A stretch of DNA of 60,395 nucleotides, the filler included, from Sluysia triapertura (taxonomy: Eukaryota): NCBI GenBank assembly GCA_046118255.1. It is 5 parts of 5 records of this genome, joined end to end, with 100 filler letters (N's around TTAATTAATTAA, not from the genome) between each part and the next. Parts side by side here need not be neighbours in the genome. Positions count along the whole stretch, not along the records: positions 1 to 11,320 come from JBJNIA010186023.1; 4 more parts are not named here. One strand, given 5' to 3'. The notes beneath the pieces are model-generated. The model searched no databases, had not been told where the DNA came from, and saw nothing but the letters and a program-made list of their open reading frames with translations. Of the stretch, positions 1 to 60,395 are shown one piece after another. The position numbers and the translations under genes were made by a program. Within the stretch, counting starts at the first letter, position 1. Every line of letters begins with the position of its first letter.

Positions 1-223
1 TACAAAACAGAAAATACAACTCGGTGATATGAGACGTCCTTGAAAATAATACAAATGAATCAAATCAAAATGACTAGATCTCAAAACTAGCGATAACATT
101 TATAACAATATCAGTAAAACAATATTCTATCCAAGGTAACCAGAGGTGACGAAAAAAGATCAATATCTTAAAAGAGTCAAAATAATAATAGTTAAGTATT
201 TTTGAATAATTTTATCTTAACTT

Positions 224-414
224 AATAGTAGTTAATGTTATAAAATAATTTGGGCAGGGATTCTACCAAAAATCAGTTTATCAATACTTAAAAATTAAAA
301 TAATAATGTTTTTTAAATACTTTAAATTAATTCTACTCTAATCTAATAGTAGTTGATATTACAAAACAATTTTGGCAGGGATCCTCCCAAAAATAAGTTT
401 ATCAATAACTAAAA
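224..414. repeat. Imperfect direct duplication (~70-bp core, ~120-bp period)
   Basis: aatagtagttaatgttataaaataatttgggcagggattctaccaaaaatcagtttatcaata at ~224 recurs as aatagtagttgatattacaaaacaattttggcagggatcctcccaaaaataagtttatcaata at ~345. Confidence 0.8.
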
Positions 415-479
415 TAAATTAAAAATTCCCCAGAAAAATTTTATTTTGCCAAAAATAATGAAAATAAAATAACAAACAA

Positions 480-946
480 ATATGATTAAAGTTTTTAAGG
501 CATTCAAGAGGCTCTAGATGTTTTCACCTTCACATTAATTATTACTATACTAGATTTATTCTTAACACTAATAACATTCATTTTATTTCTCAAATATTTT
601 ATAAGATATTCAAAGATCTTAGATGCTCATCAAGGTTTCAAAAATACTTAAAGGTTAATAAAATCTCAGATGATCTCAAGGTTCACAAGCTGAAAAGTAC
701 TCTAATTCTTCAAAGGTTTTTCAAGTCCATTTCAAGCTTTCCTGATGTATCAACACCTTATATAGGTCTTGGGAACTCTAAGGTATTCTTCAGTTATCAA
801 CCTCACTATAGATTTTTTCGTCTTCATAATTTTTACTCCAACAATATTTTATTATTCCTATTCTATTTTGTATATATTCTTCATATATTTGTAATTTTCG
901 AGCGTTTCCCATCCATCTTCTGTTCCACCCCATGGCAGTACCAATG
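480..946 (-). mobile_element. Dispersed repeat family B, copy 1 (probable LTR fragment)
   Basis: Colinear similarity to 19100-19576 (aaggcattcaagaggctctagatgttttcacc vs aaggtactcagggattctagatgtttcact; ggtcttgggaactc vs ggtctttggaactc; ggcagtaccaa vs ggcaatcccaa). Minus-strand TATA-like cctatataagg at 756-766. Boundaries approximate. Confidence 0.55.
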
Positions 947-3779
947 TAAATTTTTATTACACTTAAGGATAATTTAAAAGTAATAATAAAGAATTATCAA
1001 ATCGAACTAATAATTAATTTAAGAAATATCAGATATTTTGACAATTTTAAAACACATAAAGATATTATATTTGACGTTTTAGATTCAAGTTTAATGATTC
1101 AGTTTTAGATATAAAGCTAGATATTTCAAGAGTTGATACATCTACAGACTATTGAGATATTGACAACTTTACTATTAGTGATTTTTTTCCAATTCTAATA
1201 AAGGCACTTTGTTAATTTTACTTGGCTTAATAATGTTTAATTGTAAGTTTTAATGAAATTACAAAGTATTTATGTTATGATTTGAGTTAACCAGCATATT
1301 TTGTAAAGCAGTCGAATATCGTAAGCTATATTTTAATAACTACATTTTTGTTAAAGACCTTAAGTCGTTTTCTTCATTCTGTAAGCGCCTTAAGCGTCAT
1401 CTTGACTATGTTATTGATGATTTTAAAATCATGTATTTTACTTTAAGTAAATTGAGTCACGATTTAATTATTTAAAATTTCCAATTTTAAAGTTATTTAT
1501 TTTAATACTTCTTTAAAATTTTTATTTTCTTCATTAGATGGCACCTCACAAACTTAACGTTTACCTTGTTCTTAATTATTTCTACTGCCTGAGTTATTTC
1601 TACTTGTATTTTTATTAGAAACCAACTTTATTTTATTGCCCTATACTAATTAAACTGTTTTTTGGTGTCGTAACATCTTATTTTATTACTCTATGGATAC
1701 AACTTATAATTGTTATTATGTATTGCCCGAAAAATTGCCAAATTTAGCAATATTTTGATTATCAGAAAACCTATTAGATTGTAGTGTAATTCTTGCCCTA
1801 CTTTCTTTATTTGAAGCTTTTTGTATTATTTCATCTAAAACTACCTTACAAAATTAATAGATTCTTTGTCCGTCTATGATCAACAATTTATGTTCCTAGG
1901 AAAGACGTTGCTAAAGGATTTTTGTTATATATTACTACTACTTTAAAGAAAAATTAACTAATCATGCATTTTTGTATTATTTTAAATCTGAGGATATTTG
2001 TGCTATCAACAATGGAATTCAATTTCAGGTAATTCATATAATTCTTTTATAATCTTTGCCAACTTTCTTTCAATAACCAATCAGTTAATACAATAAAAAT
2101 ATGTGCACATGTGACTAGTAAATAATTAATTATTAAGATTACTTTTAACAAATTCGAGATTTTAATACTAGTTTTTTATAGTAGTAAAAATTTACAAAAA
2201 ATCCTAACAAAATATAACTTACAATTGCAATAACAGATACAACTTTGAAGTAAAATCAATTTTCATCTATGACTGGATGAGAATCTGAATATCTTATTGA
2301 TAGTTAATAAGTCAATGGTAACGAATACCAACAATAAATATCAATATTAAGTATCAAAGGTAACTGCCACAAAATGGACCAATTCTAAATACCAGTGATA
2401 CATGCCGAAGGAAAATATCAATAATGAATGCCAGTTATAAATAATGTATTTATTTTTCTTTATTCTTGTTGCTGGATAAGGGTGGACCTGAGGGTCAAGA
2501 CTAAGGATAACATTGTTAAAGAATTAAGATGAGACATTAAGAAGAAATAAAATGGTAGGATAAGTATATAAAATATTTAAATCGAAATAAAATAATGAGA
2601 AATACGAAGAAATAACACTTTACAGGGTTGTATTTGTTAAAATATTAAAGTACATTTCTTAATTAACTTAATTAAAATTGGACTAATTTCATAATTCAAT
2701 AAAAATGTTTGCTCATGATATAATGATATTAAATCTAGTGTATAATGTTGAGTTTAATTATTGGTTTTAATGATGAAGTATTGCGAAGCACGTTAAAGTA
2801 AATAACGTAAAAATTAGTTATTTTAATTACTTTTTATAATTTAAAATTAAAGTTAAATATATTCCGATGTCTAAGTATTAATAAAGTATATATCAAATTA
2901 ATACTTACAGAGAGACTAATTCAAATATGTTATTGAACTTATTTTGCAAAAATTCCTGTGAGAAAAATTTATTATTCCATTAATTTTCTCTTTAAATTAA
3001 GTTGACGAATTACATTAATAATATAATAACAATAAAATAATGATTATAAATTTTAATTAGGTGATATTCAAAGTCTAAGGGGATTGTTTACGACAAATCC
3101 CTTTATCTTTGGATAATTAAAATGATAATAAAATTGAACATAAACTGAAATTGCTGTCGAAATTTAATCAGCGAAACTGGTCGGCTTATTGCCGACTTAT
3201 TCAATTTCTGATTTTTAATTTCACTAATTATCATAAAACAGCTATACAAACAGTTACATTTTTGCAATAGAAGTAGGGTTAAAAGAAATCAAACTTTTTA
3301 ACTGTAAGGAAGCTGCTTTAGTTCATCAGTGGATAACGGTGAAAATAAAGTTATTTCTTTAGCAATCGATTTTTAGAACAAGGGTTAATAATATATTTCT
3401 CACTGCTTATATTTTGCAATAATATTGGTGCTAAAATTTAAGTAAGTTGTGTCAACCCTAGTTGTGATTTGTCTTTAAAGAATAAGTTACATTTTTAGAA
3501 AGAGCTATTTGTATTGCCATTTTATAAAGAATAATTTATATATTTCAGTTGTAATATAAAGAATATAAAGAATATATCGAGATTTTGAATTTATTTAGTT
3601 ATTGAGTTTTAATTTAATCATTTGGGAAAATAAAAATACCAAAAGGTACAACATAAATTTTGTTTCCCCCAGTAAAGGTTTTAATCAAAGAATAAGATTA
3701 TAATTTCAGATTTAATATTATATGACAAAAACAAAAGAAAATGAGAAATTAATAATAAGCCAGCACGATCTTTTGTACT

Positions 3780-4520
3780 CTAACTGAAATCTTTCGATGA
3801 AATCAAGATGTACTTTAAGGTTGGGATGAAGAAGCTCAGTGCAGCGCTTTTCGTTCCATTTAAAAGGAAAATCTGTAGAAGCTTATTTAAACGAGAATAA
3901 AAATGCATGGCAAAATTTAATTAGTGACTTTCGAAACAAATAGTCGCCTAAATATCTTAAATTCGTTAATTTTAAAACCTTTTGAAACAGGATACAAGGT
4001 AGCAAGGAAACAGTTACACAATTTTTATTCGATTTTAAACAATTAGCAAATAAGGCGTCCTTAAGTTTTACACATGAACAAAAAATCGAATTAATTACTG
4101 AAAAATTTATATATGAGTGTAAGGAACCAATAGGAACACAGCTTTAATGCTAGACCTAACTAATTTAGATGATTTTATACAAAAATTCTCTAATATAGAA
4201 AGTAGAACGGGAATTACACACCAGTACAATGTGATTAACATTGAACCCATAATTCGTACCAATGACAAATGAATAAATCTTCGAATAATCAAAATAATTT
4301 CAAATACAATAGTCCCTAGAATGATGTAGGTTTTTATAATGATAGAAATAAAATGTATAACAATAATAATATAAGGAGTTTTAGACAGGTACACCATTTA
4401 ATAGATATAATAGAAGAAATACGTGTAATAGAGCAATACAACAAAATAGAGTACGATTTACAAATGAACCATGTGAAATTTGCAAGAAAACATGTATAAT
4501 TATTGGTATCGAAATTCATA
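3780..4520 (+). pseudogene. gag: Retrotransposon gag (capsid) remnant with possible degenerate zinc knuckle
   Basis: GWDEEAQCSAF / HLKGKSVEAYLNENKNAWQNLISDFRNK and IQGSKETVTQFLFDFKQLANKA fit the Ty3-type capsid pattern (W..., LxGxA, W..L...F, Q...E.V..F...L..LA); EPCEICKK near 4467. Confidence 0.7.
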
Positions 4521-4887
4521 AGATAATTATTATAGAAGCAGAAGTAATTCGGAAAATAGAAATAAACGAAAGCGTAGTAAAAGTCCAATTTCTCAAGTAT
4601 TATGTAATCAAGTTGATTCATTTAATATTACTAAATCAATTAATACTGAACATAAAAATATAAGAAATATTTAAATATATTACCAATAGATGATATTAGT
4701 AATAGTGATGAAATAATAGAATTTTTACAAGATAATATGAATTTTCGTAAACCATATTGTTTGCAATCAAAAAGATTAATTAAAGAAGTAGGACATTATT
4801 AGCAAAATAAAAATAATAAAATTATACTCTCATATGTAGATAGTAAACAAGCATTACTAGTGCCGATGACTACTACAGGTAAATATT

Positions 4888-5018
4888 TAATGTCATTAAC
4901 TCACATGTTCTTTAATATATTAGACGATATATATTAAATATTAATATTTAATGTTTAATATTTATATATTAATATTTAATGTCATTAACTCACATGTTCT
5001 TTAATATATTAGACGATA
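4888..5018. repeat. ~42-bp direct duplication
   Basis: taatgtcattaactcacatgttctttaatatattagacgata occurs at ~4888 and ~4977. Confidence 0.85.
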
Positions 5019-5156
5019 AAAATTATAATATTAATAGAGATGAATATATTGTTGATTAAAACGGTTAGTAATAAAGATAGTTCAACAGGTAATATTAATG
5101 ATATTGATGAAGACATTAGTATTGTTAAAATTGAGAATAAAATTAAGAATAATTTA

Positions 5157-5206
<50 letters not shown>

Positions 5207-5222
5207 TGATGATGATGATGAT
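5157..5222. repeat. (AAT)n(GAT)n microsatellite in the gag-env linker (poly-Asn/Asp)
   Basis: Direct reading; gives the N/D run in ORF 5040-5327. Confidence 0.95.
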
Positions 5223-5354
5223 AAGGAAGATAATGAGAAAGATGATACTGTTATTGATAATGCTAATGTTTATGATAATAATAGGTATATAAATAAAAAG
5301 TTGAACGCGGAACCAACCCTGATATAAAATGAATTTAATAATAATAATTTAAAA

Positions 5355-7094
5355 ATGTTGGTACAATTTAGGACAATAATCAAAATAATTTTAGGATTAC
5401 AAATTGCACAATCTATTAAGACATTTAATTGCGAAAATACAACAAATTTTCGTTAATGGGCGTAGAAAAATTTATTAAACAATGTGATCAAATTTATCAT
5501 ACTTATCAAGGGAGAGGATATATTTATACAAAAGCATGTGAATGTGCAGTATATAGGAAGAGATTAATTAGATGGTGCCGGACATAATATTCATACTTTA
5601 TTGATTAAGTATCAACAGTGGAATAGTCTCTTGAAGTCACGCCAGAAAATGTTGTAATGTGATACAAAAATATCATACAAGAAGAAATATTCGTAGTAGA
5701 AAGTCTAGCTTACGATGATACTTGCGAATATGGAGAATTTTGACACAAAGGAAATAATATTCGACAAGCGTTACTTATCGATACATGTATTATTGAAATT
5801 AAAAACACTGAAATAGCTTTCGATCCAGATACAAAGACAATGTTAAAAATAACTTTTTATAAATTAAAATAAAAATCTTAATTTTATGGCAAATGTACAA
5901 TTGTTTATGATTTAGAAAATCGTGAATGTGTTTAGTCTATTTAAAAACAGTTAATTTTGATACAATTAAATGTAATATATTTCATCTACTCATGAATAAT
6001 GTAAAAAATATAAAATATAAGGAAGAAACCTTAGTAGATACAACTACTCCAGTTGTATTAATTTCTAACAGAACTGATGATGCAATCCGATTAATAAGTT
6101 CAAAAAAGTTTATAATACAATTATAAAATATTTGTCACAATCTAATTTTAATCTATTACATAAAGATGATAATTTTGTAACTTACTTTAATAATAAAGCA
6201 AACTTTCTTTATCATCATCATTAAAGACAACTAGAAGATCCTTACAGAGAAATGATCATAAATGACTTTAAATTAAATCGCGAAATATTGCGTACAAAAA
6301 TGGCAACTCCAGTTATTTCGTTAGGTAAAGGATTATTCAGTAGAATAATGGGTGAGTTATTACAAATATTTACATGTAAGCAAGTTAATGTTTACAATAA
6401 TCGCACTAATGAATGTACGCATGAACTACCGGTCATTTAAAAATTAAATACTCACCTTTATTTTCTCCAGCATACAAATTGTCAGAGACAACGTGGCTTG
6501 TAGCTCCATCATTGACACCAATACTACCACCAAGAAACCTAGAAATTACAAACATAGAAAATAATATATATTTCTTGATCGAATTCAAAATTTAATGAAA
6601 AGTCGTCCATGTGATAAAAAGCTATGGATGATGCTAGAAAATATTTATTATTCCCACAAACTGGTGATAGAATTTTAACTGAAATAGTACAAACGTTTAC
6701 AGGAGAAACTAATGATAAACCGAACTATGAAAGATTGTTGTTAGAGGATCATTTCGAAAGAGCAGCAAAAGGAGCACTGAAAATTATATGAGGAAAAATT
6801 TTAATATTTGGTCAAACAACGGCTGGTTTCATGGGTGTAAATTATATAATTGTTATTATAAAATTATTCTTTCAACAGGTATTATCTACTTATAAATTAT
6901 ATAAAATAATTGGTTTTATTTTGAAACTCATCTTAGGGATTATTTCTTAGGTTTCAAAGGGTTAACATGAAAGGCTTTCTAGGTTCGAAGAACACCTTAA
7001 TAATAAAACAAATGACAATAATGTGGAAACTGAAAATATTGAATTACATAATGAAAAGAAGAAAAAGCCTAAAATTTATCCAAGGATTACATAA
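5355..7094 (+). pseudogene. env: Envelope-like glycoprotein of the chuvirus-glycoprotein (herpes gB-like, class III) type
   Basis: Ordered motifs: signal-like MLVQFRTIIKIILGLQIAQS then IKTFNCEN; KACECAVYRKRLIRWC (5531-5578); DTCEYGEF; FVTYFNNKANFLYHHH (~6174-6221); LNREILRTKMA..LGKGLFSRIMGELLQIFTCKQV..ECTHELPV (ORF 6252-6440); RKYLLFP; LLLEDHF..(W>stop)GKILIFGQTTAGFMG plus a hydrophobic TM segment (6790-6960). The order matches my recollection of the chuviral G consensus (AYDC..CK..R...CG..NSKF.Y..GE..I.KC..V..C..ELPV..FP..WG.F..FG...AG). Confidence 0.8.
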
Positions 7095-7192
7095 GCATTG
7101 TATAATGATAAATACAATTACATAAATACCATTATAGGCCAAGACAATGCACCTTTCGTAATATTATATTACATCGACTTCGAAATCGCTAA

Positions 7193-7480
7193 AATCCCAT
7201 TGTATCTATACAAATAAATGATAAATGGAAGATTGCGTTGATTGACACGGGATCATTATCAACACTAATCGATATAGTGAACTCAAGCATTCTCAGAAAA
7301 ATCAGTTAAATCAACTGTTATTAAATTATTAGTTATGGCAGGCCAATCAATTGAAACGGTAGGTATAATAACATGTAAATTGTTAATTATGAACAAGTTA
7401 TTGAGCAACAATTTTTAGTAGCTAAGAACTTACCTTATCCTTTATTGTAGGTATGAATACATTAAGTAAATTTAAAAAAG
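7193..7480 (+). pseudogene. Retroviral-type aspartic protease
   Basis: NPIVSIQINDKWKIALIDTGSLSTLI (DTG at 7244-7252); MAGQSIETVG; FLVAKNLPYP..VGMNTL. Confidence 0.9.
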
Positions 7481-7899
7481 TATTATTTGATCCTTCATTA
7501 AATAAATTAGTTACCAAAAATAACTTACAGTAGGTAATATATGTGTATTTATGTAAGTAGATACATTAGTTCCAAGATGGTCCAAAATAATAGTACCTAT
7601 AAATACAACAGCTCAAGAAAATCAAGATTTATTATTTGAACCAAATGATTGATTAACAAATTTATATTTTCTAACTGTATCACGCGAAATAGGACATCCA
7701 AGATGAGGAAAAATACAATTACGAATGGTTAATTACTCTAATAATAATGTGTTATTACATAAAGGTATATGATTAGGTACATTCGTTAATATAAATGTAG
7801 AAAAATTGATACAAAACACAAAAATTAATGAAATAACTAATACTATTCCACCAGAACATTTATCGACTAAACAACAAGAAGGATTCAGAAGCTTTTTAG

Positions 7900-8760
7900 T
7901 AAATTCGTAAATATATTTTCCAGAAATGAATCGGAATTAGGTAAAACGGATGTAGTTAAACACTATATTCCGTTAGATAATGATACACCAATTAAGCGAA
8001 AACCTTAAAGATTAGTCTATTCTCAACGAGACCAGGTTCAAAATCAAGTTAATGAGATGAAAGACAATAATATGATACAGAATAGTTTCTCTCCTTTAGC
8101 GTCACTTACATTGATGGTTAAGAAAAAAGATGGTAAATTTAGATTTTTTGTAGATCATAGACAACTAAACGCCGTCACGAAAAATATACTTTTCCATTAC
8201 CACGAATAGATAAAATGTTAGGTAGGTTAAACAATTCTGAATAAAGTGGTTACTGGCAAATAGAAATTGCTGAAAAAGACTAACAAAAAACTGATAAAGG
8301 GCTATATGAGTTTAATGTGCTTTCATTTGGTTTAACAGGAGGACCAGCTACATTTCAATGGATGTGTCTCATGCTATGTTATATATTTATGACATATTTA
8401 TGTATTCAAAGACATATGAAGAACACCAGTCAAGTATTGCAACGATTGGATTTTGAAGGATTAAATTATCTAAATGTGAATGGGCAAAATCTGATATCAT
8501 ATAGTATCAACTAAAGGGATTCAACCAAATCCTTTTAATGTACAAAAATAAAAGATTTTCAAACCCCTAATAAAGTAAAACTATTACAAAGAATTAGCAG
8601 GATAATATAGAAAATTTATCGAAAACTTTGCAAAAATTTCAGCACTCCTACATTTATTAATTAAAAAGGATTCAAACTTTATTTGGAGAAAGAAATAACA
8701 AGAAGCATTTGACATTCTTAAAGCAAAGTTAACATTTGACCCTATTTTAAGATTTGCAGA
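7900..8760 (+). pseudogene. pol: Reverse transcriptase (Ty3/Gypsy)
   Basis: ELGKTDVVKHYI, SPLASLTLMVKKKDGKFRFFVDHRQLNAVT, FPLPRID, SGYWQI, GLYEFNVLSFGLTGGPATFQ; catalytic YxDD mutated to YIYD at 8382-8393. Confidence 0.95.
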
Positions 8761-8761
8761 T

Positions 8762-9001
8762 ATGAATTTATCATTTATTATTGTGACGGACACTCGTGGT
8801 TATGCTATTGGAGCAGTATTAAGACAAAAAGAAAAGGAAAATGAAAAAGATCATGTTATTGCTTATGTCAGTAGAACAATTAAACCACATGAAATTAATT
8901 ATTTAGTTACTGAAAAAGAAGATTTAGCAATTTTTTTGAGGTTAAACAATTCCATCATTATATTTGGTCAAGGAAAATATATTTATTTACTGACACATTA
9001 G
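8762..9001 (+). pseudogene. RNase H (Ty3/Gypsy)
   Basis: FIIVTDTRGYAIGAVLRQ...VIAYVSRTIKPHEINYLVTEKEDLAI. Confidence 0.95.
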
Positions 9002-9570
9002 TATTTTATTAAATGGCCTGAAGCAAAAGCGATGCCTGATCAAAGAGCTGCAACAACAGCAAAAATTTTTATAGAGAAATTATTTTTATATATAGTCCAC
9101 CTAGAAAATTAATTACTGATCAAGGCACTAATTCTACTAGCAAAATAATGAAGAAGTATATAACTTCTTCCACATTAATAAGACAAAAATACCTTCTTAC
9201 CATCCACAAAGCGATGGTTTCGTTGAAAAATTTAATCATATCTTAATACAAATGCTATCTGCATAGACTAATGATCACCAAAACGATTGGGATGAATTTA
9301 TTGCACCTTGCTTATTTGCATGCCTCAATGTAGTACATGAAGCTACTAAAGAATCACCATTTTATTTAATGCATCTTCGAGAAACCAGATTACCTTTGGA
9401 TTTATCATTGATACCCGATTCATCAAAATATTTAGAAGAAAATAATTATTTACAAATAATGAAAGAAAGAATGAAAGAAGTATGGACAAGAGCTAAATTG
9501 AATTCGAACCTGATAGTAAGATTAATCCAATAGAATTTAAAAGGGGATTTAATATTATTATATACCCCAT
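9002..9570 (+). pseudogene. Integrase core and C-terminus (HHCC region deleted)
   Basis: YFIKWPEAKAMPDQRAATTAKIF, LITDQGTN, PSYHPQSDGFVEKFNHILIQML, DWDEFIAPCLFA..VHEATKESPFYLM, GDLILLYTP. Confidence 0.92.
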
Positions 9571-10879
9571 TACATAAAAAATGATTGTTTGTTGGTGTAA
9601 TTGAGTTTTGAGTTGTTAAGTTTCGATTGTTGATATGATTTAATTATTGTTTTTTGAATCCCTTTAGATTGTAAGGTTGAACTCATCACAGATATAATGC
9701 GCAACACGTCATCGGCGTGTTACAAGTCAATTTCAAAAAAGGGTCCAAAATTATCTCTTAGTGTTCCTTAAATTCATACGTACTTTAATTACAGTGATTA
9801 TTATGACAGATGAATTTAATTTTAACAAGAAAATTAATTACAACGAATTCTTTTTTCGTTATACGTGTCGATGTGTTCCGAATAATTTCACTGTGCAGAA
9901 CACTGGTAAATTTTATTCCCTTACAAGTTACTTTCTCGAGTGTTAACACCATATACAAAGTTATTGAGTTAAAATGATTTTCAAATGATTTTAATTAAAT
10001 TAATTAATAAATGTACTTTTATAATTTTGATATGTAAAACTTTAAGGAAGATTTTCTCTTCTCTTCATTCTTTTTTAATTTAAACATCTCATTTAACTAT
10101 CACAAATATACACTTAACTAATTAAGAACTATAATTTATCATTACCTTTATTTTACATTTAGCTATTATCCATTTCTTTCTCACTTTTCTTTATATTACA
10201 ATTTATGAATACCCTTTCTTAGACCTCATTTTTCAACAATTCCAACATATCTTAGTTCGTCAAAGGTACTTGTCGAATTAAATAAATTAAAACATCAAAA
10301 TTACTTAATCCTGAAATAATCTAAATAAAATTCCACATTAAAATGAGTCCTCTGCTTACACAAATAGTTTTTATAATTCTTAAGAGCTAAGGTGTATAAA
10401 AATATTTGATTTTAAACCTATATGTGTTGTGTTGTTGAATTTACAAATGAAATCACCTGAGATTTGGATCTAAAATTAAATTAATAATACAAATTAAATT
10501 AAAAATAAAAAAGTAATAAAAGTGCATTTTGTAAAATAACTTTGGATTATAATGATATTTTTGGAAAATTTATCCAGTGAATTAAAACTGTTACTAATGG
10601 AAACATTGAAGTCTTGCGATTTAAATAATTAAATAATTAAAGAAAATAATAATATGTTGCGATTTAGATAATGAAAAAAATTGTTATTTTAATTAATTTT
10701 AAAAATGTTAACATATAATCAAATAAACTAGAAACATATGTTAGAATGAATCCTTGTGAAGGAACGATTATGAGTCTAGTATTTAACGTTGCGTTGATGT
10801 ATTAAGCATTATAAATGATTTTAATGAGTTAAAAATTATTAAAATTAGAGGAAATCATATCCTACATTAAGTTGATAAT

Positions 10880-11220
10880 TATATATTCTAAATTCTAAAT
10901 GGGTCAAATTCAAATGGATCCGTAAATTGAAATTTGCCATATTTTTTCTTAACCATTACTATGGATGATATCCAAGAAGTAAGCTAATTTTTAAAACATT
11001 ATTATTTTTCATCTGTTTAATTTGTTTTGAACTTCTTTGCTCAAAGCCTATCGATATCTGTATGACTTTTGTTTAATTGATATGTTGTTTTCTAAGGTTA
11101 TATAATGTTAAATAGTATCGGCTTCACTTTTGTCAAATATTTTTATGAATTTACTCAAATGTTTCAAGTCTTCCTGTTCTTTGCTTAATGAATGTTCTAA
11201 TCTAATAATATTTGCCATTT
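10880..11220 (-). pseudogene. Second Ty3/Gypsy pol fragment (RT N-terminus), related to 7860-8150
   Basis: Minus strand reads HYITLENNISIKQKSYR..QIKQMKNNNVL..SWISSIVMVKKKYGKFQF. Confidence 0.75.
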
Positions 11221-11255
11221 TATTCATTTTCCATTTTGTATAAAATTTATAAACT

Positions 11256-11256
<1 letters not shown>

Positions 11257-11318
<62 letters not shown>
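11257..11318. repeat. (AAT)n microsatellite at segment end
   Basis: Direct reading. Confidence 0.95.
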
Positions 11319-11320
11319 TT

Positions 11321-11420
11321 NNNNNNNNNNNNNNNNNNNNNNNNNNNNNNNNNNNNNNNNNNNNTTAATTAATTAANNNNNNNNNNNNNNNNNNNNNNNN
11401 NNNNNNNNNNNNNNNNNNNN
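11321..11420. other. Artificial contig linker N44-TTAATTAATTAA-N44
   Basis: Exact 100-bp spacer with stops in all six frames; same spacer occurs four times in the window. Confidence 0.98.
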
Positions 11421-12706
11421 AGATAATTCAGCTGAATGAATATAACTCAAATAAGTTAAAACAAGAAGTTGGTGTGTTTTCTTTGCAACAAATAAAACCT
11501 AATAGTAATGCGACAGTTCATCGTTTGTTAACGATGCCTATTGGCGATTAAGTGATTTAGTGAATTTAATATTTATTTGAATTGAAACTCATGATTCATT
11601 ATAGAAGTATTATGAAAATTATTTAATGATATTGTTATTACTATTAGGTTTTACTACAGAACTGATATCAGAGAATCAGTAGTTTGATTATTAGTCATTA
11701 AATGATAATTATTTTTCGTTTTATTTATTCGTTATCAACGAAAGTAATGCGTTGCTAAACTCAGATTATAAATAATTGATTCCCAGCATCAAATAACCTC
11801 TCATTTTGTTACAAAATGGAATTATAAGTTTTCATCACAGCTGCTCAACACTTTATCAACAGCATTCTAAATTTTGGTTGCATTTGAACTTTTTAATCAG
11901 GCAAACACTCTCGAGGCCCTTGACAATGCCTCTCTGAGTAATTGTATAATGAATTCTGATAATATATGCTATTTTGTCTCATATCTCAGTCTTTCCAGTA
12001 GGTTTCCTTCCTTTTTTCGTCATAATTTCATTGTCAGATAGACCCTTATACATCTTCATGGCTAAATACCTTAGGCAATAGATAGAAATGTTCAGCGATG
12101 GACTTGTTATGGTTACATTCGTATGTGTCTTTGTTGCATCAAATTAACAAAACGAAACTATTAACTTTCTGAAACTATTTTATTATTATTTAAATTTATA
12201 AACTTTATTTCTTTGCTATTTATCGATCAATTTGTTAGAAAAATAAAATCATTTGAAATTATAATAAAATTTCATTATATAAAACTAATAGTTGAACTTT
12301 GTTTTAATAATTAGAATTTGTGTTGTAATCTACAAAATGTATATATGTACAATGAAATTTATTTGAATTTGCGATAGTTGAAACATGCTCCATTCATTCA
12401 TTTGATAAATCCACAATGTTTTTATTATGATGATAACTGTTATATACAGAAGATTGTTGATCGTCTTTGTATTTGTTGCAGCACAATACAGTAAGAACTT
12501 CCCGATGAAAAAGGACATTTAAAAGTTTAATGAATAATAATACGTTGATTACAAAACACATTTTTGTTATTACTATTCTACTTGCATCATTCAAAGATGA
12601 TTATTAGTAGTGTCTCAAATATTTGTGCGTTTTTTTTGTTGCAAAGAAAACACACCAACTTCTTGTTTTAACTTATTTGAGTTATATTCATTCAGCTGAA
12701 TTATCT
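11421..12706. repeat. Perfect 72-bp inverted repeats (11421-11492 / 12635-12706) enclosing ~1.14 kb
   Basis: agataattcagctgaatg...ctttgcaacaaa is the exact reverse complement of tttgttgcaaag...cattcagctgaattatct. Confidence 0.9.
11770..12100 (-). mobile_element. Internally deleted copy of the IS630/Tc1-like element at 26340-27020
   Basis: Reverse complement matches catcgctgaacatttctatc..gccatgaagatg..aagggtctatctga..gaaattat.acgaaaaaagg (~26420-26520) and aatgcaacc.aaatt.agaatgctgttg..gagcagc (~26894). Confidence 0.85.
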
Positions 12707-12774
12707 GTTTAAATCATTCCTTTTTCATTATCCTCATTAATATAAAGTGTGAGGTAGATAAAAATGAACATTTC

Positions 12775-12920
12775 CAGCATCTCCATTTTTCTGGTCTCAC
12801 ATTTGAAAACGAAGAAGCAATTGAAGAATTTTTCAACTAAAAGCCACCCATCTTCTTCAAACGTGGGATTGACAAAGTGTCAGAACGGTGGAAGGAAGTG
12901 ATCGATTGTGGCGAAGACTG
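12775..12920 (+). mobile_element. Mariner transposase C-terminal remnant
   Basis: FSGLTFENEEAIEEFFN*KPPIFFKRGIDKVSERWKEVIDCGED fits the mariner tail FF.SK...F...GI..L..RW..VI. Confidence 0.8.
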
Positions 12921-14649
12921 AGATATTTGTTTTTTCTAATGATTTAATAAATTCGTTTTGCTATCGGGAATTTTTATTCTTGATCAGTATATGCATTTTT
13001 CATAATTTAATAACCGCACGAAGTTAGTATATTTTATAAATTAAGGAATATTTTTCTATATCGGTGTAATACTTACTTAATTATTGGCTTTTTCACTGTA
13101 AGAAAAGAACAGTTATATCACAGAAATAAATAAGAAAACGGAATCATGACATAAATTATTTTTCATCCACCGAAATTATTGCTTTTTATAATAAAATTGA
13201 TTTTTTATTAATTATAAAAAATCAACTACGACAACTAGTACTATTACTGTTTCATAATAATAAATAAATAATAGGAATAATAATAATATTTATACGAGAC
13301 GATTTCCACATATCTTCTCAGTATTTTAATAAAGGTTTTATTAGATTAGCTTGATAAGTTGAACATGTTGCGTCAATATCTGGGTATAAATCCTTTTATT
13401 AACGCTCACTATCAATAATGAACAGTTAATCAATGTAGAAATATTTCGTAATTTAATTTATTACCCAAACATAAGGTCTTATAATTTTTAACAATATCGT
13501 TCTTTTGTATTATATTATTTTAATGTGTAATTTAGAAAATTTTAAATATTTGATTTATTAAATACATTAAATAACTCAATCCCTATAAATTAACTATGAC
13601 AATAATTGTTTTTCATTTTGTTACTGTGGTGAGTTCAACCCCACAGCGGCATATTTTACCTTCAAATCGTATCAGCAATCAACTACATATTTACGACTAC
13701 CTACTCTTTTATTCTCTAAATCCGTTATATATAACGGATGCTTATTGCAAATAATACTATTGTTTATACTATTAAAGCCAGCGTCATATTATTATTGTTA
13801 CTATTATCTCGTATCTTGTTATTTTATTATTGTTTCTTGTACTTGTTATCTTTATTAGTATCTGTTGATGGTTTTATAAATGATAGACGTTTGTTTATTA
13901 ATGCAAGTTATAATATTAATTATATCGGAATTATTTTAAAAAATTTGTTCTTAACTGTTTTCAACAATGTATTTGCATCAAATAATAGCACATTCAACGG
14001 CATCTGCAGAAAAACAATTGGGCCCCTCCTGTAACAACGATACCGACTGCTATAAAGGGTGTCATTACATCAATTATCATGCTTTTATGGAAATAAATAA
14101 ACACACGTTTACCACACGTGTGTTGCACACATCAGTTGAAAAGTACAATTTTAAATACTTATTTGTAATTAATCACTTAAATTGACGAACGTTGATGTTA
14201 GACTATTTTTAGATTGAAGTATTTACGTAAGTTTGCTACTAAAGTTGAATTAATATAGTGTGAAAACAATTATCAAAAAGTTGAACTGAACTATCATCTG
14301 TAGATTCTGAAATTATATTAAAGATTGTAAAATTTTGAAGTAGTCTAAACTTAATAATTCATTTTTTCTGATAAATCTAATTGTGCTTCAAAATCTACGA
14401 TTAATAACAATGGCGTACCAATTTTGAAGAGTCATAAAATTATAGTCATTGTTTACTTAATCATAAAGAAATTCAACATTTTTTTAAGGATACTATGAAA
14501 CTATTAATCAAAAGAGTATAAAACATTGTCACGGAAAATGTAAACTGTTGGAAATTCTGGTGAAAGTAAAATAATAGATCCAAAACATACAGAAATTTTA
14601 TTCATGTAAAGTGATAACACAATTTAGTATAAATCAAATATGTACAAAC

Positions 14650-14924
14650 TGTTGTATCAGTACTTTATTTGTTATCCAATAATTTCCTGATCCATAAAGG
14701 CATGCCACGGATGATCTTGGGGCACAAGTTTTTGATTTCGTCATCATGATGCCATACTTTATCAGGGTTTCAATAAGTTCCGTCCTGGTAGTTGGTTTAT
14801 GGATAGACACTGTCATTTTGACGATCTCACATATTTTCTATGGGATTCATGTCTGGAGAGTTTCCAAGTCTGTGTAGCAAATATTAAGAAAACCAAAGAA
14901 AAATATATTTGGCCACACTGTATA
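14650..14924 (-). mobile_element. Tc1-like transposase C-terminal remnant with one TIR
   Basis: Minus strand LGNSPDMNPIENM(W>stop)..KPTTRTELIETLIK/VWHHD..IIRGMP; TA-CAGTGTGGCCAA end at ~14909-14923. Confidence 0.8.
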
Positions 14925-15299
14925 CCGAAACCGAATATTACCCGTTACTATTGTATAGTAAAATAAATCGACTTGCAAAAGGTGTAGTACATTCGAAACT
15001 ATCATTAATCACTTTCTAGTTCCTGTTAAAATAAAAGTATTTCCAGAAATTAGTTGTAATGAAGATTTAGCGAAAAAATACAATTTTAATGACAATGATA
15101 GTAGTTCGAATGCTTAAATTTCGAATCACAAAATAGCTTTTAATGCCAGAATGTTTAAAGACAGTGGAAATTGTTTTTTGAAGTACAATACTCACGAATA
15201 ATATGAATAAAATAATGTTATGACTTCTCTAGATAAAATAAAAAACAATCAATTACTAATAAATCAATAATAGAACTACTTAATATTGTTTTCGTTCAG

Positions 15300-15449
15300 G
15301 GTTTAATTCTATCGAAAGAAATTGGAGCTGTAAAGTATTTGGAATGTTCAGCATTAACTCAGACTGGTTTAAAAAACGTATTCGATGAAGCCATTAGAGC
15401 AGTTCTTTGTCCTAAACCACAACGGAAGAAGAAGTGCCAGTTTATTTGA
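15300..15449 (+). CDS. rac1: Rac-family Rho GTPase, last coding exon
   Basis: ttcgttcag| acceptor; [49 protein letters not shown], near identical to the Rac1 C-terminus with polybasic region and CAAX. No upstream exons seen in this segment. Confidence 0.93.
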
Positions 15450-15755
15450 AATGTCTGTGTTTGTATTAAATATATTATGTACATTCATTGTTGTGCGTAA
15501 TGATTGATATATAACGGAAGATGGATCTTATGTAATATGGGGATCTAGAAACTGCAATAATAATAATAATGCACATTGGTTATAATTGTTATTGTACTCC
15601 GAAATTATCTTTTATTATAATTAAATATCTTTGAAATTTGATTGTTGATGCTATTACAATGAATTATAATAAACGAAATACTCCTCAATCAGCGATTATC
15701 TTTTCATTAAATATGTATTTGGAATTTATTTTGGAGGTACATTTTGATTTTTCTA

Positions 15756-15780
15756 ACTACTACTATTATTATTATTATTA

Positions 15781-15836
<56 letters not shown>
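15756..15836. repeat. (TAC/TAT)n microsatellite
   Basis: Direct reading. Confidence 0.95.
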
Positions 15837-15837
<1 letters not shown>

Positions 15838-18800
15838 ACCATTCTTTAATTGACAGAATGCAGTTGAAGTTGGTGTTTTTATTGTTTATAATGTATTTTT
15901 AAATTGCAGATTTCTAATTATGATTTTTGATGGAAAATAATTTTTATAATTTCAATATTTTTAATATTTTTCAGTGAATCGAATATTTTATGTGTTATAT
16001 GATGGCTACAAAATGTTTTGATCGAAAATGTAGTAATATATGATGTATAAATGATTAATATGTACTTTGATTTGATGATGATGATTATTATTTTAAAATC
16101 AATTGTTGCTATTTCCTATTCGTGTATGTAGGAAAAATATTTCAAAATTTGAAAAGATCATAAAAAGTACAAAGATGTTCAATAATTTCTAAACGAATTA
16201 AAATGCTTCTAATTATAAATATATTAAATTAATGCTAGACCACGGTTAAGGGGATCAAATGTCCACTATTATTAAGCCGGTTATAATTTTAAAAATTTAA
16301 TTTGATATCCAGAAGCTCAATGTTAATAGCATTAATTTATTTAATAAACCCCTAAAGTTATGATGTCAGATTAATCAGTAATAGTAATATAATTATGGCA
16401 TGCTTATTTGAGTTTGCAAAATACAAATATTCCTAAGAAAACAGTAACTTCTCGATAGAGCTCATTATAATATATTTAATTATATAACCGAGCCATGACA
16501 GCGATAGTTAATTGCGATTTAGCTGTCAATTTTATAAATTAGGTTCATATGTGTCAACTTAAAATGCTTCTAATTATAAATATACTTTATTAACGATTAT
16601 CATTATTTATATGTATCGCTGAAAACAACGGACTTCTTCTTGGAGTACAATACATAGTAAAATTTGTATTTTATAATAATTATTAGACTTATTTAAATTT
16701 TAATTTAGAACTGTACTTTTGTAATTTCTAAATAATTTTTGTGATTGTTGTATTTTTGTTATTGTTTTGAAATATTTTTCTAATATTTATATCAAACTAC
16801 TGGTAGGAGAAAATGTTAAAATCATTTTTTACTGAATTAAAAATCCTATATAAAATATACATAAGCGAAATCGCTTAAAATAGTTTAATTGTCTTAATTT
16901 TGAAACGTTGGACCGCTTTTTCCTGAAGAAAATGTTTCAATATCTCAATAAAAACGAGGCTTTTTATTGATTTAAATAAAGAATTAACCTTTGTTACACA
17001 ACAAAACTTGTTCAATAAACGTAACATTTTGTGCAATTTTTGTACAATGTTTTAAAGTGATAAATTTAAAAAGTTAATACCTTTTTGAAAGATAATACCT
17101 TTCGTTTTATGATTAATAAAATAACTTTTCTTTGGAAAATGCAATTTTTGTATTCTGTACTTTGCTTCTTAATTTTATTTGTTAGGTGCAATATTAAACA
17201 TTAACAGTTAGCAAAAGAAAACGAGTAACAAAATAAAACCGCATAATTAAAGTTTTACTCATGATTTAATTTAAAAAGTATTCAGTTTTCTTGTAGTATT
17301 TGATTATATGATGACAATTCTTTTGTTTTAACAGTGATTATTTTTAAATATTGTACACTTTCAACTGATAAACGATTTTCAGAAACGAAATTAAAAATAA
17401 AATAAATTGATACATTCATTACCGATATTTACCCTGATAAAAAATTTTGTTAATATTTGTATGTGTTTGGTTTGTAAGTTGAATAAAAACTGTTGAAATA
17501 TATTTAGGTGACATTATTTTTTTCATTATGCGAATTTTAAATATGTAGAGTGTTAGTACAACAATCAATTTATGAAATTTTTGTGATTTTCAAGGTTATT
17601 TTAAAACCTTAATTTATATAAACATTTTTTGATTAAAAATGCGATTTTAATATAGAATTTGTAAAACTCTATCAATCTTATTTATGATGTTTCTATGTAC
17701 TGCAAATATTTTATTTGTATTATTATATAAGTATGCATGTATGTGCAATATATTAATTTTTATTCTTTTTTAAATGATTTTGTAATGTTTTTATATATTT
17801 GCAATAATTAAAGAGTAAAATAAATATCACAATAAAAACTTAAATAACCACCATAATAAAACAAATAAAATGTAGTCAATTAATTGCTACAAGAATAATA
17901 GATTTAATCACAGTATCTGCCACTGTTGCATTAAAATAGCCTTATAGCAGAATAACTCCATATATTGCTTTACGGCTTACCAAAGATATAACAAACTCAA
18001 ATATAAATTATCTTAAAATTTTTACTTTGATATTTATTCAATTAAGCCATGACGGTTTTAAAATTCAAATTAATAAGACTAACAATAATTTAATCACGAA
18101 ATCAAAATACAAATTATTATTAGTTTATAATTTCATAATAATAATATAAACTAATCAACTAGTAATAACTAAAAAAATATAATATTAAAAATTAAACTGC
18201 AATGTTAATGCAATTATTTAATCAACGAACCAGGTATAAGTTGCTAATTTAAGTATAATTATATGTCATATATGAATATTAATGTTAAAATATTAAATGT
18301 GAATTCACCAAAACATGTGTGACTATTATAATATATATGTATGATGTATAAATATTGAAATCTGTTTCAATTACGGAGAATCCCTAAAAATATAGAATTT
18401 ATTTTAACTATATTAATATTTATTTAAAATATAAAATAACATTAAAAGTATTATCCATGCATGGTTTTTCTTTAGTTGTGCAAAAAGTTTTTAAGTGTTC
18501 CTTTTTATACTTTTGTGTCATCCAATAATTCCCAAATCAGAAATTACTTTTACACAAGTCTCTTTTGGAGATTAGACCGACCATAATAATTTTGACAATT
18601 ATTTAACACTACATGCCAGCAGAACATAAAAATTCAAATAACAGCCAACCATTATTTTTCTTCTACTCTACTCGATCTATTTTTTCATAAATTACATCTT
18701 AAAATTAAAATAACATTAAAACAACAAGTATTAGTACTTAACATAGTCAATATACTTAATAATAATGAATTTAACCTTAGTTTTTGGATTTCAACCAATT

Positions 18801-19099
18801 TTTAATTCATCACACTCAATTTTCAAATGGAAAATGTTTAAGATTGTTCTATTCCCAAATATTCCAAACTCATTTTCCGATTCTCCTATTTTATAGCAGT
18901 CACTCCATACCTAATTCATTATCTCTATATCTTTCTAAATATGAAAATTTCATCATTTTTTAATTAAAAATTAATTAAAATTCGACTTTGTTCTATATGG
19001 AGGCTTTCCTTGCATTCCCCATTTAAAAGTTATTCCCAAAAAGTAAATTTTTTAATTAATTAATTGTTTTAATTTTATTTTATGTTTAAAGGTTTTACT

Positions 19100-19576
19100 A
19101 TGATTACAAAATTGTTACGTATTTTATAAGGTACTCAGGGATTCTAGATGTTTCACTTTCACTACTGTGATTCCTTTTTCTACTTTTTAATGTTAATTAT
19201 TAATATATCGAAATTATCTTTAATATCATCAACCATGATTTTAATTCTTGAACATTTTAAAGGTTCCAAATATTTTACAATACTAATCGAAGATCTCAAA
19301 GGTTTTGCTAAGGTCTCAAAGTTCAGAAGTTCAAAGTTATCTTCATACTTCAAGATATCTTTCCATACCTTACTTAAGTCTTCATAAAGGTCTCAATACC
19401 CTACAAAGGTCTTTGGAACTCCAACATGACTATAAACATCATCATTCTTGCTTTAGCAATATTTAATTATGTTTATATTATTATATTTTAGATGTTTTCT
19501 ATCACTTTTTCTTACAACGTTTAAATTCTCTAACCTTTTAATCTATTTTCTACTAATTAACTGGGCAATCCCAACA
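19100..19576 (-). mobile_element. Dispersed repeat family B, copy 2 (probable LTR; minus strand starts TGTTGGGATTGCCC)
   Basis: Similarity to 480-946; TG start on the minus strand at 19576. Confidence 0.55.
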
Positions 19577-19639
19577 CTATGTATATTTTTTAAAGTACGT
19601 TTTAAGAAATATTATCGAGTAATTATCCATAGATGAGTT

Positions 19640-21061
19640 TTGTGACAAACTGTTATCTAATTCAAAATATTAAAGTGATTATAGCAATACTTATTTAAAT
19701 ATTACATCAATTTAAATTGAAAATGCATTTGATCAAATGTAAAGCTATTATTTCAATAACTTTTGAAACAGTAAGTCACACACATCAATTTCAATAACAT
19801 CTTTTAGTAAGGATTAATTTGATATATACTTTTACGACGTATGATTATTATAACAAATTTAAAAGAAAATTACTGAAAATTAACTAATCTGTATCGATGT
19901 GTATCGAACCTCGGTGTTTATAAAACCGATAAATTTCAGTATTTATGCTACTCACTCTAATACTCATATCATGCAGTAGGCTATTGAGTCGAAATGATTT
20001 TAATTACCAAATGTATTTTTTCATATATTTGCTGTGGTTTTTCTAATACTTAACCTACGGCAAAATATTTTTTAGCAGGGTTCGGTTACAGTAAGCGTCT
20101 TACAACGTATCGTTGGCACTCCTGTAACAAATAAGTTAAAGATTACTTAAAAATAAAGTCTCTGCAAAATAAATTAACTTAAGAGGGTCTTTAACTACTA
20201 AATAAACGTAATAATTTATTAATTAATGAACACAAGAATTAAATTAATCTATTTAGCAAAAATTTACAAAAGACTTGTCAAATGTATAGAAATTAGTGTA
20301 AAGAAATAAAAATAACTAGATATTATTAGAGATTAAAGCTCCTAGAGCGTTTAATCTAATCTTGACCAAAAATTTACGTGGATTTTACCCCTCAATATAT
20401 CGGGGACTTACAAAACTTTCTAAATCAATAAATAATTTGAGTGAATTTTAGGAATCTAACTTTAAAAAGTTAAAATCGAACCTTAACAATATATAAATTA
20501 CCAAATTACTGATCTTTTTCCAAATTCCAGTATTATCGGGATGAATTTGATTGTACAAAATTCCAATTGAATCACATAACTAAAATGATGAATGTTGAAT
20601 AACTGATTAATTGCAAATGGCCGCTTAAATTGCTAAAATGAAAAATGACTGATTGATTAAACAATGACTGCTAAATTAAAAAATGGCCACTTAATTGAAC
20701 AATGGCGATTTTCATTGTATGATGCCAGTTTTTATACTAGTCATCATCCAATGAAAATCGATGGAATGTTCTAGAAGCTTCTAATTTATTTTTAGAAGCT
20801 TATTTTCTATTTTCGAAATTCCATTTTCTTTTTTGGCAAAAATAATTTCTTTTCTAGAAAATATTTTCTTTTTTGGAAAATAAATTTTCTTTTTTGGAAA
20901 ATAATTGTTTTTCGAGTAATTTTATAAGTTAATAATTGATTTTAAAATATTTTATATATTTTTAATTAATTTTTTGTCAATTCTAAATATTTTAAATTAA
21001 TTTTAGGCTAATATTTTATCATTTTTAAATCATTTTAGAGGGTTGTGATGACAACCTAACA
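19640..21061 (-). mobile_element. LTR-like repeat family A, copy 1 (probable solo LTR)
   Basis: Minus strand starts TGTTAGGTTGTCATCACAACCC at 21061; shares the terminus, promoter block and the gcagggttcggttacagtaagcgtcttacaac motif with the 33075 and 45232 copies. Distal boundary uncertain. Confidence 0.75.
20729..20782 (-). promoter_or_regulatory. HSE (4 perfect units) + CCAAT + TATA in LTR family A
   Basis: gGAAtgTTCtaGAAgcTTCt at 20763-20782; ccaat 20748-20752; tttttata 20729-20736 (TATAAAAA on minus). Confidence 0.7.
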
Positions 21062-22091
21062 ATTTCAAACTCACTATGCATCTATGCATAATCATCAAAA
21101 ACTCAGTACAAAAACACCAAAAACATCAAATAAACAAACCACACAAAAAATTGTACAATAACATCTTAAATATACCAAGAGTTGTATTGTAATTGTTCTT
21201 TTAGATCCATTAAATTACAATCTTCTCAAATAAGCCTTTATCCATGATATTTCAATACGTAAACATTGATTTTCAAATATAAAATTCAATCAATATCGAA
21301 GAACTTATTCTAGCATTCTTTATTTCACTTCAAGACTCATATCAATTACTATATCTTTAAGGGTTAATTATATTTATCAATTCTTTTGAAACAATTATCA
21401 CTCAGGAATTTAATGAAAACCCTATACAGTTTCAAATAATTTATTTTTATACAACGAAATAACAACTATAACTCGAGCATAGCGTTCCCTATTATCGCCG
21501 CTATTTCGTTCAATTTTATCAATTTTCATTTATTTTATTTTCATATTTTAAGAAGACTGTGTAAGAATAAAGAAAGATTGTGTATTATTTTTTTAAAGAA
21601 GATTTATTTATTATTTTATATTTTTTCATTTTATTAATAATAATAATAATAACAATATTGTTAATGTTATTATTACTATTATCAATTACTAAATTAAATT
21701 TTATTAAAATATTTTATAATCACAAAACTAGTTGCTGCCACCACCAGTTTTGACACTACTCATCACAATTTTCATTAACGTGTCAACACTGATGTTGGCC
21801 AATCATCAGCAATCACATTTTTCAATGATAAATCCAATTTTCTAACCATCTTCCAATCAGGACCAATATTACTGATTTGTTTTTTTTGAAGCCCTGATTA
21901 GATGACCAACCACATTCTTGAAGGCTGAAAATATTACCTAAAAATAAAAATACAAAGGCTGACCAATCACAATTTATTAGTACGAATTAAAAAACAATCA
22001 TTCCAGAGAACAATTTTAAGACAGTTATTTAAAAATCCAATATTGAGGTAATAAAATTTCAAGCAAAAAAACAGACATAACAAATAAATAA

Positions 22092-23400
22092 ATGTCTCTT
22101 GCGAATCGCCGTTTTGAACCTACATTAGTTGTTAACGTCGTCGTTCTAACCAGTGTAAAAAATAATCTACAATATGTTGTTCAAGCTGAGTTATTAAAGT
22201 TCCTAAAACAGTTATCATGTTTACCATTAAAAGTTAATGAAAATTTTAGCGAATATACAGATTCATATGATCAAGTATTAAATATAGTTACATTTCCCGA
22301 AACAAAAATTGATGTGGTATCCAGTGATATTGAAAATGATAAAGTTTACATTTATAAATTAAATACTGTAAATGAAGAGCGAATTGAAAATAGTCAACGA
22401 CCATATTGCATTGATGTTATATCTAATGAATTACAGAACCTACAGGATATATGTATTTCCATAATTGTTATTTCAGATTACCGTTTGTAATGTTCAGATA
22501 TTCTCTGTGAAATTATACGATTATGTTTTAATAATTCACAATCATTATCGCGTTCTGCACACAACAATTTAACTATCCAAGCTTATTGACGTTATAGTCA
22601 ATCTAATCTAAAAGATTATCTACAAAATCTTCATGTATTTTCATCAAAAATAATTTTAGTAAGTCGACGAGCTATATCTCAAGTCTCGTTAGCATTGTCA
22701 CACTCAGAATTCTCTGGCTCTACACATCATGATCTTTGGCAAATACCACGTAGTATCGAAGAGTACAAAATAATCATCGATGTTCATTCAGTACGAAAGT
22801 CATATAAATTCACTCATGATCACTATACATCAGAATTGTTTAGTTTTAGTTTTGCTAATTACTCAATTGATCACCAAATTATTAATGTCACTTAGTACTG
22901 TCTTATACAAATTTATGTTAGAAGGACCAATTTTTGTTGTTTAAGATATCAATCATTATTTAATTCAAACAACCCATTTTAAAGATTTGTTGGGCAATTG
23001 GTGGAGTCAATATATAACAATGATTGACAAATACGTCGAAAAGGATATTATTGATAAATTATTCGATATCGAAAGAATGTTATTAGTTGCAAATTACTCA
23101 TACTCTAAATCTATCAATATGTATAAATATAATATGGTTATATTTTCGTCAATAAAGAATGCAGTTAATTTAATAGGGAAATTAGTCAGAAAGATGATAC
23201 ATTAGGTATGGATCAATGGCGAATACTAAGAGATCATTACCTTGTCCGGCAATTATATTCTTTGGGTGATCAACTACGGATGACATTCATCAAAACCTTA
23301 GTTATTACAAGATATTCGATTGTAAATATAAAACAAGGATCCGCGAACTACAATGTGGTACAGCAACAAGTTTTATGATAATAATTTTGGCATTACAAGG
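22092..23400 (+). pseudogene. Disrupted, apparently intronless ORF of unknown family
   Basis: One frame runs 22092-22895 with only two internal stops (ORFs 22092 and 22695 are in the same frame), then continues in shifted frames (22987-23205 onward). Confidence 0.4.
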
Positions 23401-23923
23401 AAATTTAAAATATATCATAGATGTCATTATATGTTCAATAAAATCTTTTATTTTATTTGTTATAAAGATTTTATTAATCCTATAAAAAAGTTAAGTTAGT
23501 ATTCCTTGAAATCAAATGTGTGAACAATAATATAGATAATAGAAATAATTGTAAAAATAATAAACTAATGCCTTTTAAATCATTTGATAATAAGTTTAAC
23601 CATATTTATCTTATCTTAATAATTTCCGTCCCTACAGCGTCAAAAATCGAATTTATACTTCGTACGAGCATAATCTATAATAAAACTGCACTATTTAATT
23701 TAAAAATAAACAACAGACTCTTTCTAATACTCGGTCGAACAAATACACCACCAAACCGATGTCAGCTGAACATTATAGACAAATTGGTATCTAGCTTTAA
23801 ACATTACAAAACTTCTAAACAGATACTAGTTCTTCTGTTCTAGTATTATTCTGTTCTATGTTATTCATTTCTAATTGATTATGTATTTGCGCATCATTCG
23901 CGAATACCATATATATATATATA

Positions 23924-24023
23924 NNNNNNNNNNNNNNNNNNNNNNNNNNNNNNNNNNNNNNNNNNNNTTAATTAATTAANNNNNNNNNNNNNNNNNNNNN
24001 NNNNNNNNNNNNNNNNNNNNNNN
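23924..24023. other. Artificial contig linker
   Basis: N44-TTAATTAATTAA-N44. Confidence 0.98.
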
Positions 24024-24033
24024 CGCAGATCTA

Positions 24034-24513
24034 GTGGAAGATACAGATGGTGTTTACGACTTAAAGAAAATATCAATAGTAAATTTTTATCCTTTTTATT
24101 TCTACGGTTATTTTAACCATATATCTTATTTAGAATTGTGTTGCAGAACTGATTTCAACGACAAGCCTAAAAATGCATCCCAGAAGATGTCTATCTATAG
24201 CAGATCAGTTTTCGAATTGTTTAAATTTATGAACCAATCTTTTAAATTATTCAGTATGTCAATAAATATTGGTTTTTTAGTGTTTACTAAACCTTCATTT
24301 AATAAAAGTGTCTCTAAATACGAAAAATTTGAATTTTTTGAAATGATAAAAGATTTTACGACTTATGTCGCCCTCAGTAGTCTAATAATTAAAATTTACT
24401 ATTCGGTAATTCAGACGAGATTGTCGACATATAGATGTCGCAAGTTCAGACAGTTAAAATTTTTAAACGACACAAAAAAGTTAGGGATTCTTAAAATTTT
24501 ACGTTCCAACTGA
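24034..24513 (+). mobile_element. Degenerate non-LTR retrotransposon (LINE) RT/thumb fragment
   Basis: FYPFYF..YFN (LSPxLF..Y-like), MSIYSRS..L..FKLFSMSIN (post-YADD segment), IIKIYYSVIQTRL and KKLGILKI (LINE thumb region). Confidence 0.5.
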
Positions 24514-25679
24514 GGTAATGATCATTTATATTCATTATACAAACACGAATACACCCTAAAGAATCAATTATAGAATCTAGATTCGTGAAAGTTATCGAAA
24601 TTCGCTCTTTACCTTTAAATTATATATTAAAATTAGTAGACCAACTAAATGTAAAACATGTTCCTATAAGAAAATTCAATGAAATATTAATGACCTCCAA
24701 ATGATTCAAGTTATATCTTAATAAAAATAGATAAAAGTGTTCATTCCCTTATCGATATTGATTCGTATGTAATCAAAAATATAATTATGCCATTAGTTAG
24801 AGGCATGATAAAAGTCAAATCAAAGACTGATAATTCAAAACGTTACTATAGTAACAACATATCTTCGTCTAAAAATTTAAAACCTCATGATCATCAATCC
24901 CAATATTTTAAATATGATTTATCTTATGCGGGAGATTGCAAAGCGGAGATTGTTCCAGATATGACAGAGACGGCATCTTTCGAAATTAGCGTTTGTTTTT
25001 GTTTAGCATCGGATCTCAATGATCATCATCGCAGGATTTGTGACTTACTATTAAGTGTAGCAACATCACCAGTGTGCTGGATCAACGAACATAACATTAA
25101 AGTAATATTAGTTTTTAGTTTTTCTAATTCTTATGTAAATCAGATTATATGCTTATATTGTGTATTCTTTTTTAGGACTTTAAAAACTTCAATGGTGAGA
25201 CATTCGGAAAATGACTAAATCTCAAAAAAATTAAATGTCAATATTAAATATCTTTGTAAAATAAATCAGTTATGGGTTTCTTTTTAATCTATTCAATAAT
25301 TAATAAAGTTAAAATTAATTTAATTTAATATAATATTTTCGTACTGCTATTCAATTTAATGTACAATAATATCACAAATGCAATATTATGTCTGTTAATA
25401 TATTTCACTTCTGTGAAATATTAATATTTTTTCAACACGTCTCTGTTATTTAATAGCTGCTATTTCGTGATTGTGATAGCAGTGTCTGCTAACGTTATTT
25501 TTAATTAACAGCTAAAAAATAGCAGAATACCAAATAGCATAACATCTCTAGTGCACATGTATAATTGCTTTATGAATTTGTAAGTATATTTGCTTTGAAA
25601 TTTTATTCTTGATGATTGTTTTACATCAAGAACGTAAATTATGGAATTAGATGATGGAATTGGTAAAATCTAAAAATGT

Positions 25680-25800
25680 TTAGCGAACCCATCCGGGTAC
25701 TCGCCCCATAGATTGCGCACCTTCGACTTACCTAATATTTTCTAATTAAAATCCATTATGTATAATGTGTGCACGGATTGCAATTCCAAGTGTATTTTAG
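25680..25800 (+). mobile_element. Mariner transposase remnant (HPPYSPDLAPSDY region)
   Basis: catccgggtactcgccccatagattgcgcaccttcgacttac reads HP.YSP.D.APS.Y with frameshifts. Confidence 0.55.
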
Positions 25801-26093
25801 TGTGAACGAATTGAAATGAAAATAATTGATTATGTACTTGTACCATTTTGAAAATAGTAAATAAATGAAGACAGTTCAAGTAATAGCTTCCAGTAGTACA
25901 ATATTACAAATGTTTGACTAAAATAAAAACTTGGCCGTTTTTTAATTCATATCTTAACGATTTGCAAACAGTTTTGTTAACTTAGTTATACAAAATTGCC
26001 GATTTACTTCATTATTGATATTTCAGTCCCATAAAAATGTTGTCAGTTTAATCAAAACGGAATCCATAAAAACAATACCAAATATGTTCTTAA

Positions 26094-26192
26094 CACGTTG
26101 AATGCCACTCTAATTTTACATGGCTTGCCCGTTTGGCCGAAATGAATTTCTCAGTATGTGTTTTTAATAATCTTGGCTTCGCGTTCAACGTG
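26094..26192. mobile_element. piggyBac-type MITE (99 bp) with TTAA target-site duplication
   Basis: TTAA-CACGTTGAATGC ... GCGTTCAACGTG-TTAA. Confidence 0.75.
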
Positions 26193-26339
26193 TTAATTAT
26201 TGTAAAATATTTAACACAATATGGGAAATTAAAATGTCTAAGTAATAATAAAATAATACAGTGTTATTACAAAAAATAAAACTTTTGATTGCAAAATATA
26301 AAATTTTTTTAGAAAAAATAAAACATTTAGTATGATAAA

Positions 26340-27020
26340 GATTCAAGAAAGTCACGTACGACTGCAACCACTCTCAACAGTTGAAGGTCGTCAGGAGTCA
26401 GCAGAGGCAGTCAGTCGCTGCATCGCTGAACATTTCTATCTCCTGTGTAAGGTGTTTAGCCATGAAGATGTTTAAGGGTCTATCTGATAGTGAAATTATC
26501 ACGAAAAAAGGTAGGAAACCTAATGGAAAGGCTGAGGTAAGAGCAAAATCGCACATTCAGCAATAATAATTAATTATTCGGATATACAAAGTCTTTTGTA
26601 CAAGTCAAAGCCAATAAAGGGGTCTAATGTGTGCTATTAGCTGTCAAAGTGTTGTCTGCCATGAAATGGTAAAGCACTTCACTGTATCCAAACTACTCCC
26701 ATTCTTCAACACTCAGCGCAACTCTTTATTGATTATGAATAACTGCCGATTCCATCATCGGCAAGATGTTTTGAGTCTCTTGACGTCCATTGGAATGGCT
26801 TTTAAATTCCTTCCACCTTATTACACCTCAGCTGAATCCAATTGAGGAATTTTTGGATTAATTAAGGCCAGTTATAAGGCCTTAATGCAATAAATGCAAC
26901 CGAAATTCAGAATGCTGTTGCATTCTACATTGAGCAGCTACAATGAAAACTTATAATTCCATTTTATAACAAGATGCGAGGTTATCTGATGCCAGGAATC
27001 AACAGATCGCAGTTTATATA
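26340..27020 (+). mobile_element. IS630/Tc1-like (DDE_3) transposase remnant
   Basis: KKGRKP after an HTH-like region; LLIMNNCRFHHRQDV..GMAFKFLPPY/PQLNPIEEFFGLIK (MDN..FH..FLPPYSPxLNPIE motif). Confidence 0.85.
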
Positions 27021-27194
27021 AATATTTCGTCAACTTTTTGATTTTGTTAAAATATTTTGTATCTTATTTGTCTCCAGAGATTATTTTTTGCTAGCTTTCA
27101 TATACATTTTTATCACAAATGTTTTATTTTCCTAATCAAAAGTTTTAAATTTCGTAATAGCACTTTAATAATAATAATTATTATTGTTATTAAG

Positions 27195-27325
27195 CTTCTT
27201 GAGTTATTTGATAGCGAAGATATACGAGAAAGGGACTTTTTGAAAACCGTTCTTCATCGAATATATGGAAAATTCTTAGGTCTCAGAGCATTCATTCGTC
27301 GACAAATAAACAATATCTTTTTAAG
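27195..27325 (+). CDS. PPP2R5: PP2A regulatory subunit B' (B56/PPP2R5), internal exon
   Basis: taag|[43 protein letters not shown](R)|gt. Confidence 0.95.
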
Positions 27326-27945
27326 GTTATTATTGTTAATTTATTAATTTTTCATTGTAATACACATTTTTAATGTAATAAAAATTACGTAAATTCTAAT
27401 TACAATTAATTACAATTACTAATTCTTTTTAAGATATCGTAGAACAGATTAATAATTTTATAATAGTGTTAGACTTCATAAAATGGATTGAGCTATCAGC
27501 CCCGACTAAAAATTTTATTTTAGTACAGTTATATTACTATCATAATTCTACATGGCACTTTAGGCCTTTAACCCAACAATAGATTTTCGAGTTTTAACTA
27601 TGTTCTTATTAAAAAAATTCTTTTTTAATATCTTTTAAATAAATTTAGATAAAATGCTTATACTAATTGCCCAATGTAAGTTTGCAAACTTATTTTTGAT
27701 AATGCTTAAGGTTTTTATAATTAGCAAATCAAATATTTTAATTCAATAAACCAATTAAATTCTCTAACCTTTTCCGAATAGACCAATACCATCTGGCCAG
27801 GTTATCGTAATCCGTCTCTAGATTTTCATTTTTATTTTCTTTACTTTCTTTCAAGACACTTAATTTTGATTATGCTAAGATTTCATTGGATTTTATTAAA
27901 ATTGTATTTTTATTATTAAATGACTCTTATTTTATAATCTCATAG

Positions 27946-28114
27946 ATTCATTTACGAAGCAGAAAAATTCAATGGAATTGGAGAAATGCTGGAAATATTG
28001 GGCAGCATTATCAATGGGTTTGCATTACCATTAAAAGCAGAACACAAACAATTTTTAATTAAAGTTCTTATTCCACTTCACAAAGCAAAATCCTTGAACA
28101 TGTTTCATGCCCAG
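27946..28114 (+). CDS. PPP2R5: PP2A B56, internal exon
   Basis: catag|[56 protein letters not shown]|gtaaat; phase matches the previous exon. Confidence 0.96.
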
Positions 28115-28778
28115 GTAAATAAGTTTTATTCGATTTTATCAATCCTTTTTTGATAATAATAAATATCAATCTCTTAGTTTGGGTTACATAAATGGATATT
28201 ATACAAAATTCTTCAAAACAATTACAACCCGCCCACTTCAGACACACAAAAGATCGCATTACAAATATAAGTCTTGTTATATTACCCTTAAACAAGTCCA
28301 CTTGAAACTTATCGATAATTAATCATTAAGTTGAGTTTTCCATTTTTCGATGTTGACAATTTTTGAGTACATATTTTTCGAGAGTTAAGCGCTTTGAGTT
28401 TTAAACATCGGAAATATTAATTACAAAAATTGCAGTTCTTTTTACGTACATAAACTGTAACAGACACAAATTTTCGAGTAGTCGACTATTTTTAACGGAC
28501 TACAAGATGTTTTATGAAATTGGATAAAGGACTCTTCAGCTAAATGTGTTTTTTGAGAATAAACACTAAATATTTTCAAATTCGCCAACTTTTTACATGA
28601 ATAAACGTCTTAAAGACCATAAAAATGAATATTTTTTATAAAAATAAATACAAATTGAATACATAAATTTTATAAGATTTAAGAAGATTCAGTTTATCGT
28701 ATTTCTGAAATTCTCAATTTGCTTAAATGCTTTATAAATATAATTTTACATCATTTATAATTCATATTTTATATTAAG

Positions 28779-29003
28779 CTGGCCTATTGTATTGTGCAGT
28801 TCTTGGAGAAAGATCCCACACTGACAGAATATGTAGTGCGGGGTTTGTTGAAATTTTGGCCTAAAACATCATCACCGAAAGAAGTTATGTTTCTAAATGA
28901 AATGGAAGAAATTTTAGATGTTCTTGAACCGGTTCAGTTTCAGAAGATTATGGTTATCTTATTTCGTCAAATAGCTCGCTGTGTTTCCAGTTCACATTTT
29001 CAG
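28779..29003 (+). CDS. PPP2R5: PP2A B56, internal exon
   Basis: taag|[47 protein letters not shown]...[10 protein letters not shown]|gtttag. Confidence 0.96.
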
Positions 29004-29223
29004 GTTTAGTATTATTAATAAAGAATAAATAAATATTCTTACAAACTTAGAATATTAACTTAATTAACGAGTATAAAAGGTCATGGTTTAGACGGTAGCA
29101 CCGGAAGGACGAAAAAACCTATGATGGTATTGAAATAGAAATGGAAAAACAAATACTAGCAAATAGTAAATAGTAATGTTGCACAAGTATTTAAGGATGA
29201 TTTAGTCATTTCACCTTACAAAC

Positions 29224-29720
29224 CAGTGGTATTCACACTTTTTGTGTTGCGACCCCTAGGGACTAAAATAAAAATAATAAATTAAATTTTTTTAACGCCA
29301 AAAAATTAAAAAAATATTTAATAATAAATCATATTAGAACATACTACTCTTGATGAGACTGTTTTTTGAATTAAGAAAATATTTACTATTTTGTCTAATA
29401 CTAATATCAATAAAATAAAGGTATAATTATATTAAAAATTGTATTTAAAATTAGACTTGATATATTTAAATAATATTTTCTTATGAATACTTTGAAATTT
29501 AGTGGGGCGTTCCCCCCTTTTTGATCTAGACCACCGTCGCGGACTCGCGGCTTAGTACAAATACAAAAAAAATTAATTTATACAATCAAAACGCTAATTA
29601 GCGCCAATAGTATGTCTTTTTTATTTCTTAGCATTCCTTTATGTAATAAAAAATTGGGTCGCAGAACAATCTGAAAAAATTTTATTGAGTCGCGCGGTGT
29701 TAAAAGGTTGAGAAACGCTA
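29224..29720. mobile_element. hAT (Charlie/Buster-type) non-autonomous element
   Basis: Ends CAGTGGTATTCACACTTTT..GCGACCC and GGGTCGC..AAAAGGTTGAGAAACGCTA resemble hAT-Charlie termini; 8-bp TSD not intact. Confidence 0.7.
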
Positions 29721-29940
29721 GTATAGATTTTTCTGATTTAAACAAGAATAATCAAGTGAATATTTTTACATAATACATTTGAAATGATGGTCCGGTAATT
29801 TATTAATTGTATTGCAAACAAAAAGTTTAACTATTTTCTATTTATAAATTTAATACAGATTCATTAAATTTAAAACTAAGAAAATAGTGACAAAATTAGA
29901 AATAATACATTTGAATTATTTTTATATTGTTTTATTTTAG

Positions 29941-32313
29941 GGAAATTCTAATATTGCTAATAGCATTCCTTCTGTCTGTGGTTATTCTTCTTTACCACAA
30001 ATTGCATGTAATTCTATATCTATTCAATGTGCACGGCGGTATTATGAAGATACAATTTGTGGAGAAATTGCAAGAAAACAGATACCAAGATCATGTCATT
30101 ATTCTACACAACTGTGCTGTCAGCGATATTATCCTAGACGTTGTAATGTTACACTTCAGTTAGATATGATGACGAGGTGCCGATCAAAATCCGTTTGTGT
30201 CAAAATTCCTGCTGTTAAACCACCAATAATTGATACTAGAGGAAAATCAAAAAGTTTACATCTAGATAATAAAAGAATATCAGGAGTAACTTTAGAGAGA
30301 TTGGCTCCTTCGACAACCATTGTACCTGACGCTAGTCATTCACAACGAATAACAAGTACAAAATTAAATGCAAGTGATATTGTAATTAATAAAGAAGAAT
30401 CATTGGGAGAAATACCGAGGATTTATTCACAAAGATCATCTAAAAATATTGAAAAATATGAAAGTGGATTTTTAAGTGAAGATATCGTTGTGGAAAAAAC
30501 ACCATCTTCGAAACGATCGGGAATTGAAAGAACTGAAGATAGAATTCAACAAGAGTGCATAATAAATGATATGGATTTTAAATATATGGAAAAATTACCT
30601 AACATAACTACTTCTGATGACAATGTTGAAGTGGGTCTTATAGAAAAGGATTTTGAAGATCAATTAATAAATCCACCTGAAGCAAATATCAGATCTAGTT
30701 CATCACATAGTGTCAAAAAGTCATCATCTCGTATAGTTAGTCAGCCAGTTGTAAGTCAATATGACGATAAACAAGATAGTATTCATCATATGTTATCAGA
30801 AAGTCAAGAAATTGGAAATATGGAAGTATATGAAGGTTCAATTTATAAAGAAAAATCAATTGATAAAATAAGTCAGATTGATGTAAGAAATCCAGCTAGT
30901 AACATTTCACAAAAGAGTTTAAAAGAAGTCTCACAAAAGATGTCTAACCGCTCTCCTACAACCAAATCTAGTGGTAAAGTTAGTCATCAAAGTATAAGAG
31001 AGTCAAGTGGCCGAAGTACACAAAAGAGTTTTAATGGAGCAAAAGAAGAGAAAAGTGACGAATTACCTAGATCCAGTCACAAAAGTTCCAGAGTATCACA
31101 AAGGAGTTTGCACGACATTCCTGGAGAAATAGCTGATGAATTATCTGGAAAAAAGTCCAGCGTACGAGCTTCGACGACTAAGGGATCACAAAGGAGTCTG
31201 CACGACATTCCTGGAGAATTAGCTGATGAATTATCTGGAAAAAAGTCCAGCGTACGAGCCTCGACGACTAAGGGATCACAAAGAAGTATACATGATATTC
31301 CTGGAGAAATAGCTGATGAATTATCTGGAAAAAAGTCCAGCGTACGAGCCTCGACGACTAAGGGATCACAGAGGAGTATACATGATATTCCTGGAGATAT
31401 AGCTGATGAATTATCTGGAAAAAAGTCTAGTGTAAGAAGTTCAATGAATAGAGCATCACAAAGGAGTCTGCATGATATTCCAGTAGAAGTAGCTGATGAA
31501 TTATCTGGAAAAAAGTCTAGTGTACGAGCCTCGACGAATAAAGGATCACAAAAGAGTCTGCGTGATAGCTCTGGAGAAATAGCCAATGAATTATCTGGAA
31601 AAAAGTCTAGTGTAAGAAGTTCAATGGATAGAGCATCACAAAGAAGTCTTCATGATATCCCTGGAGAAGTCGCTGATGAATTATCTGGGAAAAAGTCCAG
31701 TGCCTTTATAACTACCAAAAGTGGTCGAAGTTCAATGAATAGAGCATCACAAAGAAGCATTCGTGATATTCCAGTAGAAGTGGCTGATGAATTATCTGGA
31801 AAAAAATCTAGTACTTTCTTAGGTTATACTAGTTTACGATCTTCTACGAAAAGTCCAGAAAAAAGTGTGAATGAAACTAAACAATCATTTTCAAATAAAT
31901 CTAGTAACAAATTAAGTGTACCACATTTTAGGACTTCAACAAGTAAAGCCCTACAAAATAGTATAGCTGAAATGCGAGAAAGGATGAGTAAAGAACCTAC
32001 TGTAATAGTTGATTTAGATGATAAAATCAGAAGTTCAGTTCTTAGTTGTCGATCACGAGGTAAAATAGATGATATGCAATATACAGTCGAAGATGATAAT
32101 GATTTTTATGCTAGTAGCGAATCGGAAAAAGAAGCCGACATTCATAAAAAGTTAATGATTGCTTTACAAAATATTGATTACGCTCATATAAATAAAATTA
32201 TTCAGAAAACCAGTGAAAATAATAACAATAGTTGTTTACGTCACATTTCTCGTAGCAACATTTTTCTAACTTGGATATCATATTTCTATAATTTATTGCC
32301 AAATACTTTTTAA
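29941..32313 (+). CDS. Large terminal exon (790 codons): Cys-rich start, then Ser/Lys/Arg-rich disordered protein with 30-aa tandem repeats
   Basis: 715-aa ORF from 30166 is open 75 codons further upstream to a ttttattttag| acceptor at 29940 (GNSNIANSIPSVCG...). No recognisable domain. Confidence 0.75.
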   Translation, partial: GNSNIANSIPSVCGYSSLPQIACNSISIQCARRYYEDTICGEIARKQIPRSCHYSTQLCCQRYYPRRCNVTLQLDMMTRCRSKSVCVKIPAVKPPIIDTRGKSKSLHLDNKRISGVTLERLAPSTTIVPDASHSQRITSTKLNASDIVINKEESLGEIPRIYSQRSSKNIEKYESGFLSEDIVVEKTPSSKRSGIERTEDRIQQECIINDMDFKYMEKLPNITTSDDNVEVGLIEKDFEDQLINPPEANIRSSSSHSVKKSSSRIVSQPVVSQYDDKQDSIHHMLSESQEIGNMEVYEGSIYKEKSIDKISQIDVRNPASNISQKSLKEVSQKMSNRSPTTKSSGKVSHQSIRESSGRSTQKSFNGAKEEKSDELPRSSHKSSRVSQRSLHDIPGEIADELSGKKSSVRASTTKGSQRSLHDIPGELADELSGKKSSVRASTTKGSQRSIHDIPGEIADELSGKKSSVRASTTKGSQRSIHDIPGDIADELSGKKSSVRSSMNRASQRSLHDIPVEVADELSGKKSSVRASTNKGSQKSLRDSSGEIANELSGKKSSVRSSMDRASQRSLHDIPGEVADELSGKKSSAFITTKSGRSSMNRASQRSIRDIPVEVADELSGKKSSTFLGYTSLRSSTKSPEKSVNETKQSFSNKSSNKLSVPHFRTSTSKALQNSIAEMRERMSKEPTVIVDLDDKIRSSVLSCRSRGKIDDMQYTVEDDNDFYASSESEKEADIHKKLMIALQNIDYAHINKIIQKTSENNNNSCLRHISRSNIFLTWISYFYNLLPNTF
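31095..31810 (+). repeat. ~8 copies of a 90-bp / 30-aa coding repeat (SQRSLHDIPGEIADELSGKKSSVRASTTKG)
   Basis: 90-nt periodicity (31101, 31191, 31281...), frame preserved, many synonymous differences. Confidence 0.95.
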
Positions 32314-33074
32314 GACTTTCTTAAAATAACATTTAATTTTAAATTTAAATTGACAAAAATTCATTACTATGATTGCCAAGATCAATTATTATTATTATCA
32401 TTGTTATGAAAATATTTTTTTATAAATCAGAAAGTCATGCGTACTTTCGAAATTATATTTGAATCTTGCTATTTTATTTTTAATAATTTAATCACCAGTT
32501 TTGTTTTTGAAATTAAATGTTTATTAAACTGATTATGTAACTACAAAATATCCCGGAAACTTTATATAGAGTTTGAAATTAAAAATTTATTTAACAAATT
32601 ATAAATTTAAATTATTTTAATTACATTATATAATTAAGATATTGTATTTTCGTATTTTTCATGAATAATAAAAATGTTTTAAGATTTAAATATATCTAAA
32701 CAATTATATCAACGTATAACAGTTAATTTATCTTTACTACAAACACAGTGTTTGTGTATAAGCAAAACTAAAAAGTAAATTTAATTAGTTCATTTGAAAA
32801 TTAAAATAGAAACAAAGATTATATAATTGAGATAATATAATTACACAAATAAGAAACCTAATTCGACGTAACAAAAACTGTAACGCTCCACATTACAAAT
32901 AAATATAAAGTTATAGGTTACGATAATTTAACCTTAATTGAATTAAATATGATTTAACGACCAATCCTAATATGAAGCATTTTCATACAATATTGTTAAA
33001 ATAAATATTGATAAAAGAGTGAGCTAAACTTGAATTAATATCGAACATTTAATCAAAATCAGCTTGCTAATATA

Positions 33075-34256
33075 TGTTAGGTTTCCATCGCAACCTCCTA
33101 ATATTATAAAAAATATTAAACTTTCTTTCAAATCATTTGAAAAGTATCCAAAAAACATTTATTTTCAAAAAAAGAAAATAGAAATTATAAAAAGGAAAAT
33201 TTGCTTCTATAAATAGAATAGAAGCTTCTGAAATGTTCTAGAATATTCCGTCGATTTTCATTGGCTGATGACTAGTATATAAACTAGCATCCGTTTAATG
33301 AAAATCGCCGTTTAATTAGTTAGCCATTTAGTACATCCATCTTGATTTTATCAGTTAAATTTTCAGTCGTAATTTTAGCATCAATTTGTAAAGCAATTTA
33401 GCGATTCAATCGGTTATTCAAAGTTTTTGCTTCAGTTTTATTTTGGTATTTGGATCAATTACATCAAATTGGATTTTTGGACATTCTAATTTCCATGATA
33501 TCGGTAAATTGTTTTTATAAGGTATATTATCTTCCCGGAGAAGATAAAAATATTAAAATCAACTCAAAATATTTCTTTATTTAATTTTTATATCCTCGAT
33601 ATAATGAGAGGAATTTTTTATTAAATTTGTAACTTAGAATCAAATATTTGCAAAAAATTTTGATTGTAAATTACATCATTATTATTATATTGCTTAAACC
33701 CTTTTATTTTTAATAATAAAATTTTGATCTTTGTCAATTATTTACTGATAAATAGGTTTAAGACTCTCTAAACGTGTTAAAAGTAATATTAAGTTAAGTA
33801 CGATTTTTCACTTATAAGCTACAGAGGTACCCACTATTAGTTGTAAGACGCTTATTGTAGCTGGACTCTGCTCAGTTTTATTTTGCCGTATGTTTAGCAT
33901 TAAGAGAAACTTCAGCAATTTAATACTTTAAAAATAATATTTAAAATATCAAAAATGCATTATTTAAATACAATAAAATACACTATATACATAATACATT
34001 ATTATAATAATACTTAATACGTTACAATAGTTAAAATGTTATGGAGTGTGATTTTATGTGAAATGTGTTGAATTAAGTTTGTACTGTTATGAATTAATTT
34101 TTTAAATTGAATCTTTGATGATTTTCGGTATTGAATGTGAATTTGATGTTATGTAATTTTATGTTTAGGAGTATTACGAGTTATGAAATATTTTGACTAA
34201 TGATTTTATTGTGTGTTATTGAAATAAAACTTTAAAATATTGGGTTGGTCACCACA
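33075..34256 (+). mobile_element. LTR-like repeat family A, copy 2 (TG...CA, probable solo LTR)
   Basis: Starts TGTTAGGTTTCCATCGCAACC; candidate end GGGTTGGTCACCACA. Similar ends occur near 40965 and 41937, and reversed near 36519. No TSD visible, so the right boundary is uncertain. Confidence 0.7.
33220..33283 (+). promoter_or_regulatory. Six-unit heat-shock element + CCAAT + TATA
   Basis: aGAAgcTTCtgAAAtgTTCtaGAAtaTTCc at 33220-33249 (5 of 6 units perfect); ATTGG 33260-33264; TATATAAA 33276-33283. Confidence 0.75.
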
Positions 34257-34360
34257 AAAATGTATCATATTAAATAGATATAATCAATATTTTTTGTTCA
34301 ATATATTTTCTTTAACTGTTTATGAATTGTCAACTTATACTTATTATTAAGTTAAATAAC

Positions 34361-34546
34361 CTGCATGCAAGTCCTTCACCATCATTCAATTGAGGTGGAT
34401 GTGCCACTCGATCAATACTCACCATTCTACAAGTCACTCGAGTAGGTGCACTGGCTGCACTTGGTGGAACCATAATTCTTAAACCTGCATGTCGACTACC
34501 ACGCATAGAACCACCACGCGCATCTACCAAAAATGAGACTAAAAAT
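34361..34546 (-). CDS. ank: Ankyrin (ANK2/3, unc-44-like), exon at start of ZU5 domain
   Basis: ttag|[42 protein letters not shown]...[12 protein letters not shown](R)|gttatt. Confidence 0.95.
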
Positions 34547-34905
34547 CTAAATTAGAAATTATGAATTCTTATTAAATTAATTAAAATATACACAGAATAT
34601 ATGAAATATAAAAAATAATTTTCTAGGAAGGCAATTGATACCTTCATGTGTTATTTAAATGATATTATAACAGTAATAAATAAAATTAATTAATTAATAA
34701 TAGTAATACTAATATAGTAATTTTATTGCAATAATATTTGTCAAGTTGTGTACCAATTAACAACGCATTAGGGTTTTGGTTTTGAATCTAAATCTTCGTT
34801 TTTATTTGTATGAGAATTTTTTATACATTAATATTGGGTTGAGGAATAATTCATGAGCGTTTTTTTCAAATTTAAAAATGCACGCAGAAATAAAATGCAT
34901 CGGCA

Positions 34906-35005
34906 NNNNNNNNNNNNNNNNNNNNNNNNNNNNNNNNNNNNNNNNNNNNTTAATTAATTAANNNNNNNNNNNNNNNNNNNNNNNNNNNNNNNNNNNNNNN
35001 NNNNN
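34906..35005. other. Artificial contig linker
   Basis: N44-TTAATTAATTAA-N44. Confidence 0.98.
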
Positions 35006-35647
35006 TATATATGGTTGAAGAAAATTTAATACTGAAGAGATTTTGATTACGTAGAACTGAACTAAGAACTGACAGGAAAAATGGATTGATTTACAAAATC
35101 AGATTATAAAAAACATCATCTTAAATTGCTGGTGAGCTCTAATATACTCAAATGTAAATTTAGAAAACCACCAAATTACTTTTGTTGACAATTATTTATT
35201 ACTAATTATTTACCAGCACCATTTAAAATTAATTCATTTTGAAAATTAAATGTTTAAATACAAAAATGCTTTTCTGATTCAAATGGACAGATTTTGTTAG
35301 TGGCAAAAGTTAAAACTTGGAATATAATAATAATAATAATAATAATTATTATTATTACTATTATAAAATAGCAACTATTGCAAGCCAATGTTAATCATCA
35401 TCAATAAAGATAAGATAAGATTCATCAAAAATTGATATTTCTAGATTTGCTTAGTTTATCTAATTTAATATTGCCTTTTGTTTTAACAATTTAATTTGTA
35501 CTTTAATATATACAATTATTATGAACAATGTATAAAAGATTTAATAATTTTAAACAAAAAGCATATTTTAATCCTTTTAAGTACATAGAGATTGAGCAGC
35601 AAAGTATAAAATTTAATGTCTGAAATATTTATAATATAAATTTTTAC

Positions 35648-35664
35648 ATTATTATTATTATTAC

Positions 35665-35701
<37 letters not shown>

Positions 35702-35725
35702 TCTACTACTACTACTACTACTACT
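35648..35725. repeat. (ATT)n(CTA)n microsatellite
   Basis: Direct reading. Confidence 0.9.
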
Positions 35726-36329
35726 GATACTACTGATAATAGTAGTAGTATGGTATTAATAAAATGATAATAATAATATTTTATAGTAATTATTTATAAA
35801 TTTATAACAATTTAGCCCGATTGTTTGAGTTCCTGACTAAATATTATTCTAAAACAAAGATTCGCACAAATGTAAACGTTAATTATGAAATTATTGAAGA
35901 AAGTAATTATTTTCTGTTTGAAATCAATTATCCAATATTAACAATATTTACCCAATAAAATGACCGATTGAAAATGAAAGAAAATAATAAAACAGTCCTC
36001 AGTTTCTTTCTTCTCGTTTCAATAACATCAATCACACAAGTATGTGTAACACAATAAAAGAAATATTCAAAATATCACCAAATTTTATAAACAATAATAC
36101 ACAGAGTTAAAAAAGAATGCATAATTTAAGTGTAGCATATTCTATTTCACAACATTGCTAATGTATTCTTCTTGTGGTTTCTGATGGATTGTACTTATGA
36201 ACATTCAAAAATATGTTCTATTATGTTTAATATAACTTCTACATCTACAAACCTTTTAAAGACATGCATTATGAAGTTATTCTGATTGAAGGTACATTTA
36301 TTGAAATGTGTCAATAAATTAATTGGTAC

Positions 36330-36355
36330 ATAATAATAATAATAACAATAATAAC

Positions 36356-36408
<53 letters not shown>
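36330..36408. repeat. (AAT)n microsatellite
   Basis: Direct reading. Confidence 0.95.
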
Positions 36409-36411
<3 letters not shown>

Positions 36412-39264
36412 TTTTTATAATACACGAAAGTTAAAATTTATATTGTTGTAAATACTAAATTGCAAAGTATTCGAATTTCTTGAAATATGTTTTCAATTAT
36501 AAAATTTGTTAAAAGTATTGTGGTGAACACTAATCATAAACACGATCTTAGACAAATATTAATACAATCTAACACGATTCTTATAAATAAAAATTTAAAC
36601 AAGCTTCAACGCAATCTTATAAAAATTTCAAATCAACATATATAAAACACAAACACAATTTTCATAGTAATACACCACGTTTTAACAATCAAAATTTATC
36701 ATACTTGTTTAAATTTTATGACTAGAAATATTATTGATGTTCCTTAAACTTACTAATTTTATGTTCCCTGACATTTGTGATCATTTTTCTTACAAAATAT
36801 GTGTGTATTTTTATGAATAATACATTGTCGAAAAAGTCTTAAAGAATTACAAAATGTCTCAATTTCATGAAAATACAAAAGATTCTTTTGTCTCTTTAAA
36901 GAGACTTGTTCCAAATCTTCTTCTCTGGGCTTACAAAAGGTAACAATAATTCAAGGACCTTCTTCAATAAATCCTGTTACCATGTCAACTAATTATCAAA
37001 ATTCCAGCAATCTGATTATGTTCAATTCTACGGGAAGTCCATAAAAATAATTCTAATTTATGATTATTCAAACAAAATAAATTGCAAATGTTAACATCTT
37101 TTAGATATTCCCATACTCACAGTACGACTTCCATTTTTAAACAACTTAATATGAATAAATTTGATTTTTTATTAATAACAATGTCATACTAATAATATGG
37201 AAAATCATTCGTCTCAAATAAGTATACTTCTATTTTACTTAAACTTCCATTAGATTCGTTTTTAACTGCTTCCACCGTTACTACTTCTACTAGTACTTTT
37301 ACTAAAACACGAGTATGAGATCCTTCTTTAGGAAATATAACCTCTATCCACCATAATATTCATTTAGAAAGTGTGTTTTGATCTCTTCTTCAACACACAA
37401 TTTGGATGCCAACAACAATTTGGAAACTAATATAAATGTGCTTAAATGTTTGGCTTCAGTACAAAGTAGTCATCAAAGCAAGGTTGATTTATTACATCAT
37501 ACTCTCTTGATGTATGACAATGAACTTATAACAAAACCATACAGTAAGCATCCTTCCAAAGTACATTTAAAATTAACTTAATGAAGCTAATTAAAAAACG
37601 ATTTTCGAAGTTATATTTGATGAAAGATGCAGTCAAAACATATAATTTATAATACGATAAAAATTGTGCATTGAATATTAACAAGTATAAAGTAAAAAAC
37701 CATTATTTTAATTAAGAAAAAAATTATGTATGATAAAGTGATTCTGAATCCAAGATCAAAAAGGCAAAATTGATATACTGCATATTGGAAATAGTTCTAT
37801 AGTGCTAAGAGTTAGTGTAAAGAGAAAAGATAAAATTTAAATTTAAATTGATGGTTATACGAGGAAATATATTTGTTGAATCAACAAAGTAGGACTAATG
37901 TTATAATAAAATACTAACAAAATTGTAAATGTAATAATAATAAATTTAATAACAATAAAATTCTCCTATAATAATGATAATAATTTTAATAATATAAAAA
38001 TAGTACTTGTAATATATAATAACAATAATAACGATATAATCACGTTATTAGGATAGAAGCCTAGATTTTATTATTGAAAAAAGTCAACATAACTCAATCA
38101 TTAATATAATTTAGTAAAAAATCAATATTGCACTTAGTCATTTGTGAAAACTAAAAATTATTATCAAACATAATTTTAAATTACCGACCTTATATCTTAA
38201 AAAACTGTATATGGCTACAATTGTATAATAAAGCATGATATTTCATATTGTAATTTCATAATTTTTCTGAATTTATTTCAGATTTAAAATCAAATGTAAA
38301 TTTTATATTTATTTTCTAACGGTTTAAATACGTCATAAATTAATTAAAAACTTTTTAAATCAATTTAAAATTTTATTTTAAATTGCTAAATTACAACTGT
38401 TCACATACTTATAGCTTACATACATATATTGTTACTTGCATTAAACTTTAGTTATAAAATATACGATTATTATGATCAATTATAATTAATTTTTAGTCTA
38501 ACTACCCTCAAATATTAAAATTAAGCGTGCCATTTTTATAATTCTTTTTTAATAGGATTCAAAACATAAATGGTTAAAGTTTTATAGCTTATGTTCATAA
38601 AGTGTTTTGTGTAAGACTCAGATCTCTTAAATTATTAAAAACAATTGTGATTGTAGACTTACATTATGAAATCACATCATATTTACGTGTTACAGTCAGA
38701 AAATACTTCATAATATATAAAACCAATTAATTGTATTTATCATTATCAAGAGATAGGTAACTTTATTTGGCTTCCTGACGTTATTATATTATCTTACCAA
38801 ATGGTTTTCGTCCAAAGTGAACTCAAAGAGATTGCGATATCTTGAACTTGTGCAAAATATCGGCATCAATGTAACGAGAAAAGTAAAAAATGAATAACCT
38901 TCTTCACTGATTATAATTGGTTGAACATTTTTCATTTTAACGACAGTGTGTAAAAAGCCTTGCATTAGATTTAACTAGTTTGGGAGGATACTTTCCTGGT
39001 ACCGGGTACTTGAGTTATTTTGATTACTTTTAATTTTTATAGTTTTAATTATTATCAAATGAACAATGTTACTAAATTTATTGCAAAGAAAATTAACCTA
39101 AGGTTCAATATATTTATTATTCATGGTAAATACAAATATACAAAATTTTTGTTTAGAGTTGATTGAATATGCTATTTCATATCTTCAATCGACCCTATGA
39201 ATATAAATGATAAAATAAAATAATGAGTAATAAAAATTAATAACTGATCAATAAAACTAAAATT

Positions 39265-40041
39265 TACTTCGACGAAGTTTCGTTGTTACGGTACTGTTCA
39301 GCTTTTGCGTTGAATTCATCTTCTTTAATTTGTGACCGAGGAAGACTACAGGTCCCAATTCATGTATTGTGTGTGGATAACGACAGGACTTTCCATTTTT
39401 GACTCATAGGCCAGAAATTGAAGTTTCATAAGGACTTCAATGCTGATTTGAAAAAAATTGAATTATCATCAAACTTTCAACTATCGTCACTTTTAACATT
39501 AAATGATATTGAATGATTATGAGGAACTGATGCGACTTTATTATTACTACATGGTAGGATAAAAATATTAGGTGTTTGGATTACATTCGGAATCGAGCGT
39601 CCAATTAGTGCTAAGTTAAGTATTACTGGAACTAGAAAAATAAGATAAAACCGGTTGGAATAACGAATATTGTGCATTATGATTCATTACGTTATACTTA
39701 TTTAGCAAATCAAAATCTTTATTTCTTTCATTTGACTCAAGATTTTCGACACCTTTTTGTAATATGGTTGAAGTTGATAGATCATTATCTTTCGAAGTTG
39801 GGATAAGATCACATAATTCTGTATAACTACTATTAACACTAGCATGTTACTTTGTCTCACATTGGCTATAGAAATTCTTTCTCAATTTTAAATCATCTGA
39901 TAAATCATCATGCGTATTAGAACTTGAGTACGAATGAGCTTGATGATGATCATTGTCTTCATAATAATCTTCAAAATCATAATCATCATTATCATGATCG
40001 TCGTCGAAACTGTTTAGATCTTTAAATTTCTCCTGAGACAT
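39265..40041 (-). pseudogene. Possible decayed coding region of unknown product (acidic, His-rich N-terminus)
   Basis: The frame of ORF 39847-40041 stays open ~75 more codons after its stop and overlaps ORF 39477-39677; donor-like gtaaat near 39265. Confidence 0.3.
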
Positions 40042-40345
40042 TTAGAACATCGAAGCTTGTTTTAAAAGTATTATTGATTTAAAATTCTAAAAAACTTTTG
40101 ACTAAAGAGATTGAAAAACCTTTTTTAACGAATTATTATTTATTTTTTTGTTTAATAATTGTTTTCGACTCCAAATAACTCAACTCGAATTAGTCGACCA
40201 ATAAGAGAAGATAGGTTACTGACATACAACTAATTTGTTGTTAGAAAATAATTTGTAGAGTTGATATAAATTGTCAGATGATGACAGTTTTGAAATTACT
40301 TTTTTGGACAGCAACTGTCAAACTTGACAGTATGAAATAATTAAT

Positions 40346-40507
40346 NNNNNNNNNNNNNNNNNNNNNNNNNNNNNNNNNNNNNNNNNNNNNNNNNNNNNNN
40401 NNNNNNNNNNNNNNNNNNNNNNNNNNNNNNNNNNNNNNNNNNNNNNNNNNNNNNNNNNNNNNNNNNNNNNNNNNNNNNNNNNNNNNNNNNNNNNNNNNNN
40501 NNNNNNN
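40346..40507. other. Ordinary scaffold gap (162 N, no linker)
   Basis: N run without TTAATTAATTAA. Confidence 0.95.
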
Positions 40508-42312
40508 TAAACTTGACATATATTCTTCCTTTTTCTTAAAATTTAATATTCTTTATCTTGAAACTAATAATAATGAATCTTTTAAAATGTATTTTTTCTC
40601 TGAACCTGTTTCGTTATATACTTAATAGTATTGTTTCGTATCTTACAAATTTGTTCTTGATGTTCTTTTAATGTTTCGGTTGCTTGTCTGTATTTTAGGT
40701 ATTACAAAGCGTTCAAATAGTTAAATTTGATATTCATGTTGCGAAATTATTGTTAACGGAAGAATATATGTCATGGTAAAAATATAAAAAGAGATTAGTG
40801 AAATGAGAACTGTTAAAAGAAATTCCATTTACATTATTGTTGTAAGATAAATATGAAATACAATTTTAATGATTATTGATGTAATAAAAGTTGAAATATT
40901 ATGAAATGTGGTTTTTAGTGTGACGTGTTGAATTTAAAATTTTAAGTGATAAGGTTGGCCACCACAACCTTATAAGTTATTTTAGAGACATTCAGTTTAG
41001 TTTTACATTTGGTCTAATATTTATATATGAATGCTTTGTTAAGGTAATTGGTTATTTGATTTATATTTAGAGGTATAATTATTATAATTAATTCTGTTTA
41101 ATGTTACATTATTTGATAAATTAAGTGAAGTTAATTCTTATTTTGAAAGTTACGTAATAAAAGTAATCGATAATACTCTTTAAAGATATGACATTTCTAT
41201 AAATAGAAATATTATAAACTAATACAAAATAATTATTCTATAGATAAAAACATTAATTACAAAGCGAATAATCAATATAACAGCAATTAAAGTGTATCAA
41301 ACCTAGAAGAAATAGTATCTACGACAAAAACGGAAATTTTGCTTTATATAAACATCTGACACTAATTTTAGTTATTTTTAGTTATTTTTTTCAAATATAT
41401 TTAAAATCAATTATAATAAGATATGCGAGAAGGTACTTTATTACGTTTACACAATATTTACGCGAAACACATTGAAGATGATTGCAAAAAATAAATTTAA
41501 ATGTCTATTATGATGTTGTTACTAGTATTTTTTTTGATTTATGTATATGTGAAATAAAATTAAGTTGCTGTGGTTGAATGAGAGTTTAGTTGTAATTGAC
41601 TTATGTTTCTGAGATAGTTGTTAGCATTGTTTTGATGTTATTATATTTATGATTTATGAAGTTTATGCTGTGATTATGACTTGTTTGATGAAGTATTTAG
41701 TGAGTAAATGTTATGAATTGTTTGAAGTGAATGTTAAGTTAGATATGGTTGAAGTATAAATTGATTTGTTGTTGAATATAAGCTAGTGAGGTATTGTGAT
41801 TGTGGAATGTTGTTTTGTAAGATTTGTGATGATGCAATTGTAAAATAAAGATATGACTGTTGAGAAGATGGTATTTTAATTAGATTAAGTTCGGAATTGT
41901 TGAATTTCAATTTACGTTATTAATGTTGACCACTACACAGGGTGGATCAAACATTAGTAGACAATTTCAGAAAATAAATACTGCAGTGATGCGATAATAA
42001 CATTTTATACGAACATTTTGAATTGGTGAATATTTTAATATATAAATATGTTTAATAATTTTATTATAATTTTATAGCTATGTAAATTTTATTCAGCTTC
42101 AATTATCTAGACCTTTAATATCAAAAGCACAGTACACATAGTGACTAAAAAATAATTAACAGCAAAAAACAAAATTTCATTACTCTTTTAACGATTACAT
42201 TGTGTTAATCAATTTTTGATGGAAAATATTAACTTTACTCGAAGAATTCTTTATTGATTTTTATGGATATCGTTAGTTTTCGTCTAATAGTATTTGCAAT
42301 TTTTAACCGCTG

Positions 42313-42313
<1 letters not shown>

Positions 42314-42378
<65 letters not shown>
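42314..42378. repeat. (ATT)n microsatellite
   Basis: Direct reading. Confidence 0.95.
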
Positions 42379-43165
42379 TATACTTATTAGTTAATCAAGT
42401 AACATAATAGAATATTCTTCAAAATCTAAAACTACAAGATTATTGAATTAAAAGATAATCTTAATAAATTATTATTGTATGTATTATTTGTAATTTATAT
42501 GTTTAGTCATTTTTAACTAATCCGTATTTGATTAATAAACTTTACTTATTATTAAGAGTAAAATAATATAATAATAGCTTTTTAAAGAAGACAACATAAA
42601 TATACGAGAAGAAACTATTGTAAAATACAAATAAAGCTCTATTTAAAACTAGCATAAAAATTCATAAATTAATCCTTAAAGAAATATTTAAAAGATTAAT
42701 ATAAATTACACATTTAAAAAGAAACCATAGTAAAATAATCAAAAAGTTTTAATTAAAAGATGCGTAAAATAATTCATAAAATAATCTTTAAAAATATATC
42801 CCAAAAAATCAAACAAACAATAAAATTTTTCAAGATGTGACCAAAAAGGAAATATTAGTAAACTATTCTTTTCAAGGTTTTATTTGAAATAAATATTTAT
42901 TTATTTGAAACCTTAATAAAATATTTAAAACGAAACCGTAATAAAATGTACTATTTTTTCAAGGTCTCATTTAAGTAAAGTGATCTGAGTAATTTTAGAA
43001 AATAATCCTTGATTAGTTTTATAACAAAAACCCAGAATTTATAACTTGCAAAAACTCTTAGGAAATAAGCCTTAAGGTTACAGTTATAGACAAAACTAAG
43101 AAATAAGATATAATCTTTATTATTCCAGTATTCAATTTAGTGATTCTTTACCTCCAGTAAGCTCA

Positions 43166-43166
<1 letters not shown>

Positions 43167-43220
<54 letters not shown>
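43167..43220. repeat. (ATT)n microsatellite
   Basis: Direct reading. Confidence 0.95.
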
Positions 43221-43223
<3 letters not shown>

Positions 43224-43494
43224 ATTTCGAGGACAATTGTAAGGAAGTCTCTATAGAAAGCAGAACTTTTTCACAATATTAATCTGTCTGATCACTAATC
43301 TTTTCTGTTAACATAGGTACCATTCCAAACAATTCAGGAAATTATTGTTTTACAGTTATAATTATAATTTATTATAATTATGTTTTAATTGAATTACTAC
43401 CAGAATATATATAATGAATAAATTAAAAGAAGTACTTTCATAAGAAAATATTGCATAATTATGTCTCTTTGAAGTAATTCCTTGTATGTCGAAT

Positions 43495-43783
43495 ATAATG
43501 ATAATAATAATGATAATAATAATGATAATAATCGTAATCATAATAACAATAATGATAATAACCATAAAAATAATCATAATAATAATGATCATAATAATCA
43601 TAATAATAATGATCATAATTATAATCATAATAACAATAACGATAATAATCATAATAATAATGATCATAATAATGATAATAATAATCATTATAACAATAAC
43701 AATAATAACTATAACAATAATCATAATAATAATGATCATAATAATCATAATAACCATAATAATAATGATAATAATAATGATAA
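43495..43783. repeat. Compound AAT/GAT/CAT/AAC trinucleotide repeat (~290 bp)
   Basis: Direct reading; source of the spurious poly-Ile and poly-Asn ORFs. Confidence 0.95.
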
Positions 43784-44579
43784 TTGTTGCAACGTAAACC
43801 ATTAACATCGTTAACTCTTTCTATCGTTGATTGAAATATAATAATTTACACTGTAACTTATAATTTGATAAATTTATATCTTACATTTTCATATCGTTAA
43901 AAGCATCTCTTCTTTTCACATAAATTTCTAAATTTTTAAATATTTAAATGTACAACCTTCAATTTGTTTTAAATAATTAAAATTTTAAATTACAATGTAC
44001 TTTAAATAGTAAATCTGACATTATAACTGATTCGAATTCACTTTATCCACATACAATACATTTTCTTTTAGTTAAAGATATTATGTTTGACATTAAATTT
44101 AAATTTAGTTATTTTTACTTTCATAATAAACTTATCTCCATGTTATTTTTCTGTTACTTAACAAAAGGATTCAAATAATTCAATATTACATAAGATTTGA
44201 TCATGAAAAACTACAATAAATAATATTTAATTGATAAAAGTTATTTTAAATAGCTTTAATTAACTCATAAATAACATCTTGTAAATTCAAATCTCAAAAA
44301 ACAAAATAAGATTCAACAGAAATTATCACAAATAATACAATTGATCAATTATCACAAAATAAAAGTCAATTATTCAAATAATTGTTACAATGACAGTTCA
44401 AATAACCGTCAAGTAACAATAATGAGATAAAAATTGTACGAGTTTTAAATTACACCCTTGTAGTAGTTTTCAAATCTACAAAATTACTCTAAGAGACATT
44501 TCTAGTAATAATCTATTATTTTTTTTATTATAACTTTTGATTAATTGTATTTCTTATGCTATGGTTTTCTTAAAGCTAA

Positions 44580-45232
44580 ACCAATGGTAAAATAAAAATT
44601 GAGCAGGGTTCGGTTACAGTAAACATCTTAAAACTGGATAAGTTAATAATTTTACTATAATTTCTCGAAAAAACGCTTTAGCACATTCGTAACTTAATGA
44701 TTTCTAAGAGGGTCTAAAAAATAAAAACTCAACTTTAATTATGTTAAATTAAATACAATATTAAAAGTAACTAAAATTCAACAGACAAGATTTAAACAAT
44801 GAGCTACAAAAAAATAAAAATTCAAATGTTATTTTAAGATTAATATCTTTTGGGATCTTTAATCTACTCCCCTCAATATACCAATGATTAATTTCTAATT
44901 TTAAGTGTATTTTATAATTCTGATTTAAGAAAAATCAAAATAAAATAATTTAACCTTTCATGGAATAAACAGATAAAAATGGAACGAGACGGAGGCGCTG
45001 ACTATTGATAAATTGAATTATACTTGTAAAATAGCTATTTTCACTAACTGATGCTAGTTTATATATTAGTCATAAGCTAATGAAAATGTATGAAATATTC
45101 CGGAACATTATAGAAGCTTATATTCTATTTTTAGAAGCGAATTTTCTTTTTAGGAATTTTATTTTGTAAGTGTTTTTAGGGATTTATAAATAATTTTAAA
45201 ACATTTTAGAGGGTCGTGATGACAACCTCGCA
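44580..45232 (-). mobile_element. LTR-like repeat family A, copy 3
   Basis: Minus strand starts TGCGAGGTTGTCATCACGACCC at 45232; gagcagggttcggttacagtaa at 44601; degenerate HSE block 45093-45120. Confidence 0.75.
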
Positions 45233-45442
45233 GTTACGATTGAATAATATAATTTGTATATATATTTTGACGTCTTTTATATAATATACTTTCAGTTGGT
45301 ATCTTATTTTAAAGAAAAGACATTTGAACTAAAAGTACATCCTACGGATATTTCACATTAGGTGTAAATCGTAGATTGTAGACGAATCCTAATTTTAACT
45401 ATTTGCAATTTATTTAATAGTATAGTATTTAATAATTAAATA

Positions 45443-46412
45443 CTACCTCTGTTCAAAAATGATTGTCTCATTTGACATTTATTGCTAACTTAACAATATA
45501 TAAGATGACAAAAAGTCAACGCCGGGTAAAAGGACGGTTAAGCCGATATAAAAATAAAATATTTTTTAGATTTCATAAATTAAAATCGATCATTTTTCAT
45601 GAGTCATCGATTTTTTAGTAAGCAATTATTTTTTTATTTAATAATACCAAATAAAGGTCACAACGCGCTAATTATGCTAATATTGTAAACTGTTTACGAA
45701 CTTATTTTCAAAAAAATTAATTTAATTAACTATATTATTTAATTTTTGACAAACAGCATTATGAAAAATCGTGTATGATCACATGTACAATAGGAATGGC
45801 ATAACTTACTTTTCAAAGTTTTCGCTCAAACTTTAAATGTCCTCCTTATGTTATTCCATATGTTGTATCGCTTCTAAGTAAATAACTATTTTATTATTTT
45901 TAAAATAAGTAAACTTTTTACACAGTTCTTTATTGTGTAATTTTGATTTTTTTGCCTTTTTTACTATTTTTTTAATTCGCAGTAAACTTGTATATTCTTG
46001 TGTGAAAACCTAGACCCGGCCCTGCGATAAGTCATTTGTTTATGAACAATAGAGAATCATAAAATCATAAAATAATGTTTGGGAAGTAATTATTCACTTT
46101 ATAATAATTGTATAAATAACTAGCAATTTCTGAAATAACTCGCTGCTATTTTCTTATCAGTCCAAATAACTTTAAATCATGGAAATCAAATGTTCTGAAT
46201 TAAAGTACAGAAATTTAAATGCCATCTAACATTAATAAATTGCCAAAAGGAACAAATAACATACAATTTGGAAGCAACTGAAACTGCTCGCAATGTATTA
46301 CGAGATATATGTAATAATATAATTTGTAATAAATAAATTCATAAATAAAAAAGTCGTCTACAGCCAAATTGTATATAAAACTAACGAGATAATCATTTTT
46401 AAACGGAGGTAG
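45443..46412 (-). mobile_element. Tc1/mariner-superfamily non-autonomous element with Stowaway-type TIRs and TA TSD
   Basis: TA-CTACCTCTGTTCAAAAATGATTGTCTC ... GAGATAATCATTTTTAAACGGAGGTAG-TA; minus-strand transposase scraps (RRAGS, GGHL). Confidence 0.85.
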
Positions 46413-46739
46413 TAACGCTTATATACACTCAGAAGCGCTTAAAATAAATAATTCTTTTTCTTAAGTATTTCATATTCTTCGATTGGTGTTTGTAAACATT
46501 TTAAACACAAAGGGTTATATAACTTAGCATTGATTATTATTATTTATCAATGAATGAACAATTATTTAATTATTCGTGATGACTTACACAATTCCAAATT
46601 AACGAGTCGAAATTGTGAAGAATATTTTATTTTATTTTCAATGAAACTAATTAAATACGAAAATTATACAAACGATTAAAAGATCGAGTTTTTTGGATCT
46701 TAAATCGTCCATATCTTTGATTTAATGAAAAATACTTAC

Positions 46740-46988
46740 ATAAACGATATAGTTGAATAATTTGCACATAACCAATCCATAAATCCATGAATTTGATACA
46801 TAAAACATCACCGTTACGGGGACTACTGACAACAAAAATACCATATCTGATGCTGCCAAACCGACACTGAATACTTCGTAAACTTGCTTATTTTTAAACG
46901 GTACTAAAATAATCAATGCAAACGCATTTCCAATAAATCCAATCACTGCTACCGAAATAGGTAATATTATTAAATTTTTCAAATTCAT
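46740..46988 (-). CDS. Rhodopsin-family peptide GPCR (allatostatin-A/galanin-receptor-like), TM1-TM3 exon
   Basis: GFIGN (TM1), LAASD..LL..VP (TM2), WIYGLVMCKLFNY (ECL1/TM3), then a gtaagt donor. Confidence 0.88.
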
Positions 46989-47694
46989 CTTCACTGACAC
47001 AATATCGTATAATAAAAGTACATTTTTTGAATTTTTTTGGATTAATCAAACTTTGCGAGTAATACGTATATTATGTACGAAAATAATCAATATAAACAAA
47101 TATTTATATATATGAAAAAAAATAATTCAAAATAAAAGCAATGACATTCGATATTCGATGAAAATTTATAAAGTGTGCGTGTTTATGTTTGGTGTTAATT
47201 TATCGTCGTTGATTTAATTGTTTACTCAAATATTTTTTGGTAAACCGATATAACTGACAAGAATACTAATGATAATTTTGAAAACAGAAATTTATTTCCT
47301 TTTTTTGTGTAAATTAAAAACTGCTATTGGAAATTATGACAAATAATATTCAAATAATGTTTTGATTGGTAAATATAGTTTAATATTGTTTTATTATTAT
47401 TGTTTGTAAAATATTTAAATAAATAAAATAAGAAGCGATAGAACGTTTTTCAACATTTTAAAGATATTTGTAAATTAGGAAATGATAATAGTGTCACAAT
47501 ATAATGCTTTATTTAACTTTTTTGTAGCATAAGAAGCATATGGGATTCCCAACCAATAGCGATTTCTGTATTTGAAAAATGTTGTATATTAATATAAATA
47601 AAGTTAAATTTGTATTAGTTTTTAATATTTAACCCTTAAACTACTTGTTTTAATTGTCGTTGCATATTTGTTGAGTATGCGTTGTTTATTTATG

Positions 47695-47916
47695 TTAGAA
47701 CTTGGCTGTATCAGTAGTATACAATATATGAGAGGATATTTTAGATTTGTTTGTATCATGTCCTAAACTATGATTATTATTACCTTCATTCAAATTTATA
47801 TATTTTTCGACTGTGGGTACATCAAAACACCTGTGCTTTGATGATTCAGACAGTGATGAAAAAGAATAGTGAGAGTAGTGGTCATAGTGGTGCTTAGCAA
47901 TTTTACTGCGGATTTT
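47695..47916 (-). CDS. Probable terminal coding exon of an unidentified gene
   Basis: tatatttcgcag| acceptor followed by 73 open codons KIRSKIAKHHY...DTAKF*. Confidence 0.4.
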   Translation of the reverse strand, partial: KIRSKIAKHHYDHYSHYSFSSLSESSKHRCFDVPTVEKYINLNEGNNNHSLGHDTNKSKISSHILYTTDTAKF

Positions 47917-48444
47917 CTGCGAAATATACAAATTTTTATTAGAAATTCAATTATTATATTCCAACTTAAACAAACAGTCCTCATTGTTTTGATTCTTAAG
48001 AGTTATGGCATGTAAAATATTGAAAATGTGTTGAATTATAATAAATCATATGTCAAATCTGGATTTAGAATTAAATTTATCAACCAATGAAATAACAGAT
48101 GATTCCTATTGTTCTAAAACAGTATAACACAATGGATTATTTGTGTACTAATTTTATTACAATTATTGATGATACTGATAACGACGAAAAATTATTTAAG
48201 TATATAATCCATTAATTAAAAATGATTGCACGACATACATATATAAAGTATATGTTATATATTGTATATAATTTATTATTAAACTTATTATTAATTTTAT
48301 AAATTAAAATAAAATTTGAATATTTTTTTCTTAATTACGTATTGTAAAATATTAAAAAGTTATTTAAATATAATAATAATAAAATAATAATAAAGAAAAA
48401 TATAATAATAAGGTCAAGGTATTAAATTATAAAATTTAAATAAT

Positions 48445-48544
48445 NNNNNNNNNNNNNNNNNNNNNNNNNNNNNNNNNNNNNNNNNNNNTTAATTAATTAA
48501 NNNNNNNNNNNNNNNNNNNNNNNNNNNNNNNNNNNNNNNNNNNN
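48445..48544. other. Artificial contig linker
   Basis: N44-TTAATTAATTAA-N44. Confidence 0.98.
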
Positions 48545-48888
48545 TTAACTAAATGGAGAAAAAGTATTGTAAAAGAATTAGCTTAAACCAAATGTTGTAC
48601 TAAATAATAAATCAATAAATTCATGTAGCTGACAAAATTTGAATCCAGAAAAGCTTATTGTGGAAAACAATGAAAATATAATCTGCACATTGTTATTCTA
48701 ACGTTTATCACATATGTTATCTTGGTTCTAGAAAAAATCTTTAAAATAATTAATTGAAATATTAATAAATAACAAAAGTTTTGATTATTTCTTTTTATGA
48801 AATTATAAAAATTAACTAAATGGAGAAAAAGTATTGTAAAAGAATTAGCTTAAACCAAATGTTGTACTAAATAATAAATCAATAAATT
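48545..48888. repeat. Exact ~77-bp direct repeat (48545-48621 / 48812-48888)
   Basis: ttaactaaatggagaaaaagtattg...aaatcaataaatt occurs twice, first copy at the segment edge. Confidence 0.85.
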
Positions 48889-50390
48889 AAAGATTAGAAA
48901 TTACGTACTTGTTGCGAATAATGTTTAGTAATAAATGAATATTAAGTATCATTATTGAAGTAAAACATAACTGCATACTAATGCTATACAATTTAAGATT
49001 AAATAAATGTAAAGAAATTATGCATAATTAATCTTTATTATACGAATGTTAGATATGTCTAACATTTAAATTGATGGTCAAAATAGACTATTGTTATAGT
49101 TATCTAACATTTATAAATTTTAATTCAAAAGACAAATATTATATATAAAACCGTAAGATTTCTTCATGAAAAATGGTTTCATTATGCAATATTGAGTTTA
49201 AAAAATCGGTTTCCACCACACCGCAGTTTTTATAAATTCGTTTACTAAAGGTTTTAATATACTGATAGCTTATGTGACTGAAATATATAATTCTAAGATA
49301 GAAAAATGAATACACACAAAATAAATGAGGGAAAATGAACCAGTGTAAGACATCTCAAATATTTTAAAATGTATCATTGTTTATTATATTTTAAATGTTA
49401 ATTAATTTTGATAAATTTTAATAACGTTTGACCTTAATAAAATTAATTGTTTTAAATTAATATTCATTTAAATAAAGTTTTAGTACTAGTTAGACAAATT
49501 ATACACAGTTTAAATTTAATTTAAAATGTTTTTTATTTAATGAAAAGTAAACAGAAAGTTTTCATTTTCAAATTAATTAATATTAATTAATTAATTTTAA
49601 AAAATTATACTACTAATAATAATTTTTTAAAGTAATTTCAGAATAAAATTAAATTAAATTATGGTTTAATAAAACCATTTTAAAATAAAACAACTAATTT
49701 TAAATAAAATTAATAATTAATTAATGTCACTTATGTACCTACCATTAACATTTTCAAAGTTCACAAATTTTGCTGAAATTTTAGTTTTATAGTACCAATA
49801 ACTTGAACTTAGAACAGTTTTGTTAATAATTGATTCATAAAAACTATAAACGATTTAAGCTTTAAAAGAATTGATGTAAATTAAAATAAATAAAAGTACT
49901 GATATAATTGTTGATAATTTCTTAAAATTATAAGAGTATATTTTACTTTAGAATTAAAAATATTAATTTTATTTAGTTTAGTTTTCATTAAATAAAAACT
50001 AAGTATAAGTAAATATGAGGCTTATTATGATTACATGTCTGTTTATTAATTAGTGGGCATAGTAATAAATGAAAACCAAAAAAAATTTTAATTTTTTTGT
50101 GAAATTTGTAATTAGCTTAATAAAATGTGTTTTGTTTTATTATTATATATTTTGTTTGAACATAATTCACAATAATTTGAATATCGATTTGAATGAAGTT
50201 TTTGTACTGGAAAAAGAAAAATATATATACTCAAGGAATGCCAATCGTATGCTACTATGAAGCATTTTATCAAATATTATTGGCAACAATGAAAATTAAA
50301 AAACACCTCGCATTTTTATCTTTAAGATAAAGCCCAACACATATACATCAATAAATACGAATAAATTGATCAGCAAATTAAAACATTCAC

Positions 50391-50460
50391 CGTAGAGTCC
50401 AGACTTGGTTTTTCAAACCACTTTAAGAAGTTCTTCAGGGGGCAGAAAGTGAAACCTTTC
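50391..50460 (-). CDS. Candidate small exon (KGFTFCPLKNFLKWFEKPSLDST), gene unknown
   Basis: GC-richer island bounded by ttcag| and |gtgaat on the minus strand, one open frame. Confidence 0.3.
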
Positions 50461-53400
50461 CTGAATTAATGTTTATTGTCAAGAAATGTTTTGAATAGAA
50501 ATCAGAAGTATGGAACTTCTTGTAATAACTTGGTTTTAAAAATAGTAAAAATGCATAATTTTAACATAAAAATAATTGTTTACAAAATAAACAAAAACTA
50601 AGAAAATATAATAATAAGTATTTTGCAAATGAATTTGAAAAACAAATAAATCCAAAAGATAGCATATGTCTAATTTACTATAATATTAAATTTAAATATT
50701 CTAAATTTCTAGGACAACAAAATTTATAAAGTTTTGTGAAAATCTGATAATTATGTTTTTTAGTTAATAATTTATAGATGGTGATACGCTTCTAAATATC
50801 AAAACAACCCACCTCGAAAGTAGTTTTATATCAAAAATAGTATACATGAATTCTTTAACTCTATTTTAGAAAAGTCCTACTTAATCAAACTTGAAAAAAC
50901 AAATAAAACAAAACGAAAAGAAATCTATTTTGATATTTTGATTAATGTCAATTTTATCAAGCAGAAAAATTAATATATTAATGTAAAAATAACGTATATT
51001 TATATTATTGTTTGTATTTTATAATACATATTTGTATTTAAGTTATTTTTATTTGCTTTTATAAAATATTTTACTAAATTTTTTATGTATAATATTCAAT
51101 TATTTAGAGAAAAAGTGTTTAAACCAGAAGTCCTGAACAGGTCTTGAAAATAATAAAAATACGAAGATGAGTGTCTCTAAGTAAACAGAATTCACAGTAA
51201 TAATAAGATAGATGATAAGTTATATGCTCTAAAAGTTTTCTGTTCTAAAAATTATACAACTAGATAACAATGAATGTCAAATCACTGGAATATTACGAAA
51301 TATTTAAGAAATATTTTAACAAATGATTAGAGCTACATAAATTAATATATTATTATTATTAATTTCAAAATAAGTAAGTACATTAAGACCATTGTTTAAG
51401 ACCATTAATATAAATATATGTAAACATAAGATTTTAATTAAATTTTAATGAAAATTGCTTATTTTACTTATTTGCTGTTTCAAATATTTTACTTTAAACT
51501 TTGATAGGTAAGTTTTATTCGATGTCTGGTTAGTTTTATAAAATATATTTGTTTAATTGATGCGATCTTTGACATGGAAGTTGGTTCTACTTATCTCAGT
51601 TGAAAGAACTACTTTAACAACTAATCAAAATTGTGTCTTTCTTTTTAAAGATAGCTCTCAATGAATTAAATATTAATGTTTATTTCAGACAGTTAACAAA
51701 ATTAATGATAAAACAGTAAAATAAAATAGTTGCTTAGCTGCTTTAAACTGATTTTGATTTGATTACCATTTTTAACGTTTTTTAATCTATGTATTCAGAA
51801 AGTCTTACCGGCTGAAGAATCAAAGTATATCAATAATTAAATGTCTCTAATTTTAATTTTCAATCAAATATCGAAACTAATTTATATGATCATCAGCTAA
51901 TAATAAATATCAAAACAGGAAAGTTAAAGTTTTTTATTTTCATCTTTTATATTACATTTTTATTTTCTCTTGCTTTATGCGATTAACTTTATCTTTTTAT
52001 TAGATTTAACTATCCTTTTATTTGTCTAATTAATTTAATTAATCTATAATTAACTTTTCCTAAGGTTTATTTGATTATGTTTCTACTTTAAGTTGTGAAA
52101 TCTTTATTTAAATTTTTGTGCAGAATTGATAATTAAAAATGTGATTTTTTTGTTATCTCAGCATTATTGTTGTCAAATGATTTAACAAGCAACCGCAGTA
52201 CATAATAATTTTGAAAAGACAATGGTACTTCAAAGAGATCATTATTATTATTATTAATTACATTAACGAATCTTATTTTGTTTATTTGTACCGCAAATTT
52301 TATTAATTTTTATTATAATAATTATTATTTAATTAACGGCCAAATTAGTCTACTTTTACAGACAACGTTTTAATTGCGGTGCTTTATTTAATTTAATTTT
52401 TATTATTTATTAATGGAAGAATGTTTTAAAATCAGTATTGCAGTGATTCACAAGCATAAGTACTTCTTAAACGCATACAATTAGTCTAGGAAGGACGAAA
52501 AGCTTCCAAAACCTAAAAAGGTTTTGTAATAACCTTTCAGAGATAAGTACAAATAATGATTTAGAAGCTATAAATTTACATTTATGTCGTAAAAATGGAA
52601 TAATTAGATCTTGTCAGTGTGGAATGTTCAGGATATTACTGTGATAAATGTTTTATGGGAACATTACAAAAGCACAGATGTGTTATCATCGTTTTTACTT
52701 GTAATACGAATGAAAAATCTAAGAAAAACCTAATAATTTTTAAATTATTAGACATTTTCAATGTCAAAATGATTTTTAAGTATAAGTTTCCATATTTATG
52801 TAACTAGTAAAGAATGGAACAGTAATCATACAAATAAAAGGTATTTAAAATATAATGGTTATGAATAAACTGAAAGTATTCCTAGCCGCTTTAAAACTAG
52901 AACGAAAACGTGAACGACGAATTCAAGTAATAAAAGAAAGAATTCAATATAATATTGAGCTGTATTAATAATAGTGATAAACTTTGCATTTTTATTACGA
53001 ATTAAAAATTGGGAAAATATTATTAACTATATTTCGAATGACTTTGTTTCAGAAAAGAATATGATTGTCATACTTGTTTGATTTACTGAAGGTCACACAT
53101 TTTTATATTTACTACTAAAATAATGGTGAAGATTATCATTTAATTATTATTTTATTTTAATTATATTTTATTATTATTTTATATGTAGTATATGAAAATT
53201 ATTCTTACAATATTATGTATTATGTAAAATTGCAGAATTTTAAAATTGTCTGTCTTAAAAGATGTCTGTTTTAATCAAAATTATAAATTATATCATTGGG
53301 ATATTCCCGAGCAAGATATGTATAATGTAGAGTCCTTAAATTAAGTCGTTATTTATATAATCTCTGTAACATTAAAAAGTAAAGTGTGGTTCACCTTTTT

Positions 53401-54467
53401 TCTGGGAAATACTGATGAGACTTATTTCATTTTATATTAAAATAATTGAAGACATGAGTGATATTAAATACGATAATATAGTTGTACAGTCATTAATTGT
53501 TGATTCAATGGTGTTTCATTTCCACAAAGTTCCGATTACAAAGCACGAACTTAATATTGAATGTGTTATCTGCCATATGAATTTCATCGAATATTATTTC
53601 CTGTTCATCGATAAAGTGTTATTAATTTAGTTGAATTTCAGTTACGAGTAAAGTAACATTAAAGAAATCATTGAAGAATAAATACCAAAATATTATTGTT
53701 TTTAATCTATGGAAACTTATGAGTAATAATTTAGTTAGAAAAATATTATCCGGTTCAACAAGCAAATGTTTCATTACTAAATCAAGGTATATTTTGATAA
53801 CCATCCACTACTGAAGTATTTGGTGATATTTATTCATGAGTTTTTGTGCAATAAACATGTGTTATTTTATTATATGTTTTATGCATCATTTAAATATATG
53901 CGCAACATAAATTTTGAAGCAGAATATTTTATAATTTATACTTTTTAATACACGAGAATAATTTAAAGCATCTTTTTGAAGTCTTTTTCAACAGTCCTCT
54001 ACTAAAAATCTATTTTTCAAAATACAATAAATTAGTTTTTATTAATGTTTCTTCTATTTTTATTAATGTTTAATTATTTATGTTTATTTATGTATAACAT
54101 TTATTAGGTATATGATAACAAAAAACAAATAAAATCTTCATTGAAACAATTTTATTTACATTTATGATTTTCATTAGTGTAAAACTATCACAAAATTAAA
54201 ATATTTAATTGTAAACTTTTGTGTCTTAAATAAAAATTTGAAGTTTTAAGCTCTATTTTGTTTTATTTTATTAGTCATGATTACTTTGTATAAATTAAAT
54301 TCTTTAGCTATAAGTAGTTTATACATTATTCTTACTAATGTAAAATTTTTCATAAAACTTGCTTTAATATAAAGTATTAATCAGTCATCTATAAAACATC
54401 AATTGAATTTAATCAATAACAGTAGTTTATTATTTAAAGTTTTATTCTTACGTGGCAAACTATAAGA

Positions 54468-54590
54468 ATGAGTAAAGTGATACAACTTGTTATACTGGTT
54501 ATTTGTATAATAATTCCTTGTAATTGTAGAGTTAAAAGAAAAGAAAAAGTTCATTATAATTTAACAGATAATCCGGATTTCTTTAGCGAA
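54468..54590 (+). CDS. NUCB: Nucleobindin-like protein, exon 1 (signal peptide)
   Basis: MSKVIQLVILVICIIIPCNC-RVKRKEKVHYNLTDNPDFFSE|gtaggt; phase 0 matches the next exon. Confidence 0.8.
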
Positions 54591-54697
54591 GTAGGTATCT
54601 TTCTATTTTTAAATCTTAACAAAAATTAATTAAATTTTGCTATCTAAATAAAAAAATAGAAAATAATCAAATCAATTATAAATAATTTTTTCTTTAG

Positions 54698-54799
54698 CTT
54701 AATAAAGAAAATTATGCAAAATATATGCGAGAAGTTTTTAATGAATTGGAAAAAGATTTGAAATTGGATAAACAATTGGATTTATCAAATTCTTCTGAA
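54698..54799 (+). CDS. NUCB: Nucleobindin-like, exon 2
   Basis: tctttag|LNKENYAKYMREVFNELEKD..|gtaagt, cf. NUCB Y..YL..V...LE.D. Confidence 0.82.
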
Positions 54800-55574
54800 G
54801 TAAGTTGTAGAAATAATATATTTTATATGTTAAATAAAGTAAAGATAATTAATAAATTATATAATTTTATGTATAGAAAATTCACGTGTTAGTATAATTT
54901 TTAAATTCAAATAATAACAAACAAATTAAAGTTTTTGTTTATTTTTCTATTAAAATAATGTATATAGGATTTAGTTAAGCCTTTTATAATTTCATAATTA
55001 TTGAATTTTGCTGAATTTAAATAAATATTAAAATACAAATATAATTAATTAAAAATATAATTAAACAAAATTTTATGAGACTAGTAAAATTCAATTAAAT
55101 ACTAAACGACTCAAATATAAAATCATTCGAGCATTAAATTAAATAAGATTGAAAACATTACACAAATTTCTTTACAAGTAATCCAAGAAAATGAGCTAAA
55201 ATACGAACGCTAAAAATAAATTATTTAATTAATTAGTTTTATTTATTAGTAATAAAATTAGTGTATTTTTTTAAAGCATGTGATACAAATAATGTATATC
55301 ATCCAAATATTACACCAGGATGATTATTTTCTTTTATGTATCTCTGATCGTGCATTGTCATCTTATATCAACTACAAAATATAATTTCTTATAATATTAA
55401 AATTCTTATATTATAAATTTCTTGTTTAAAAATTAAATTAAGTAATAGTATTAATCTTTACAACATTAAGAATGTTATATTATAACAATGATTGCATAAA
55501 TTTTAATAGTCATGTTAAATGTAATAAACAACAATAATCGTTCGTTATCCAGTGTAATGTCACATTGCTTTTAA

Positions 55575-55793
55575 CCCATTACCCGCCGCAATAGAAAAAT
55601 ATAAAAAAATTAAATTAACTTTATAATGATATTATACTAACGAACTAGAACTATTTTTGCCATAATAGTTATTGCTTTTAATACTTTCATTGAGTGTGTG
55701 CTATGATCTCATTATTTTATTTAGAAGTTACAGATATTAAAAGAAAAAAATTTGAAAATGTGTCCCAAAAATGGGACATTAGTGAATAATGGG
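55575..55793. mobile_element. piggyBac-type MITE (219 bp) with TTAA TSD, intronic
   Basis: TTAA-CCCATTA ... TGTCCCAAAAATGGGACA (subterminal palindrome) ... TAATGGG-TTAA. Confidence 0.8.
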
Positions 55794-56433
55794 TTAAATA
55801 TTATAATTTAAAATTCGATGATAGTATTTGGTAGTTTTTGTTAATTGATGAAAGATCAAGAATAGATATAAAATAATTATTTTCAATATTTTTATTAATT
55901 TCTTAGTCTGAAAATGTTACCAAGGCAAGCAGTATAGCCTACAAGTATTTGTGATGAAAATATTGTTAAAAATGCAAAGAAGTTTGTATATTTTAATCCT
56001 TTAATGGCTCATTTAATTTGGAACAGAGGTATTAATAGTATCACATCAACTGCTATGTTTTCCAATGCTTTAAGGTACAGGGTTTCTCGATTGTTGATTC
56101 AACAGCTTGGCAAAGAATTTTTTTGTTAAAGTATTAACTTGTCTTTTTAAATATGAAAATAACATAAAGTTCTAGCAAAAAATTGATTGCGACACCATAT
56201 ATATATTTTAATAGTCAAAATTAATTGTAATCACAAAACAAAAAAATAAATAAAATTAACTAATAAGTTAATTTATTCAGTTTTGTTATATAATAATTTG
56301 GTATTTTTACATGGTTTATTTTTAAATTTTTATGTAGACTATTTTTAGACTTAAATAAAATTTTAAATCTGTTTTATTCTTATTATGTTTATTTAGTTTT
56401 TCCAAGAATTTATTAAATATTTATTTGATTTAG

Positions 56434-56685
56434 TCCTTTGAAATGTACATTAGCCAACTGAATCATGCAAGTCCAGAAACTCGTAACAAACTCGATGAAA
56501 TTAAACAACGCGAAATAGCTAGACTGAATAGTCTAGATGGTGCTATAAAATCTTTATCAGATGCAGAAGATGATTCTCTTGGAAGTGATATTCATAAAAA
56601 GATTATGGATAAAGAACGAAGTCATATTCATAGTTCAGATAGTTCATCATTTACAATTGATGATTTAAGATTTTTGATTAAAAAA
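56434..56685 (+). CDS. NUCB: Nucleobindin-like, exon 3
   Basis: tttag|SFEMYISQLNHASPETRNKLDEIKQREIARL...FTIDDLRFLIKK|gtgag, cf. NUCB2 VRTKLDELKRQEVGRL..FESTDLDMLIK. Confidence 0.88.
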
Positions 56686-57442
56686 GTGAGATTTTAAAAC
56701 ATCTAATTTTAGTATTTATAATATTTGGTTTCTAATTAATGTTTACAATTATTAAATGAATTCCATTATTTTCTTTAAGATTATTTTCTTATTTTCTTAC
56801 AGAATCAGTACATAATGAACATTTAACTCATAACATAGTTAACAGCGTTCCCAAGTTAAATCACATATTCATTCATCATTCATTCAAGCAATTCACTGAG
56901 TTGTTCAATAAAACATTTTAACTCTAAACCATAAAACAATAAAGTTGCACTAGACAAATAAGTCTTCAGATCACCTACATCATTAAGACTATATTACATC
57001 ATAATTCATTAAATTCACTCCTTATCACACGTTTAGAAATCATTAGATAATTCTTTACATATCATGTACGCAAGTCATAACATTATTTCTTTAAACACTC
57101 TTATTCTAGACTATTTAACATTATGTGCATTAAGGAAACTTACTCAGCAAAAAATCAAATAATACGTTTATTCATGTGAAAGATCATACAGTAAGATATT
57201 TAAGAACAGATACAAAGAGTATGCAAAATAGTCAACAGGAAATATAAAAGGTTTTTAACTCACAGAACATTCAGAAAAACTCACATTCTCAGCCACTCTC
57301 AAAGATTATCACTCAAGCCTCCATACATCCTATACTTTACATCTTCAACAATTTATGTTTCATCTAGGTAAGATCTTGTGAACTATTAGAAAAGAAATAA
57401 ATATTAAAGAAGATTTAAAAGAAATTGCAAGAATTTTAAAAA

Positions 57443-57445
<3 letters not shown>

Positions 57446-57518
<73 letters not shown>
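57446..57518. repeat. (AAT)n microsatellite
   Basis: Direct reading. Confidence 0.95.
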
Positions 57519-58817
57519 TATCAGTTGGGATGAAATTATGTCATAATGCCATAATAATTAATAGTTAGTCATTATTACTTATTAAATTAAATTTAGGTAT
57601 AATACTTTTGTACAAAAAAATTACTTAAATAAGAATCTATACTTAAATCCAGTTTTTTATACACAACGCAGTTTTCCAAGCTGATAGCACTATCAAATAA
57701 GAGTTATTTGATCAAATATTAAATCAACTAATAATTTCCCTTCATCATGATGTAAATGATCGTAGAACTTGCCTTTAATTTTAGTAATAATGTTCAGAAA
57801 GAACGATAATTTGTATCGATTCCATAATTCATATTCAAGATATTCAAGAAGCTATTAATAAAATCATTTGTAGGAAATATTTAAGAGATGCTTTAAATCA
57901 AGAAATCACAGAACGAGAAATGGCGTTCGATAAATTAAAAAAATGTTCTTATATGTTATTTAATGAACGAATGCTTGAAGCGTACACGTTAAGAAGTTTT
58001 TGAATAGATCAAATGGACAATGTGTAATAATGTATCCGACGATTGCTAATTTATATGAATCGCAATGTTCCGATGATACTTTATACATGAAAGTTTTAAG
58101 TAAATTAAATGTTTTCTACCTTTTTATCTTGTCGATTTTGTCGAGTGTTTTGACAGTTACTTGACAATCAATGCATATGCCATTCAACGTACGAAGCTGT
58201 CCTCTAATATACACATAGCTAATACTAATTCAACATATTCCACACGACCCAACCACACTTCATCATTTATAAATATTAATTCGCAAAAGTTATATCTACA
58301 TTTCAATTTAATTTTTATAAAATGTTCAGAGTGAATAGCGCGTGAAGCAGTTACCATAGAAATGTTGACGAAGTTATTATTGAAAATCGATTCATAAACG
58401 TCACAATACGGAATGCAATTTGAGATTGTAACCACTAACCTAACAATATATTCTCATTATAATCAATATTTTTATCTGCATTTTAGGCCTTTATCTCAAC
58501 AAAAACTTAATTATTTTTGTCCTTAAGTTTTAGGACTTCGTTGACAAAGTGTCTTTTTATATTTATTTCTTGTTTTATCTTTAATCTTAAGACATCGTAT
58601 TACTATTAATTTAATTTAATAATAATACAGTTTGTTATTTTAAATATGCGCCAAAAAAGTACGTTATAAATGTTGTACCTTTTGCTTGCAAAAGTATCAC
58701 TTAAATTTATTTACAGTTATCTTTCATGAACTTAACTTACCACACTTGTCAAAACATTTATTTAAAATTTGTCTTTGTTCAGTTAAAAGTAACTTTTAGA
58801 CAAGAATAATGATTAGT

Positions 58818-59600
58818 ATTAGGTTGGCAAGGATGAAATTTGTAGATAATAATATTGCAAATATTTACAGCTTAATATTATTTTACTATTTTGTTTTTGT
58901 CGGAATGTAAGATATTTCACCTTTTTAAGGAAATCATTGTAAGCTCTAAAAAATATTAAAAACTTTGTTTATAAATTAATTTTGTTGAAAATTCAATGAG
59001 TTATGTGGTCGCCCAGAATCATTGGTCAATAATGACGAACTAAAGGTCATCGTTAAATCTTAACCTGTGAATTATCGCTGAAGTTTGGTGTTAGCCAATA
59101 AACAAATTGGAAAAAGCGAAAGGTTGAATAAGTGAGTTCCAAAAGAACTGTACGAAATACAGAATCAAAGGCATTTAGAAACATTGCTCGATGTTACTTT
59201 CAAGTCACAAATTTGATCCATTTTTGAACAGAATTGTCACTTTCAATGAAAAATTGATTCATTATGACTATTGAAAACCTTCAGCACAGTGGTTTGACAA
59301 GAATGAAACACCAAAGTGCAATATTCATCAAAAGAAGATGATGGTGAGTATTTAGAAGTCTAGCGCACTGAATAGACAACTGCGAAAAAAAACTAAAGGA
59401 TATAGAGGTGGAACTTTATCATCATCATCATCCATACTCACCAAACCTACTGCTTCTTTTAATTCTTGCTGTAAAACTCTCATCCACCATGCTTTTATGG
59501 CCTGCCATTTAAATAGCAAAAGTGTGTAGCCAATATGGATGCATACTTTAATGAATAAAAGAGTTACTTTTATTCGTAAGTTATCAAATAACTTTGCCTT
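58818..59600 (+). mobile_element. Decayed mariner element in a nucleobindin intron
   Basis: TA-TTAGGTTGGCA left end; GRP..NDELK, K(W>stop)VPKEL, DPFLNRIVTFNEKLIHYD, IHQKKMMVSI, HPYSPNL, QKCV..AYFNE*. Confidence 0.88.
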
Positions 59601-59730
59601 TTTCTATAAACATGATCCTTGACGATCTGATTTTTTAAACTATTTATCATTTTCATCATGTAGCGTAAAAAATACAGAAAATTTTTTAAGTTTAAACGTA
59701 ACTCTCTATATTAATTTTTTCATAATTTAG

Positions 59731-59922
59731 GTTAGAAAAGATCTCAAAGAAGTAGATAAAATTCAAGAACGGGAATACCAAAGACATAAAATGCGAAAAG
59801 CGTGGAAAGTTCGACATAAAATAAGAAAAATAAAAGATCCTGTAAAAAGAAAAGAAATGGAGGAAAGTTATCACAGATACAGACAAAGCGTGTTTCGAAA
59901 GAAGAAGAAGATACATGAACCC
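59731..59922 (+). CDS. NUCB: Nucleobindin-like, exon 4 (EF-hand exons lie beyond the window)
   Basis: aatttag|VRKDLKEVDKIQEREYQRHKMRK...KRKEMEE..KKIHEP|gtaatt, cf. NUCB2 ATSDLEHYDKTRHEEFKKYEMMK..KRKEEE..KVNHP. Confidence 0.85.
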
Positions 59923-60395
59923 GTAATTAAACCTATATTTTTACTTATGGCTGTAATTCAAAGTTTAAAACGTCTATTTAAATAAATATTATAATTAAAA
60001 TAAAAAATTATTTATCTTTCATATCTTTTGGACCAAAATTTTAATAAAAATAAATAAAACTTTTGAAATAATTATTACTAATAACTTCGTACTACAAAAA
60101 ATAGATAATAAAATAAATATTAAATTCAGCACCATTAAAACTTTTTATGTATTAATAATGATGATTAATTTTTTATTACAATCCTACAAAGCTTTTATTA
60201 TATAATTATTGATTAAAAATTTGTACCTATAATTTAAACTTTGTTTTATTGCATATTAGCTAATTAATAAAATAATATCATAAAAATATTCTAGATAAAA
60301 CAAATAAAAATGTTGTTTAAAATTGGAAGCGGAAACATATTTTCAATTATTCAGATTTTCATAATTATATTAATTAAGGGATTCCGATTATTATT

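Follow-up and report, generated by a model that had tools for sequence, protein, structure and literature searches.

The window, a 60,395-nucleotide stretch of Sluysia triapertura DNA, contains a dead Ty3/gypsy retroelement copy in which a chuvirus-type envelope (Env) separates gag from protease (Table 1). On the plus strand it carries, in this order, remnants of the capsid, the zinc knuckle, Env, protease, reverse transcriptase (RT), RNase H and integrase, spanning ~6 kb from capsid to integrase with one protease motif. There is no N gap before position 11321, and the whole element lies inside one assembly part. The coordinates thus bear out the gag-env-PR-RT-RH-IN order on one strand of one segment that the first-pass annotation had proposed; of its extent of 3720..9590, the gag-to-integrase parts stand, but homology to the closest database relative, P0001, already ends at 9581. 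The signs of death are that no LTRs were detected, integrase is partly deleted and the 3' end is truncated. A search of the window for an LTR pair around the element found none, and no primer-binding site, polypurine tract or target-site duplication was found flanking the copy; these absences are expected from decay, because the copy is old and cut at its 3' end. In-frame stops number 12 in 465 codons of env and 9 in 447 codons of pol (22 in 946 codons across the element), and the two regions have decayed to a similar degree, as had been claimed.

Table 1. Features of the retroelement copy in the window
Feature	Position	Strand	Basis
Gag capsid-like remnant (stops, frame breaks)	3782..4260	+	Weak Pfam match and match to profile of relatives
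Nucleocapsid zinc-knuckle remnant	4406..4520 (about)	+	Aligns to P0001 residues 9–36, E = 0.015
Low-complexity linker from knuckle to Env	4521..5354	+	Duplication and AAT run
Signal-like hydrophobic stretch ahead of Env ectodomain	5355..5414	+	Hydropathy 1.38
Class III (chuvirus G/herpes gB type) fusion glycoprotein ectodomain remnant	5415..6790	+	PF24664, P0001
Env membrane-proximal and transmembrane region and tail	6791..7094	+	Pfam, P0001 alignment, hydropathy
Env–protease linker, aspartic protease remnant and protease–RT spacer	7095..7880	+	P0001 alignment block
Reverse transcriptase remnant	7883..8700	+	39–55% identity to P0001 pieces
Ty3/gypsy-type RNase H remnant, end deleted	8701..8994	+	PF17919 E = 4e-22, PF17917 E = 9e-15
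Integrase remnant	8975..9581	+	53–61% identity to P0001 1928–2139

Capsid-like motifs had been placed at 3780–4520. Matches do occur at the expected place, but all are weak: Pfam Retrotrans_gag (PF03732) on 3782–4141 has E = 0.0044, under the curated cut-off, and for a small profile made from the gag of relatives the capsid remnant is the top match in the window, at E = 0.017 (1608 chunks), which makes the capsid call a weak one; the knuckle match is of the same order (Table 1). The P0001 residues aligned to the knuckle remnant lead into the CCHC knuckle of P0001, and a Cys pair remains in the window at 4472–4486. The linker that follows contains a duplication (4882–4946 and 4971–5036, spacing 89 nt) and an AAT run at 5157–5204, and upstream of Env it gives no significant alignment to P0001. 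From the knuckle to the Env start the spacing is ~314 codons in the window versus 248–362 residues in P0017, P0007 and P0001. The linker end (5013–5324) shares its frame with the Env start, with a single stop between them (5325–5327).

The claim of a chuvirus-type, Cys-rich glycoprotein at 5355–7094 proved well founded. PF24664 matches this region at E = 2.9e-11 (6162–6461) and 8.9e-15 (6606–7094), and 13 Cys remain across six single-frame pieces. Stops, frame changes and short deletions interrupt the ectodomain remnant, whose pieces are 37–64% identical to those of P0001. Comparison with chuvirus G and herpes gB used a model of the P0001 ectodomain (pLDDT 78) and matched both, the best BFVD matches being chu-like virus glycoproteins (E = 2e-40) and the best PDB matches herpes gB (E = 3e-14). 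Judged by PF24664 in the window and by the predicted fold of its nearest relative's ectodomain, Env is of the gB/chuvirus class III type. The hydrophobic stretch at 5355 had been taken for the signal-like start of env; it corresponds instead to a stretch internal to the polyproteins of relatives (e.g., P0001 368–386, P0007 541–559). The Env tail bears a Y-P motif at 7074–7088, with a stop just 3' of it at 7092–7094. Among the 15 relatives having a protease motif, 8 keep the Y-P motif ahead of the first such protease motif; in several distant relatives it lies close to the C-terminus, and it looks like the former end of a captured envelope gene. We take it to resemble YPxL late domains, and by that analogy it may recruit the budding machinery.

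In pol, the D-T-G protease motif lies within 7238–7255 (Pfam RVP, E = 0.085 on a protease piece of 22 residues), the protease–RT spacer has no dUTPase match, and the RT catalytic motif is altered at 8382–8393. About 210 codons of P0001 (1718–1927; RNase H end, integrase zinc finger and core start) have no match in the window, nor does P0001 2140–2627; the integrase remnant lacks the zinc finger and core start and is broken off inside the C-terminal domain. The order protease-RT-RNase H-integrase is that of Ty3/gypsy, and a copia identity was rejected because the domain order does not fit. PF17917 and PF17919 match the window, and the relatives carry Y-I-D-D and gag-asp protease families, all of which we take to be markers of gypsy as against BEL/Pao; no BEL-type Pfam family is listed for the relatives. 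The pol order, the Pfam RNase H matches and the colinearity with P0001 together support the earlier assignment to Ty3/Gypsy.

In P0001 (2627 aa) the knuckle, Env and Pol share a reading frame; the window is colinear with this protein from env through integrase, and P0001 is the best match for env, for RT–RNase H and for integrase alike. A single alignment block (P0001 872–1318) covers 6618–7892, crossing the env–protease junction. Among the 15 best env matches (E up to 1e-10), 11 have a same-frame protease downstream of the Env anchor (13 of 54 overall) and four end 22–50 residues past the matched stretch. Of 12 relatives scanned, 4 have a CCHC knuckle and, downstream of it within one protein, Env; P0017 runs from gag and knuckle through Env and two proteases to the RT start. 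The env tree (126 columns; the bootstrap had not settled) groups the window piece with P0001 (99/98); both fall in a clade of 22 rows (99/96) to which the protease-fused rows belong. In the RNase H tree (7 rows) the position of the window is not resolved. Relatives thus carry the same env-then-protease layout, and on this sequence comparison the placement of env between gag and pol is inherited rather than a one-off insertion, because P0001 is colinear from env to integrase and most of the best env relatives are protease-fused. No related loci were found in the viral contigs scanned with the env piece or in the prokaryote genomes and metagenomes scanned with P0001, and a word-index search with the env C-terminal piece scored nothing.

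We consider it likely that the element, when active, produced a single Gag-Env-Pol polyprotein; it would have left the cell by budding, in an enveloped particle. The first-pass annotation had described an envelope gene between gag and pol; the position holds, but a separate gene is the less likely reading, as relatives fuse env in frame. Most probably Env formed part of a single polyprotein, because P0001 is single-frame and, among the 15 best env relatives, 11 continue into protease. P0001 starts at the knuckle and so does not show a capsid in this frame. Against one polyprotein speak the stop just before the Env ATG, the stop just past the Y-P motif, which could be the end of a stand-alone env, and the frame of the protease motif, which differs from that of the env tail. 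An unlikely account would make env a separate frame of the same element, starting at the ATG at 5355 and ending at the stop at 7092, and have Pol reached by readthrough, frameshift or splicing. It draws on the ATG followed by a hydrophobic stretch, on the stops on either side, on the position of the 3' stop behind the Y-P motif, which also ends several distant relatives of stand-alone length, on P0014 and P0015, which end ~50 residues beyond the matched stretch, and on the three ORFs in the order GAG-ENV-POL described in PMC13524379. Yet the stop is missing there in P0001 and in 10 more of the best 15, the sequence 3' of it can still be aligned with the linker that P0001 has in frame, and stops are frequent everywhere; at the measured density, the chance that a 56-codon stretch holds one is 0.73.

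In the single-polyprotein reading, synthesis would begin with Gag in the cytosol; a signal sequence inside the polyprotein would then thread the Env ectodomain into the ER, and the Env transmembrane helix would halt transfer, leaving protease, RT, RNase H and integrase to hang in the cytosol from the Env tail. We infer this topology from hydropathy. Signal peptidase would then cut between Gag and Env, while release of the enzymes would fall to the protease of the element. Gag, Env and Pol would be made in equal amounts, Env would carry Pol to the budding membrane, and a frameshift would be unneeded. Such a lineage would potentially be infectious. It is quite improbable that the layout is as described and Env did not serve budding, the element being copied intracellularly with Env as a passenger or in another task, e.g., cell–cell fusion; PMC13524379 does call the mode of transmission unknown outside Drosophila, but the whole Env (signal stretch, 11 invariant Cys and anchor) is kept in relatives ~30–42% identical to P0001, and env and pol decayed alike in the window copy. 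A chance landing of chuvirus-derived sequence in an ordinary gag-pol element, or an assembly joining unrelated pieces, could appeal to the weak tie of the gag side to relatives but is highly improbable given the shared best match and the block over the env–protease junction, with the window env far nearer to retroelement-borne Envs (40–59% identity) than to stand-alone-length glycoproteins of 640–680 aa (~27–30%); a lone chuvirus insertion was rejected as largely refuted by the colinearity with P0001.

The gag-env-pol layout is already described in flatworms, nematodes and bryozoans (for the nematode and bryozoan GAG-ENV-POL elements PMC13524379, and Sacco et al. 2022 as cited there), and the window holds a new decayed example. 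The order, which the first-pass annotation called atypical while allowing that it might already be reported, is in print and is not supported as new (PMC6431247, PMC13524379). In planarian Burro and GYPSM1, giant gypsy-like LTR retrotransposons, env is reported to sit in frame within a single polyprotein, after gag and before pol, the Burro Env being homologous to mononegavirus fusion glycoproteins (PMC6431247). The single frame is true of the window's relatives, whereas the window copy has stops at both env borders. Burro also has BIR, BCL2-like, MATH, ankyrin and SUMO-like accessory domains (PMC6431247), for which the window element shows no room; by this description Burro is set apart from the window element, which is compact, decayed and without LTRs. 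Burro proper was rejected as an identity, as the ~6 kb copy is colinear with the compact P0001 and has neither giant size nor accessory domains.

GAG-ENV-POL elements with a gB-type Env occur in nematodes, bryozoans and flatworms, and the order is found in several separate pol clades (PMC13524379). The window element agrees with the GAG-ENV-POL errantiviruses of HSV/gB-type ENV both in Env class and in having env, on a single strand, after gag and before pol. Platyhelminthes_C1a (Smed_errantivirus_1-6) combines a Ty3/gypsy pol and a gB-type Env in the same order (PMC13524379), and its Env domain I–II shares with P0001 and the window, by eye and not by computation, the motif series Y-Q-E, E-C, C-G, G-x-C-x-G, F-D, C-x-L-x-x-L-K, T-P-x-x-x, R-F/L-V/I. 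The nematode and bryozoan elements have the same gene order and gB-type fold class as the window (PMC13524379); the bryozoan and Nematoda_c2 Envs compared are without the motif series, again by eye, and for Nematoda_C1 one of 19 rows was compared. The elements of PMC13524379 are intact and mostly multicopy, and the window copy would fail the intactness filter used there. The main text of that paper has no match to 'polyprotein', 'fused' or 'single ORF' and does not discuss fusion into one protein. Mosquito BEL/Pao elements likewise carry a chuvirus-type glycoprotein in an LTR retroelement (PMC7642597, as described in the methods of PMC13524379), but the superfamily differs, as the window RNase H matches PF17917/PF17919 and its pol follows gypsy-like relatives.

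The four full-length relatives have a second predicted membrane protein downstream of integrase. The structure prediction for this post-integrase protein in P0055 has a pLDDT of 30, and P0001, P0006 and P0055 have no fibronectin Pfam match at E up to 1. We regard as rather doubtful a wider model, in which the whole virion would come from one membrane-threaded polyprotein with four crossings, comprising Gag, a gB-type fusogen, Pol and a fibronectin-like surface protein after integrase as the attachment partner of the fusogen, and in which the lineage may, through this host, reach beyond flatworms, nematodes and bryozoans. The host DNA is AT-rich, and the neighbouring genes (PP2A-B56, Rac, ankyrin and GPCR) are of animal type and phylum-neutral: a PP2A-B56 exon is 74–83% identical to the 120 best matches listed, across many phyla, and Atlas searches yielded a family without a taxon of use. 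A word-index search with a neighbouring GPCR exon scored nothing, and no tRNA gene was found in the window. One public sequencing run contains a fraction of 0.30 of the sampled words and no RNA run was listed as containing them, which does not count as evidence.

The finding is of modest value: the layout is published, and the window contributes one decayed example of it. It does show that the gag-env-pol order also occurs in a compact element lacking the additional domains found in the giant planarian ones. On the sequences compared, it points to a possible mechanism in which Pol would hang from the tail of a membrane-threaded Env and the Gag-to-Pol ratio would not be set by a frameshift. Should the post-integrase protein serve in attachment, it would bear on the question of how retroelement envelopes of gB type enter cells in the absence of herpesvirus gD/gH/gL, which PMC13524379 names as a gap.

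Remnants of a capsid-like region, a zinc knuckle, a low-complexity linker, a fusion glycoprotein, protease, RT, RNase H and integrase lie in that order on the plus strand at 3782–9581, and the earliest N gap in the window (11321) is 3′ of them, so the gag-env-pol order on one strand claimed in the first-pass annotation holds. Its claim that no LTR separates the parts also stands, as neither a repeat finder nor blastn of 1–11300 against the window found an LTR pair. The DNA of the window comes from an animal and is rich in AT (GC 20–30% over most of its length). Its neighbouring genes include a rhodopsin-family GPCR, PP2A-B56 and one of the Ras family, and a ZU5 domain is also present.

Env pieces were searched against Pfam as single-frame translations with stops written as X. 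Pieces 6162–6461 and 6606–7094 match PF24664, the Monjiviricetes fusion glycoprotein (E=2.9e-11 and 8.9e-15); pieces 5444–5929, 5456–5884 and 5926–6126 have no Pfam match and align with the closest database relative, P0001, at 37–38% identity. A structure was modeled for the ectodomain of P0001 rather than for the broken window gene (pLDDT 78, built with 22 sequences). Its best matches among viral models are chu-like virus glycoproteins (E=2e-40), and among solved structures it matches herpes gB (E=3e-14). The PF24664 matches in the window and the modeled fold of the relative together argue for the chuvirus/gB-type identity that had been proposed for env.

The 2627-residue P0001 contains a CCHC knuckle, Env, protease, RT, RNase H and integrase within a single protein. 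It is labeled a hypothetical protein from a 9 kb contig of a Flavobacteriaceae genome bin, and is likely to derive from a stray animal contig contaminating that bin. Among the proteins compared of at least 300 residues it is the window's top match for env (48%, 579 aligned residues), RT–RNase H (47%, 463 residues) and integrase (54%, 222 residues), and one alignment block (6618–7892) reaches from the Env stem across the anchor to the protease and spacer. A HMMER search with the Env C-terminal piece gave 54 matches, 15 of them with E up to 1e-10; a protease motif follows Env in the same protein in 11 of these best 15 (13 of 54 overall), and the remaining four stop 22–50 residues past the matched stretch. 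In P0017 a single frame extends from gag through the knuckle, Env and two proteases as far as the beginning of RT. The first-pass annotation had named relatives without env between gag and protease as evidence against its reading; P0001, P0017 and others are fused. In an Env tree of 48 rows, which omits relatives with no match or fewer than 85 aligned residues and whose bootstrap had not settled, the window groups with P0001 (99/98), and the pair is nested in a 22-row clade (99/96) with distant glycoproteins of stand-alone length outside; a seven-row RNase H tree does not resolve the window's position. Judged from these sequences, the gag-env-pol layout of the window element is inherited.

Several relatives have further peculiarities. 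Two or more consecutive proteases follow Env in P0003, P0005, P0006, P0009, P0010, P0017, P0056 and P0058. P0058 (4844 aa) is of Burro-like size, with ankyrin repeats and a C2H2 finger, and the 1000-residue P0054 has immunoglobulin domains 5′ of a full chuvirus-type glycoprotein, a join that may be a gene-calling fusion.

Stops lie directly 5′ of the Env ATG (5325–5327) and directly 3′ of the Y-P motif at the Env end (7092–7094), where a separate env gene could begin and end. However, the linker 5′ of 5325 shares the Env frame, the sequence 3′ of 7094 aligns with the in-frame linker of P0001, and the Y-P motif still precedes the protease in fused relatives, namely in 8 of the 15 that have a protease motif. 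Stops are also frequent throughout the window element, at 22 per 946 codons, which gives a probability of 0.73 of meeting one in 56 codons. The separate gene stays alive because several distant relatives terminate a few residues past a Y-P motif, but it is quite probable that Gag, Env and Pol of this element formed a single polyprotein. The earlier interpretation was right about the family and the order, and what it called an envelope gene was most likely a polyprotein segment.

The order has already been published, a possibility that the first-pass annotation had allowed for. The planarian Burro elements are reported to have env in frame between gag and pol, with matches to mononegavirus fusion glycoproteins, described by their authors as the first such case (PMC6431247), and GAG-ENV-POL elements with a gB-type Env occur in Nematoda, Bryozoa and Platyhelminthes, the nematode cases being credited to Sacco et al. 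2022 (PMC13524379). Supplements of the latter include Env domain I–II sequences of six Schmidtea elements that, by eye, share the motif series of P0001. A literature search on gag-env-pol retrotransposons returned nothing beyond PMC13524379. The window element is a decayed further example of this published layout.

Hydropathy scans of 12 relatives found a signal-like stretch just 5′ of the ectodomain start in nine and an anchor C-terminal of the ectodomain in all 12. In the simplest reading, proposed from sequence features, the polyprotein would be threaded through the ER, with Gag on the cytosolic side, Env luminal and Pol cytosolic and attached to the Env tail, and signal peptidase and the protease of the element would make the cuts. 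The window copy itself cannot function: stops and broken frames are scattered over its whole length, the RT motif is altered (8382–8393), some 210 codons are gone from the border of RNase H and integrase, and the 3′ end is cut. Env and pol decayed together, as had been suggested, since their stop densities are alike (12 in 465 and 9 in 447 codons).

Other features are listed in the table. The pol scrap adjoins an AAT run and the N gap. No convincing Pfam family was found in the 790-codon frame. The 11421–12706 interval and the transposase remnants are likely Tc1/mariner-type DNA transposon copies. The filler stretches (11321–11420, 23924–24023, 34906–35005 and 48445–48544) are N runs flanking a 12-nt spacer with stops in all frames, an artefact.

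Other elements in the window (nucleotides) and the post-integrase region of relatives (residues)
Feature	Position	Strand or frame	Details
Inverted scrap of related pol	10924–11263	−	66% DNA identity to 7786–8146
Inverted scrap like end of the element's capsid region	~1770–1840	−	79% over 56 nt; 64% over 22 residues
Open frame, 790 codons	29941–32313	+	30-residue (90 nt) Ser/Lys-rich repeat
78-nt inverted repeats	11421–11498 / 12629–12706		
DDE_3 transposase remnants	26302–26842		PF13358 E=0.0015 at 26618–26842
Post-integrase predicted membrane protein	P0001 2254–2627; P0006 2486–2855; P0056 2592–3003; P0058 4361–4844	in frame	

All four full-length relatives (P0001, P0006, P0056 and P0058) extend in frame beyond integrase, a region absent from the window, where the element is cut before it. 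No description of a protein there was found in a thin literature search or in a word search of PMC6431247; figures, other supplements or the repository of PMC13524379 may show the protein or the single frame. The extension comprises a hydrophobic stretch, a Cys followed by an L-x-P-x-T-x-Y/H motif, then a stalk and another hydrophobic stretch. Of the four, P0006 and P0058 are the one pair that can be aligned here (35% over 60 residues, E=4e-4), and Pfam gave no family, with P0056 and P0058 screened at E up to 0.01. We take the motif to resemble fibronectin type III, and the predicted product has a signal-like stretch, this fibronectin-like motif, a stalk, an anchor and a tail. It is conceivable, if rather unlikely, that the whole virion of this lineage would be built from one polyprotein crossing the membrane four times and supplying Gag, a gB-type fusogen, Pol and a fibronectin-like attachment partner, and that the host may widen the lineage beyond flatworms, nematodes and bryozoans.
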